Notes under the pieces: generated by a model
The model's input: the letters and a program-made list of their open reading frames with translations, nothing else
Told to the model about the DNA's origin: nothing
The model's database searches: none
In this document: positions 1 to 28,230 of the stretch, piece after piece
How positions within the stretch are numbered: position 1 is the stretch's first letter
How the letters are laid out: each line of letters opens with the position of its first letter
Source: Acidaminococcaceae bacterium
Lineage (GTDB): Bacteria; Bacillota; Negativicutes; Acidaminococcales; Acidaminococcaceae
NCBI GenBank assembly: GCA_028693975.1
Contig: JAQUUF010000001.1
Location: forward strand, 1 to 28,230
Length of the DNA: 28,230 bases
Direction: 5' to 3'
Made by a program: the position numbers and the translations under genes

Positions 1-1
1 T

Positions 2-451
2 GGCAAGTTGATTCAGGGCAGTTCTTTTAGCGCAGGAGAGGTGGGCTATCAAAGAATTGATGGCGAGAGCACTTGGGAAGAGCAAGCTTCGGTTAGTGCT
101 TTGATAAAGAAAGTCGCTACGGCTAAACGGGTGCCGGTTGCTACCTTGGACGGCCGCCAGATTTTTCACTTGGCCAAGGCTGGCGATAAGGCGGTAGTGC
201 CAATTTTGCAAGACATGGTGGAGGCTTGGGCTGTAGGTATCGCCAATATCTGTTATATACTTAATCCAGATAGGGTGATTGTGGGCGGTGGTATTATGGC
301 TGAGCAAGCTTATTTAGAGCCTTTGTTGCGAGAAGCTTTAAAAGACAAACTAATTCCCTATGTGTATGACAAGACTCAAGTGGTTTTTAGCACTATGGGC
401 AGTAAAGCTATTTTAGCTGGGGCGCTGTATAATTTTTTGCAGAGGCATTAA
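2..451 (+). CDS. ROK family sugar kinase, 5'-truncated by window edge (BglK-like, no Cys-rich Zn motif in the visible part)
   Basis: Frame is open from base 2 (GKLIQGSSFSAGEVGY). ROK motifs AGEVGY, NPDRVIVGGGI and terminal AILAGA are present. TAA stop at 449-451. Confidence 0.85.
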   Translation, partial: GKLIQGSSFSAGEVGYQRIDGESTWEEQASVSALIKKVATAKRVPVATLDGRQIFHLAKAGDKAVVPILQDMVEAWAVGIANICYILNPDRVIVGGGIMAEQAYLEPLLREALKDKLIPYVYDKTQVVFSTMGSKAILAGALYNFLQRH

Positions 452-544
452 AGCATTAAAGAAATATTGTGTAGCGCAAAACAGCGTTTTTGCTATAGGG
501 TTGCTAGAGTATTCTGCAGTAGAAGTATGGGAGGTAAAAGGTTT

Positions 545-2023
545 ATGAAAAAGACATTGTTAGTGTTATGTTTATTATGTTTGATGTGGTCTGGAGGTGG
601 GGAGGCTGCGACTTTAACAGAAGCAACAGCTAAGCCTGTGACAACTACTGCTACAACTAAAACAGCTGAGGTGATATCTGCCTCGTCTACATCAACACAA
701 ACAACGGCGGAAACCAAGCAGGAGTTTAGATTGAAATATCGCCAAGCACGGATGATTGCTATGACTATGGCTGCCAGTAATGCTACTTATGAAGGTGGAA
801 TCAATACAGATGAATGGGCTTATATGCGTAAAAGAGGGTGGAAGTTTTTACCTTATGTGGGCACGGCCAATGGAGTAGAGTCACATTTTGTTATAGCGGC
901 TAATCACAGGAAGAATTATGCAATTCTGGCTTTTCGTGGTAGTCACAGTACCGCCGATTGGAAGCAAAATTTGACTTTGGGCCAAGTTAATTTTGGTGGG
1001 CACAGTCTAGCAGAGTTTCAAGCAATTGCTCAGGAGAAGGCGGGTCCTCCGACCACTCCTAAGATACATAGAGGGTTCAATAATTATGTTACTGCTGCCT
1101 TGGCTCTCCAAGAAGACATTGATGGTGACCACGTAGCAGATGATATTGTGAGCAAGTTAAAAGCTAAACCAAATTTCAAACTCTATATAACAGGTCATAG
1201 CCTTGGCGGTGCAGCAGCGATTATTTATGCAGAACGCTTAGTAGCTCTAGGGGTGAACAAAGAGCAGGTGCCTGTTATTAGCTTCGGGGCACCAGCTGTG
1301 GGCAATGAAGCGTTTATTAAGGAGTACGGTGATAAGATTAATTTGTTGCGGGTAGAGACTACAATGGACCCTATACCTTTCGGTCTTAAGCTGTGGGGTG
1401 GCAAATACCATCTTTTTGGCGAGGAATTTAAATTCCACGTGTCACGCAAATATACGGATAATTTCCACGATTCTGCTTTCTATATGGACTATGCCCTCCG
1501 CAACTATTATGATGTGCAGGACGAGGGTTTACGTTTAGGATATTTGTCTACATGGCCAACCAAAAAAGTTACGTTGGGAAGGCCACTGGTAGCTGTGGTT
1601 ATGCTTAATAATCCTAAGCAGACAAATGACCAGTATACTCCTGATATTCAAAGATTGGTTTTGGACGAATATCGTAGCTTTCTCCCTAGCTATGTAGTGC
1701 TTGATATTAAAGTAACTGCTGATACTTGGGAAGGAGCTAACTTACAACAATGTTTTGAGAAAGCAAAAGAGGCTGGAGCAGAATACTTGCTGCTAGCCGA
1801 TATCGGCAGAAAGAGAGTGGGTAAGTCTGCAAGCTGGTATGTTAAAATGAGCCAGACGGTGTTCCAGGTGTCGCAACGAAATGTAGTGTCAATGCAGACT
1901 TCAAGCGATAGGGTGAGACTGATGCATGGTGTTACTCAAGCAGCTTTGACTGATCTTAATAGTTGCCGTAAGGAGCTCCGAGAAAAATTGCCTTTTATTG
2001 AGTACAATGCGTATATAGAATGA
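545..2023 (+). CDS. Secreted lipase class 3 (alpha/beta hydrolase) with Thr-rich linker and an additional C-terminal domain
   Basis: SD GGGAGGT at 529-535 precedes ATG 545. N-terminus MKKTLLVLCLLCLMW is signal-peptide-like. Motifs AFRGS, IHRGF, nucleophile elbow GHSLGG (Ser codon 1199-1201), DPIP (Asp) and FHD (candidate His). Confidence 0.8.
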   Translation: MKKTLLVLCLLCLMWSGGGEAATLTEATAKPVTTTATTKTAEVISASSTSTQTTAETKQEFRLKYRQARMIAMTMAASNATYEGGINTDEWAYMRKRGWKFLPYVGTANGVESHFVIAANHRKNYAILAFRGSHSTADWKQNLTLGQVNFGGHSLAEFQAIAQEKAGPPTTPKIHRGFNNYVTAALALQEDIDGDHVADDIVSKLKAKPNFKLYITGHSLGGAAAIIYAERLVALGVNKEQVPVISFGAPAVGNEAFIKEYGDKINLLRVETTMDPIPFGLKLWGGKYHLFGEEFKFHVSRKYTDNFHDSAFYMDYALRNYYDVQDEGLRLGYLSTWPTKKVTLGRPLVAVVMLNNPKQTNDQYTPDIQRLVLDEYRSFLPSYVVLDIKVTADTWEGANLQQCFEKAKEAGAEYLLLADIGRKRVGKSASWYVKMSQTVFQVSQRNVVSMQTSSDRVRLMHGVTQAALTDLNSCRKELREKLPFIEYNAYIE

Positions 2024-2026
2024 TAA

Positions 2027-2066
2027 AAAAGCAGGTACAAGTTAATTTAAACTTGTACCTGCTTTT
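2027..2066. terminator. Bidirectional intrinsic terminator between convergent lipase and DUF1858 genes
   Basis: Perfect 17-bp inverted repeat AAAAGCAGGTACAAGTT (2027-2043) / AACTTGTACCTGCTTTT (2050-2066), with A and T tails on both sides. Confidence 0.9.
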
Positions 2067-2081
2067 ACTTTGTGTAGTTAA

Positions 2082-2282
2082 CTATTCGCCAATCTTTTTG
2101 TTGAGGTCAGCTATCAAAGCATCAACGTCCAAACCATGAGCTTGAGCTCCCTGACCAATGGTCTCAAAATGAGCAGCCATGCAACCTACACAGCCCAAAC
2201 CATACTCTTGGAAAACTTCCAAAATTTCTGGATGTTCTTGTACGGCATCAATGATGCCGGAGTCTTTGGTAATCTTTGCCAT
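2082..2282 (-). CDS. DUF1858 small protein (CxxC, hybrid-cluster-associated redox disulfide domain type)
   Basis: MAKITKDSGIIDAVQEHPEILEVFQEYGLGCVGC...ETIGQGAQAHGLDVDALIADLN matches the family pattern. SD GGAGGA (complement of 2291-2296) lies 8 nt before ATG. Confidence 0.85.
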   Translation of the reverse strand: MAKITKDSGIIDAVQEHPEILEVFQEYGLGCVGCMAAHFETIGQGAQAHGLDVDALIADLNKKIGE

Positions 2283-2332
2283 TATCAATTTCCTCCACTT
2301 ATTTTTATTTAATACTAACTTCCTAGGGATTA

Positions 2333-2341
2333 ATTATAACA
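2333..2341 (-). promoter_or_regulatory. Extended -10 promoter (TGtTATAAT) for DUF1858
   Basis: Reverse complement of 2333-2341 reads TGTTATAAT. No clear -35. Confidence 0.5.
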
Positions 2342-2397
2342 CACTTTAACGAAAATAAAAAATATTTTGTTTTTCTTCTTAATTATAGATAAAATCC

Positions 2398-2426
2398 TTG
2401 TTTTTTACTAAATATAAGTTTATAAT
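2398..2426 (+). promoter_or_regulatory. Sigma-A promoter of the dcw operon
   Basis: TTGTTT (2398-2403), 17-bp spacer, TATAAT (2421-2426). Confidence 0.7.
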
Positions 2427-2450
2427 GGGGAAAAGTGGTGAAAAGTGGAG
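2425..2450 (+). promoter_or_regulatory. MraZ operator: three direct repeats at 10-bp period
   Basis: ATGGGG-aaaa-GTGGTG-aaaa-GTGGAG immediately downstream of the -10. Matches known MraZ repeats (TGGGN in E. coli, GTGG[A/T]G in B. subtilis). Confidence 0.85.
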
Positions 2451-2473
2451 AAATAGAGGTAGGTGTAGTTGGC

Positions 2474-2905
2474 ATGTTAATGGGTGAATTTCAACATAAA
2501 ATTGATGCAAAAGGGCGACTTTTTATGCCAGCGAAACTACGTGAAGGACTAGGATCTGACTTTATCATTACCAAAGGTTTGGATAAATGTTTGTCTGTTT
2601 ATTCCCAGACAGAGTGGGAGAAGCTTTTGGCAAAATTTGCTGCGGCTCCCAAGTCCAAGCAAAGTGTGAGACAAGTATCCAGATTCTTATTTGGTAATGC
2701 TTGCCAAGCAGAAGTAGATAAGCAAGGAAGAATATTGTTGCCGGCTGCTCTGCGTGAGCACGCTGGGTTGAATAAAGAAGTCGTTATCGTCGGCGTTGGC
2801 ACTACTGCTGAAATCTGGGATAGTGAGGCTTGGCATGATTACAACGCTGAAGTAAGCAAAGATGTTACCGACATAGTAGAACAGTTGGTGGACTTGGGCA
2901 TTTAA
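2474..2905 (+). CDS. mraZ: Transcriptional regulator MraZ
   Basis: MLMGEFQHKIDAKGRL...VDKQGRI, two AbrB-like repeats, 143 aa from ATG 2474. The ORF-track GTG at 2435 lies inside the operator. Confidence 0.97.
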   Translation: MLMGEFQHKIDAKGRLFMPAKLREGLGSDFIITKGLDKCLSVYSQTEWEKLLAKFAAAPKSKQSVRQVSRFLFGNACQAEVDKQGRILLPAALREHAGLNKEVVIVGVGTTAEIWDSEAWHDYNAEVSKDVTDIVEQLVDLGI

Positions 2906-2929
2906 AACTTTTACGGACAGGTGATAAAA

Positions 2930-3859
2930 ATGGAATTTGTTCATAAGAGCGTGATGCTGACTGAAAGCATTGACTGGATGATAACTGATCGGGACGGTAC
3001 ATATATGGACTGTACAATGGGGGGAGCTGGACACTCACTTGCTTTTGCTCAGCTCCTTGCACCCACTGCGACATTGATTGGCATAGATCAAGATGCTGAT
3101 GCTATTGCTGCTGCTACTGACAAGCTACAGGCGGCACCTTGCCAAGTACAAATACGCCGAGCCAATTTTAAAAATTTTGACCAGGTGCTGGATGAACTGG
3201 GCATTGAAAAGTTAACAGGCATCTTTTTTGATTTAGGAGTATCTTCCTACCAGTTAGATACACCTGAGAGAGGCTTTTCTTATATGCATGATGGGCCACT
3301 GGATATGAGAATGGATAAAAGGCAAAAGTTGGATGCAGCCTATGTGGTCAATCATTACAAAGAAGAAGCTTTGGCCGATGTTATTTATCGTTATGGTGAA
3401 GAGCGCTGGAGCAAGAGAATTGCGCAGTTTATCGTAGCCGCCCGACAGGAAAAACAGTTGGTTACCACTGGAGAATTGGTAGATGTTATAAAAAAAGCAA
3501 TTCCTAAGGGAGCCAGGCAGAATGGTCCTCATCCAGCTAAGCGTACTTTTCAGGCATTGCGTATTGAAGTTAATAGTGAATTAAGTATTTTAGCCGACGT
3601 TGTTACCAGAGCTGTAGATAGATTGGCAATAGGTGGACGTATCGGTGTTATAACCTTCCATTCGTTGGAGGACAGAATTGTGAAACAAACTTTGGCCCAA
3701 CTAGCCAAAGGCTGCATTTGTCCACCAGAATTACCGGTGTGCGTTTGCGGCAAAAAACCTAAAATCAAGAAGGCTATTTCCATTAAGCCTTCCGCTGAAG
3801 AAGTAGAAAAAAATCCGCGCTCTCGCAGTGCAAGATTACGAGGCGGCATCAGAATATAA
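2930..3859 (+). CDS. rsmH: 16S rRNA m4C1402 methyltransferase
   Basis: DCTMGGAGHS, DLGVSSYQLD, FQALRIEVN and NPRSRSARLR motifs. SD AGGTGA precedes ATG 2930. Confidence 0.97.
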   Translation: MEFVHKSVMLTESIDWMITDRDGTYMDCTMGGAGHSLAFAQLLAPTATLIGIDQDADAIAAATDKLQAAPCQVQIRRANFKNFDQVLDELGIEKLTGIFFDLGVSSYQLDTPERGFSYMHDGPLDMRMDKRQKLDAAYVVNHYKEEALADVIYRYGEERWSKRIAQFIVAARQEKQLVTTGELVDVIKKAIPKGARQNGPHPAKRTFQALRIEVNSELSILADVVTRAVDRLAIGGRIGVITFHSLEDRIVKQTLAQLAKGCICPPELPVCVCGKKPKIKKAISIKPSAEEVEKNPRSRSARLRGGIRI

Positions 3860-3876
3860 TGGAAGGGGGAACTGAA

Positions 3877-4284
3877 GTGCTGGCAAGGAAATATGATTAT
3901 TACGAAGCATGGGAAGAGGAAAGAGTATTCAGCAAAAATAAAAGAAAGATTGCTGTTGAAAATAAAAAAGAAGCGAGTACAACTAATGCCAGAACAGTTT
4001 TTGTGGTCGTTGCTGTGGGGATTGCCTGCTATTTGTGTGGCGTAGTACTTGGTTCGGCCTATTTTAGAGGTTGCAATGCTTTGGTAGCCCTGAAGATTCA
4101 AGAAGAAGACCTGTTGGCTAAGAACGAGGCCTTGCAGATAGATGTAGACAAACTAAGAAATCCCGCGAGAATTACTGACATCGCCTCTAGACAATTGGGG
4201 ATGAGTACTGCCCGCAACAATATATATGTACAGGCCGACAGCAATAAAATTGCTTACGATGGCTATGCTTACGCTAAAAAATAG
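3877..4284 (+). CDS. ftsL: Cell division protein FtsL-like
   Basis: Position after rsmH. Charged N-terminus, one TM segment, then a coiled-coil (LLAKNEALQIDVDKLRNPARITDIASRQLGM). GTG start after SD GGAAGGGGG. Confidence 0.8.
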   Translation: MLARKYDYYEAWEEERVFSKNKRKIAVENKKEASTTNARTVFVVVAVGIACYLCGVVLGSAYFRGCNALVALKIQEEDLLAKNEALQIDVDKLRNPARITDIASRQLGMSTARNNIYVQADSNKIAYDGYAYAKK

Positions 4285-4312
4285 AGGCAGCCACTTTTGG
4301 CTGCCTTTTTTT
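4285..4312 (+). terminator. Intrinsic terminator inside the dcw cluster (ftsL/murE junction)
   Basis: AGGCAGCCA (4285-4293), CTTT loop, TGGCTGCCT (4298-4306), running into a 7-T tract (4306-4312). Confidence 0.8.
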
Positions 4313-4323
4313 GGAGGGGAATC

Positions 4324-5805
4324 ATGGAAAAACAACTAACAGAATTACTGAAATTAATACCTAAGGCTAAGGTAAGAGGCACTACAGATAAGCTACTTAC
4401 TGACTTAACCACAGATTCGAGAACTGTGGTTGCTGGCAGCTTGTTTATTTGTGTCAAGGGAGTTCATGTAGACGGTCACAAATATATTGACAAGGCCTAT
4501 GCTGCCGGAGCCCGTTGCGTTATCGTGGAAGAGAATGTTAAAGTCCCGGATGATATGACGGTGATTAAGGTGCCAGACGCTCACGCAGCTATGATAGCTA
4601 TTGCTCCTTGGTTCTATGACTATCCGGGCAAAAAAATGCGTATGTTGGGAATTACGGGTACTAATGGCAAGACTACTACAACCAATATTGTGAGACTGAT
4701 TTTACGTAAGGCCGGTTTTAAAGTGGGATTAATTGGTACTATTAACATTATGATAGAAGATGAGATAGAGATATCTCACAATACTACACCTGATGTAGTG
4801 GATCTGCAAAAAATACTCTATCGTATGGAGCAGGCAGGATGCCAGTACGTAGTCATGGAGGTTTCTTCTCATGCGTTAGCCCTCAATAGAGTGGCTGGTT
4901 GTGAGTATGATGTGGCCGCGCTGACGAATATTACACAAGACCATTTGGATTTCCATGGTACATTTGAGAATTATCGTGAAGCTAAGGCCTTGCTTTTTAC
5001 GCATTTGCACGAAGGTGAAAAAACAAATAAATGTGCTATTTTTAACATGGATGACTATAGTTCGGCCATTATCAAAGCTAGGACCAAGACGCCGATTATC
5101 ACCTATGGTAAAACTCCAAGTAATGATATATATCCGTTAGATTTTGAAGTGGCTGCCAAGCATATGCATCTGAAACTACATACACCGGTAGGCGAAATGG
5201 ATATGCTGCTGCATATTACCGGTGAATTTAATGTCTATAATGTAATGACAGCTGTGGCTGTTTGCTTAGCAGAAAAAATTAGTAAAGATATTATTGTCAG
5301 TGTGCTTGACGGTTTCACTGGTGTTCCTGGTCGGTTCCAATTAGTGGAAGCAGGGCAACCATACACGGTTATCGTTGATTATGCTCATACTCCGGACGGA
5401 TTAGATAATGTTCTCAAAACAGCTAGGGAAATAACCAAAGGCAAATTGTGGGCAGTATTTGGTTGCGGTGGAGATAGAGATAACAAGAAGAGACCAATAA
5501 TGGGACGTATAGCCTTGGAGCTGGCTGATAATTTGGTGGTTACTTCAGATAATCCTCGCAGTGAAGATCCAGAGCTAATTATTAAGGATATAGAAAAAGG
5601 TCTGGCCGGTGCGCCTAGTCAAAAGCAAATTGTAAAAATAACAGATAGGCATGAAGCTATTGAGTTCGCTATGGAACATGCAGCTGCCGACGATGTTATT
5701 TTAATTGCGGGCAAGGGACATGAGAATTACCAGATATTAAAAGATAAAACCATTCATTTTGATGATTGTGAAGTAGTCCGCGACTACTGGAAGGATAGAA
5801 AATAA
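4324..5805 (+). CDS. murE: UDP-MurNAc-dipeptide--meso-DAP ligase
   Basis: GTNGKTTT, MEVSSHAL, VDYAHTPDG, DNPR (mDAP specificity motif) and AGKGHE. SD GGAGGGG precedes ATG 4324. Confidence 0.97.
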   Translation: MEKQLTELLKLIPKAKVRGTTDKLLTDLTTDSRTVVAGSLFICVKGVHVDGHKYIDKAYAAGARCVIVEENVKVPDDMTVIKVPDAHAAMIAIAPWFYDYPGKKMRMLGITGTNGKTTTTNIVRLILRKAGFKVGLIGTINIMIEDEIEISHNTTPDVVDLQKILYRMEQAGCQYVVMEVSSHALALNRVAGCEYDVAALTNITQDHLDFHGTFENYREAKALLFTHLHEGEKTNKCAIFNMDDYSSAIIKARTKTPIITYGKTPSNDIYPLDFEVAAKHMHLKLHTPVGEMDMLLHITGEFNVYNVMTAVAVCLAEKISKDIIVSVLDGFTGVPGRFQLVEAGQPYTVIVDYAHTPDGLDNVLKTAREITKGKLWAVFGCGGDRDNKKRPIMGRIALELADNLVVTSDNPRSEDPELIIKDIEKGLAGAPSQKQIVKITDRHEAIEFAMEHAAADDVILIAGKGHENYQILKDKTIHFDDCEVVRDYWKDRK

Positions 5806-5807
5806 TT

Positions 5808-7172
5808 ATGTTTACCTTGAGCCAAGTGCTTGCTGCCACAGCAGGACAGACACAATTACAGGGAGAAATAGCCTTTACCGGTATAACCACAGATTCTCGC
5901 AATGTTAAACCGGGGGAGTTATTTGTGGCTCTCCAAGGAGAGAAGTTCGATGGACATGCTTATTGTGCCAGGGCTTTGGCGCAGGGAGCGGTAGCAGTTT
6001 TGGTGTCTGCAATAGCACCGGGGTATACAGCGAAAGCAATTGTGGTAAAGGATACGCTCTGGGCTTATCAACAAATTGCTAAGGCCTATCGTTTGGCTCA
6101 TAAAAACATTAAGGTTGTGGCTATTACCGGTTCCAATGGTAAAACTTCAACCAAAGATTTGATTGCTGCTTGTCTGGAGAAAAAATACAAGGTTATCAAA
6201 ACGCAGGCTAATTTCAACAATGAGATTGGCTTACCCAAGACACTGCTCAGCATTCAAGAAGATACAGAGATAGCTGTAGTGGAGATGGGTATGCGAGGAT
6301 TTGGGCAAATCAAAGCTTTGAAGGATTTGGCTCAGCCGGATATTGTGGTTATAACCAACGTAGGAGAGACTCATATGGAGCTTTTGGGCAGTATGGCTAA
6401 TATAGCCAAGGCTAAAAGTGAAATATTGGAGAATTTGACAGCAAATAACATCGCAGTACTTAATGGCGATGATTTTTATATTGCTAAGATGAAAACTGCT
6501 GCAAAGACTGTAACATATGGTATAATAAAGGACAATGTTGTCCAAGGTGGTAATATCAATGTGACCGGTCAGGGCACTACTTTTTCCTATGTTAATAGAA
6601 TTAATGGCAAGAATTTTACTGTTCAGATGCCCCTAGTGGGGGAGCACAACGTAATGAATGCTTTGGCAGCTATCAGTGTGGCTGAGGTTTTACAAGTCCC
6701 GGACCAAACTATTGTAGAAGCATTAGCTCATGCTCACTTGACGGAAAAGCGTCAAGAGGTTAAGCGTTATGGTACAGTGACTGCCATTAATGATGCCTAT
6801 AATGCTTCCCCTGCTTCTATGACTAGTGCCTTGAAAACTCTGCAACAATTGGCTTTGAGTAAGAATTCCGGGCGCGAAGTAGCGGTGCTGGCAGATATGC
6901 TGGAATTGGGTGCAATCTCTAAAGAAGCGCATACCAAAGTAGGACAACAGGCAGCGCACTATGGTGTGAAGTTGCTTCTAACCTATGGTCAAGAGGCACG
7001 TTATATTTATGAAGCGGCTAGGGGATTGGGCGTCGAAGCCTATTATCTCAATAATAAAGAAGAAGCGGCCGTTTGCCTGCGTCAACACCTTGAGGAAGGG
7101 GACACTATATTGTTCAAAGGGTCTCATTCTATGGAAGTTGATCGTGTGCTGGAATTGGCTTTGGGAAAATAA
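5808..7172 (+). CDS. murF: UDP-MurNAc-tripeptide--D-Ala-D-Ala ligase
   Basis: GSNGKTSTKD, NNEIGLP, VEMGM, NDAYNASP, MLELG and KGSHS motifs. Confidence 0.97.
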   Translation: MFTLSQVLAATAGQTQLQGEIAFTGITTDSRNVKPGELFVALQGEKFDGHAYCARALAQGAVAVLVSAIAPGYTAKAIVVKDTLWAYQQIAKAYRLAHKNIKVVAITGSNGKTSTKDLIAACLEKKYKVIKTQANFNNEIGLPKTLLSIQEDTEIAVVEMGMRGFGQIKALKDLAQPDIVVITNVGETHMELLGSMANIAKAKSEILENLTANNIAVLNGDDFYIAKMKTAAKTVTYGIIKDNVVQGGNINVTGQGTTFSYVNRINGKNFTVQMPLVGEHNVMNALAAISVAEVLQVPDQTIVEALAHAHLTEKRQEVKRYGTVTAINDAYNASPASMTSALKTLQQLALSKNSGREVAVLADMLELGAISKEAHTKVGQQAAHYGVKLLLTYGQEARYIYEAARGLGVEAYYLNNKEEAAVCLRQHLEEGDTILFKGSHSMEVDRVLELALGK

Positions 7173-7199
7173 TTTTGAAGTGAAGAAAGAAGTGAAAGA

Positions 7200-8162
7200 A
7201 TGATTTTGCATGGTTTGTGGGCGTTGCTTACGGCTTTTGCTATTTGTGCAGTAGTTGGACCTTGGCTGATACCGGAACTGCATAAACTGCATTTTGGGCA
7301 AAGCATTAGGGGTTGTGGTCCTAAAGAGCATCAAAAAAAGAGCGGCACTCCGACTATGGGCGGCTTGATGATGATTGCCGCTATTGTAATTAGTACTTTT
7401 GTCTGGTGTGAAATAACGCCTGCTTTAGCCATAGCTTTGTGGCTTTTGGTGGGGCACGGAGTTATTGGATTCATAGATGACTTTATTAAGGTAGTACTTA
7501 AACGTAATTTAGGGTTGACGACCAAACAAAAATTGTTGTTACAAATAATAGTGGCTGTAGTGTATATGCTCTATCCAGGAGATGTTGGAGAGAGTCATAT
7601 GCTGTGGATTCCCGGATCTAGTCTGCAAATCGATCTGGGAATTTGGCATTATTTGTTGATTTTAATTTTGTTGGTAGGAACTACTAATGCGGTTAATTTG
7701 ACTGATGGTTTAGATGGACTGGTGTCATGGGTGACGGTGCCTGTTTCGTTGGCGTTTGCTTTCATTGCTCATACTGTTGGGCAAGATGGCCTATTTATCA
7801 TGGCATTGGCTATCACGGGAAGTTGTTTGGGATTTTTGCTTTTCAACCATTATCCAGCTAAGGTTTTTATGGGAGATACAGGTTCTTTGGCTTTAGGTGG
7901 AGGTATCGCAGCACTGGCTTTATTGACCAAGACAGAGTTACTACTGGTGATTATCGGTGGTGTTTATGTCTTAGAGGCCTTGTCGGTTATTATCCAAGTT
8001 ACATATTTTAAGCTTAGTGGTGGTAAAAGAATTTTTCGCATGAGTCCACTGCACCATCATTTTGAATTGGGTGGATGGCGTGAAAATAAAGTTGTTTTTA
8101 TTTTTACTTTGGTTAGTATAATTTTTTCTTTGTTGGGAGTTATTTTATTTTTGCTAAAGTGA
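7200..8162 (+). CDS. mraY: Phospho-N-acetylmuramoyl-pentapeptide transferase
   Basis: KSGTPTMGG, GFIDD, NAVNLTDGLDG, FMGDTGS and PLHHHFE motifs. Multi-TM protein. Confidence 0.97.
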   Translation: MILHGLWALLTAFAICAVVGPWLIPELHKLHFGQSIRGCGPKEHQKKSGTPTMGGLMMIAAIVISTFVWCEITPALAIALWLLVGHGVIGFIDDFIKVVLKRNLGLTTKQKLLLQIIVAVVYMLYPGDVGESHMLWIPGSSLQIDLGIWHYLLILILLVGTTNAVNLTDGLDGLVSWVTVPVSLAFAFIAHTVGQDGLFIMALAITGSCLGFLLFNHYPAKVFMGDTGSLALGGGIAALALLTKTELLLVIIGGVYVLEALSVIIQVTYFKLSGGKRIFRMSPLHHHFELGGWRENKVVFIFTLVSIIFSLLGVILFLLK

Positions 8163-8175
8163 GGAAGTGTGTGTT

Positions 8176-9531
8176 ATGACAGAAGAACGATACATTCTTG
8201 TCTATGGCGCCGGCATTAGCGGTTGCGGCGTAGCCAAAACTCTGGCTGCACGTGGCGAAAAAGTTGTGCTGTTTAACGACACAGTTAAAACAATAGAAGA
8301 AGGTTTGGTGCAAATATTAGAAAAAGCGGGCGGTACCTATAGCTGCCAAACTAGCTTTGAAGAATGGCTTCCGCGGACGAAGCTGGTCATTGTATCGCCG
8401 GGAATTACCTTTGAAAATCCCTTAACTGAGGCTGCCCGCGCTAGAGGCATTGAAGTTATTGGCGAAGTGGAAGAAGCTAGCCGATTGTATTCAGGTCATT
8501 GGATTGGTATTACAGGTACTAACGGTAAGACGACTACGACTACTCTAGTTGGCGAGATGCTGCGTAGCTTACCATGCCAGGTGCGGGTAGGCGGTAATAT
8601 AGGAGCTGCTCTTTCCTCGGAAGCTCAAGGCTTGAGTAATCAGGATTGGTTGGTAGCAGAACTGTCCAGTTTCCAGCTAGAGGGAGTAACATCTTTTAGA
8701 CCAGATATTGCTCTTATCTTGAATATTACGCCAGACCATATGGAAAGACATCATACTATGGAAAAATATACTGCGGCTAAGGCTAATATTTTCGCTCACC
8801 AAAAAGCGGAAGATATTCTTATCCTCAATTATGATAATAAGTTGACTAAGTCGCTAGCTAGTCAGGCGCATAGCCAAATATGTTTTATAAGTCGTAAGGA
8901 AATATTGTCTCAAGGTATTTTTCTCGAAAACGGTAAATTTGTGATAAAATGGAACGGCATTAGACAAGAAGTTTGTTCTGTTAGTGATATGCAGATTTTT
9001 GGTACTCACAATGAGGAAAATGCGCTAGGCGCTATCGCTTGTGCTTTCTTTGCTGGAGTAGATATTAAGGTTATGCAACAGGTGCTAAGGAGCTTTCAAG
9101 GAGTAGAGCATCGTTTGGAATATGTTACTACTATCCACGGTGTTCCTTATTACAACGATTCCAAAGCAACCAATCCCGATTCCACGATAAAAGCTTTGGA
9201 GTCTTTCCCCGGTCATGTTGTGCTCTTGGCGGGAGGCCACGATAAATTAACAGATTTGACTGAAATGATGGAGTTAATTCGCATTAAAACCGACGCCTTA
9301 ATTCTGCTAGGTGCAGCCCAGCAGAGATTCTATCAAGCTGCTCTGAAGGCTCAGATCCAGAATATTTATCTAGTGACAACGTTTCAAGAAGCAGTGGAGA
9401 AGGCCTATGAATTGGCCCATGAGCCTCAGGTGGTAGTATTGTCACCGGCTTGTTCTTCGTACGATATGTTTGACAACTTTCCCCAAAGGGGAAGAGTATT
9501 TAAAGAATTAGTGCGTAAATTGCCTCAATGA
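8176..9531 (+). CDS. murD: UDP-MurNAc-L-Ala--D-Glu ligase
   Basis: GTNGKTTT, GGNIG, ELSSFQL, NDSKATN and LSPACSSYDMF motifs. Confidence 0.97.
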   Translation: MTEERYILVYGAGISGCGVAKTLAARGEKVVLFNDTVKTIEEGLVQILEKAGGTYSCQTSFEEWLPRTKLVIVSPGITFENPLTEAARARGIEVIGEVEEASRLYSGHWIGITGTNGKTTTTTLVGEMLRSLPCQVRVGGNIGAALSSEAQGLSNQDWLVAELSSFQLEGVTSFRPDIALILNITPDHMERHHTMEKYTAAKANIFAHQKAEDILILNYDNKLTKSLASQAHSQICFISRKEILSQGIFLENGKFVIKWNGIRQEVCSVSDMQIFGTHNEENALGAIACAFFAGVDIKVMQQVLRSFQGVEHRLEYVTTIHGVPYYNDSKATNPDSTIKALESFPGHVVLLAGGHDKLTDLTEMMELIRIKTDALILLGAAQQRFYQAALKAQIQNIYLVTTFQEAVEKAYELAHEPQVVVLSPACSSYDMFDNFPQRGRVFKELVRKLPQ

Positions 9532-9548
9532 TTTAAGGGGGATTTTTT

Positions 9549-10661
9549 GTGAAGATTGTTATTTCGGGTGGCGGTACAGGCGGACATATTTATCCAGCAC
9601 TGACCATAGCTGCTCAACTGCAAAAAGTAAACCCAAAGGCAGAAATTACCTTTGTGGGTACCAAAGCAGGCTTGGAGAAAGATATTGTACCGCGTTATGG
9701 TTATCCTTTGGAATATATTTCCGTGGCGGGATTTGAGCGCAAATTTAGCTTGCAGACAATTTGTTCGGCAGGTAAATTATTGGTAGGCATGGTGCAGGCT
9801 TTTAACTTATTGCGGCGACTTAAGCCGGATTTGGTCATCGGTACCGGCGGGTATGTGTGTGGCCCTATTTTGTTTTGGGCTGCGATGCGCGGCGTACCTG
9901 CTTGCATTCAGGAGCAGAATGCTATGCCAGGTGTGACTAATAAAATCTTAGCTCGTTTTGTGGATAAGATCTTTTTGGGTTACAAAGAAGGCGCGCGTTA
10001 CTTCCCCGGTGAAGCCAAGAAAGACTATACAGGGAATCCCGTTCGCAGTGAGGTTATGTCTTGTAGTAAGGAAAAGGGCTGGGAAACTTTTGGCCTAGAC
10101 CCAGCGAAGGTGACGATTTTAGCTTTTGGTGGTAGTCGCGGTGCCAGAACAATTAATGCGGCTATGGCCCAGATGGAAACAAATATGGCTGGTCGTACAG
10201 ATGTACAGATTCTTCACGCTACCGGCAGCTTGGATTATGAGAAATATATGGCGGCCTTGGATGAGAGAGTCAAGACGGCGGAGAATATCAAAATTCTCCC
10301 TTATATTCATGCTATGCCAGCAGCACTAGCTGTGGCAGATTTGGCAGTATCTCGTGCAGGAGCCATTGGCTTGGCCGAGCTGATGGTTAAGGGAGTACCG
10401 TCAATTCTGATACCTTATCCCTATGCCACGGCCAATCATCAAGAGTTTAATGCTAGAGCTCTGGAGAATGTGGGGGCGGCCAAGGTGATTTTGAATAAAG
10501 ATTTAACTGGTGTCAAATTACAGGAGACTATAGAAAATCTTCTATTGCACAAAGATGAAATGACGGCCATGCATCAGGCGGCAGTCAAGGCAGGGATGCC
10601 GCAAGCTGCGGCTGATATTGCGGCCAAGGCCTTAGAACTAGTAGAGAAAAAGGGGAAATAA
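9549..10661 (+). CDS. murG: Lipid I N-acetylglucosamine transferase
   Basis: GGGTGGHIYP, GTGGYV, QEQN, FGGSRGA and HQEFNA motifs. GTG start. Confidence 0.97.
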   Translation: MKIVISGGGTGGHIYPALTIAAQLQKVNPKAEITFVGTKAGLEKDIVPRYGYPLEYISVAGFERKFSLQTICSAGKLLVGMVQAFNLLRRLKPDLVIGTGGYVCGPILFWAAMRGVPACIQEQNAMPGVTNKILARFVDKIFLGYKEGARYFPGEAKKDYTGNPVRSEVMSCSKEKGWETFGLDPAKVTILAFGGSRGARTINAAMAQMETNMAGRTDVQILHATGSLDYEKYMAALDERVKTAENIKILPYIHAMPAALAVADLAVSRAGAIGLAELMVKGVPSILIPYPYATANHQEFNARALENVGAAKVILNKDLTGVKLQETIENLLLHKDEMTAMHQAAVKAGMPQAAADIAAKALELVEKKGK

Positions 10662-10664
10662 AAG

Positions 10665-12974
10665 ATGTTGGACCAAATTAAGAATATACATTTCATCGGC
10701 ATTGGTGGCGTGGGCATGAGTGCATTGGCCTATGTCCTGATCAAGAGAGGCTACCATGTGACTGGTTCTGATGCCAAGGCAGGTTATATGGCCAATAAGT
10801 TAGCTGACGAGGGAGCGGTGGTCTTCATAGGTCATGCTGCTTGCCAGGTAGAAGGTGCTGAAGCCGTAGTAATCTCTACAGCTATCAGCCAGGATAATCC
10901 TGAATTAGTGGAAGCCAAAAAACGTCAGATTCCCATCTTACATCGCAGTGATGTATTGGCTTATTTGATTAATAAGAATAAAGGTATTGCAGTAGCCGGT
11001 GCCCACGGCAAGACTACAACTAGCTCTATGTTGGCCTGTATTTGCAGTGCAGCTCAGCTAGATCCTACAGTTGTTGTAGGCGGGCTAGTGAAGAATTTGG
11101 GAGGCAATGCTCTTAATGGACAAGGTGACCTAGTAGTGGCTGAGGCTGATGAGAGCGATGGTTCTTTTTTGAAGTTCCATCCGTTCATCGAGGTTATTAC
11201 TAATATCGAAAATGACCATTTGGACCATTACGGCAGTGAGGAAAAAATCCAAGAAGCTTTTGCAGAATTTACTCGTAATATGAAAGATGGCGGCAGTGTA
11301 GTGCTGTGTTTTGATAACGCCAAAGTTCGCTCTTTGGTCAAAAACAAAGAGAAACATGTAATTACTTATGGTATCGATTGTCCTACGGCAGATTATGTAG
11401 CCAAACACATTGATTATCAAGCCAATGGTACTTTGTTTGATGTATATTATAAAGACGAATTCTTAGCTCAGGCCAGGCTGCAGATTCCAGGCAAACATAA
11501 TGTTCTTAATGCCTTGGGTGCTATCGCTGCCTCCAGAATATTGGGTATTGAATTGGCAAGCATTTTACAAACGCTGTCTATTTTTACCGGTGCCGCAAGA
11601 CGTTTCGAAACCAAAGGTAAGATTAATGGTATCTGGGTAGTGGATGATTATGCACATCATCCCACAGAAATTAAAGCAACTTTGGTAGCAGCCAAGCAAA
11701 CCAAACCGCAAAGATTAATTTGTGCGTTTCAACCTCATAGATATACCAGAACGCAATTGTTAATAGATGAATTTAGTAATGCTTTTGTAGAGTGCGATGA
11801 ACTTATTTTGGCCGATATTTATGCAGCTAGCGAAACACCATTACCAGGAATTACCAGCGATTATTTGGCTCAAAAAATACATGAGAAAACAGGCCAACAG
11901 GTACGAGTTATCCATAGTATAGATGATATTGTGATCTATCTTGAACAAGAGGCTCAGGCAGGAGATTTGATTATTACGATGGGTGCCGGTGATATTTATC
12001 TGGCTGGTGATAGATTGGTAAAAAAGTTAAATGGGAGAGAAAAAATGACTAAAGAACGTATCGCAGTAGTAATGGGAGGACCTTCTAAGGAAGCAGAAAT
12101 TTCTATGTTGACAGGCAATGCTATTTTGACCGCATTACTTGAAAAAGGCTATGATGCTGTTGCCTTGGAGTTAAACCCAGAACATTTTGTAGAAGAACTA
12201 CGCGCTACCGGTGCTACTATGGTATTTAATGCAGTCCATGGTCTCTATGGTGAAGATGGCCGCTTGCAAAGTGTGCTAGAAATGCTGAATATGCCTTATA
12301 CAGGTTCAGGGGTTTTGGCTAGTGCGCTTTCTATGGATAAGGTCTATACCAAGAGAATTTTTAGTGAAGAAAATGTTTCTACAGCTAGGTACATGGTTGT
12401 CAACAAACGCGACCAAGCTACGGCGGTAGAGCAGATCCTGGCTCAGTTTACGCTTCCTTTGGTGGTCAAAGCATCTTCCCAAGGTTCAAGTATTGGTGTG
12501 GAGATAGTGAAAGAAGCAGAAGCTTTGCCTCATGCTCTAGAAGATGCCTTCTCCTATGGCGATGAAATTCTGATTGAGGAATATATCAAAGGCAAGGAAG
12601 CTACAGTTGTAGTTATGATGACTAAGGATGGTCCTCAGGCTTTACCGGTTATTCAAATAGTACCTCATTCCGGTGCTTATGATTTTAAATCTAAATATAC
12701 CAAGGGTGCTACGGATTATTTGGTACCGGCTCCTTTTGACGAAGCTACCACCAAAGCTACTCAGGCAGTGGGTGTGGCAGCGTATAAGGCTCTCGGCTGT
12801 AATGGAGTTGCTCGTACAGATGTGATGCTAGATGAACATAATGTTCCTTATGCCCTAGAAGTTAATTCCGTGCCGGGTATGACAGCTACTTCTCTTGTAC
12901 CTAAGGCAGCGGCTGCAGTGGGAATCAGCTTCCCTGATTTGTGTGCGATGATAGTGGAATCTGTAAAAAAATAA
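10665..12974 (+). CDS. murC-ddl: In-frame fusion of MurC (about aa 1-455) and D-Ala-D-Ala ligase Ddl (from Met461)
   Basis: MurC motifs GIGGVGMS, GAHGKTTTS, EADESDG, DDYAHHPTEI, FQPHRYTRT. Ddl motifs GGPSKEAEIS, HGLYGEDG, QGSSIGV, YDFKSKY, EVNSVPG. No stop between the two parts. Confidence 0.9.
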   Translation: MLDQIKNIHFIGIGGVGMSALAYVLIKRGYHVTGSDAKAGYMANKLADEGAVVFIGHAACQVEGAEAVVISTAISQDNPELVEAKKRQIPILHRSDVLAYLINKNKGIAVAGAHGKTTTSSMLACICSAAQLDPTVVVGGLVKNLGGNALNGQGDLVVAEADESDGSFLKFHPFIEVITNIENDHLDHYGSEEKIQEAFAEFTRNMKDGGSVVLCFDNAKVRSLVKNKEKHVITYGIDCPTADYVAKHIDYQANGTLFDVYYKDEFLAQARLQIPGKHNVLNALGAIAASRILGIELASILQTLSIFTGAARRFETKGKINGIWVVDDYAHHPTEIKATLVAAKQTKPQRLICAFQPHRYTRTQLLIDEFSNAFVECDELILADIYAASETPLPGITSDYLAQKIHEKTGQQVRVIHSIDDIVIYLEQEAQAGDLIITMGAGDIYLAGDRLVKKLNGREKMTKERIAVVMGGPSKEAEISMLTGNAILTALLEKGYDAVALELNPEHFVEELRATGATMVFNAVHGLYGEDGRLQSVLEMLNMPYTGSGVLASALSMDKVYTKRIFSEENVSTARYMVVNKRDQATAVEQILAQFTLPLVVKASSQGSSIGVEIVKEAEALPHALEDAFSYGDEILIEEYIKGKEATVVVMMTKDGPQALPVIQIVPHSGAYDFKSKYTKGATDYLVPAPFDEATTKATQAVGVAAYKALGCNGVARTDVMLDEHNVPYALEVNSVPGMTATSLVPKAAAAVGISFPDLCAMIVESVKK

Positions 12975-12989
12975 TGGAGGTGGGGTCCG

Positions 12990-13748
12990 GTGGCAATCAA
13001 GCAGGAACTTACGCATCGACTTACTGACAGATGCAAAGACAACCGGACTAGAACTATCTTTTATGTTCTTTGTTTTGTAGTGCTATTTTTGGCAGGATAC
13101 TTTTTGGTACACCGTCCTTGGTTCGCCTTCGGCCGCATTGCCGTAGAAGGTGGTAAAGCTTTGACGGTAGAAGATGTTGTCAGTGTAGCAGGTATCCAAC
13201 AGCCAATTAATTTATTTACGGTAGACAGAGCCAAACTAGAGCATGTACTTAGCCATGACTTAAGAGTAGAAAAAGTGACAACCAAGTATGCTTGGCCCAA
13301 TATTCTAGAGGTAATTATTACTGATAGACGCCCTGCTGGTTACTTTGTCTGTGCCTATGGTGGTTTCGCCAAAGTAGATTACAATGGTTTGGTGCTATCA
13401 GTAGGTAAGGGCATCAAAGACGCGTCTGCACCATTTGTGGAGGGCTATGAGCTGGGAAACGTTTATAGTGGTGATAAGATTGCGGACGAGGATGTGCTAC
13501 AGCTATTGCAGTTTCTCAGCAAATTGGATCAGGCTATTACCGCTGAGATAGTAGAAATAGTATTAGACAAAGATGCCAATATAGAGGTGGTTCTTTCTTC
13601 CGGATTGCCAATCAAACTGGGTAAAGCCGTAAATATTGAATCTAAGCGAGATACATTTGTAACTGTATGTAATGAATTAAAAACTAAGAAAATTAATGCT
13701 CAATATATTGATTTGAGTTTTAACAAACCTTTTGTCAAAGTTAATTAA
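12990..13748 (+). CDS. ftsQ: Cell division protein FtsQ/DivIB
   Basis: Single TM, POTRA-like segment (IAVEGG...WPNILEVIITDRRP) and C-terminal YIDLS. GTG start after SD GGAGGT. Syntenic position. Confidence 0.85.
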   Translation: MAIKQELTHRLTDRCKDNRTRTIFYVLCFVVLFLAGYFLVHRPWFAFGRIAVEGGKALTVEDVVSVAGIQQPINLFTVDRAKLEHVLSHDLRVEKVTTKYAWPNILEVIITDRRPAGYFVCAYGGFAKVDYNGLVLSVGKGIKDASAPFVEGYELGNVYSGDKIADEDVLQLLQFLSKLDQAITAEIVEIVLDKDANIEVVLSSGLPIKLGKAVNIESKRDTFVTVCNELKTKKINAQYIDLSFNKPFVKVN

Positions 13749-13761
13749 AGGAGGGCCTGTA

Positions 13762-14457
13762 ATGGGTAAATACAAGAAGCCAGCCAATATTTTGCTTTTT
13801 GTGGTCTGCGTTATTTTGGGTATTATGCTGGCAACCCAATTCAAAAGCGCGGAACAGGCTCGTTCAACTCTGTCACAACAGAGAGCAGAGGATTTGGTTG
13901 ACCGTCTGAAAGAGGCTGAAAAAGAAAAGAAAGCTCTGGCTGAAGAATTAAAAAAGCTTCAGTCTGAGAGTACAGTAGATATTAGTGCGCAAGAGAGAAT
14001 AGCTCTCAAATCTAAAGCTGGTGAAGTGGCGCTGGTTGGTCCTGGTGTGAAAGTAACTGTGGACGATAGTAAAGTGGTAGCTAAGCCGGGCGATAATGCT
14101 AATCTCTATATCATACATGATGATGATTTGTTGCGTTTGATTAACGAGCTCAGAGCAGCTGGCGCCGAGGCTATTTCTATTAATGACCAAAGACTCCTAG
14201 ATGTTTCGGAGATACGTTGTGCAGGTCCAACTGTTTCTGTTAATAATAATCGCTTCACACCACCTTATGTTATCGCAGCTATTGGTGACCCCAAGACACT
14301 TGAGAGTGCTTTGAGGCTCCGCGGCGGCGTAGTGGATACTCTGAAATTCTGGGGTATTACAGTGAATGTCGAAAAAGGTGAAGCTATAACCGTACCTGCT
14401 TATAAGGGAACACGGCATTTTGAGTATGCCAAAGTAAAGGACGGTGACAAACAATGA
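13762..14457 (+). CDS. DUF881 family protein (YlxW/YlxX-like)
   Basis: N-terminal TM, coiled coil, GPGVKVTVDD, IHDDDL...NELRAAGAEAISINDQR, PPYVIAAIGDP. SD AAGGAGG precedes ATG 13762. Confidence 0.9.
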   Translation: MGKYKKPANILLFVVCVILGIMLATQFKSAEQARSTLSQQRAEDLVDRLKEAEKEKKALAEELKKLQSESTVDISAQERIALKSKAGEVALVGPGVKVTVDDSKVVAKPGDNANLYIIHDDDLLRLINELRAAGAEAISINDQRLLDVSEIRCAGPTVSVNNNRFTPPYVIAAIGDPKTLESALRLRGGVVDTLKFWGITVNVEKGEAITVPAYKGTRHFEYAKVKDGDKQ

Positions 14458-14780
14458 TTTATTTAGTAATCGGTGTTGCCGCTGGTGTTTTGATTGGTAT
14501 GCAATTGCCTAATGTACCGCCGGAATATATCAAATTATTGTCTGTAGCGTTGATGGCGGCCTTAGATGCTGCACTAGGTGGCATCAGAGCTGCCAAAGAA
14601 GATGTTTTTGACAGCGAGATTTTTATTTCTGGCTTTTTTGTTAATGCCATTATGGCTGTTTTCATTTGTTTTATGGGTATGAAACTAGGTATCGACTTGT
14701 ATCTGGTAGCTATTCTGGCCTTTGGCCTGCGAATGTTTACCAATATTGCCATTATCCGACGTTTGTACTTAAAAAAGTAG
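14454..14780 (+). CDS. sbp: DUF1290 / small basic protein Sbp-like membrane protein
   Basis: LLSVALMAALDAALGGIRA...FISGFFVNA...FGLRMFTNIAIIRR pattern. ATGA overlap with DUF881. Confidence 0.8.
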   Translation: MIYLVIGVAAGVLIGMQLPNVPPEYIKLLSVALMAALDAALGGIRAAKEDVFDSEIFISGFFVNAIMAVFICFMGMKLGIDLYLVAILAFGLRMFTNIAIIRRLYLKK

Positions 14781-14806
14781 AAAATACAAGAAAATACAAG
14801 AAAAAA
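14771..14806 (+). repeat. 10-bp periodic A-tract array including a perfect AAAATACAAG x2 tandem
   Basis: AAAAAAGTAG | AAAATACAAG | AAAATACAAG | AAAAAAGTGT. Confidence 0.8.
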
Positions 14807-14809
14807 GTG

Positions 14810-14837
14810 TGTACAACTTGCCCGAGAATGATATAAT
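14810..14837 (+). promoter_or_regulatory. Candidate internal promoter for ftsZ
   Basis: TGTACA (14810-14815), 16-bp spacer, and extended -10 TGaTATAAT (14829-14837). A second TATAAT lies at 14848-14853. Confidence 0.55.
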
Positions 14838-14906
14838 ATAGTATGTATATAATATTGAGGCATATTAAGGTGGGATTATACACTTTAGTTAGGGAGGAGC
14901 ATAAAA

Positions 14907-16013
14907 ATGTTCGATGTGGAAAACAACACTGAGCAATCATTAGCTAAGATTAAAGTCGTGGGCGTCGGCGGTGGCGGTAATAACGCTGTCAATCGCATGA
15001 TCGCAGCAGGACTAAAAGGGGTGGAATTCATTGCAGTTAACTGTGATGCACAAGCTTTACTTTTGTCCAAGGCTCCTAATCGTATTCAAATAGGTGAGGA
15101 ATTAACTAGAGGTCTCGGTGCCGGCGCTAATCCCGAAATTGGTGAAAGTGCAGCGGAGGAATCTCGTGATCAAATTACCGAAGCTTTAAAAGGTTCTGAT
15201 ATGGTATTCGTTACTTGCGGTATGGGTGGTGGCACTGGTACAGGTGCAGCTTCTATTATTGCTGAATGCGCTAAACAGATAGGTGCTTTGACTGTTGGTG
15301 TAGTAACCAAACCATTTACTTTTGAAGGACGCAAACGTTATAATCAAGCAGAGCATGGTATTGCTAATTTAAAAGCTAAGGTTGATGCCTTGATTACTGT
15401 TCCTAATGATAGATTATTACAAGTTGTTGACAGAAGAACTTCTATGTTAGAAGCTTTCCAAGTGGCTGATGATGTTTTGCGCCAAGGCGTTCAGGGTATT
15501 ACTGATTTGATCGGTGTTCCAGGACTTATCAATGCCGACTTTAATGATGTGAAAACGGTGATGACTAATTCTGGTAGTGCTTTGATGGGTATTGGTATAG
15601 CCAAAGGTGACGGCAGCGCCGCAGCTGCTGCAGAAGCAGCTATTAAGAGTCCTTTGCTGGAGAGTACAATTGATGGAGCACACGGAGCTCTGTTCAATAT
15701 TACCGGTGGTCCTAATCTGACCTTGTCAGACGTCAATGAGGCAGCGTCAATTGTGTCTGATGCTGTTGACCCAGATGCAACGGTTATTTTCGGTGCTACT
15801 ATTGACGAGAATATGGAAGACGAAATTCGCATTACTGTTATAGCGACCGGTATCGATGGTGGCAAGAGTCCATCCGCTCCTTCAGCACCTTCTTTTATTG
15901 GCAAACCGAAATCTTTTGTTGAAACCAAGAAGGATGAACAAACTCTTAAGACAGGGATGAGAGGGTTTAGTGCTCCTACTACCGAGATTCCACCTTGGAT
16001 TAAAAGTAAATAA
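14907..16013 (+). CDS. ftsZ: Cell division protein FtsZ
   Basis: [17 protein letters not shown], tubulin signature [23 protein letters not shown] and C-terminal EIPPW. Confidence 0.99.
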
Positions 16014-16028
16014 TTGAGGAAAACTTAT

Positions 16029-16059
16029 AAGCCGCAACCGATTAGTGGTTGCGGCTTTT
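16029..16059 (+). terminator. Intrinsic terminator after ftsZ
   Basis: AAGCCGCAACC (16029-16039) / GGTTGCGGCTT (16047-16057), with a T4 tract at 16056-16059. Confidence 0.8.
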
Positions 16060-16105
16060 GCTATATCTTGTAGTCAAATGTAATAGTGGACGCAAGATAT
16101 TGCTT
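16058..16105 (+). promoter_or_regulatory. Tandem NrdR boxes
   Basis: ttgCTATATCTTGtag (16058-16073) and acgCAAGATATTGctt (16090-16105). Cores each match CwAtATaTwG at 9/10 and start 32 bp apart. Confidence 0.85.
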
Positions 16106-16115
16106 GTGATATAAT
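16087..16115 (+). promoter_or_regulatory. Sigma-A promoter of nrdR-nrdD-nrdG
   Basis: TGGACG (16087-16092), 17-bp spacer, and TGaTATAAT (16107-16115). Confidence 0.75.
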
Positions 16116-16156
16116 TTCACTATTAGATATTATAGAAGGAAAGAGGTTGGTTACAA

Positions 16157-16636
16157 ATGAAATGTCCTTTTTGCTCATATGGCGATAGTCGTGTGGTTGA
16201 TTCGCGCTCTATTGATGGTGGTACCTCCATCAGGAGAAGAAGAGAGTGCCCGGAATGTGGGCGTAGATTTACCACATATGAGAAGTATGAGGAAACACCT
16301 TTGTTAGTAACCAAAAAAGATGGGCGCAGAGAATTGTTTGATTCCCAAAAGTTACTGAATGGTCTGATTAAGGCTTTTGAAAAACGGCCTGTTTCCTATG
16401 AGAAAATTCAAGAGATGGCCAATGTCATCGAGCGTGAATTGCGAACGCTAGGTGAGGCTGAAATCACTAGCGAGGTTATTGGTGAGACTGTTATGAAGCA
16501 TCTGGAGAAGGTGGATCAGATTGCCTATGTACGTTTTGCTTCGGTGTACCGTCAGTTTGCCGATGTTAATAATTTTATGCAAGAGATTCAGAAAATGATG
16601 AAACGTGAGAAAAAAGAAATTAAAGAACAAGAGTAG
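16157..16636 (+). CDS. nrdR: Transcriptional repressor NrdR
   Basis: MKCPFC...DSR...[18 protein letters not shown] Zn ribbon, ATP cone, [12 protein letters not shown]. Confidence 0.98.
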
Positions 16637-16648
16637 GAGTGAGTACCT

Positions 16649-18592
16649 GTGTTGATTCGCAAAAGAGATGGACGCGAAGTAGAATTTGATGATACCAAAA
16701 TTACTGATGCGATTTTTGCCGCTGCCAAAGCGGTAGGAGGCACTGACCGCCAGATGGCCATGGAGATTACGGCTAAGGTATTAGAGTATATTACTGACAA
16801 CTACAAAGGAGTTGTTACTGTAGAAGATGTGCAGGATACTGTGGAGAAGGTGCTGATGAAGAGTGGTCACTCCAAGACTGCTAAGGCCTATATTCTCTAT
16901 AGAGCCAAAAGAACGGCTATCCGCAATGCGCGTAGCGAGTTAATGGATACTGTAGGAGAGATTCTCAAAGAAACAGATAGAGATAATGCTAATATTTCTA
17001 ATTCTCCTTCTGCCAAGATGCTACAGATAGCTAGTGCGGCCAGTCGTGAATATTATCTTAATAGGTTGATTCCGGAGAGAATTGCTCTAGCCCATAAGCG
17101 CGGTGATATTCATATTCATGATTTGGATTTTTATGGTAAGACAGTAAATTGTCTCAATATTCCCTTGGGTAAGTTGTTAAAGACTGGGTTTAACAATGGA
17201 CATGGGTTTATTCGCCCGCCTAAGCGTCCTGGCAGTGCGACTGCTCTTGCTGCGATTGTTCTCCAAAGCTCGCAGAACGATATGTTTGGCGGTCAGTCTT
17301 TTGGATTTTTCGATAGAGATATGGCTCCCTTTATGGATGGAGCTAGTGATGAAGAAGTATTCCAGGCTATGGAAGCTTTTATTTATAATTTGAACAGCAT
17401 GCATTCACGGGCTGGCGCCCAAGTTCCTTTCTCCAGTTTGAATTTGGGTCTAGATACCAGTGATAACGGACGTAAGGTAACGCATAATATTCTGAAGGCT
17501 TATGCCAAGGGTCTGGGCCATGGCGAGAACCCCATTTTCCCCAATGTTATCTTCCGCGTGAAGAAGGGGATTAATATGGACCCGGGCGACCCCAACTATG
17601 ATTTGTTCCAAGAGGCTATTGCTGTGGCAGCACGCCGCATGAATCCGACCTTCAGTTTCATGGATACTTCTTATAATTCCCCTTATGGCGGTGATGTAGC
17701 ATATATGGGTTGTCGCACTAGAGTAATATCTAATCGTTGTGGTCCGGAAGTAACCGATGGCCGCGGCAACCTCTCTTTTACTACTATTAATCTACCCCGT
17801 TTGGCTATCAAAGCAGAGCATGATATTATGCGCTTCTACCAATACTTAGATGAAATTTGTGATTTGGTTACAGAACAGCTCTTACACCGTTTCCACGTTC
17901 AAGCTAATCTTAAAGTGCGTGATTTGCCTTTTGTCATGGGACAGGGCTTATATCTAGGCAGTGAGAAGTTGAGCATGAGTGATACTATTGGACCGGCGTT
18001 GGTCAATGGTACTTTGACTTTGGGCTATATTGGTCTGGCTGAGACCTTGACAGCCTTAGTTGGACATCACCATGGTCAAGGCGAAGATGCTCAGAAGCTA
18101 GGTCTAGAAATAGTGGCTTTTATGCGTGACAAGATGGACAAAGCCGCTGAGAAGTATGATTTGAATTTTAGCATGATAGCCACTCCGGCAGAGGGCTTGT
18201 CCGGACGCTTTATTAGGATGGACAAGAGAGAATATGGTATTATCCCGGGCGTGACGGATAAAGCTTACTACACTAATTCTAATCATATACCGGTTAACTT
18301 CAAGATTAGCGCTTATGAGAAGATGCGTTTAGAGGGACCTTATTGTAAATATTCCAATGGCGGTCATATCAGTTATGTAGAGTTCTCGGCTTCTCCAGTT
18401 AATAATCTAGGTGCGGTAGAAGATATTTTAAGACATATGTGTGCTTGCGACTGTGGTTATGTAGGAATTAATTTTCCTATTGATTACTGCTCTAATTGCG
18501 GTTACACAGGAATAATTGACAGTGATTATTGTCCTCAATGCTCTGCTAAGTTTGAGCGCAGACTCAAACGCAAGAGTTGTGGTGATAATTAA
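16649..18592 (+). CDS. nrdD: Anaerobic (class III) ribonucleotide reductase large subunit with non-canonical, truncated C-terminus
   Basis: ATP cone (IRKRDGREVEFD), IHIHDLDFY, NC, HSRAGAQVPFSS, finger-loop YMGCRT, TPAEG, YYTNS, GGHISY and Zn ribbon CSNC/CPQC. No RxxGY motif. Confidence 0.95.
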   Translation: MLIRKRDGREVEFDDTKITDAIFAAAKAVGGTDRQMAMEITAKVLEYITDNYKGVVTVEDVQDTVEKVLMKSGHSKTAKAYILYRAKRTAIRNARSELMDTVGEILKETDRDNANISNSPSAKMLQIASAASREYYLNRLIPERIALAHKRGDIHIHDLDFYGKTVNCLNIPLGKLLKTGFNNGHGFIRPPKRPGSATALAAIVLQSSQNDMFGGQSFGFFDRDMAPFMDGASDEEVFQAMEAFIYNLNSMHSRAGAQVPFSSLNLGLDTSDNGRKVTHNILKAYAKGLGHGENPIFPNVIFRVKKGINMDPGDPNYDLFQEAIAVAARRMNPTFSFMDTSYNSPYGGDVAYMGCRTRVISNRCGPEVTDGRGNLSFTTINLPRLAIKAEHDIMRFYQYLDEICDLVTEQLLHRFHVQANLKVRDLPFVMGQGLYLGSEKLSMSDTIGPALVNGTLTLGYIGLAETLTALVGHHHGQGEDAQKLGLEIVAFMRDKMDKAAEKYDLNFSMIATPAEGLSGRFIRMDKREYGIIPGVTDKAYYTNSNHIPVNFKISAYEKMRLEGPYCKYSNGGHISYVEFSASPVNNLGAVEDILRHMCACDCGYVGINFPIDYCSNCGYTGIIDSDYCPQCSAKFERRLKRKSCGDN

Positions 18593-18609
18593 TAGTCAGA
18601 AGGAGAATC

Positions 18610-19098
18610 ATGTTACAGGTTGCAGATATTTTAGGTGAGTCGGTATGTGATGGTTTGGGTTTGCGCACAGTAGTATTCTTACAAGGTTGCCCACGGCATT
18701 GTAAGGGGTGCCATAATGCAGCACTTATTCCCTTTGAAGGTGGTCGTGCCTATACCCCTGCGGAATTAGCAGCAGCTATTTTGCAGAAGCTGACGCCTAT
18801 TCATCGCGGTGTTACCTTCAGCGGCGGCGACCCTCTAGCACAAGCAAAAGAGCTGGAACAAGTGATACCTTTGGTGCGGCAAGAACGACCTGATATTAAT
18901 ATTTGGGTGTATACCGGATATTTATATGAAGATGTTAAAGATTATCCGGTGCTGCGATTAATAGATGTTTTGGTGGACGGACCCTTTATTTTGGAGCAAA
19001 GGGATATTAGCCTACCCTTTAAAGGTAGCGGTAACCAACGTCTCATTGACGTTCTTCAAACTTTGGCTCAAGGTAGCGTAGCAGTATTGAGCTTGTAA
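18610..19098 (+). CDS. nrdG: Class III RNR activating enzyme (radical SAM)
   Basis: DGLGLRTVVFLQGCPRHCKGCHN (CxxxCxxC), GVTFSGGDP, WVYTGY, DVLVDGPF and FKGSGNQR motifs. Confidence 0.96.
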   Translation: MLQVADILGESVCDGLGLRTVVFLQGCPRHCKGCHNAALIPFEGGRAYTPAELAAAILQKLTPIHRGVTFSGGDPLAQAKELEQVIPLVRQERPDINIWVYTGYLYEDVKDYPVLRLIDVLVDGPFILEQRDISLPFKGSGNQRLIDVLQTLAQGSVAVLSL

Positions 19099-19128
19099 TA
19101 GGTACTACCAAGGACATTTAAATGTATG

Positions 19129-19167
19129 AAAGAAGAGCTCTGCGTTAAGCATTGCTCTTCTTTTTTT
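19129..19167 (+). terminator. Intrinsic terminator after nrdG
   Basis: AAAGAAGAGC..TGC / GCA..GCTCTTCTTT stem with one internal mismatch and a 7-T tract (19161-19167). Confidence 0.8.
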
Positions 19168-19203
19168 GTGCTTTTATATTATTGAGAAGATTCTGTGAAT
19201 TAA

Positions 19204-19235
19204 TTGACAAGCACCCTATTGTGTGGCACACTATA
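19204..19235 (+). promoter_or_regulatory. Candidate lrgAB promoter with overlapping palindrome
   Basis: TTGACA (19204-19209), 17-bp spacer, weak extended -10 TGgCACACT (19224-19232). Palindrome TATTGTGTG-G-CACACTATA. Confidence 0.5.
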
Positions 19236-19270
19236 AATACTTTTTATTTTTTTTTGGAAGAGGGGATAGT

Positions 19271-19642
19271 ATGAATGCAGACGCGTTGCTAAAGGGAACA
19301 GCTGTGCTCCTGGCGTTGCAATGGGTGAGCGTTTTGATAGTAAATGCCCTAGGGTTGAAGTTTCCACCGTCCCTTCTGGGCATGCTGCTCTTAGCTGTTT
19401 TGTTGCTTAAGGGCATAATAAGACTGGAAGTGGTAGAAGATATCTGTACATTGTTAATCAAAAAAATGGGGATGCTCTTTTTGCCGGCGGCAGTAGGAAT
19501 AATGCTCTATGTACAGGAAATTCAAGCTGAAGCCTTGGCTATATTTGCTACTATAATAATAACCAGTTTGATTATTCTTTTGACTACAGCAGGCTTTTTG
19601 GAGTTAGCGCTACGTAATAAAAAGGGGGATAAGCCTCTATGA
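19271..19642 (+). CDS. lrgA: CidA/LrgA family membrane protein
   Basis: FPPSLLGMLLL, MGMLFLPAAVGIM, four TMs, 123 aa. SD GAGGGG precedes ATG 19271. Confidence 0.88.
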   Translation: MNADALLKGTAVLLALQWVSVLIVNALGLKFPPSLLGMLLLAVLLLKGIIRLEVVEDICTLLIKKMGMLFLPAAVGIMLYVQEIQAEALAIFATIIITSLIILLTTAGFLELALRNKKGDKPL

Positions 19643-20352
19643 TTTTACCGGAAGTCCTTGTACACAGTCTTTTGTTTGGCATAGCGCTCACTATAGTAGC
19701 TTATGTTTTTAGCGAATATTTAGTGGATAGGTTGAGCCTTAATGCTGTGCCACCACTGGTTTTGGCAACAATTTTTTGTATCGGCGTAGTTTTCTTTGTA
19801 CCCGGGGTGACTTTCCAAGATTACAATGCGGGAGCGCAGTTCATTAACTTTTTGTTAGGTCCGGCCACTATTGCTTTGGCACTGCCTTTGGTTAAGAACT
19901 GGAGGACTTTAAAGAAATATGGCCCCATTATCATAGGTGGAGTGGTACTATCTACTTTGGTAGGAATTATATCCATCTATGTCTGCGGACGTGTCTTTGG
20001 TGCATCGGAAGCGGTGCTAGTTTCTATGCTGCCTAAGTCTATTACGACCCCTATTGCTATGGAAGTATCCGCCTCTATCGGCGGTATCCCGGCTTTGACT
20101 GTAGCTTGTGTTATTTTTACAGGCATGCTAGGGGCGGCCTGCAATCATCGAGTTTTGCGGCTTGTTGGTATCAAGAACGATATCGCCATTGGGTTGGCTA
20201 TAGGAGCCTCCAGTCATGGGCTGGGTGCTAGCGCCTGTATTGGCAAAAGTGATTTGCAATTGGCTATAGCCGTAGTTTCGATTGCTTTGACTGGAGTGGC
20301 AACAGCTATCTTGGCACCAATAATGTTACCGTTGTTACGCAGTGTGGGTTAG
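19639..20352 (+). CDS. lrgB: CidB/LrgB family membrane protein
   Basis: FLLGPATIALALPL, SMLPKSITTPIAM, GLAIGASSHGLG motifs. ATGA overlap with lrgA. Confidence 0.92.
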   Translation: MILPEVLVHSLLFGIALTIVAYVFSEYLVDRLSLNAVPPLVLATIFCIGVVFFVPGVTFQDYNAGAQFINFLLGPATIALALPLVKNWRTLKKYGPIIIGGVVLSTLVGIISIYVCGRVFGASEAVLVSMLPKSITTPIAMEVSASIGGIPALTVACVIFTGMLGAACNHRVLRLVGIKNDIAIGLAIGASSHGLGASACIGKSDLQLAIAVVSIALTGVATAILAPIMLPLLRSVG

Positions 20353-20370
20353 AAACAAAGTTTAATTTTT

Positions 20371-20395
20371 AAGCGTGCCCTAAGGCACGCTTTTT
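20371..20395 (+). terminator. Intrinsic terminator after lrgB
   Basis: AAGCGTGCC-CTAA-GGCACGCTT, with a T5 tract at 20391-20395. Confidence 0.8.
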
Positions 20396-20398
20396 CTG

Positions 20399-20407
20399 TG
20401 GTATAAT
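20399..20407 (+). promoter_or_regulatory. Extended -10 promoter for prmA-rsmE-mtaB-hit
   Basis: TGgTATAAT. The -35 position falls within the upstream terminator hairpin. Confidence 0.6.
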
Positions 20408-20453
20408 ATTGGAGATAATGAAAAATTGCAATAATTAATTAGGAGAGATACAA

Positions 20454-21395
20454 GTGGATAAATGGTTAGAGGTAAGTGTCAAAGTTAATCATACGGCAGT
20501 AGAGGCTGCCGCAGAGCTGTTACGCTCTCTAGGTGCTACCAATGGCGTGGTTATTGAAGACCCGGTGCTGGTCAATACATTGCGCAGTTCTGGAGCCTGG
20601 GAACTTTGTGCCATTCCGGAGCAAAAAGATACCCAGATAGTAACGGTGAAGGCTTACTATCCTCAAGATGATAATCTGGCAGAACGGTTAGAGAAGATTG
20701 AGCAAGAGTTGCAGCTGATAGAAGCTAGGATTGGTACTTTCCGCTTCGGACCGACTTTGTTTCGTACTGTATCTGAGCAGGACTGGGCCAACGAGTGGAA
20801 GCAGTATTTCCATGTGACGCGAGTAGGTAAGCATCTAGTTATTAAACCTTCCTGGGAGAGTTTCACGCCTGAGGCAGAGGATAAGGTAATTGAATTAGAT
20901 CCCGGTATGGCTTTTGGTACAGGTACTCATCATACTACTAATATGTGTATGGAGATACTAGAGCAGATAGTACGGCCGGGCATGCAGATTTTTGATGTAG
21001 GCACGGGCAGTGGCATTCTCTCCATGACGGCGGCGCTCTTGGGTGCCACTAATATCAAAGCCGTGGATATCGACGCTACAGCAGTGCGAGTGGCGGCGGC
21101 TAATATTAGGGATAATCATCTGGAAAAGGCTATAGAAGTTAAGCAGGGAGACCTTTTGCAGGGGACGCAAGGCCAGGCAGATATTATCATTGCCAATATT
21201 ATTGCTGCTGTAATCCTAATGCTATTACCGGATATTCCCGGTAAGCTTCAACCACACGGCTTGTTCTTGGCTAGTGGTATTATTGGAGAGAGATCAGAGG
21301 AAATTACGACTGCTGCTGTACAGCAAGGCCTTAAGGTCATTGATATTCATCGCCGTGGCGAGTGGGTAGCAATACTTATGGAAAAGGAGAACTAA
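20454..21395 (+). CDS. prmA: Ribosomal protein L11 methyltransferase
   Basis: DWANEWKQYFH, ELDPGMAFGTGTH, DVGTGSGIL and IIANI motifs. Confidence 0.97.
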   Translation: MDKWLEVSVKVNHTAVEAAAELLRSLGATNGVVIEDPVLVNTLRSSGAWELCAIPEQKDTQIVTVKAYYPQDDNLAERLEKIEQELQLIEARIGTFRFGPTLFRTVSEQDWANEWKQYFHVTRVGKHLVIKPSWESFTPEAEDKVIELDPGMAFGTGTHHTTNMCMEILEQIVRPGMQIFDVGTGSGILSMTAALLGATNIKAVDIDATAVRVAAANIRDNHLEKAIEVKQGDLLQGTQGQADIIIANIIAAVILMLLPDIPGKLQPHGLFLASGIIGERSEEITTAAVQQGLKVIDIHRRGEWVAILMEKEN

Positions 21396-21396
21396 G

Positions 21397-22134
21397 ATGC
21401 ATCGTTTTTTTGTGCGGGAGAATTTTGCTCCCCAGATGACTATTACAGGTAAGGACGCATATCATATTACCAAAGTGCTGAGAATGCAAGTGGGGGAGCA
21501 AGTGCAGATAGTCAGCTTGGACCAAGTCAGTGCTCTAATGAAGATAGCTTCAGTGACAGGGGACGAAGTGAGCATAGTTCTAGAGGAGCTACTACCTGGG
21601 GTGAACGAGCCTAGAACTAAGTTGCTCTTAGCTCAAGGTCTTCCCAAGGGTGATAAATTTGATTTTGTTACACAAAAAGCTGTGGAGCTGGGAGTGAGTA
21701 CTATCATTCCGGTAGCTTTGGATAATTGTGTAGTGCAGCTCAAGGGGGAGAAGGCCGAGAAGAAGGTAAGCCGCTGGCAGAAAATTGCTGAAGAAGCAGC
21801 CAAACAAGCCAAACGAGACATTATTCCTACGGTGGCTCCAGTATCTACTCTAGCAGAATTGGTCATGGCTACAGAGCATATCCAGCTTAAAATTCTTGCC
21901 TATGAGGTGGAGGATAAGCTTGGTCTGCGCCAAGTGCTTAGCGATAATGCCGAGGCTGAGTCAGTAGCTATCCTCATTGGGCCGGAGGGCGGCATTAGTA
22001 AGGATGAATATACTTATCTGCGTGCTCATGGTTGGCAGTCGGTTAGCTTAGGTCGCCGCATCTTAAGAACTGAGACAGCTTGTATTGCGACGCTAGCTGC
22101 TGTGCTATATGCTAGCGGAGATTTTGGAGGATAG
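21397..22134 (+). CDS. rsmE: 16S rRNA m3U1498 methyltransferase
   Basis: MHRFF, HITKVLRM, QKAVELGV, IGPEGG and LGRRILRTETA motifs. Confidence 0.97.
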   Translation: MHRFFVRENFAPQMTITGKDAYHITKVLRMQVGEQVQIVSLDQVSALMKIASVTGDEVSIVLEELLPGVNEPRTKLLLAQGLPKGDKFDFVTQKAVELGVSTIIPVALDNCVVQLKGEKAEKKVSRWQKIAEEAAKQAKRDIIPTVAPVSTLAELVMATEHIQLKILAYEVEDKLGLRQVLSDNAEAESVAILIGPEGGISKDEYTYLRAHGWQSVSLGRRILRTETACIATLAAVLYASGDFGG

Positions 22135-22141
22135 ATAATTA

Positions 22142-23446
22142 ATGAGTAAGATTGCTTTTTATACTTTAGGCTGTAAGGTCAATCAGGCCGATACCGCCGC
22201 TATGGAGACCTTGTTTGCCTCCAGTGGCTATGAAATAGTGCCTTTTGAAACTGCAGCCGATATTTATTTAATTAATACCTGTGTAGTCACTAATATGGGC
22301 CAGAGCAAATCGCGCAAAATGATTAACCGCGCTATTCGCAAAGCACCTGAGGCTTTAATCGTCGTTACTGGTTGTTATCCTCAAACGGCACCGGAAGAAG
22401 TAGCGGCTATTGCTGGAGTGGACCTTATCATAGGGAATCAAGATAGAGACAAAATAGTTGCCCTGGTAGCAGATGCTTGGCAGGATAGACGTACAGATAC
22501 CAGAAACAAAGTGCATAAGTTAGTGCAAAATACGGCTTTTGAAGAACTCGCTGGCGGTAATGAAGCCGATAAGACCAGAGCTTACTTGAAAATTCAAGAA
22601 GGGTGTAATCAATATTGTACTTATTGTATTATTCCCTATGCTAGAGGACCGTTGCGCTCCCGTAGTCTCGAGAATATCAATAGCGAAGTACAGCAGCTTA
22701 CACAACATGGGTACAAAGAAGTGGTTCTAATTGGTATCCATTTGGGCTGTTATGGACAAGAGCAGCCTGACGGGGCTAATTTGACGCAGGCAGTAGCAGC
22801 GGCACTAGCAGTACCAAGTTTGCAGAGACTGCGCCTGGGCTCTTTGGAATCAGTAGAAGTAGACGCAGGACTTTTGCAGCTGATGCAGCAAGACAAGCGC
22901 CTGTGTCCACATTTGCACCTGCCCTTGCAGTCTGGCTCGGACAGGATTCTTACAGCGATGCACCGCCCCTATGATAGGGCTAAGTTCTTAGATTTGGTGC
23001 AAAAGATTAGAGTGACAGTACCACAAGTGGCTCTGACTACAGATGTGATAGTTGGTTTTCCCGGTGAGACGGAGGAAGATTTTGCTGCGACATGCGAGTT
23101 TGTGCAGCGCTGTGGTTTTGCCAAAATGCATATTTTCCCCTATTCGCAGCGCCGTGGTACACCGGCAGCTAGCATGACGGAGCAAGTGGAAGATAAAATT
23201 AAGCAAGAGCGGGCAGAAGTTTTGGCAGAGTTAGATAAGATGCTGCATACAAACTATTGCTCGCAGCAAATAGGCCAAGAGACACAGGTGCTGTGGGAGA
23301 CTAAGACCAAAGAAGGCCTCTGGGAAGGGCTTACGCCCAATTATGTACGCGTATACACTGCTTATACAGGAGACTTAAGTGGTAAAATCGTTTCCACACA
23401 TTTAGATAAACTCTACCAAGATGGGCTTTGGGGTAGTATAATATAA
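22142..23446 (+). CDS. mtaB: tRNA t6A37 methylthiotransferase
   Basis: TLGCKVNQ, INTCVVT, VTGCY, KIQEGCNQYCTYCIIPYARG, GFPGET, HIFPYS motifs. Position after rsmE. Confidence 0.93.
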   Translation: MSKIAFYTLGCKVNQADTAAMETLFASSGYEIVPFETAADIYLINTCVVTNMGQSKSRKMINRAIRKAPEALIVVTGCYPQTAPEEVAAIAGVDLIIGNQDRDKIVALVADAWQDRRTDTRNKVHKLVQNTAFEELAGGNEADKTRAYLKIQEGCNQYCTYCIIPYARGPLRSRSLENINSEVQQLTQHGYKEVVLIGIHLGCYGQEQPDGANLTQAVAAALAVPSLQRLRLGSLESVEVDAGLLQLMQQDKRLCPHLHLPLQSGSDRILTAMHRPYDRAKFLDLVQKIRVTVPQVALTTDVIVGFPGETEEDFAATCEFVQRCGFAKMHIFPYSQRRGTPAASMTEQVEDKIKQERAEVLAELDKMLHTNYCSQQIGQETQVLWETKTKEGLWEGLTPNYVRVYTAYTGDLSGKIVSTHLDKLYQDGLWGSII

Positions 23447-23484
23447 AAGATAAATTTGTTGCCGAGAGGCCAAGGAGGATTCGT

Positions 23485-23820
23485 ATGACAGATTGTATTT
23501 TTTGTAAGATTATTGCTGGCGAAATACCTAGCAAACGAGTTTATGAAGATGATAAAATTATCGTGATTAACGATGTGGCGCCAGCTGCACCGGTACATAT
23601 TTTGATTATCCCCAAAGAACATACAGAGAATATTTTGACAGCTCCTAGTGGTCTTGTGCTCCATGTGCAAGAGAAATTACCGGAAATATTAAGCTTGGCT
23701 GGCGTAGGGCCTGCGGGCTTCCGCTTGGTTATCAATACCGGGGATGAGGGCGGACAAACCGTCAAACATTTGCATTTTCATATTTTGGCAGGCAAAGCAA
23801 TGGGGTGGCCTCCCTGCTAA
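23485..23820 (+). CDS. HIT family nucleotide hydrolase (HinT-like)
   Basis: DCIFCKII, PVHILIIPK, GQTVKHLHFHIL (HxHxH triad) and GWPP. Confidence 0.93.
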   Translation: MTDCIFCKIIAGEIPSKRVYEDDKIIVINDVAPAAPVHILIIPKEHTENILTAPSGLVLHVQEKLPEILSLAGVGPAGFRLVINTGDEGGQTVKHLHFHILAGKAMGWPPC

Positions 23821-23824
23821 TGTA

Positions 23825-23854
23825 TTGACACAAAGGGGTGTAATAAGTTATAAT
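23825..23854 (+). promoter_or_regulatory. Consensus sigma-A promoter for rpsU-yqeY
   Basis: TTGACA (23825-23830), 18-bp spacer, TATAAT (23849-23854). Confidence 0.85.
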
Positions 23855-23911
23855 GTTTCAGTGTAATTAATATACACTTCCCTAGTTGTAATAGTGGAGG
23901 GAGGGATACAG

Positions 23912-24088
23912 ATGACTGAGATTAAAGTTGGCAAAAGCGAATCTTTGGATAGTGCTTTACGTCGTTTTAAGAGAGCGACTCAAAAAGCAGGTATTCTTTC
24001 TGAAGTTCGTAAGCGTGAACATTATGAAAAACCCAGTGTTGCCCGCAAAAAGAAATCCGAGGCAGCAAGGAAGCGCAAAACCAGATAA
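23912..24088 (+). CDS. rpsU: 30S ribosomal protein bS21
   Basis: [21 protein letters not shown]...[23 protein letters not shown], 58 aa. Confidence 0.98.
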
Positions 24089-24102
24089 TTGGGGGCTTTA
24101 TT

Positions 24103-24546
24103 ATGTCTACTAAAGACGCTTTGACCGCAGATATGAAGGAAGCCATGAAAGCACATGACAAATTGCGCCTTGATGTTATACGCATGGCTCGCTCTAATAT
24201 CAAAAATTTAGAGATTAATGACAAAAAAGAATTAACTGAAGAAGAAGTTATGGCTGTTTTGATGAAAGAAGTCAAAATGCGTAATGATTCTTTGGAGGAA
24301 TTCACCAAAGCCGGACGCGCCGACTTAGTGGATCACACTAAGAAGGAGCTCGCTGTACTGCAAAAGTATTTACCCCAACAGCTCAGCGATGATGAACTCA
24401 AAGCCATAGTGGCAGAGGCTGTGCAGGCTACAGGGGCTGCTACGCCGCGGGACATGGGCAAGGTTATGTCCTACATTATGCCTAAGACAGCAGGACGTGC
24501 TGATGGTAAACGTATTAATGTTTTGGTCAGAGAGATTTTGAAATGA
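24103..24546 (+). CDS. yqeY: GatB/YqeY domain protein
   Basis: DMKEAMKAHDK...YLPQQLS...DMGKVM...GRADGK pattern. Canonical position after rpsU. Confidence 0.93.
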   Translation: MSTKDALTADMKEAMKAHDKLRLDVIRMARSNIKNLEINDKKELTEEEVMAVLMKEVKMRNDSLEEFTKAGRADLVDHTKKELAVLQKYLPQQLSDDELKAIVAEAVQATGAATPRDMGKVMSYIMPKTAGRADGKRINVLVREILK

Positions 24547-24548
24547 TG

Positions 24549-24577
24549 AAAGAGAGTGCTTAGGCACTCTCTTTTTT
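24549..24577 (+). terminator. Intrinsic terminator after yqeY
   Basis: AAAGAGAGTGC-TTAG-GCACTCTCTTT, with a T6 tract at 24572-24577. Confidence 0.85.
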
Positions 24578-24578
24578 A

Positions 24579-24587
24579 TGCTATAAT
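24579..24587 (+). promoter_or_regulatory. Extended -10 promoter for nfeD-floA-yqfB(-ppk2)
   Basis: TGcTATAAT directly after the terminator T-tract. Confidence 0.6.
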
Positions 24588-24623
24588 AATATGTATAATT
24601 AAGGTTTTTAGGAGGCCACAGAA

Positions 24624-25385
24624 ATGAAAACAAAAATTCCTAGTCTGCTCTTTTTAACTATGATTTTTTTGTGCACTGTAGTAACTTATGCTACACCGAT
24701 TGTTCCACTGGACCTCTATCCCAGCCAACAAGATATTCTGACTAGCAGTTGGTTTTTGTTGCCGCAAGTGAAGGCCATATTGCTCGTGGTAATTTTTATC
24801 GGTATTTTTACAGAAATAAAAACGGCGGGCACTGGTATAGCTGGTGGTATAGCCATCGTAGCGGCGGTTATGCTCTTTGGCATTAACTTCTTGGGAGGAC
24901 AGGGTAGCTGGATGGAAGTAGCCTTGTTTATTTTGGGCCTGGGACTTTTGTTTATTGAAGTTTTTATTCCTGGTTTTGGAGTTTTTGGCGTGGGAGGCAT
25001 TCTGTGCCTTTTGGCCAGTTTCTACTACATCCTTGGTGCTAACGGCGCAGCCTTATCTTATCTGGCAGGGAGTTTGGTAATCGCCATTGGAATTTTTGCG
25101 ATATTGGTTAAGTATCTGCCTCACAACCCAGCTTGGAACAAATTTGTTCTCCAAGATAAACAAGAGAACAAAGATGGCTATAGTTCTAGTGCTGATTGGA
25201 GCAGGTGCTTGGGACAAAAGGGTGTGACACTTACACCATTGCGTCCTAGTGGTGCTATCCAGCTTGCGGGGCAGAGAGTAGATGTAGTTACTGAAGGAGA
25301 GTTTGTGGCAGCTGGACAGACGGTGGTAGTTATTAGAGTTGAAGGAAATAAAATAATAGTTGCGAAGGAGAGTGTGATATGTTAG
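24624..25385 (+). CDS. nfeD: NfeD family membrane protein (YqeZ-like) without an N-terminal protease domain
   Basis: Multi-TM core with [14 protein letters not shown] and C-terminal OB-fold [11 protein letters not shown]...DVVTEG...VIRVEG. Upstream of floA. Confidence 0.85.
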
Positions 25386-26368
25386 AACTTTTAGGAAGTG
25401 GGTTTGTCATTGTTATAGCCGTTGTTCTTATTGCTTTGTTTTTGAATTTGGTACCTTTGGGACTGTGGATTTCGGCTATGGCTGCTGGTGTCAACGTCGG
25501 GATTTTTACCCTTATTGGTATGCGACTCAGAAGGGTTCCTGCGTCCAAAATTGTTATGCCATTGATTAAAGGAAACAAAGCAGGGCTTAATGTGAATGTT
25601 AATCAGTTAGAAGCACATTACTTAGCAGGTGGTGATGTGGACCAAGTGGTAGATGCCTTGATTGCCGCCCATAGAGCCGAGATTCCTTTGACCTTTGAGC
25701 GAGCTTGTGCCATAGATTTGGCAGGGCGTAATGTGCTAGAAGCAGTACAGATGAGTGTTAATCCCAAAGTCATTGAGACGCCTATTGTATCAGCCGTGGC
25801 GAAAAATGGTATCGAGCTAAAGGTCAAAGCCCGTGTTACAGTGCGAGCTAATATTGACCGTTTGGTAGGTGGCGCAGGTGAAGCGACAATTATTGCCCGT
25901 GTAGGTGAAGGCATCGTCACTAGTGTAGGCAGCGCTGGCAATCATAGTGATGTATTGGAGAATCCAGACCATATTTCCAAAACTGTATTAGAAAAAGGAC
26001 TGGATGCAGGTACGGCTTTTGAGATTCTCTCTATTGATATCGCCGATGTGGATGTAGGCCGCAATATTGGTGCCGAGCTGATGACAGACCAAGCCGAAGC
26101 TGATAAACGTATCGCTCAAGCACGAGCTGAAGAGCGTAGAGCTATGGCTGTGGCCAAAGAGCAAGAAATGAAAGCTTATACTCAAGAGATGCAGGCCAAA
26201 GTGGTAGAAGCAGAAGCAACGGTGCCGAATGCGTTGGCTAGTGCTTTGCGAGAAGGACGTCTAGGTGTAATGGACTATTATAAAATGAACAACATCATAG
26301 CCGATACTGATATGCGCAAGAATATCGCTGGCGTAGCACCGGGAGAGGGCGGCATTCCTAACAAGTAA
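25379..26368 (+). CDS. floA: Flotillin-like protein FloA (YqfA/UPF0365)
   Basis: [57 protein letters not shown]...[10 protein letters not shown] motifs. Confidence 0.96.
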
Positions 26369-26382
26369 GAGAGGTAACGAGT

Positions 26383-26745
26383 ATGGATTTTGTACTGTTA
26401 ATAATTTTTTACATGGTGTTGCGGGTTGTGCTGCCACATCTAGCTAAAATGTTTAAAAATAATCTGCCTGATATTATAGAATATCAGTTGCCATCAGAGC
26501 CTGATCAGTTGCAAAAAGTTGGGGAGTATGGCCCTGAGCTTAAAGTTGCTGTAGCACCAGAGCAGGAGCTAGCAACTCCGGCTTGCTCAGCAGCAGGTGT
26601 CAAGAGTGGACAAGAGGAAGACTTGTCTAAGAAAGAGATGGCGAGCCAAGCTAGTAAGTCCACCAAGCTTAGGCAGCGCGTGCGAGAAGGCTTTATTATG
26701 GCGGAAATTTTAGGTAAACCAAGAGCATTGAATCCCTATAGATAG
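26383..26745 (+). CDS. YqfB-like protein (floA operon third gene)
   Basis: N-terminal hydrophobic segment, low-complexity middle and C-terminal REGFIMAEILGKPRA signature. Position after floA. Confidence 0.65.
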   Translation: MDFVLLIIFYMVLRVVLPHLAKMFKNNLPDIIEYQLPSEPDQLQKVGEYGPELKVAVAPEQELATPACSAAGVKSGQEEDLSKKEMASQASKSTKLRQRVREGFIMAEILGKPRALNPYR

Positions 26746-26770
26746 TAAAATGCCACGGAGGCGGATAATA

Positions 26771-28230
26771 ATGTTAAAGGAAATAGATCTGAAACATAAG
26801 ATTAGTAAACAAGATTACGACACAGCTTTTGACGCAATGTCAGTCAAGCTGGGCGCCTTGGAACGCAAAATAAGAGATGCCGGTATACCTGTGTTGATAG
26901 TAGTGGAAGGCTGGCGTGGCTCTATGCGAGGCCAGATTATCAACAAAGTACTCCAGTCCATGGACCCGCGTGGTTTTTCGGTGTTCTCAGCCTCCAAGGT
27001 TACGGAAGCTCAAAAGAAATTACCGTTTTTCATGTTTTACTGGAGGCATTTACCACCTAAGGGACATATCAATATTCATCATAGGGGCTGGTATTTTCTC
27101 AAGAACGAGCATGAAGTAGGCGACCCTCATGAGAGTGACCAGTGGTACAATGTATCTTATGATAGTATCAATACTTTTGAGAAAGAATTAACTGATGACG
27201 GCTACTTGGTCATTAAGATTTTTACGCATTTGTCCAAAAAGCAGCAAAAAATTCATATGGATAAAATCAACAAGATTTATGATTCGTCATGGGAGGACAT
27301 GACCCCGGGCGGTATTGAAGGGGCTGATTACAAAGCTTATGGGAAGGTTTATGAGGAGATGTTTGTCAAGACGGATACTCTCTGTGCACCGTGGCATATC
27401 GTACCGGTAGAAGATACTAAGACAGGCATCATAGCAACTTTTGAAGTATTGATTGATGCACTAGAGAAGGCTTTGGAGCGTAAACCTAAGAAAAAAGTGA
27501 GCGTACCTATGCCAAAAGCGGATAATAAAGTGCCTCATATATTGGATAAGTATGATTTGAATAAATCTGTGGAAAGCACAGAAGTATATAAGACAACATT
27601 GAAAGAGTATCACAAGAAACTGCAAGCTCTCCAGCTAGAGCTCTATAAAGTAGGCGTGAGTACTATTATGGGTTTTGAAGGTTGGGATGCAGGAGGCAAG
27701 GGTGGTGCTATCAAGCGTTTTACGGCACCGCTAGACCCTCTGGGCTATTCAGTGAATCCAGTCTCTGCTCCCAATGACTGGGAGAAACAGTTTAATTATC
27801 TTTGGCGGTTTTGGCAACACATCCCTATGCCGGGTGAAATAGCTATTTTTGATAGGACTTGGTATGGACGAGTGCTAGTGGAAAGGGTAGAAGGGTTTGC
27901 TTCTCCGCAAGAGTGGAAGAGGGCTTATCAAGAGATTAACGATATGGAAGAGCAGTGGGCCAATCAGAATATTGTAGTGAACAAATTCTGGTTGCAAATA
28001 GATAAAGATGAGCAATATCGTCGTTTCCAAGCTAGAGAAGAAGATAAGGCCAAGCAATGGAAGATTACCGACGAGGATTGGCGCAACAAAGAGAAGAGGC
28101 AGTAGTACGAGGAAGCAGTTAATGAGATGCTCTATCGCACCGATACACTCTATGCTCCTTGGACCGTGATAGAAGCTAATAATAAAGAGTATGCTAGACT
28201 AAAGGTCTTTAAAACCATGCTGGATAGATA
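26771..28230 (+). pseudogene. ppk2: Two-domain polyphosphate kinase 2 (polyP:AMP phosphotransferase type) with in-frame TAG at 28103-28105; runs off the window
   Basis: SD GGAGG precedes ATG 26771. Domain 2 has FEGWDAGGKGG, FDRTWYGRVLVERVEG, WKITDEDW. After the TAG the frame stays open as YEEAVNEMLYRTDTLYAPWTVIEANNKEYARLKV. Status (pseudogene, read-through or sequencing error) is unresolved. Confidence 0.75.

Follow-up and report, generated by a model that had tools for sequence, protein, structure and literature searches.

In other bacteria, a SEDS gene (ftsW or spoVE) occupies the position between murD and murG, and in other Firmicutes the ftsL-murE position of the dcw cluster holds the gene of a class B PBP (bPBP), ftsI or spoVD. 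Bacillus subtilis has spoVD and spoVE within the cluster and its vegetative ftsW elsewhere, adjoining pycA. The dcw SEDS of this species is sporulation-specific, the division SEDS being encoded outside the cluster (PMC10693644). Clostridia show FtsW-PbpB(P1) synteny (Garcia et al. 2021, Mol Biol Evol 38:2396), and Clostridioides difficile has a divisome without FtsW/FtsI that is driven by the class A PBP1 (PMC10693644). The pattern of gene loss in non-spore-forming relatives of the organism studied here was described by Shrestha et al. 2023 (Nat Commun 14:7975, PMC10693644). The dcw clusters of the non-sporulating Negativicutes Acidaminococcus fermentans, Phascolarctobacterium succinatutens and Veillonella parvula contain neither SEDS nor bPBP gene, and these species have no spo0A or spoIIE and carry two SEDS and two bPBPs elsewhere, in adjacent pairs (PMC10693644). 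Supplementary Data 2 of that study lists two Acidaminococcaceae species with such a cluster; according to its text, Negativicutes seem to possess functional orthologues of FtsW and FtsI, and in its synteny table the two pairs of Acidaminococcus are both entered in the RodA/MrdA columns (PMC10693644).

The window analysed here, 28,230 nt of DNA, comes from a gut-type Acidaminococcaceae MAG (class Negativicutes; 72% complete, 193 contigs, contamination estimate 0.64%) that represents a new, genus-level lineage, its MurC-Ddl being about 70% identical to that of the nearest relatives. From an open reading frame listing and Pfam scans of the window, the cluster reads mraZ-rsmH-ftsL-murE-murF-mraY-murD-murG-murC/ddl-ftsQ-DUF881-sbp-ftsZ (Table 1). 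The DivIC/FtsL-type Pfam match of ftsL reached 25.2 bits, below the 28.9 cut-off, and ftsL homologues occupy the same position in the loci of the family. In many Negativicutes loci, a single protein matches the murC-ddl fusion from end to end.

Table 1. Features of the dcw cluster in the window.
Feature	Position	Strand	Basis
mraZ	2435..2905	+	Pfam MraZ, 140 bits
rsmH (mraW)	2921..3859	+	Pfam Methyltransf_5, 374 bits
ftsL, 141 aa, bitopic, coiled-coil type	3859..4284	+	position after rsmH; sub-threshold DivIC match
ftsL-murE gap, 39 nt	4285..4323	+	terminator-like hairpin and U7 run, murE ribosome-binding site
murE	4324..5805	+	three Mur ligase domains; ATG 4324 with ribosome-binding site
murF	5808..7172	+	Mur ligase domains; order in relatives by tblastn
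mraY	7200..8162	+	Glycos_transf_4 and MraY_sig1
murD	8167..9531	+	MurD-like_N and Mur ligase M and C domains
murD-murG gap, 17 nt	9532..9548	+	sequence
murG	9549..10661	+	Glyco_transf_28 N- and C-terminal domains
murC-ddl fusion, 769 aa	10665..12974	+	Mur ligase and D-Ala-D-Ala ligase N/C domains, one frame
ftsQ/divIB	12990..13748	+	POTRA_1 and FtsQ_DivIB_C
DUF881 protein (YlxW/YlxX-like)	13732..14457	+	Pfam DUF881, 165 bits
small basic protein sbp (DUF1290)	14454..14780	+	Pfam DUF1290, 117 bits
ftsZ	14907..16013	+	Tubulin and FtsZ_C

The ATG of murE lies 39 nt downstream of the ftsL stop codon (TAG, 4282-4284), and the GTG of murG (9549) follows the murD stop codon (9529-9531) by 17 nt. Because the gaps are this short, a SEDS or bPBP gene is absent at both positions: neither gap has a frame long enough for one, even as a fragment. 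This confirmed, from the reading frames and the Pfam scans, the original prediction that the cluster is devoid of the FtsI and FtsW genes. Likewise, no SpoVE/SpoVD pair is present inside the cluster of the MAG, both positions being empty of SEDS and bPBP genes. Remnants of deleted genes were also considered and rejected, as 39 and 17 nt leave no room for them.

About 35 Negativicutes-type loci share this gene order and likewise lack SEDS and bPBP genes; they include L023, on a complete Acidaminococcaceae chromosome, and L024 and L035, from Acidaminococcus isolates. The missing genes are thus not an assembly artefact. A cluster of this kind recurs in all sampled relatives devoid of sporulation genes, each of which has lost its SEDS gene from the dcw position. 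Two sampled relatives with sporulation genes carry SpoVE between murD and murG (scores of 479 and 483 with the SpoVE model, cut-off 448.8) and a bPBP at the other position; among the genomes sampled, these two were the only ones with spoIVA and spo0A above cut-off, and neither gene exceeded its cut-off in the MAG or in a complete genome from its family. The absence of both dcw genes from their separate positions is a lineage-wide, correlated event. The earlier suggestion of a concerted loss or relocation thus stands as far as the correlated absence at both positions is concerned, though not in the sense that a second pair is missing. At least two SEDS matches were found in all 121 sampled genomes of the class. 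The genomes without sporulation genes contain exactly two bPBPs and mostly two SEDS, which is a minimal elongation-plus-division set. The MAG shows no material difference from the non-sporulating Negativicutes already catalogued, and its division-gene layout is already known, having been published for non-spore-forming relatives. It conforms to the published rule whereby SEDS and bPBP genes within a Firmicute dcw cluster are a sporulation pair lost with sporulation, the division pair being elsewhere; the lack of ftsI and ftsW in a Firmicute dcw cluster is in itself little information on the divisome.

A profile search of the genome contigs detected SEDS genes on contigs C109 and C89, a C-terminal SEDS fragment at the end of C150, bPBP genes on C109 and C150 and a class A PBP gene on C47. 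The MAG contains two SEDS-bPBP pairs, both on contigs other than that of the dcw cluster. The first is found on C109 in the order mreC-mreD-mrdA-rodA, with mreD and the 3' part of mreC upstream of the pair. Its PBP2 scored 592.5 with TIGR03423 (cut-off 455) and its RodA 395.3 with TIGR02210 (cut-off 336.7), and both proteins group in trees with E. coli MrdA and RodA. With both equivalog cut-offs passed and mreC-mreD adjoining, this is classified as the RodA-PBP2 elongasome pair. The expectation of a single SEDS-bPBP pair at the mre locus was not borne out, as 18 of 18 high-quality genomes of the same family also have at least two SEDS matches.

The second pair extends over C89 and C150, in the order MOP-family flippase, M23 peptidase, trmB, SEDS, bPBP, fhs and folD. 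C89 ends in 223 nt that are 97.3% identical to the reverse-complemented start of C150, and because of this overlap the SEDS and bPBP genes are adjacent; the stop codon of the former and the start codon of the latter overlap as ATGA. With 6 SNPs within 31 nt of the overlap, the interruption looks like an assembly break due to strain variation. The fragment at the C150 end was considered as a third SEDS and rejected, as the 223-nt overlap makes it the same gene as on C89. The link between trmB and SEDS was kept in five of five genomes examined, and the order trmB-SEDS-bPBP-fhs recurs, at 53-86% identity, in a genome of the same family with 100% completeness. As in B. subtilis, the putative division SEDS gene lies outside the dcw cluster, its neighbour being trmB in the MAG and pycA in B. 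subtilis; in the latter, ftsI (pbpB) stays in the cluster, whereas the ftsI-type gene of the MAG is outside, in the SEDS operon. The arrangement resembles that of FtsW-PbpB(P1) in Clostridia, where a non-cluster ftsW also adjoins a dedicated class B PBP. In the other Negativicutes examined, the orthologous bPBP is 14-22 kb from ftsW or far off on the chromosome.

The C89 SEDS (408 aa) is a full-length match to PF01098, at 310.9 bits and covering positions 4-352 of the 356 in the profile. Its PEAHTDF sequence at 263, of the PExHTDF type that contains the catalytic Asp, and its QPSE motif at 115 align to P. aeruginosa FtsW. Its top model was ftsW (TIGR02614, 314.6), yet this score is below the equivalog cut-off of 337.5, and all five trmB-linked orthologues score 306-335. 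We considered this model as a discriminator of paralogues and rejected it, since the RodA of the MAG scored 313.2, against 314.6 for the C89 SEDS. Unlike the ftsW model, the rodA and spoVE models do separate the paralogues, and with these the C89 SEDS reached 285.6 (cut-off 336.7) and 258.2 (cut-off 448.8), respectively. The SEDS tree separates the trmB-linked clade (100/99) from that of RodA (100/98) and places E. coli FtsW beside the dcw SEDS, not with the trmB-linked clade; in this tree, built without Bacilli FtsW, the trmB-linked proteins form their own Negativicutes clade, the deep nodes being weak (65/52). The solved structures compared for SEDS include Gram-negative FtsW only. As judged from its sequence, the C89 SEDS is neither RodA nor SpoVE. 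It is called FtsW-like because these two are excluded and because its downstream partner, joined by the ATGA overlap, is a bPBP of the FtsI/SpoVD class, not through a positive model match.

This partner (about 672 aa, on C150) contains PBP_dimer (PF03717), Transpeptidase (PF00905) and C-terminal PASTA domains, and its motifs are intact: SVFK319 (SxxK), SVN374 (SxN) and KTG519. Compared with solved structures, it scored 299 bits with SpoVD, 239-267 bits with FtsI and 141 bits with MrdA. It is below the curated NCBIfam cut-offs for SpoVD (TIGR02214, 515.9; cut-off 688) and FtsI (NF011685, 285.7; cut-off 737). In the bPBP tree, it belongs to a Negativicutes-wide clade (100/100) and groups with E. 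coli FtsI, SpoVD and the dcw bPBPs (100/99), E. coli MrdA being on the opposite side. Its scores and phylogeny place it firmly in the FtsI/SpoVD class and not with PBP2/MrdA. The genome-wide search and the trees thus revealed, as far as sequence can judge, an FtsW-like/FtsI-like pair elsewhere in the genome, which refutes the original prediction of a non-canonical divisome devoid of FtsW-FtsI: the trmB-SEDS-bPBP operon encodes a non-RodA SEDS and an FtsI/SpoVD-class bPBP. Had the pair truly been absent, a rod-shaped bacterium with FtsQ, FtsL and FtsZ would have joined C. difficile as the second, independent example of a cell dividing with no canonical septal synthase.

We consider it very probable that the SEDS and bPBP missing from the dcw cluster were a sporulation pair that has been lost, division being carried out by a relocated FtsW-like/FtsI-class pair and elongation by RodA-PBP2. 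The dcw-internal SEDS and class B PBP of Firmicutes would be the sporulation pair SpoVE/SpoVD, and lineages abandoning sporulation would have cleanly lost their genes, leaving the 39- and 17-nt gaps. Septal peptidoglycan would most likely be made by the FtsW-like SEDS and the PASTA-bearing FtsI-class bPBP of C89/C150, on which the FtsQ and FtsL of the window may act in the usual manner, while elongation would be served by the RodA-PBP2 pair beside mreC-mreD. That the trmB-linked pair works at the septum is what we infer from gene presence, protein classes, intact catalytic motifs, synteny and distribution, all of which are shown here; the literature searches yielded no experimental work on it in a Negativicute. 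More tentatively, and with somewhat less than even confidence, the trmB-linked SEDS could be a third SEDS lineage, distinct from RodA and from the ancestral dcw FtsW/SpoVE, that took over septal synthesis after the dcw pair had become sporulation-specific, the Acidaminococcaceae having secondarily joined the FtsI-class partner to it in an operon. The SEDS-bPBP operon would then be translationally coupled and, together with the neighbouring MOP-family flippase and M23 peptidase, might form a second small division-wall cluster.

We considered the possibility that the second pair is not septal, being for instance another pair for elongation or for stress, and that division depends mainly on a class A PBP, as in C. 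difficile. The SEDS being below the FtsW equivalog cut-off and in a clade of its own would fit with this, as would the RodA/MrdA columns of the table of Shrestha et al. Yet, the bPBP is firmly of the FtsI/SpoVD class (100/99), the pair being resolved here as a non-RodA SEDS with an FtsI-class bPBP, genomes without sporulation genes keep two bPBPs and mostly two SEDS, and the text of the same study credits Negativicutes with apparently functional FtsW/FtsI orthologues, making this explanation unlikely. Still less probable, to the point of being hardly tenable, is that FtsW-FtsI is absent altogether, with FtsQL directing RodA-PBP2 or a class A PBP in the synthesis of septal peptidoglycan. The empty dcw positions, the class A PBP on C47 and the precedent of C. 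difficile, likewise a Firmicute in which division does not rely on a dcw-encoded SEDS and bPBP, could be invoked in its favour; but C. difficile is without an extra SEDS-bPBP pair, whereas the MAG has one, which differs from RodA/PBP2 by model scores, solved-structure scores and trees and is conserved across the class, with the same locus in the 100%-complete genome. Finally, a misassembly that removed the cluster genes, or a contaminant origin of C89/C150, is scarcely credible: the MAG is fragmented and incomplete and the GC content of C150 (0.476) departs from the genome mean (0.436), but this is within about 2 sd, contamination is estimated at 0.64%, the layout is identical in the approximately 35 related loci, complete chromosomes among them, and the trmB-SEDS-bPBP-fhs order is found in the same family.

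Two minor features of the ftsL-murE gap can be mentioned. The murE start at TTG 4297 in the open reading frame listing is probably too early, the ATG at 4324 being preceded by the ribosome-binding site GGAGGGGA. The hairpin with its U7 run, at about 4283-4312, has a predicted fold of -19.2 kcal/mol (z -3.2), and a similar hairpin occurs in L023, L040, L025 and L035.

The dcw cluster lies on the forward strand of the window. The latter corresponds to contig C141 of a MAG with 193 contigs and a total length of 1.28 Mb (completeness 72%, contamination 0.64%). A six-frame ORF listing and Pfam scans gave the order mraZ, rsmH, ftsL, murE, murF, mraY, murD, murG, MurC-Ddl, ftsQ, DUF881, DUF1290 (the small basic protein) and ftsZ, followed by nrdR-nrdD-nrdG, lrgAB, prmA, rsmE and others. 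When the sequence was re-read, the gap sizes first reported proved exact: 39 nt separate the ftsL stop codon from the murE ATG, which has a strong ribosome-binding site, and 17 nt separate the murD stop from the murG start. Neither gap has room for a gene or a recognisable remnant. The ORF listing, the Pfam scans and the gap sequences confirmed that the cluster is devoid of ftsI and ftsW. In a scan of species-representative genomes, the MurC-Ddl protein best matched Acidaminococcaceae MAGs and Acidaminococcus isolates (63-71% identity), with 50-52% identity to Selenomonadaceae, Sporomusaceae and MAGs labelled Veillonellaceae. These matches place the organism in the family Acidaminococcaceae of the Negativicutes.

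The original prediction went on to propose a non-canonical divisome, should both families be absent genome-wide. Searches with PF01098 (SEDS) and PF00905 (transpeptidase) found both on other contigs of the MAG, the former on C109 and C89 and at the very end of C150 (its last 75 nt), and the latter on C150, C109 and C47, which carries a class A PBP. The order on C109 is mreC (3' part)-mreD-mrdA-rodA-radical SAM; its PBP2 scored 592.5 on TIGR03423 (cut-off 455) and its RodA 395.3 on TIGR02210 (cut-off 336.7). This is the elongation pair. On sequence evidence, the idea of a non-canonical divisome was refuted, on its own terms, by a second SEDS-bPBP (class B PBP) pair on C89 and C150.

These two contigs are a single locus, since the last 223 nt of C89 are 97.3% identical to the reverse-complemented start of C150, the six mismatches being SNPs confined to a 31-nt stretch in the C-terminal tail of the SEDS. 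Strain micro-heterogeneity appears to have interrupted the assembly precisely where the SEDS gene meets the bPBP gene. The combined order is MOP-family flippase (MurJ/Polysacc_synt type), M23 peptidase, trmB, SEDS (408 aa), bPBP (about 672 aa), fhs and folD, the stop codon of the SEDS gene overlapping the start codon of the bPBP gene (ATGA). The flippase, M23 peptidase and trmB form, with the pair, a small second cell-wall cluster.

The C89 SEDS protein scored best with the ftsW model (314.6, just below the cut-off of 337.5) and fell far under the cut-offs of the rodA (285.6) and spoVE (258.2) models. It retains the catalytic-Asp motif PEAHTDF and the QPSE motif, and its top match among solved structures was P. 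aeruginosa FtsW (185 bits; RodA, 166-175). The C150 bPBP comprises pedestal, transpeptidase and C-terminal PASTA domains with intact SxxK, SxN and KTG motifs; here the best solved structure was C. difficile SpoVD (299 bits), with many FtsI/PBP3 at 239-267 and MrdA at 141. A maximum-likelihood bPBP tree split in two (both support values per node given: 100/99), with E. coli MrdA and the C109 protein on the PBP2 side, and E. coli FtsI, Firmicutes dcw bPBPs and a Negativicutes-wide clade (100/100) including the C150 protein on the FtsI/SpoVD side. In the tree of SEDS proteins, that of C109 grouped with E. coli RodA (100/98) and that of C89 fell inside a trmB-linked Negativicutes clade (100/99), apart from RodA and from the dcw FtsW/SpoVE group, the deep nodes being weak (65/52). 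From these groupings, the C150 protein is clearly of the division/sporulation class, and the C89 protein is clearly not a RodA but a putative FtsW. The second pair would be the division pair in Negativicutes, the remaining uncertainty being functional.

A dcw cluster without SEDS and bPBP genes is an already known pattern in such organisms. In a survey of 494 Firmicutes (Shrestha et al. 2023, PMC10693644), Acidaminococcus fermentans and Phascolarctobacterium succinatutens are listed with no Spo0A, two SEDS, two bPBPs and none of these in the cluster (Supplementary Data 2). Their consecutive protein accessions indicate adjacent pairs. Both pairs are placed there in synteny-based RodA/MrdA columns, whereas the present analysis splits the two pairs filed together. 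In Clostridia, ftsW lies outside the cluster, syntenic with a dedicated bPBP (Garcia et al. 2021, PMC8136486).

Each of the 121 genomes sampled from the class had at least two SEDS matches, and each of the 18 from the family had two or three. Five genomes were compared in detail. Two (G023 and G017) have a SEDS gene between murD and murG passing the SpoVE cut-off of 448.8 (479 and 483), a bPBP gene before murE, and spoIVA and spo0A above cut-off. The other three (G115, of the same family and 100% complete, G097 and G084) have neither dcw gene, as in this MAG; spoIVA and spo0A above cut-off were found in none of G115, G097 and this MAG. All five Negativicutes genomes examined keep the trmB-SEDS link and carry a single C150 bPBP orthologue, but only in the same-family genome do these two genes lie side by side. 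The simplest history would be that a SpoVE/SpoVD pair once occupied the dcw cluster and vanished along with sporulation, the division pair having been encoded elsewhere throughout. A locus of Negativicutes bacterium UBA1444 looks like an intermediate state, since it keeps the bPBP gene upstream of murE with no SEDS gene between murD and murG; the two losses can thus be uncoupled and need not be simultaneous.

Coordinates of the features discussed
Feature	Sequence	Positions	Remarks
ftsL stop codon	window	4282-4284	
Hairpin	window	4283-4312	11-bp GC-rich stem then U7; -19.2 kcal/mol, z -3.2; immediately 3' of ftsL stop, 5' of murE ribosome-binding site
murE ATG	window	4324	
MurC-Ddl fusion	window	10665-12974	769 aa, between murG and ftsQ
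sbp-ftsZ gap	window	14781-14906	126 nt, no ftsA
Flippase, M23 peptidase, trmB	C89 (L008)	4065-7427	538 aa flippase, 297 aa peptidase; upstream of FtsW-like gene
Contig overlap	C89 (L008) / C150 (L009)	8467-8689 / 5232-5454	
SepF	C45 of the MAG	2019-2234	
UBA1444 locus	L016	1-7256	
Locus with divergent fourth SEDS	G023:C1 (L116)	2531141-2544124	SEDS of 421 aa, branch length 2.7

The hairpin after ftsL resembles a partial terminator or attenuator, apparently conserved, and lies where other Firmicutes carry the bPBP gene; a similar GCAGCC...GGCTGC hairpin with a T-run occupies the equivalent site in four (L023, L040, L025 and L035) of the 13 family loci checked. MurC-Ddl fusions, reported from Chlamydiae and Firmicutes (PMC10214165), occur in the Negativicutes-type loci without dcw SEDS and bPBP genes; murC and ddl are separate, about 1.4 kb apart, in the two sampled relatives with sporulation genes (L104 and L105). 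The MAG, G115 and G097 yielded no FtsA match exceeding the NCBIfam cut-off, just weak MreB-like ones; among the genomes checked, only G023 has an FtsA above it, adjoining its dcw cluster. The MAG does encode SepF, on C45. Next to the very divergent fourth SEDS of G023 lies a bPBP, likewise divergent, of about 470 aa.

What the first reader, a model, noticed from the sequence alone, without database searches (positions are those of the whole stretch)
18490..18612. Class III ribonucleotide reductase whose glycyl-radical loop has degenerated: candidate split enzyme with a trans-acting radical domain
Seen: NrdD keeps its ATP cone, both catalytic-region Cys (NC and YMGCRT) and the Zn ribbon (CSNC...CPQC), but ends 16 residues later as SAKFERRLKRKSCGDN, followed by tandem TAA TAG and the nrdG RBS. 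Established: class III RNRs carry the radical on the Gly of an RR[IV][CT]GY motif followed by a further ~20-30 residues (Gly580 in T4, Gly681 in E. coli), installed by NrdG. Here only a vestige aligns (RKSCGD versus RRVCGY), and no GY codon pair exists in any frame before nrdG, so no indel restores it. nrdG, nrdR and the operators are intact. Inference: (a) the radical is carried by a separate small RxxGY protein encoded elsewhere, acting like the GrcA/YfiD spare part of pyruvate formate-lyase but as a permanent, replaceable and O2-sacrificial subunit; (b) Gly at 18581-18583 in a novel minimal motif is still activated; or (c) a second full-length nrdD does the job. Option (a) or (b) would be an uncharacterised RNR architecture. 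I recall short stand-alone RITGY-containing proteins annotated as NrdD fragments in Firmicutes, but cannot verify that here.
Basis: partly seen in the sequence, partly recalled or inferred. Interest (0 to 1): 0.85.

Follow-up and report, generated by a model that had tools for sequence, protein, structure and literature searches.

The report
Two-piece anaerobic ribonucleotide reductase
This bacterium's anaerobic DNA-precursor enzyme (NrdD) naturally lacks the short tail that carries its catalytic radical, and that tail is encoded instead by a separate 89-residue gene elsewhere in the genome; such a detachable radical part is so far described only for pyruvate formate-lyase.

Summary
NrdD (16649-18592, 647 aa) has its ATP-cone, both catalytic Cys and the zinc ribbon, but stops 16 residues after the ribbon. 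There is no RxxGY motif in any frame, and an intact nrdG follows.

- The same genome (contig C79 = L003:1330-1599) encodes an 89-aa protein whose last 34 residues are 65% identical to the missing tail of the closest full-length NrdD.
- In 101 genomes of the family, 27 of 29 with truncated NrdD have the small gene, against 0 of 72 others.
- In Selenomonadaceae the figures are 52 of 52 against 0 of 5. Half of the 52 have the operon nrdD-small-nrdG.
- Three complete genomes, including Megamonas hypermegale, have no other ribonucleotide reductase.
- The unlinked small gene carries NrdR operator-like boxes.
- A complex model scored 0.86 (best control 0.00; the mark was reached by 58 of 80 solved complexes and 2 of 110 mismatched pairs). 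It puts Gly66 beside Cys355.

Option (b) is rejected: the terminal Gly is not conserved. Option (c) is true here (a second nrdD and an nrdJ-like gene exist) but does not explain the pattern.

No description was found in the literature searched. This scan has reported the small-protein family eight times on other DNA. Binding, activation and activity remain untested.

The parts
16058..16105 (.). Two NrdR-box-like sites (16058-16073 and 16090-16105), 32 bp apart. They overlap a promoter-like site (16087-16115) upstream of nrdR-nrdD-nrdG.
   Evidence: The sites have 6 and 4 mismatches to a consensus that I recalled from memory. That consensus was checked in this genome by tandem sites in front of the nrdJ-like gene on C62 and in front of an ATP-cone gene start on C193.
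16157..16636 (+). nrdR, the repressor of nrd genes (zinc ribbon plus ATP-cone).
   Evidence: PF22811 at 6.7e-22 and PF03477 at 2.3e-22.
16649..18592 (+). nrdD, the catalytic subunit of a class III ribonucleotide reductase, naturally lacking the glycyl-radical tail (647 aa).
   Evidence: PF13597 at 3.9e-177, covering profile positions 1-529 of 562. NF005497 at 973 bits (cut-off 764), ending at profile position 717 of 746; the truncation is shared by orthologues.
17711..17713 (+). Codon of Cys355, the finger-loop cysteine that becomes the thiyl radical.
   Evidence: The residue is invariant in 50 aligned NrdD, 29 of them truncated. It lies in the predicted interface with residues 47-70 of the small protein.
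18488..18541 (+). Zinc ribbon: Cys614, Cys617, Cys628 and Cys631.
   Evidence: The cysteines are conserved in alignment A3.
18542..18595 (+). A 16-residue remnant tail ending in S-C-G-D-N, followed by tandem stops TAA TAG. The protein ends about where the radical Gly sits in full-length relatives (+13 after the ribbon).
   Evidence: The tail is variable among truncated orthologues and often rich in Cys. The Gly is not conserved.
18610..19098 (+). nrdG, the radical-SAM activating enzyme, intact.
   Evidence: TIGR02491 at 130.6 bits (cut-off 126.1). CxxxCxxC motif present.

Best explanation
The window encodes the large subunit of a two-piece class III ribonucleotide reductase.

The parts are:
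- NrdD (647 aa) supplies the barrel, the allosteric ATP-cone, the catalytic cysteines and the zinc ribbon, but no radical-bearing glycine.
- An unlinked 89-residue protein (G000 contig C79, L003:1330-1599) supplies the glycyl-radical loop RRITGY and the helix after it, attached to a new 55-residue beta-beta-alpha-beta-beta domain.

The inferred mechanism is:
1. NrdG uses S-adenosylmethionine to abstract a hydrogen from Gly66 of the small protein.
2. The loop inserts into the NrdD barrel next to Cys355.
3. Radical transfer to Cys355 starts nucleotide reduction.
4. Oxygen would destroy only the small subunit, which can be replaced.

Comparative data suggest an evolutionary path. Many Negativicutes keep the small protein beside a full-length NrdD, a spare-part-like state. 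NrdD then lost its own tail repeatedly, which made the small protein obligatory.

Shown here: the gene content, the sequence complementarity, the co-occurrence, the operon arrangement, the NrdR-box-like sites and a structural model. Inferred: binding, activation by NrdG, catalysis and the repair role.
For: 1. Complementary sequences.
- NrdD matches NF005497 up to profile position 717, and the small protein matches positions 710-743 of the same profile.
- The last 34 residues of the small protein are 65% identical to the end of the nearest full-length NrdD. There is no similarity to the E. coli-type NrdD on C70.

2. Co-occurrence.
- In 101 genomes of the family, 27 of the 29 with a truncated NrdD have the small gene. 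The two misses are 93% and 85% complete. None of the 72 others has it.
- In Selenomonadaceae, 52 of 52 genomes with a truncated NrdD have it, against 0 of 5 with only full-length NrdD. In 26 of the 52 the small gene lies directly downstream of nrdD. Two of these loci, read in full, show the order nrdD-small-nrdG.

3. Necessity. Three single-contig genomes (G088 = Megamonas hypermegale, G211, G238) have no other NRDD, no PF02867 and no PF17975 match.

4. Regulation. NrdR-box-like palindromes with 4 or fewer mismatches lie 58-130 nt upstream of the small gene in this genome and in 10 of 11 relatives. In the 28-kb window only 1 position has 3 or fewer mismatches and 8 have 4 or fewer. A TTGACA-17-TATTAT promoter-like site lies beside the box.

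5. Conservation.
- The small family has invariant RxRRITGY, K and E residues.
- The catalytic residues of NrdD are invariant across truncated members.

6. Complex model. The score was 0.86 against a best control of 0.00. The mark was reached by 58 of 80 solved complexes and 2 of 110 mismatched pairs, and these counts hold only roughly here because my own alignments were used. The interface includes NrdD 354-356 and small-protein residues 47-70.

7. Repeated loss. The tail state changes at least 7-8 times on an NrdD tree.

8. Spare-part-like state. Full-length NrdD occurs with the small protein in 18 of 20 and 12 of 13 genomes of two other families.
Against: - No biochemical evidence exists for any member.
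- This genome also has a complete E. coli-type nrdD-nrdG pair and an nrdJ-like gene, so the split enzyme is not needed here for survival.
- The complex score may reflect the model's memory of full-length NrdD structures, in which the same contact is made within one chain. It therefore shows likeness, not binding.
- The NrdR-box consensus was recalled from memory, and the sites upstream of nrdR in the window are weak.
- The genome is a 72%-complete metagenome bin, so linking contigs C79 and C141 rests on binning and on the same pairing in relatives.
- Presence of the small gene in RNA libraries does not prove transcription.
Confidence: 0.85

Rival explanations
1. The truncated nrdD is a decaying or repurposed relic. 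The cell makes dNTPs with its E. coli-type NrdD and its nrdJ-like enzyme, and the small protein serves some other partner.
For: A second complete nrdD-nrdG pair lies on C70 and an nrdJ-like gene on C62. In one complete relative (G200) the truncated nrdD lies in two reading frames.
Against: - The truncated form is kept at 70-83% identity with all catalytic and zinc-ribbon residues invariant.
- It retains an intact nrdG and nrdR.
- None of the 72 family genomes that have only the E. coli-type NrdD carries the small gene.
- The small protein's tail resembles the truncated lineage, not the E. coli type.
- In three complete Selenomonadaceae genomes the split pair is the only reductase found.
Confidence: 0.06
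2. The truncated NrdD needs no glycyl radical. NrdG, or another radical source, generates the Cys355 thiyl radical directly, and the small protein is only a spare part for full-length enzymes or a regulator.
For: Class II enzymes generate the thiyl radical from a deoxyadenosyl radical without a protein radical store (established knowledge). The small protein also occurs beside full-length NrdD.
Against: - The small gene pairs strictly with truncated NrdD in two families.
- It sits between nrdD and nrdG in operons.
- The Gly loop is invariant.
- The model places that loop at Cys355.
Confidence: 0.05
3. NrdD's own terminal Gly645 (18581-18583) is the radical site, in a minimal motif.
For: The tail reads K-S-C-G-D, loosely like R-V-C-G-Y of E. 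coli NrdD.
Against: - Only 14 of 42 truncated tails contain any Gly, and none at a conserved position.
- Close orthologues end in sequences such as L-C-S-C or D-L-Q-H-S.
- The Tyr and the helix that follows the loop are missing.
Confidence: 0.01

Closest known systems
GrcA/YfiD of E. coli and Y06I of phage T4 (autonomous glycyl radical cofactors for pyruvate formate-lyase)
   Same: Each is a small stand-alone protein that copies the C-terminal glycyl-radical domain of a large glycyl radical enzyme. It is activated by that enzyme's activase and works in trans on an enzyme that lacks its own domain.
   Different: - The partner here is a class III ribonucleotide reductase, not a formate lyase.
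- The small protein does not match the Gly_radical family PF01228.
- It has its own folded N-terminal domain rather than a disordered one.
- In this lineage the large enzyme is genetically truncated, so the small protein would be a permanent subunit rather than an emergency repair part.
[quoted passage not shown]
Canonical one-chain NrdD (T4, E. coli, Thermotoga maritima, Prevotella copri)
   Same: The barrel, the finger-loop Cys, the zinc ribbon, the ATP-cone, the NrdG activase and NrdR control are shared. The small protein's loop has the same RRITGY motif.
   Different: The radical loop and its helix are on a separate polypeptide, encoded by an unlinked gene.
Split class II reductase NrdJa/NrdJb of Pseudomonas aeruginosa
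   Same: It is a ribonucleotide reductase whose C-terminal part is encoded as a second polypeptide (PMC9669993).
   Different: NrdJb carries zinc-finger and IscU-like domains, not the radical site, because the class II radical comes from adenosylcobalamin.
Class I reductase R1/R2
   Same: Only the concept is shared: the stable radical is stored on a separate, smaller subunit.
   Different: The fold is an unrelated ferritin-like one, the radical is tyrosyl or metal-centred, and it is transferred over a long distance.

Membership tests
Class III ribonucleotide reductase catalytic subunit (NrdD) | Match to the NrdD barrel profiles above the curated cut-offs | tested here: met
   PF13597 at 590.8 bits (cut-off 26.2) and NF005497 at 973 bits (cut-off 764).
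Class III ribonucleotide reductase catalytic subunit (NrdD) | Finger-loop catalytic Cys and the second active-site Cys | tested here: met
   Cys355 in YMGCRT and Cys168 in NC. Both are invariant in alignment A3.
Class III ribonucleotide reductase catalytic subunit (NrdD) | Four-Cys zinc ribbon before the radical domain | tested here: met
   Cys614, Cys617, Cys628 and Cys631.
Class III ribonucleotide reductase catalytic subunit (NrdD) | C-terminal RxxGY glycyl-radical motif and following helix on the same chain | tested here: not met
   The protein ends 16 residues after the ribbon, and no frame holds the motif. The profile matches stop at 529 of 562 and 717 of 746.
Class III ribonucleotide reductase catalytic subunit (NrdD) | Dedicated radical-SAM activase NrdG | tested here: met
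   TIGR02491 at 130.6 bits (cut-off 126.1). The gene starts 18 nt after nrdD.
[quoted passage not shown] | Small stand-alone protein carrying a glycyl-radical loop | tested here: met
   L003:1330-1599 encodes 89 aa with an invariant RRITGY loop. The family was found at 593 or more loci in species-representative genomes.
[quoted passage not shown] | Sequence membership in the PFL-type Gly_radical family (PF01228) | tested here: not met
   The only Pfam match is PF13597 positions 533-562, at 25.0 bits against a cut-off of 26.2. There is no PF01228 match, and no dedicated NCBIfam model.
[quoted passage not shown] | Activated by the activase, and restores activity to an enzyme that lacks its radical domain | not testable with these tools
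   Only a structural model is available: score 0.86 against a best control of 0.00. The mark was reached by 58 of 80 solved complexes and 2 of 110 mismatched pairs.
NrdR regulon | NrdR-box palindromes in the promoter region | tested here: met
   A box with 3 mismatches lies 102 nt upstream of the small gene, beside a TTGACA-17-TATTAT site. Similar boxes occur in 10 of 11 relatives. The consensus was recalled from memory and checked on the nrdJ-like promoter of this genome.

The most novel reading that the evidence does not exclude
A class III ribonucleotide reductase that is obligately two-subunit. The glycyl radical would reside on a small, separately encoded, NrdR-regulated and replaceable protein. 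This form would have evolved repeatedly from a spare-part state, and it is the only reductase found in some cultured gut anaerobes such as Megamonas hypermegale.
Probability: 0.8. Interest if true: 0.85.

Novelty: new variant of a known kind. Interest (0 to 1): 0.8.

Why it matters
Class III reductases are taught as single-chain glycyl radical enzymes, and spare-part radical proteins are known only for pyruvate formate-lyase. A detachable radical subunit for the anaerobic reductase would matter in several ways:
- It would add a new subunit architecture to an essential and ancient enzyme family.
- It would explain how strict anaerobes limit the cost of oxygen damage to DNA-precursor synthesis.
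- It would correct the annotation of hundreds of 85-100-residue genes now named 'anaerobic ribonucleoside-triphosphate reductase' or 'hypothetical protein'.
- It would flag 'truncated' nrdD genes as functional.
- It offers a natural system for studying how the activase reaches the glycine, because the radical domain is free.
- It is directly testable with genes from cultured Megamonas.

Tried and rejected
- A frameshift or read-through that restores the tail: rejected. No frame holds the motif, and two stop codons follow.
- A strain-specific lesion or misassembly: rejected by 42 truncated orthologues and 29 family genomes.
- The terminal Gly645 as radical site: rejected, because it is not conserved.
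- The small protein as partner of the E. coli-type NrdD: rejected by sequence and by distribution.
- Fold search of the small protein alone against PDB: no match at E of 0.001 or better, so the N-terminal domain stays unassigned.
- Rfam scan of the window: nothing found.
- Literature searches for a described NrdD spare part or split class III enzyme: none found in the held library.
- Contigs of RNA libraries cover the small gene. In one run the depth falls from about 25 to about 6 shortly after its stop codon. The tool warns that this does not show transcription, so I treat it only as consistent.
- dN/dS for nrdD was not computed, because the nearest other species is only 83% identical in protein and synonymous sites would be saturated.
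Full report
**Observation**

The ORF at 16649-18592 encodes a 647-residue NrdD.
- It has an N-terminal ATP-cone.
- The active-site cysteines are Cys168 and Cys355.
- The zinc ribbon is formed by Cys614, Cys617, Cys628 and Cys631.
- It stops 16 residues after the last ribbon cysteine, at tandem TAA TAG (18590-18595).
- nrdG starts at 18610 behind a GAAGGAG ribosome-binding site.

The Pfam NRDD match covers profile positions 1-529 of 562. The best NCBIfam model, NF005497 (973 bits, cut-off 764), is matched only to position 717 of 746. No reading frame between the ribbon and nrdG holds an RxxGY motif. nrdR lies directly upstream. NrdG passes its equivalog cut-off and keeps its cluster-binding cysteines.

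**The truncation is inherited, not an accident**

Among the 120 closest NrdD proteins in public data, lengths fall into two groups.
- 78 carry a full-length tail. 75 of them have the RRITGY motif plus a helix, with the Gly exactly 13 residues after the ribbon.
- 42 end 12-26 residues after the ribbon, with variable tails.

The window's protein sits in a well-supported clade of 17, all truncated. On a quick tree the tail state changes at least 7-8 times. Some truncated proteins are close sisters of full-length ones and end within two or three residues of the Gly position.

All catalytic and ribbon residues are invariant in an alignment of 50 sequences, 29 of them truncated. Only 14 of the 42 truncated tails contain any Gly, at no fixed place.

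**The missing piece is in the same genome**

A search of the window's own assembly (a 72%-complete bin of 193 contigs) with the NRDD profile found three places:
- the window's gene;
- an E. coli-type nrdD with a full tail and its own nrdG, on contig C70;
- a match to profile positions 533-562 only, in a short open frame on contig C79.

The C79 frame (L003:1330-1599) encodes 89 residues. They begin with a 55-residue stretch that has no similarity to NrdD, and they end in the loop RRITGY followed by a helix.

The small protein matches NF005497 at positions 710-743, which is the part NrdD lacks. Its last 34 residues are 65% identical to the end of the closest full-length NrdD. It shows no similarity to the E. 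coli-type NrdD of C70.

Pfam and NCBIfam hold no model of their own for it. Databases call relatives 'anaerobic ribonucleoside-triphosphate reductase' or 'hypothetical protein'.

**The small protein is a conserved family**

85 close relatives of 79-108 residues align over their whole length, with invariant R-x-R-R-I-T-G-Y, Lys and Glu. A scan of one genome per species found at least 593 loci. They include Ruminococcus albus, Adlercreutzia, Erysipelotrichaceae, Christensenellaceae and Acidaminococcales bins.

**Co-occurrence**

| Group | Genomes with truncated NrdD that have the small gene | Comparison genomes that have the small gene |
|---|---|---|
| Window's family (Acidaminococcaceae-like), 101 genomes | 27 of 29 (the two misses are 93% and 85% complete) | 0 of 72 (only E. 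coli-type NrdD) |
| Family identified as Selenomonadaceae (its genome G088 is Megamonas hypermegale), 61 genomes | 52 of 52 | 0 of 5 (only full-length NrdD) |

In 26 of the 52 Selenomonadaceae genomes the small gene lies directly downstream of nrdD. Two such loci, read in full, show the order truncated nrdD, small gene, nrdG.

Three single-contig genomes of that family (99-100% complete) have no other NrdD. They also have no class I/II large subunit (PF02867) and no monomeric class II enzyme (PF17975). Unless these organisms import all deoxynucleosides, the split enzyme must work.

**A spare-part-like state also exists**

In two other families of the class, every genome has a full-length NrdD. 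The small gene is nevertheless present in 18 of 20 and in 12 of 13 genomes.

Three states were seen in the genomes searched: full-length NrdD alone, full-length NrdD with the small protein, and truncated NrdD with the small protein. Truncated NrdD without the small protein was seen only in the two incomplete bins. This fits a path in which a GrcA-like spare part made NrdD's own tail dispensable and the tail was then lost repeatedly. The direction of change is an inference.

**Regulation**

I recalled the NrdR-box palindrome from memory and checked it inside this genome. Tandem sites 33 bp apart lie directly upstream of the nrdJ-like gene on C62, and two more lie upstream of an ATP-cone gene start on C193.
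- The small gene on C79 has a box with 3 mismatches 102 nt before its ATG, next to a TTGACA-17-TATTAT promoter-like site.
- Boxes with 4 or fewer mismatches lie 58-130 nt upstream of the unlinked small gene in 10 of 11 relatives.
- In the 28-kb window only one position reaches 3 mismatches and eight reach 4 or fewer.
- Upstream of nrdR in the window there are two weaker sites 32 bp apart, overlapping a promoter-like site.

The small gene therefore appears to belong to the nrd regulon although it is unlinked.

**Structure**

Alone, the small protein is predicted as two hairpins around a helix, then a low-confidence loop holding the Gly, then a helix (mean pLDDT 78.5). No solved fold matched it.

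NrdD residues 100-647 were modelled together with the small protein.
- The score was 0.86 in each of three runs, against a best control of 0.00.
- The mark was reached by 58 of 80 solved complexes and 2 of 110 mismatched pairs. These counts hold only roughly here because my own alignments were used.
- The confident interface includes NrdD 354-356 (Gly-Cys-Arg of the finger loop), the zinc ribbon and the remnant tail, against small-protein residues 47-70, which contain Gly66, and the final helix.

Full-length NrdD structures contain the same contact within one chain. The pass therefore shows likeness to the canonical arrangement and is not proof of binding.

**Expression**

Contigs assembled from wastewater metatranscriptome libraries cover the small gene. 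In one run a 621-base contig spans the promoter region through the stop codon at depth 25, against about 6 just downstream. The only two strain differences inside the ORF are third-position synonymous changes, while 22 differences lie in the flanks. The tool warns that DNA can be present in such libraries, so this is only consistent with transcription.

**Literature and earlier scan reports**

[quoted passage not shown] A 2022 analysis of reductase extensions describes split class II enzymes but no split class III enzyme (PMC9669993). Further searches found no description.

This scan has already reported the small-protein family eight times on other DNA. I formed my reading before seeing those notes and tested the shared claims here independently.

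**Verdict**

Option (b) is rejected. Option (c) is true for this genome but is not the explanation.

What works like GrcA is not a member of the GrcA family. It is an NrdD-derived radical module with its own N-terminal domain, and in this lineage it would be a permanent subunit.

**Open questions**
- All the biochemistry.
- The role of the N-terminal domain.
- Whether NrdG acts on the free or the bound small protein.
- The meaning of the Cys-rich ends of many truncated NrdD tails.

Noticed in passing
window 18542-18589 and orthologues P0088-P0102: Truncated NrdD tails in the window's clade often end in Cys or Cys-Cys, 12-16 residues after the zinc ribbon. 19 of 42 truncated tails have a Cys and 13 have two or more, against 9 of 78 full-length tails. 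The two Selenomonadaceae truncated tails read in full (L020, L021) also carry Cys near the end. The function is unknown. This could be a redox or metal site, or a contact with the small subunit.
   Followed up: partly
P0141, P0146, P0153 (Propionispora sp. 2/2-37 clade): These NrdD have a full-length tail, but the radical Gly is replaced by Ser or Thr (R-I-T-S-Y, R-V-T-T-Y). They form one supported clade. They could be an intermediate on the way to dependence on the small protein, or a non-glycine radical site like the aminoacyl radical enzymes of PMC11528403.
   Followed up: no
window 10665-12974: A 769-residue ORF in the cell-division/cell-wall cluster fuses a MurC-type Mur ligase to D-Ala-D-Ala ligase.
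   Followed up: no
G000 contigs C70 (L002), C62 (L026) and C193: The genome also has an E. coli-type nrdD-nrdG pair (cut by the contig end) and an nrdJ-like 754-residue gene preceded by tandem NrdR boxes. On C193 an ATP-cone gene start lies behind two further boxes at the contig end, and may be the 5' end of the C70 gene.
   Followed up: partly
G014, G048, G058 and relatives (family f17): One NrdD copy lies in a 1157-1200-residue open frame, with about 500 extra residues inserted near profile position 150. The insertion looks intein-like.
   Followed up: no
G200:C1:1648235-1650045: In one complete relative the truncated nrdD lies in two reading frames (query positions 3-316 and 354-646), only 7 kb from the small gene. 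This could be a frameshift, an assembly error or decay.
   Followed up: no
L003:535-1176: The gene upstream of the small gene encodes a 213-residue protein with an apparent signal peptide and no Pfam match.
   Followed up: no
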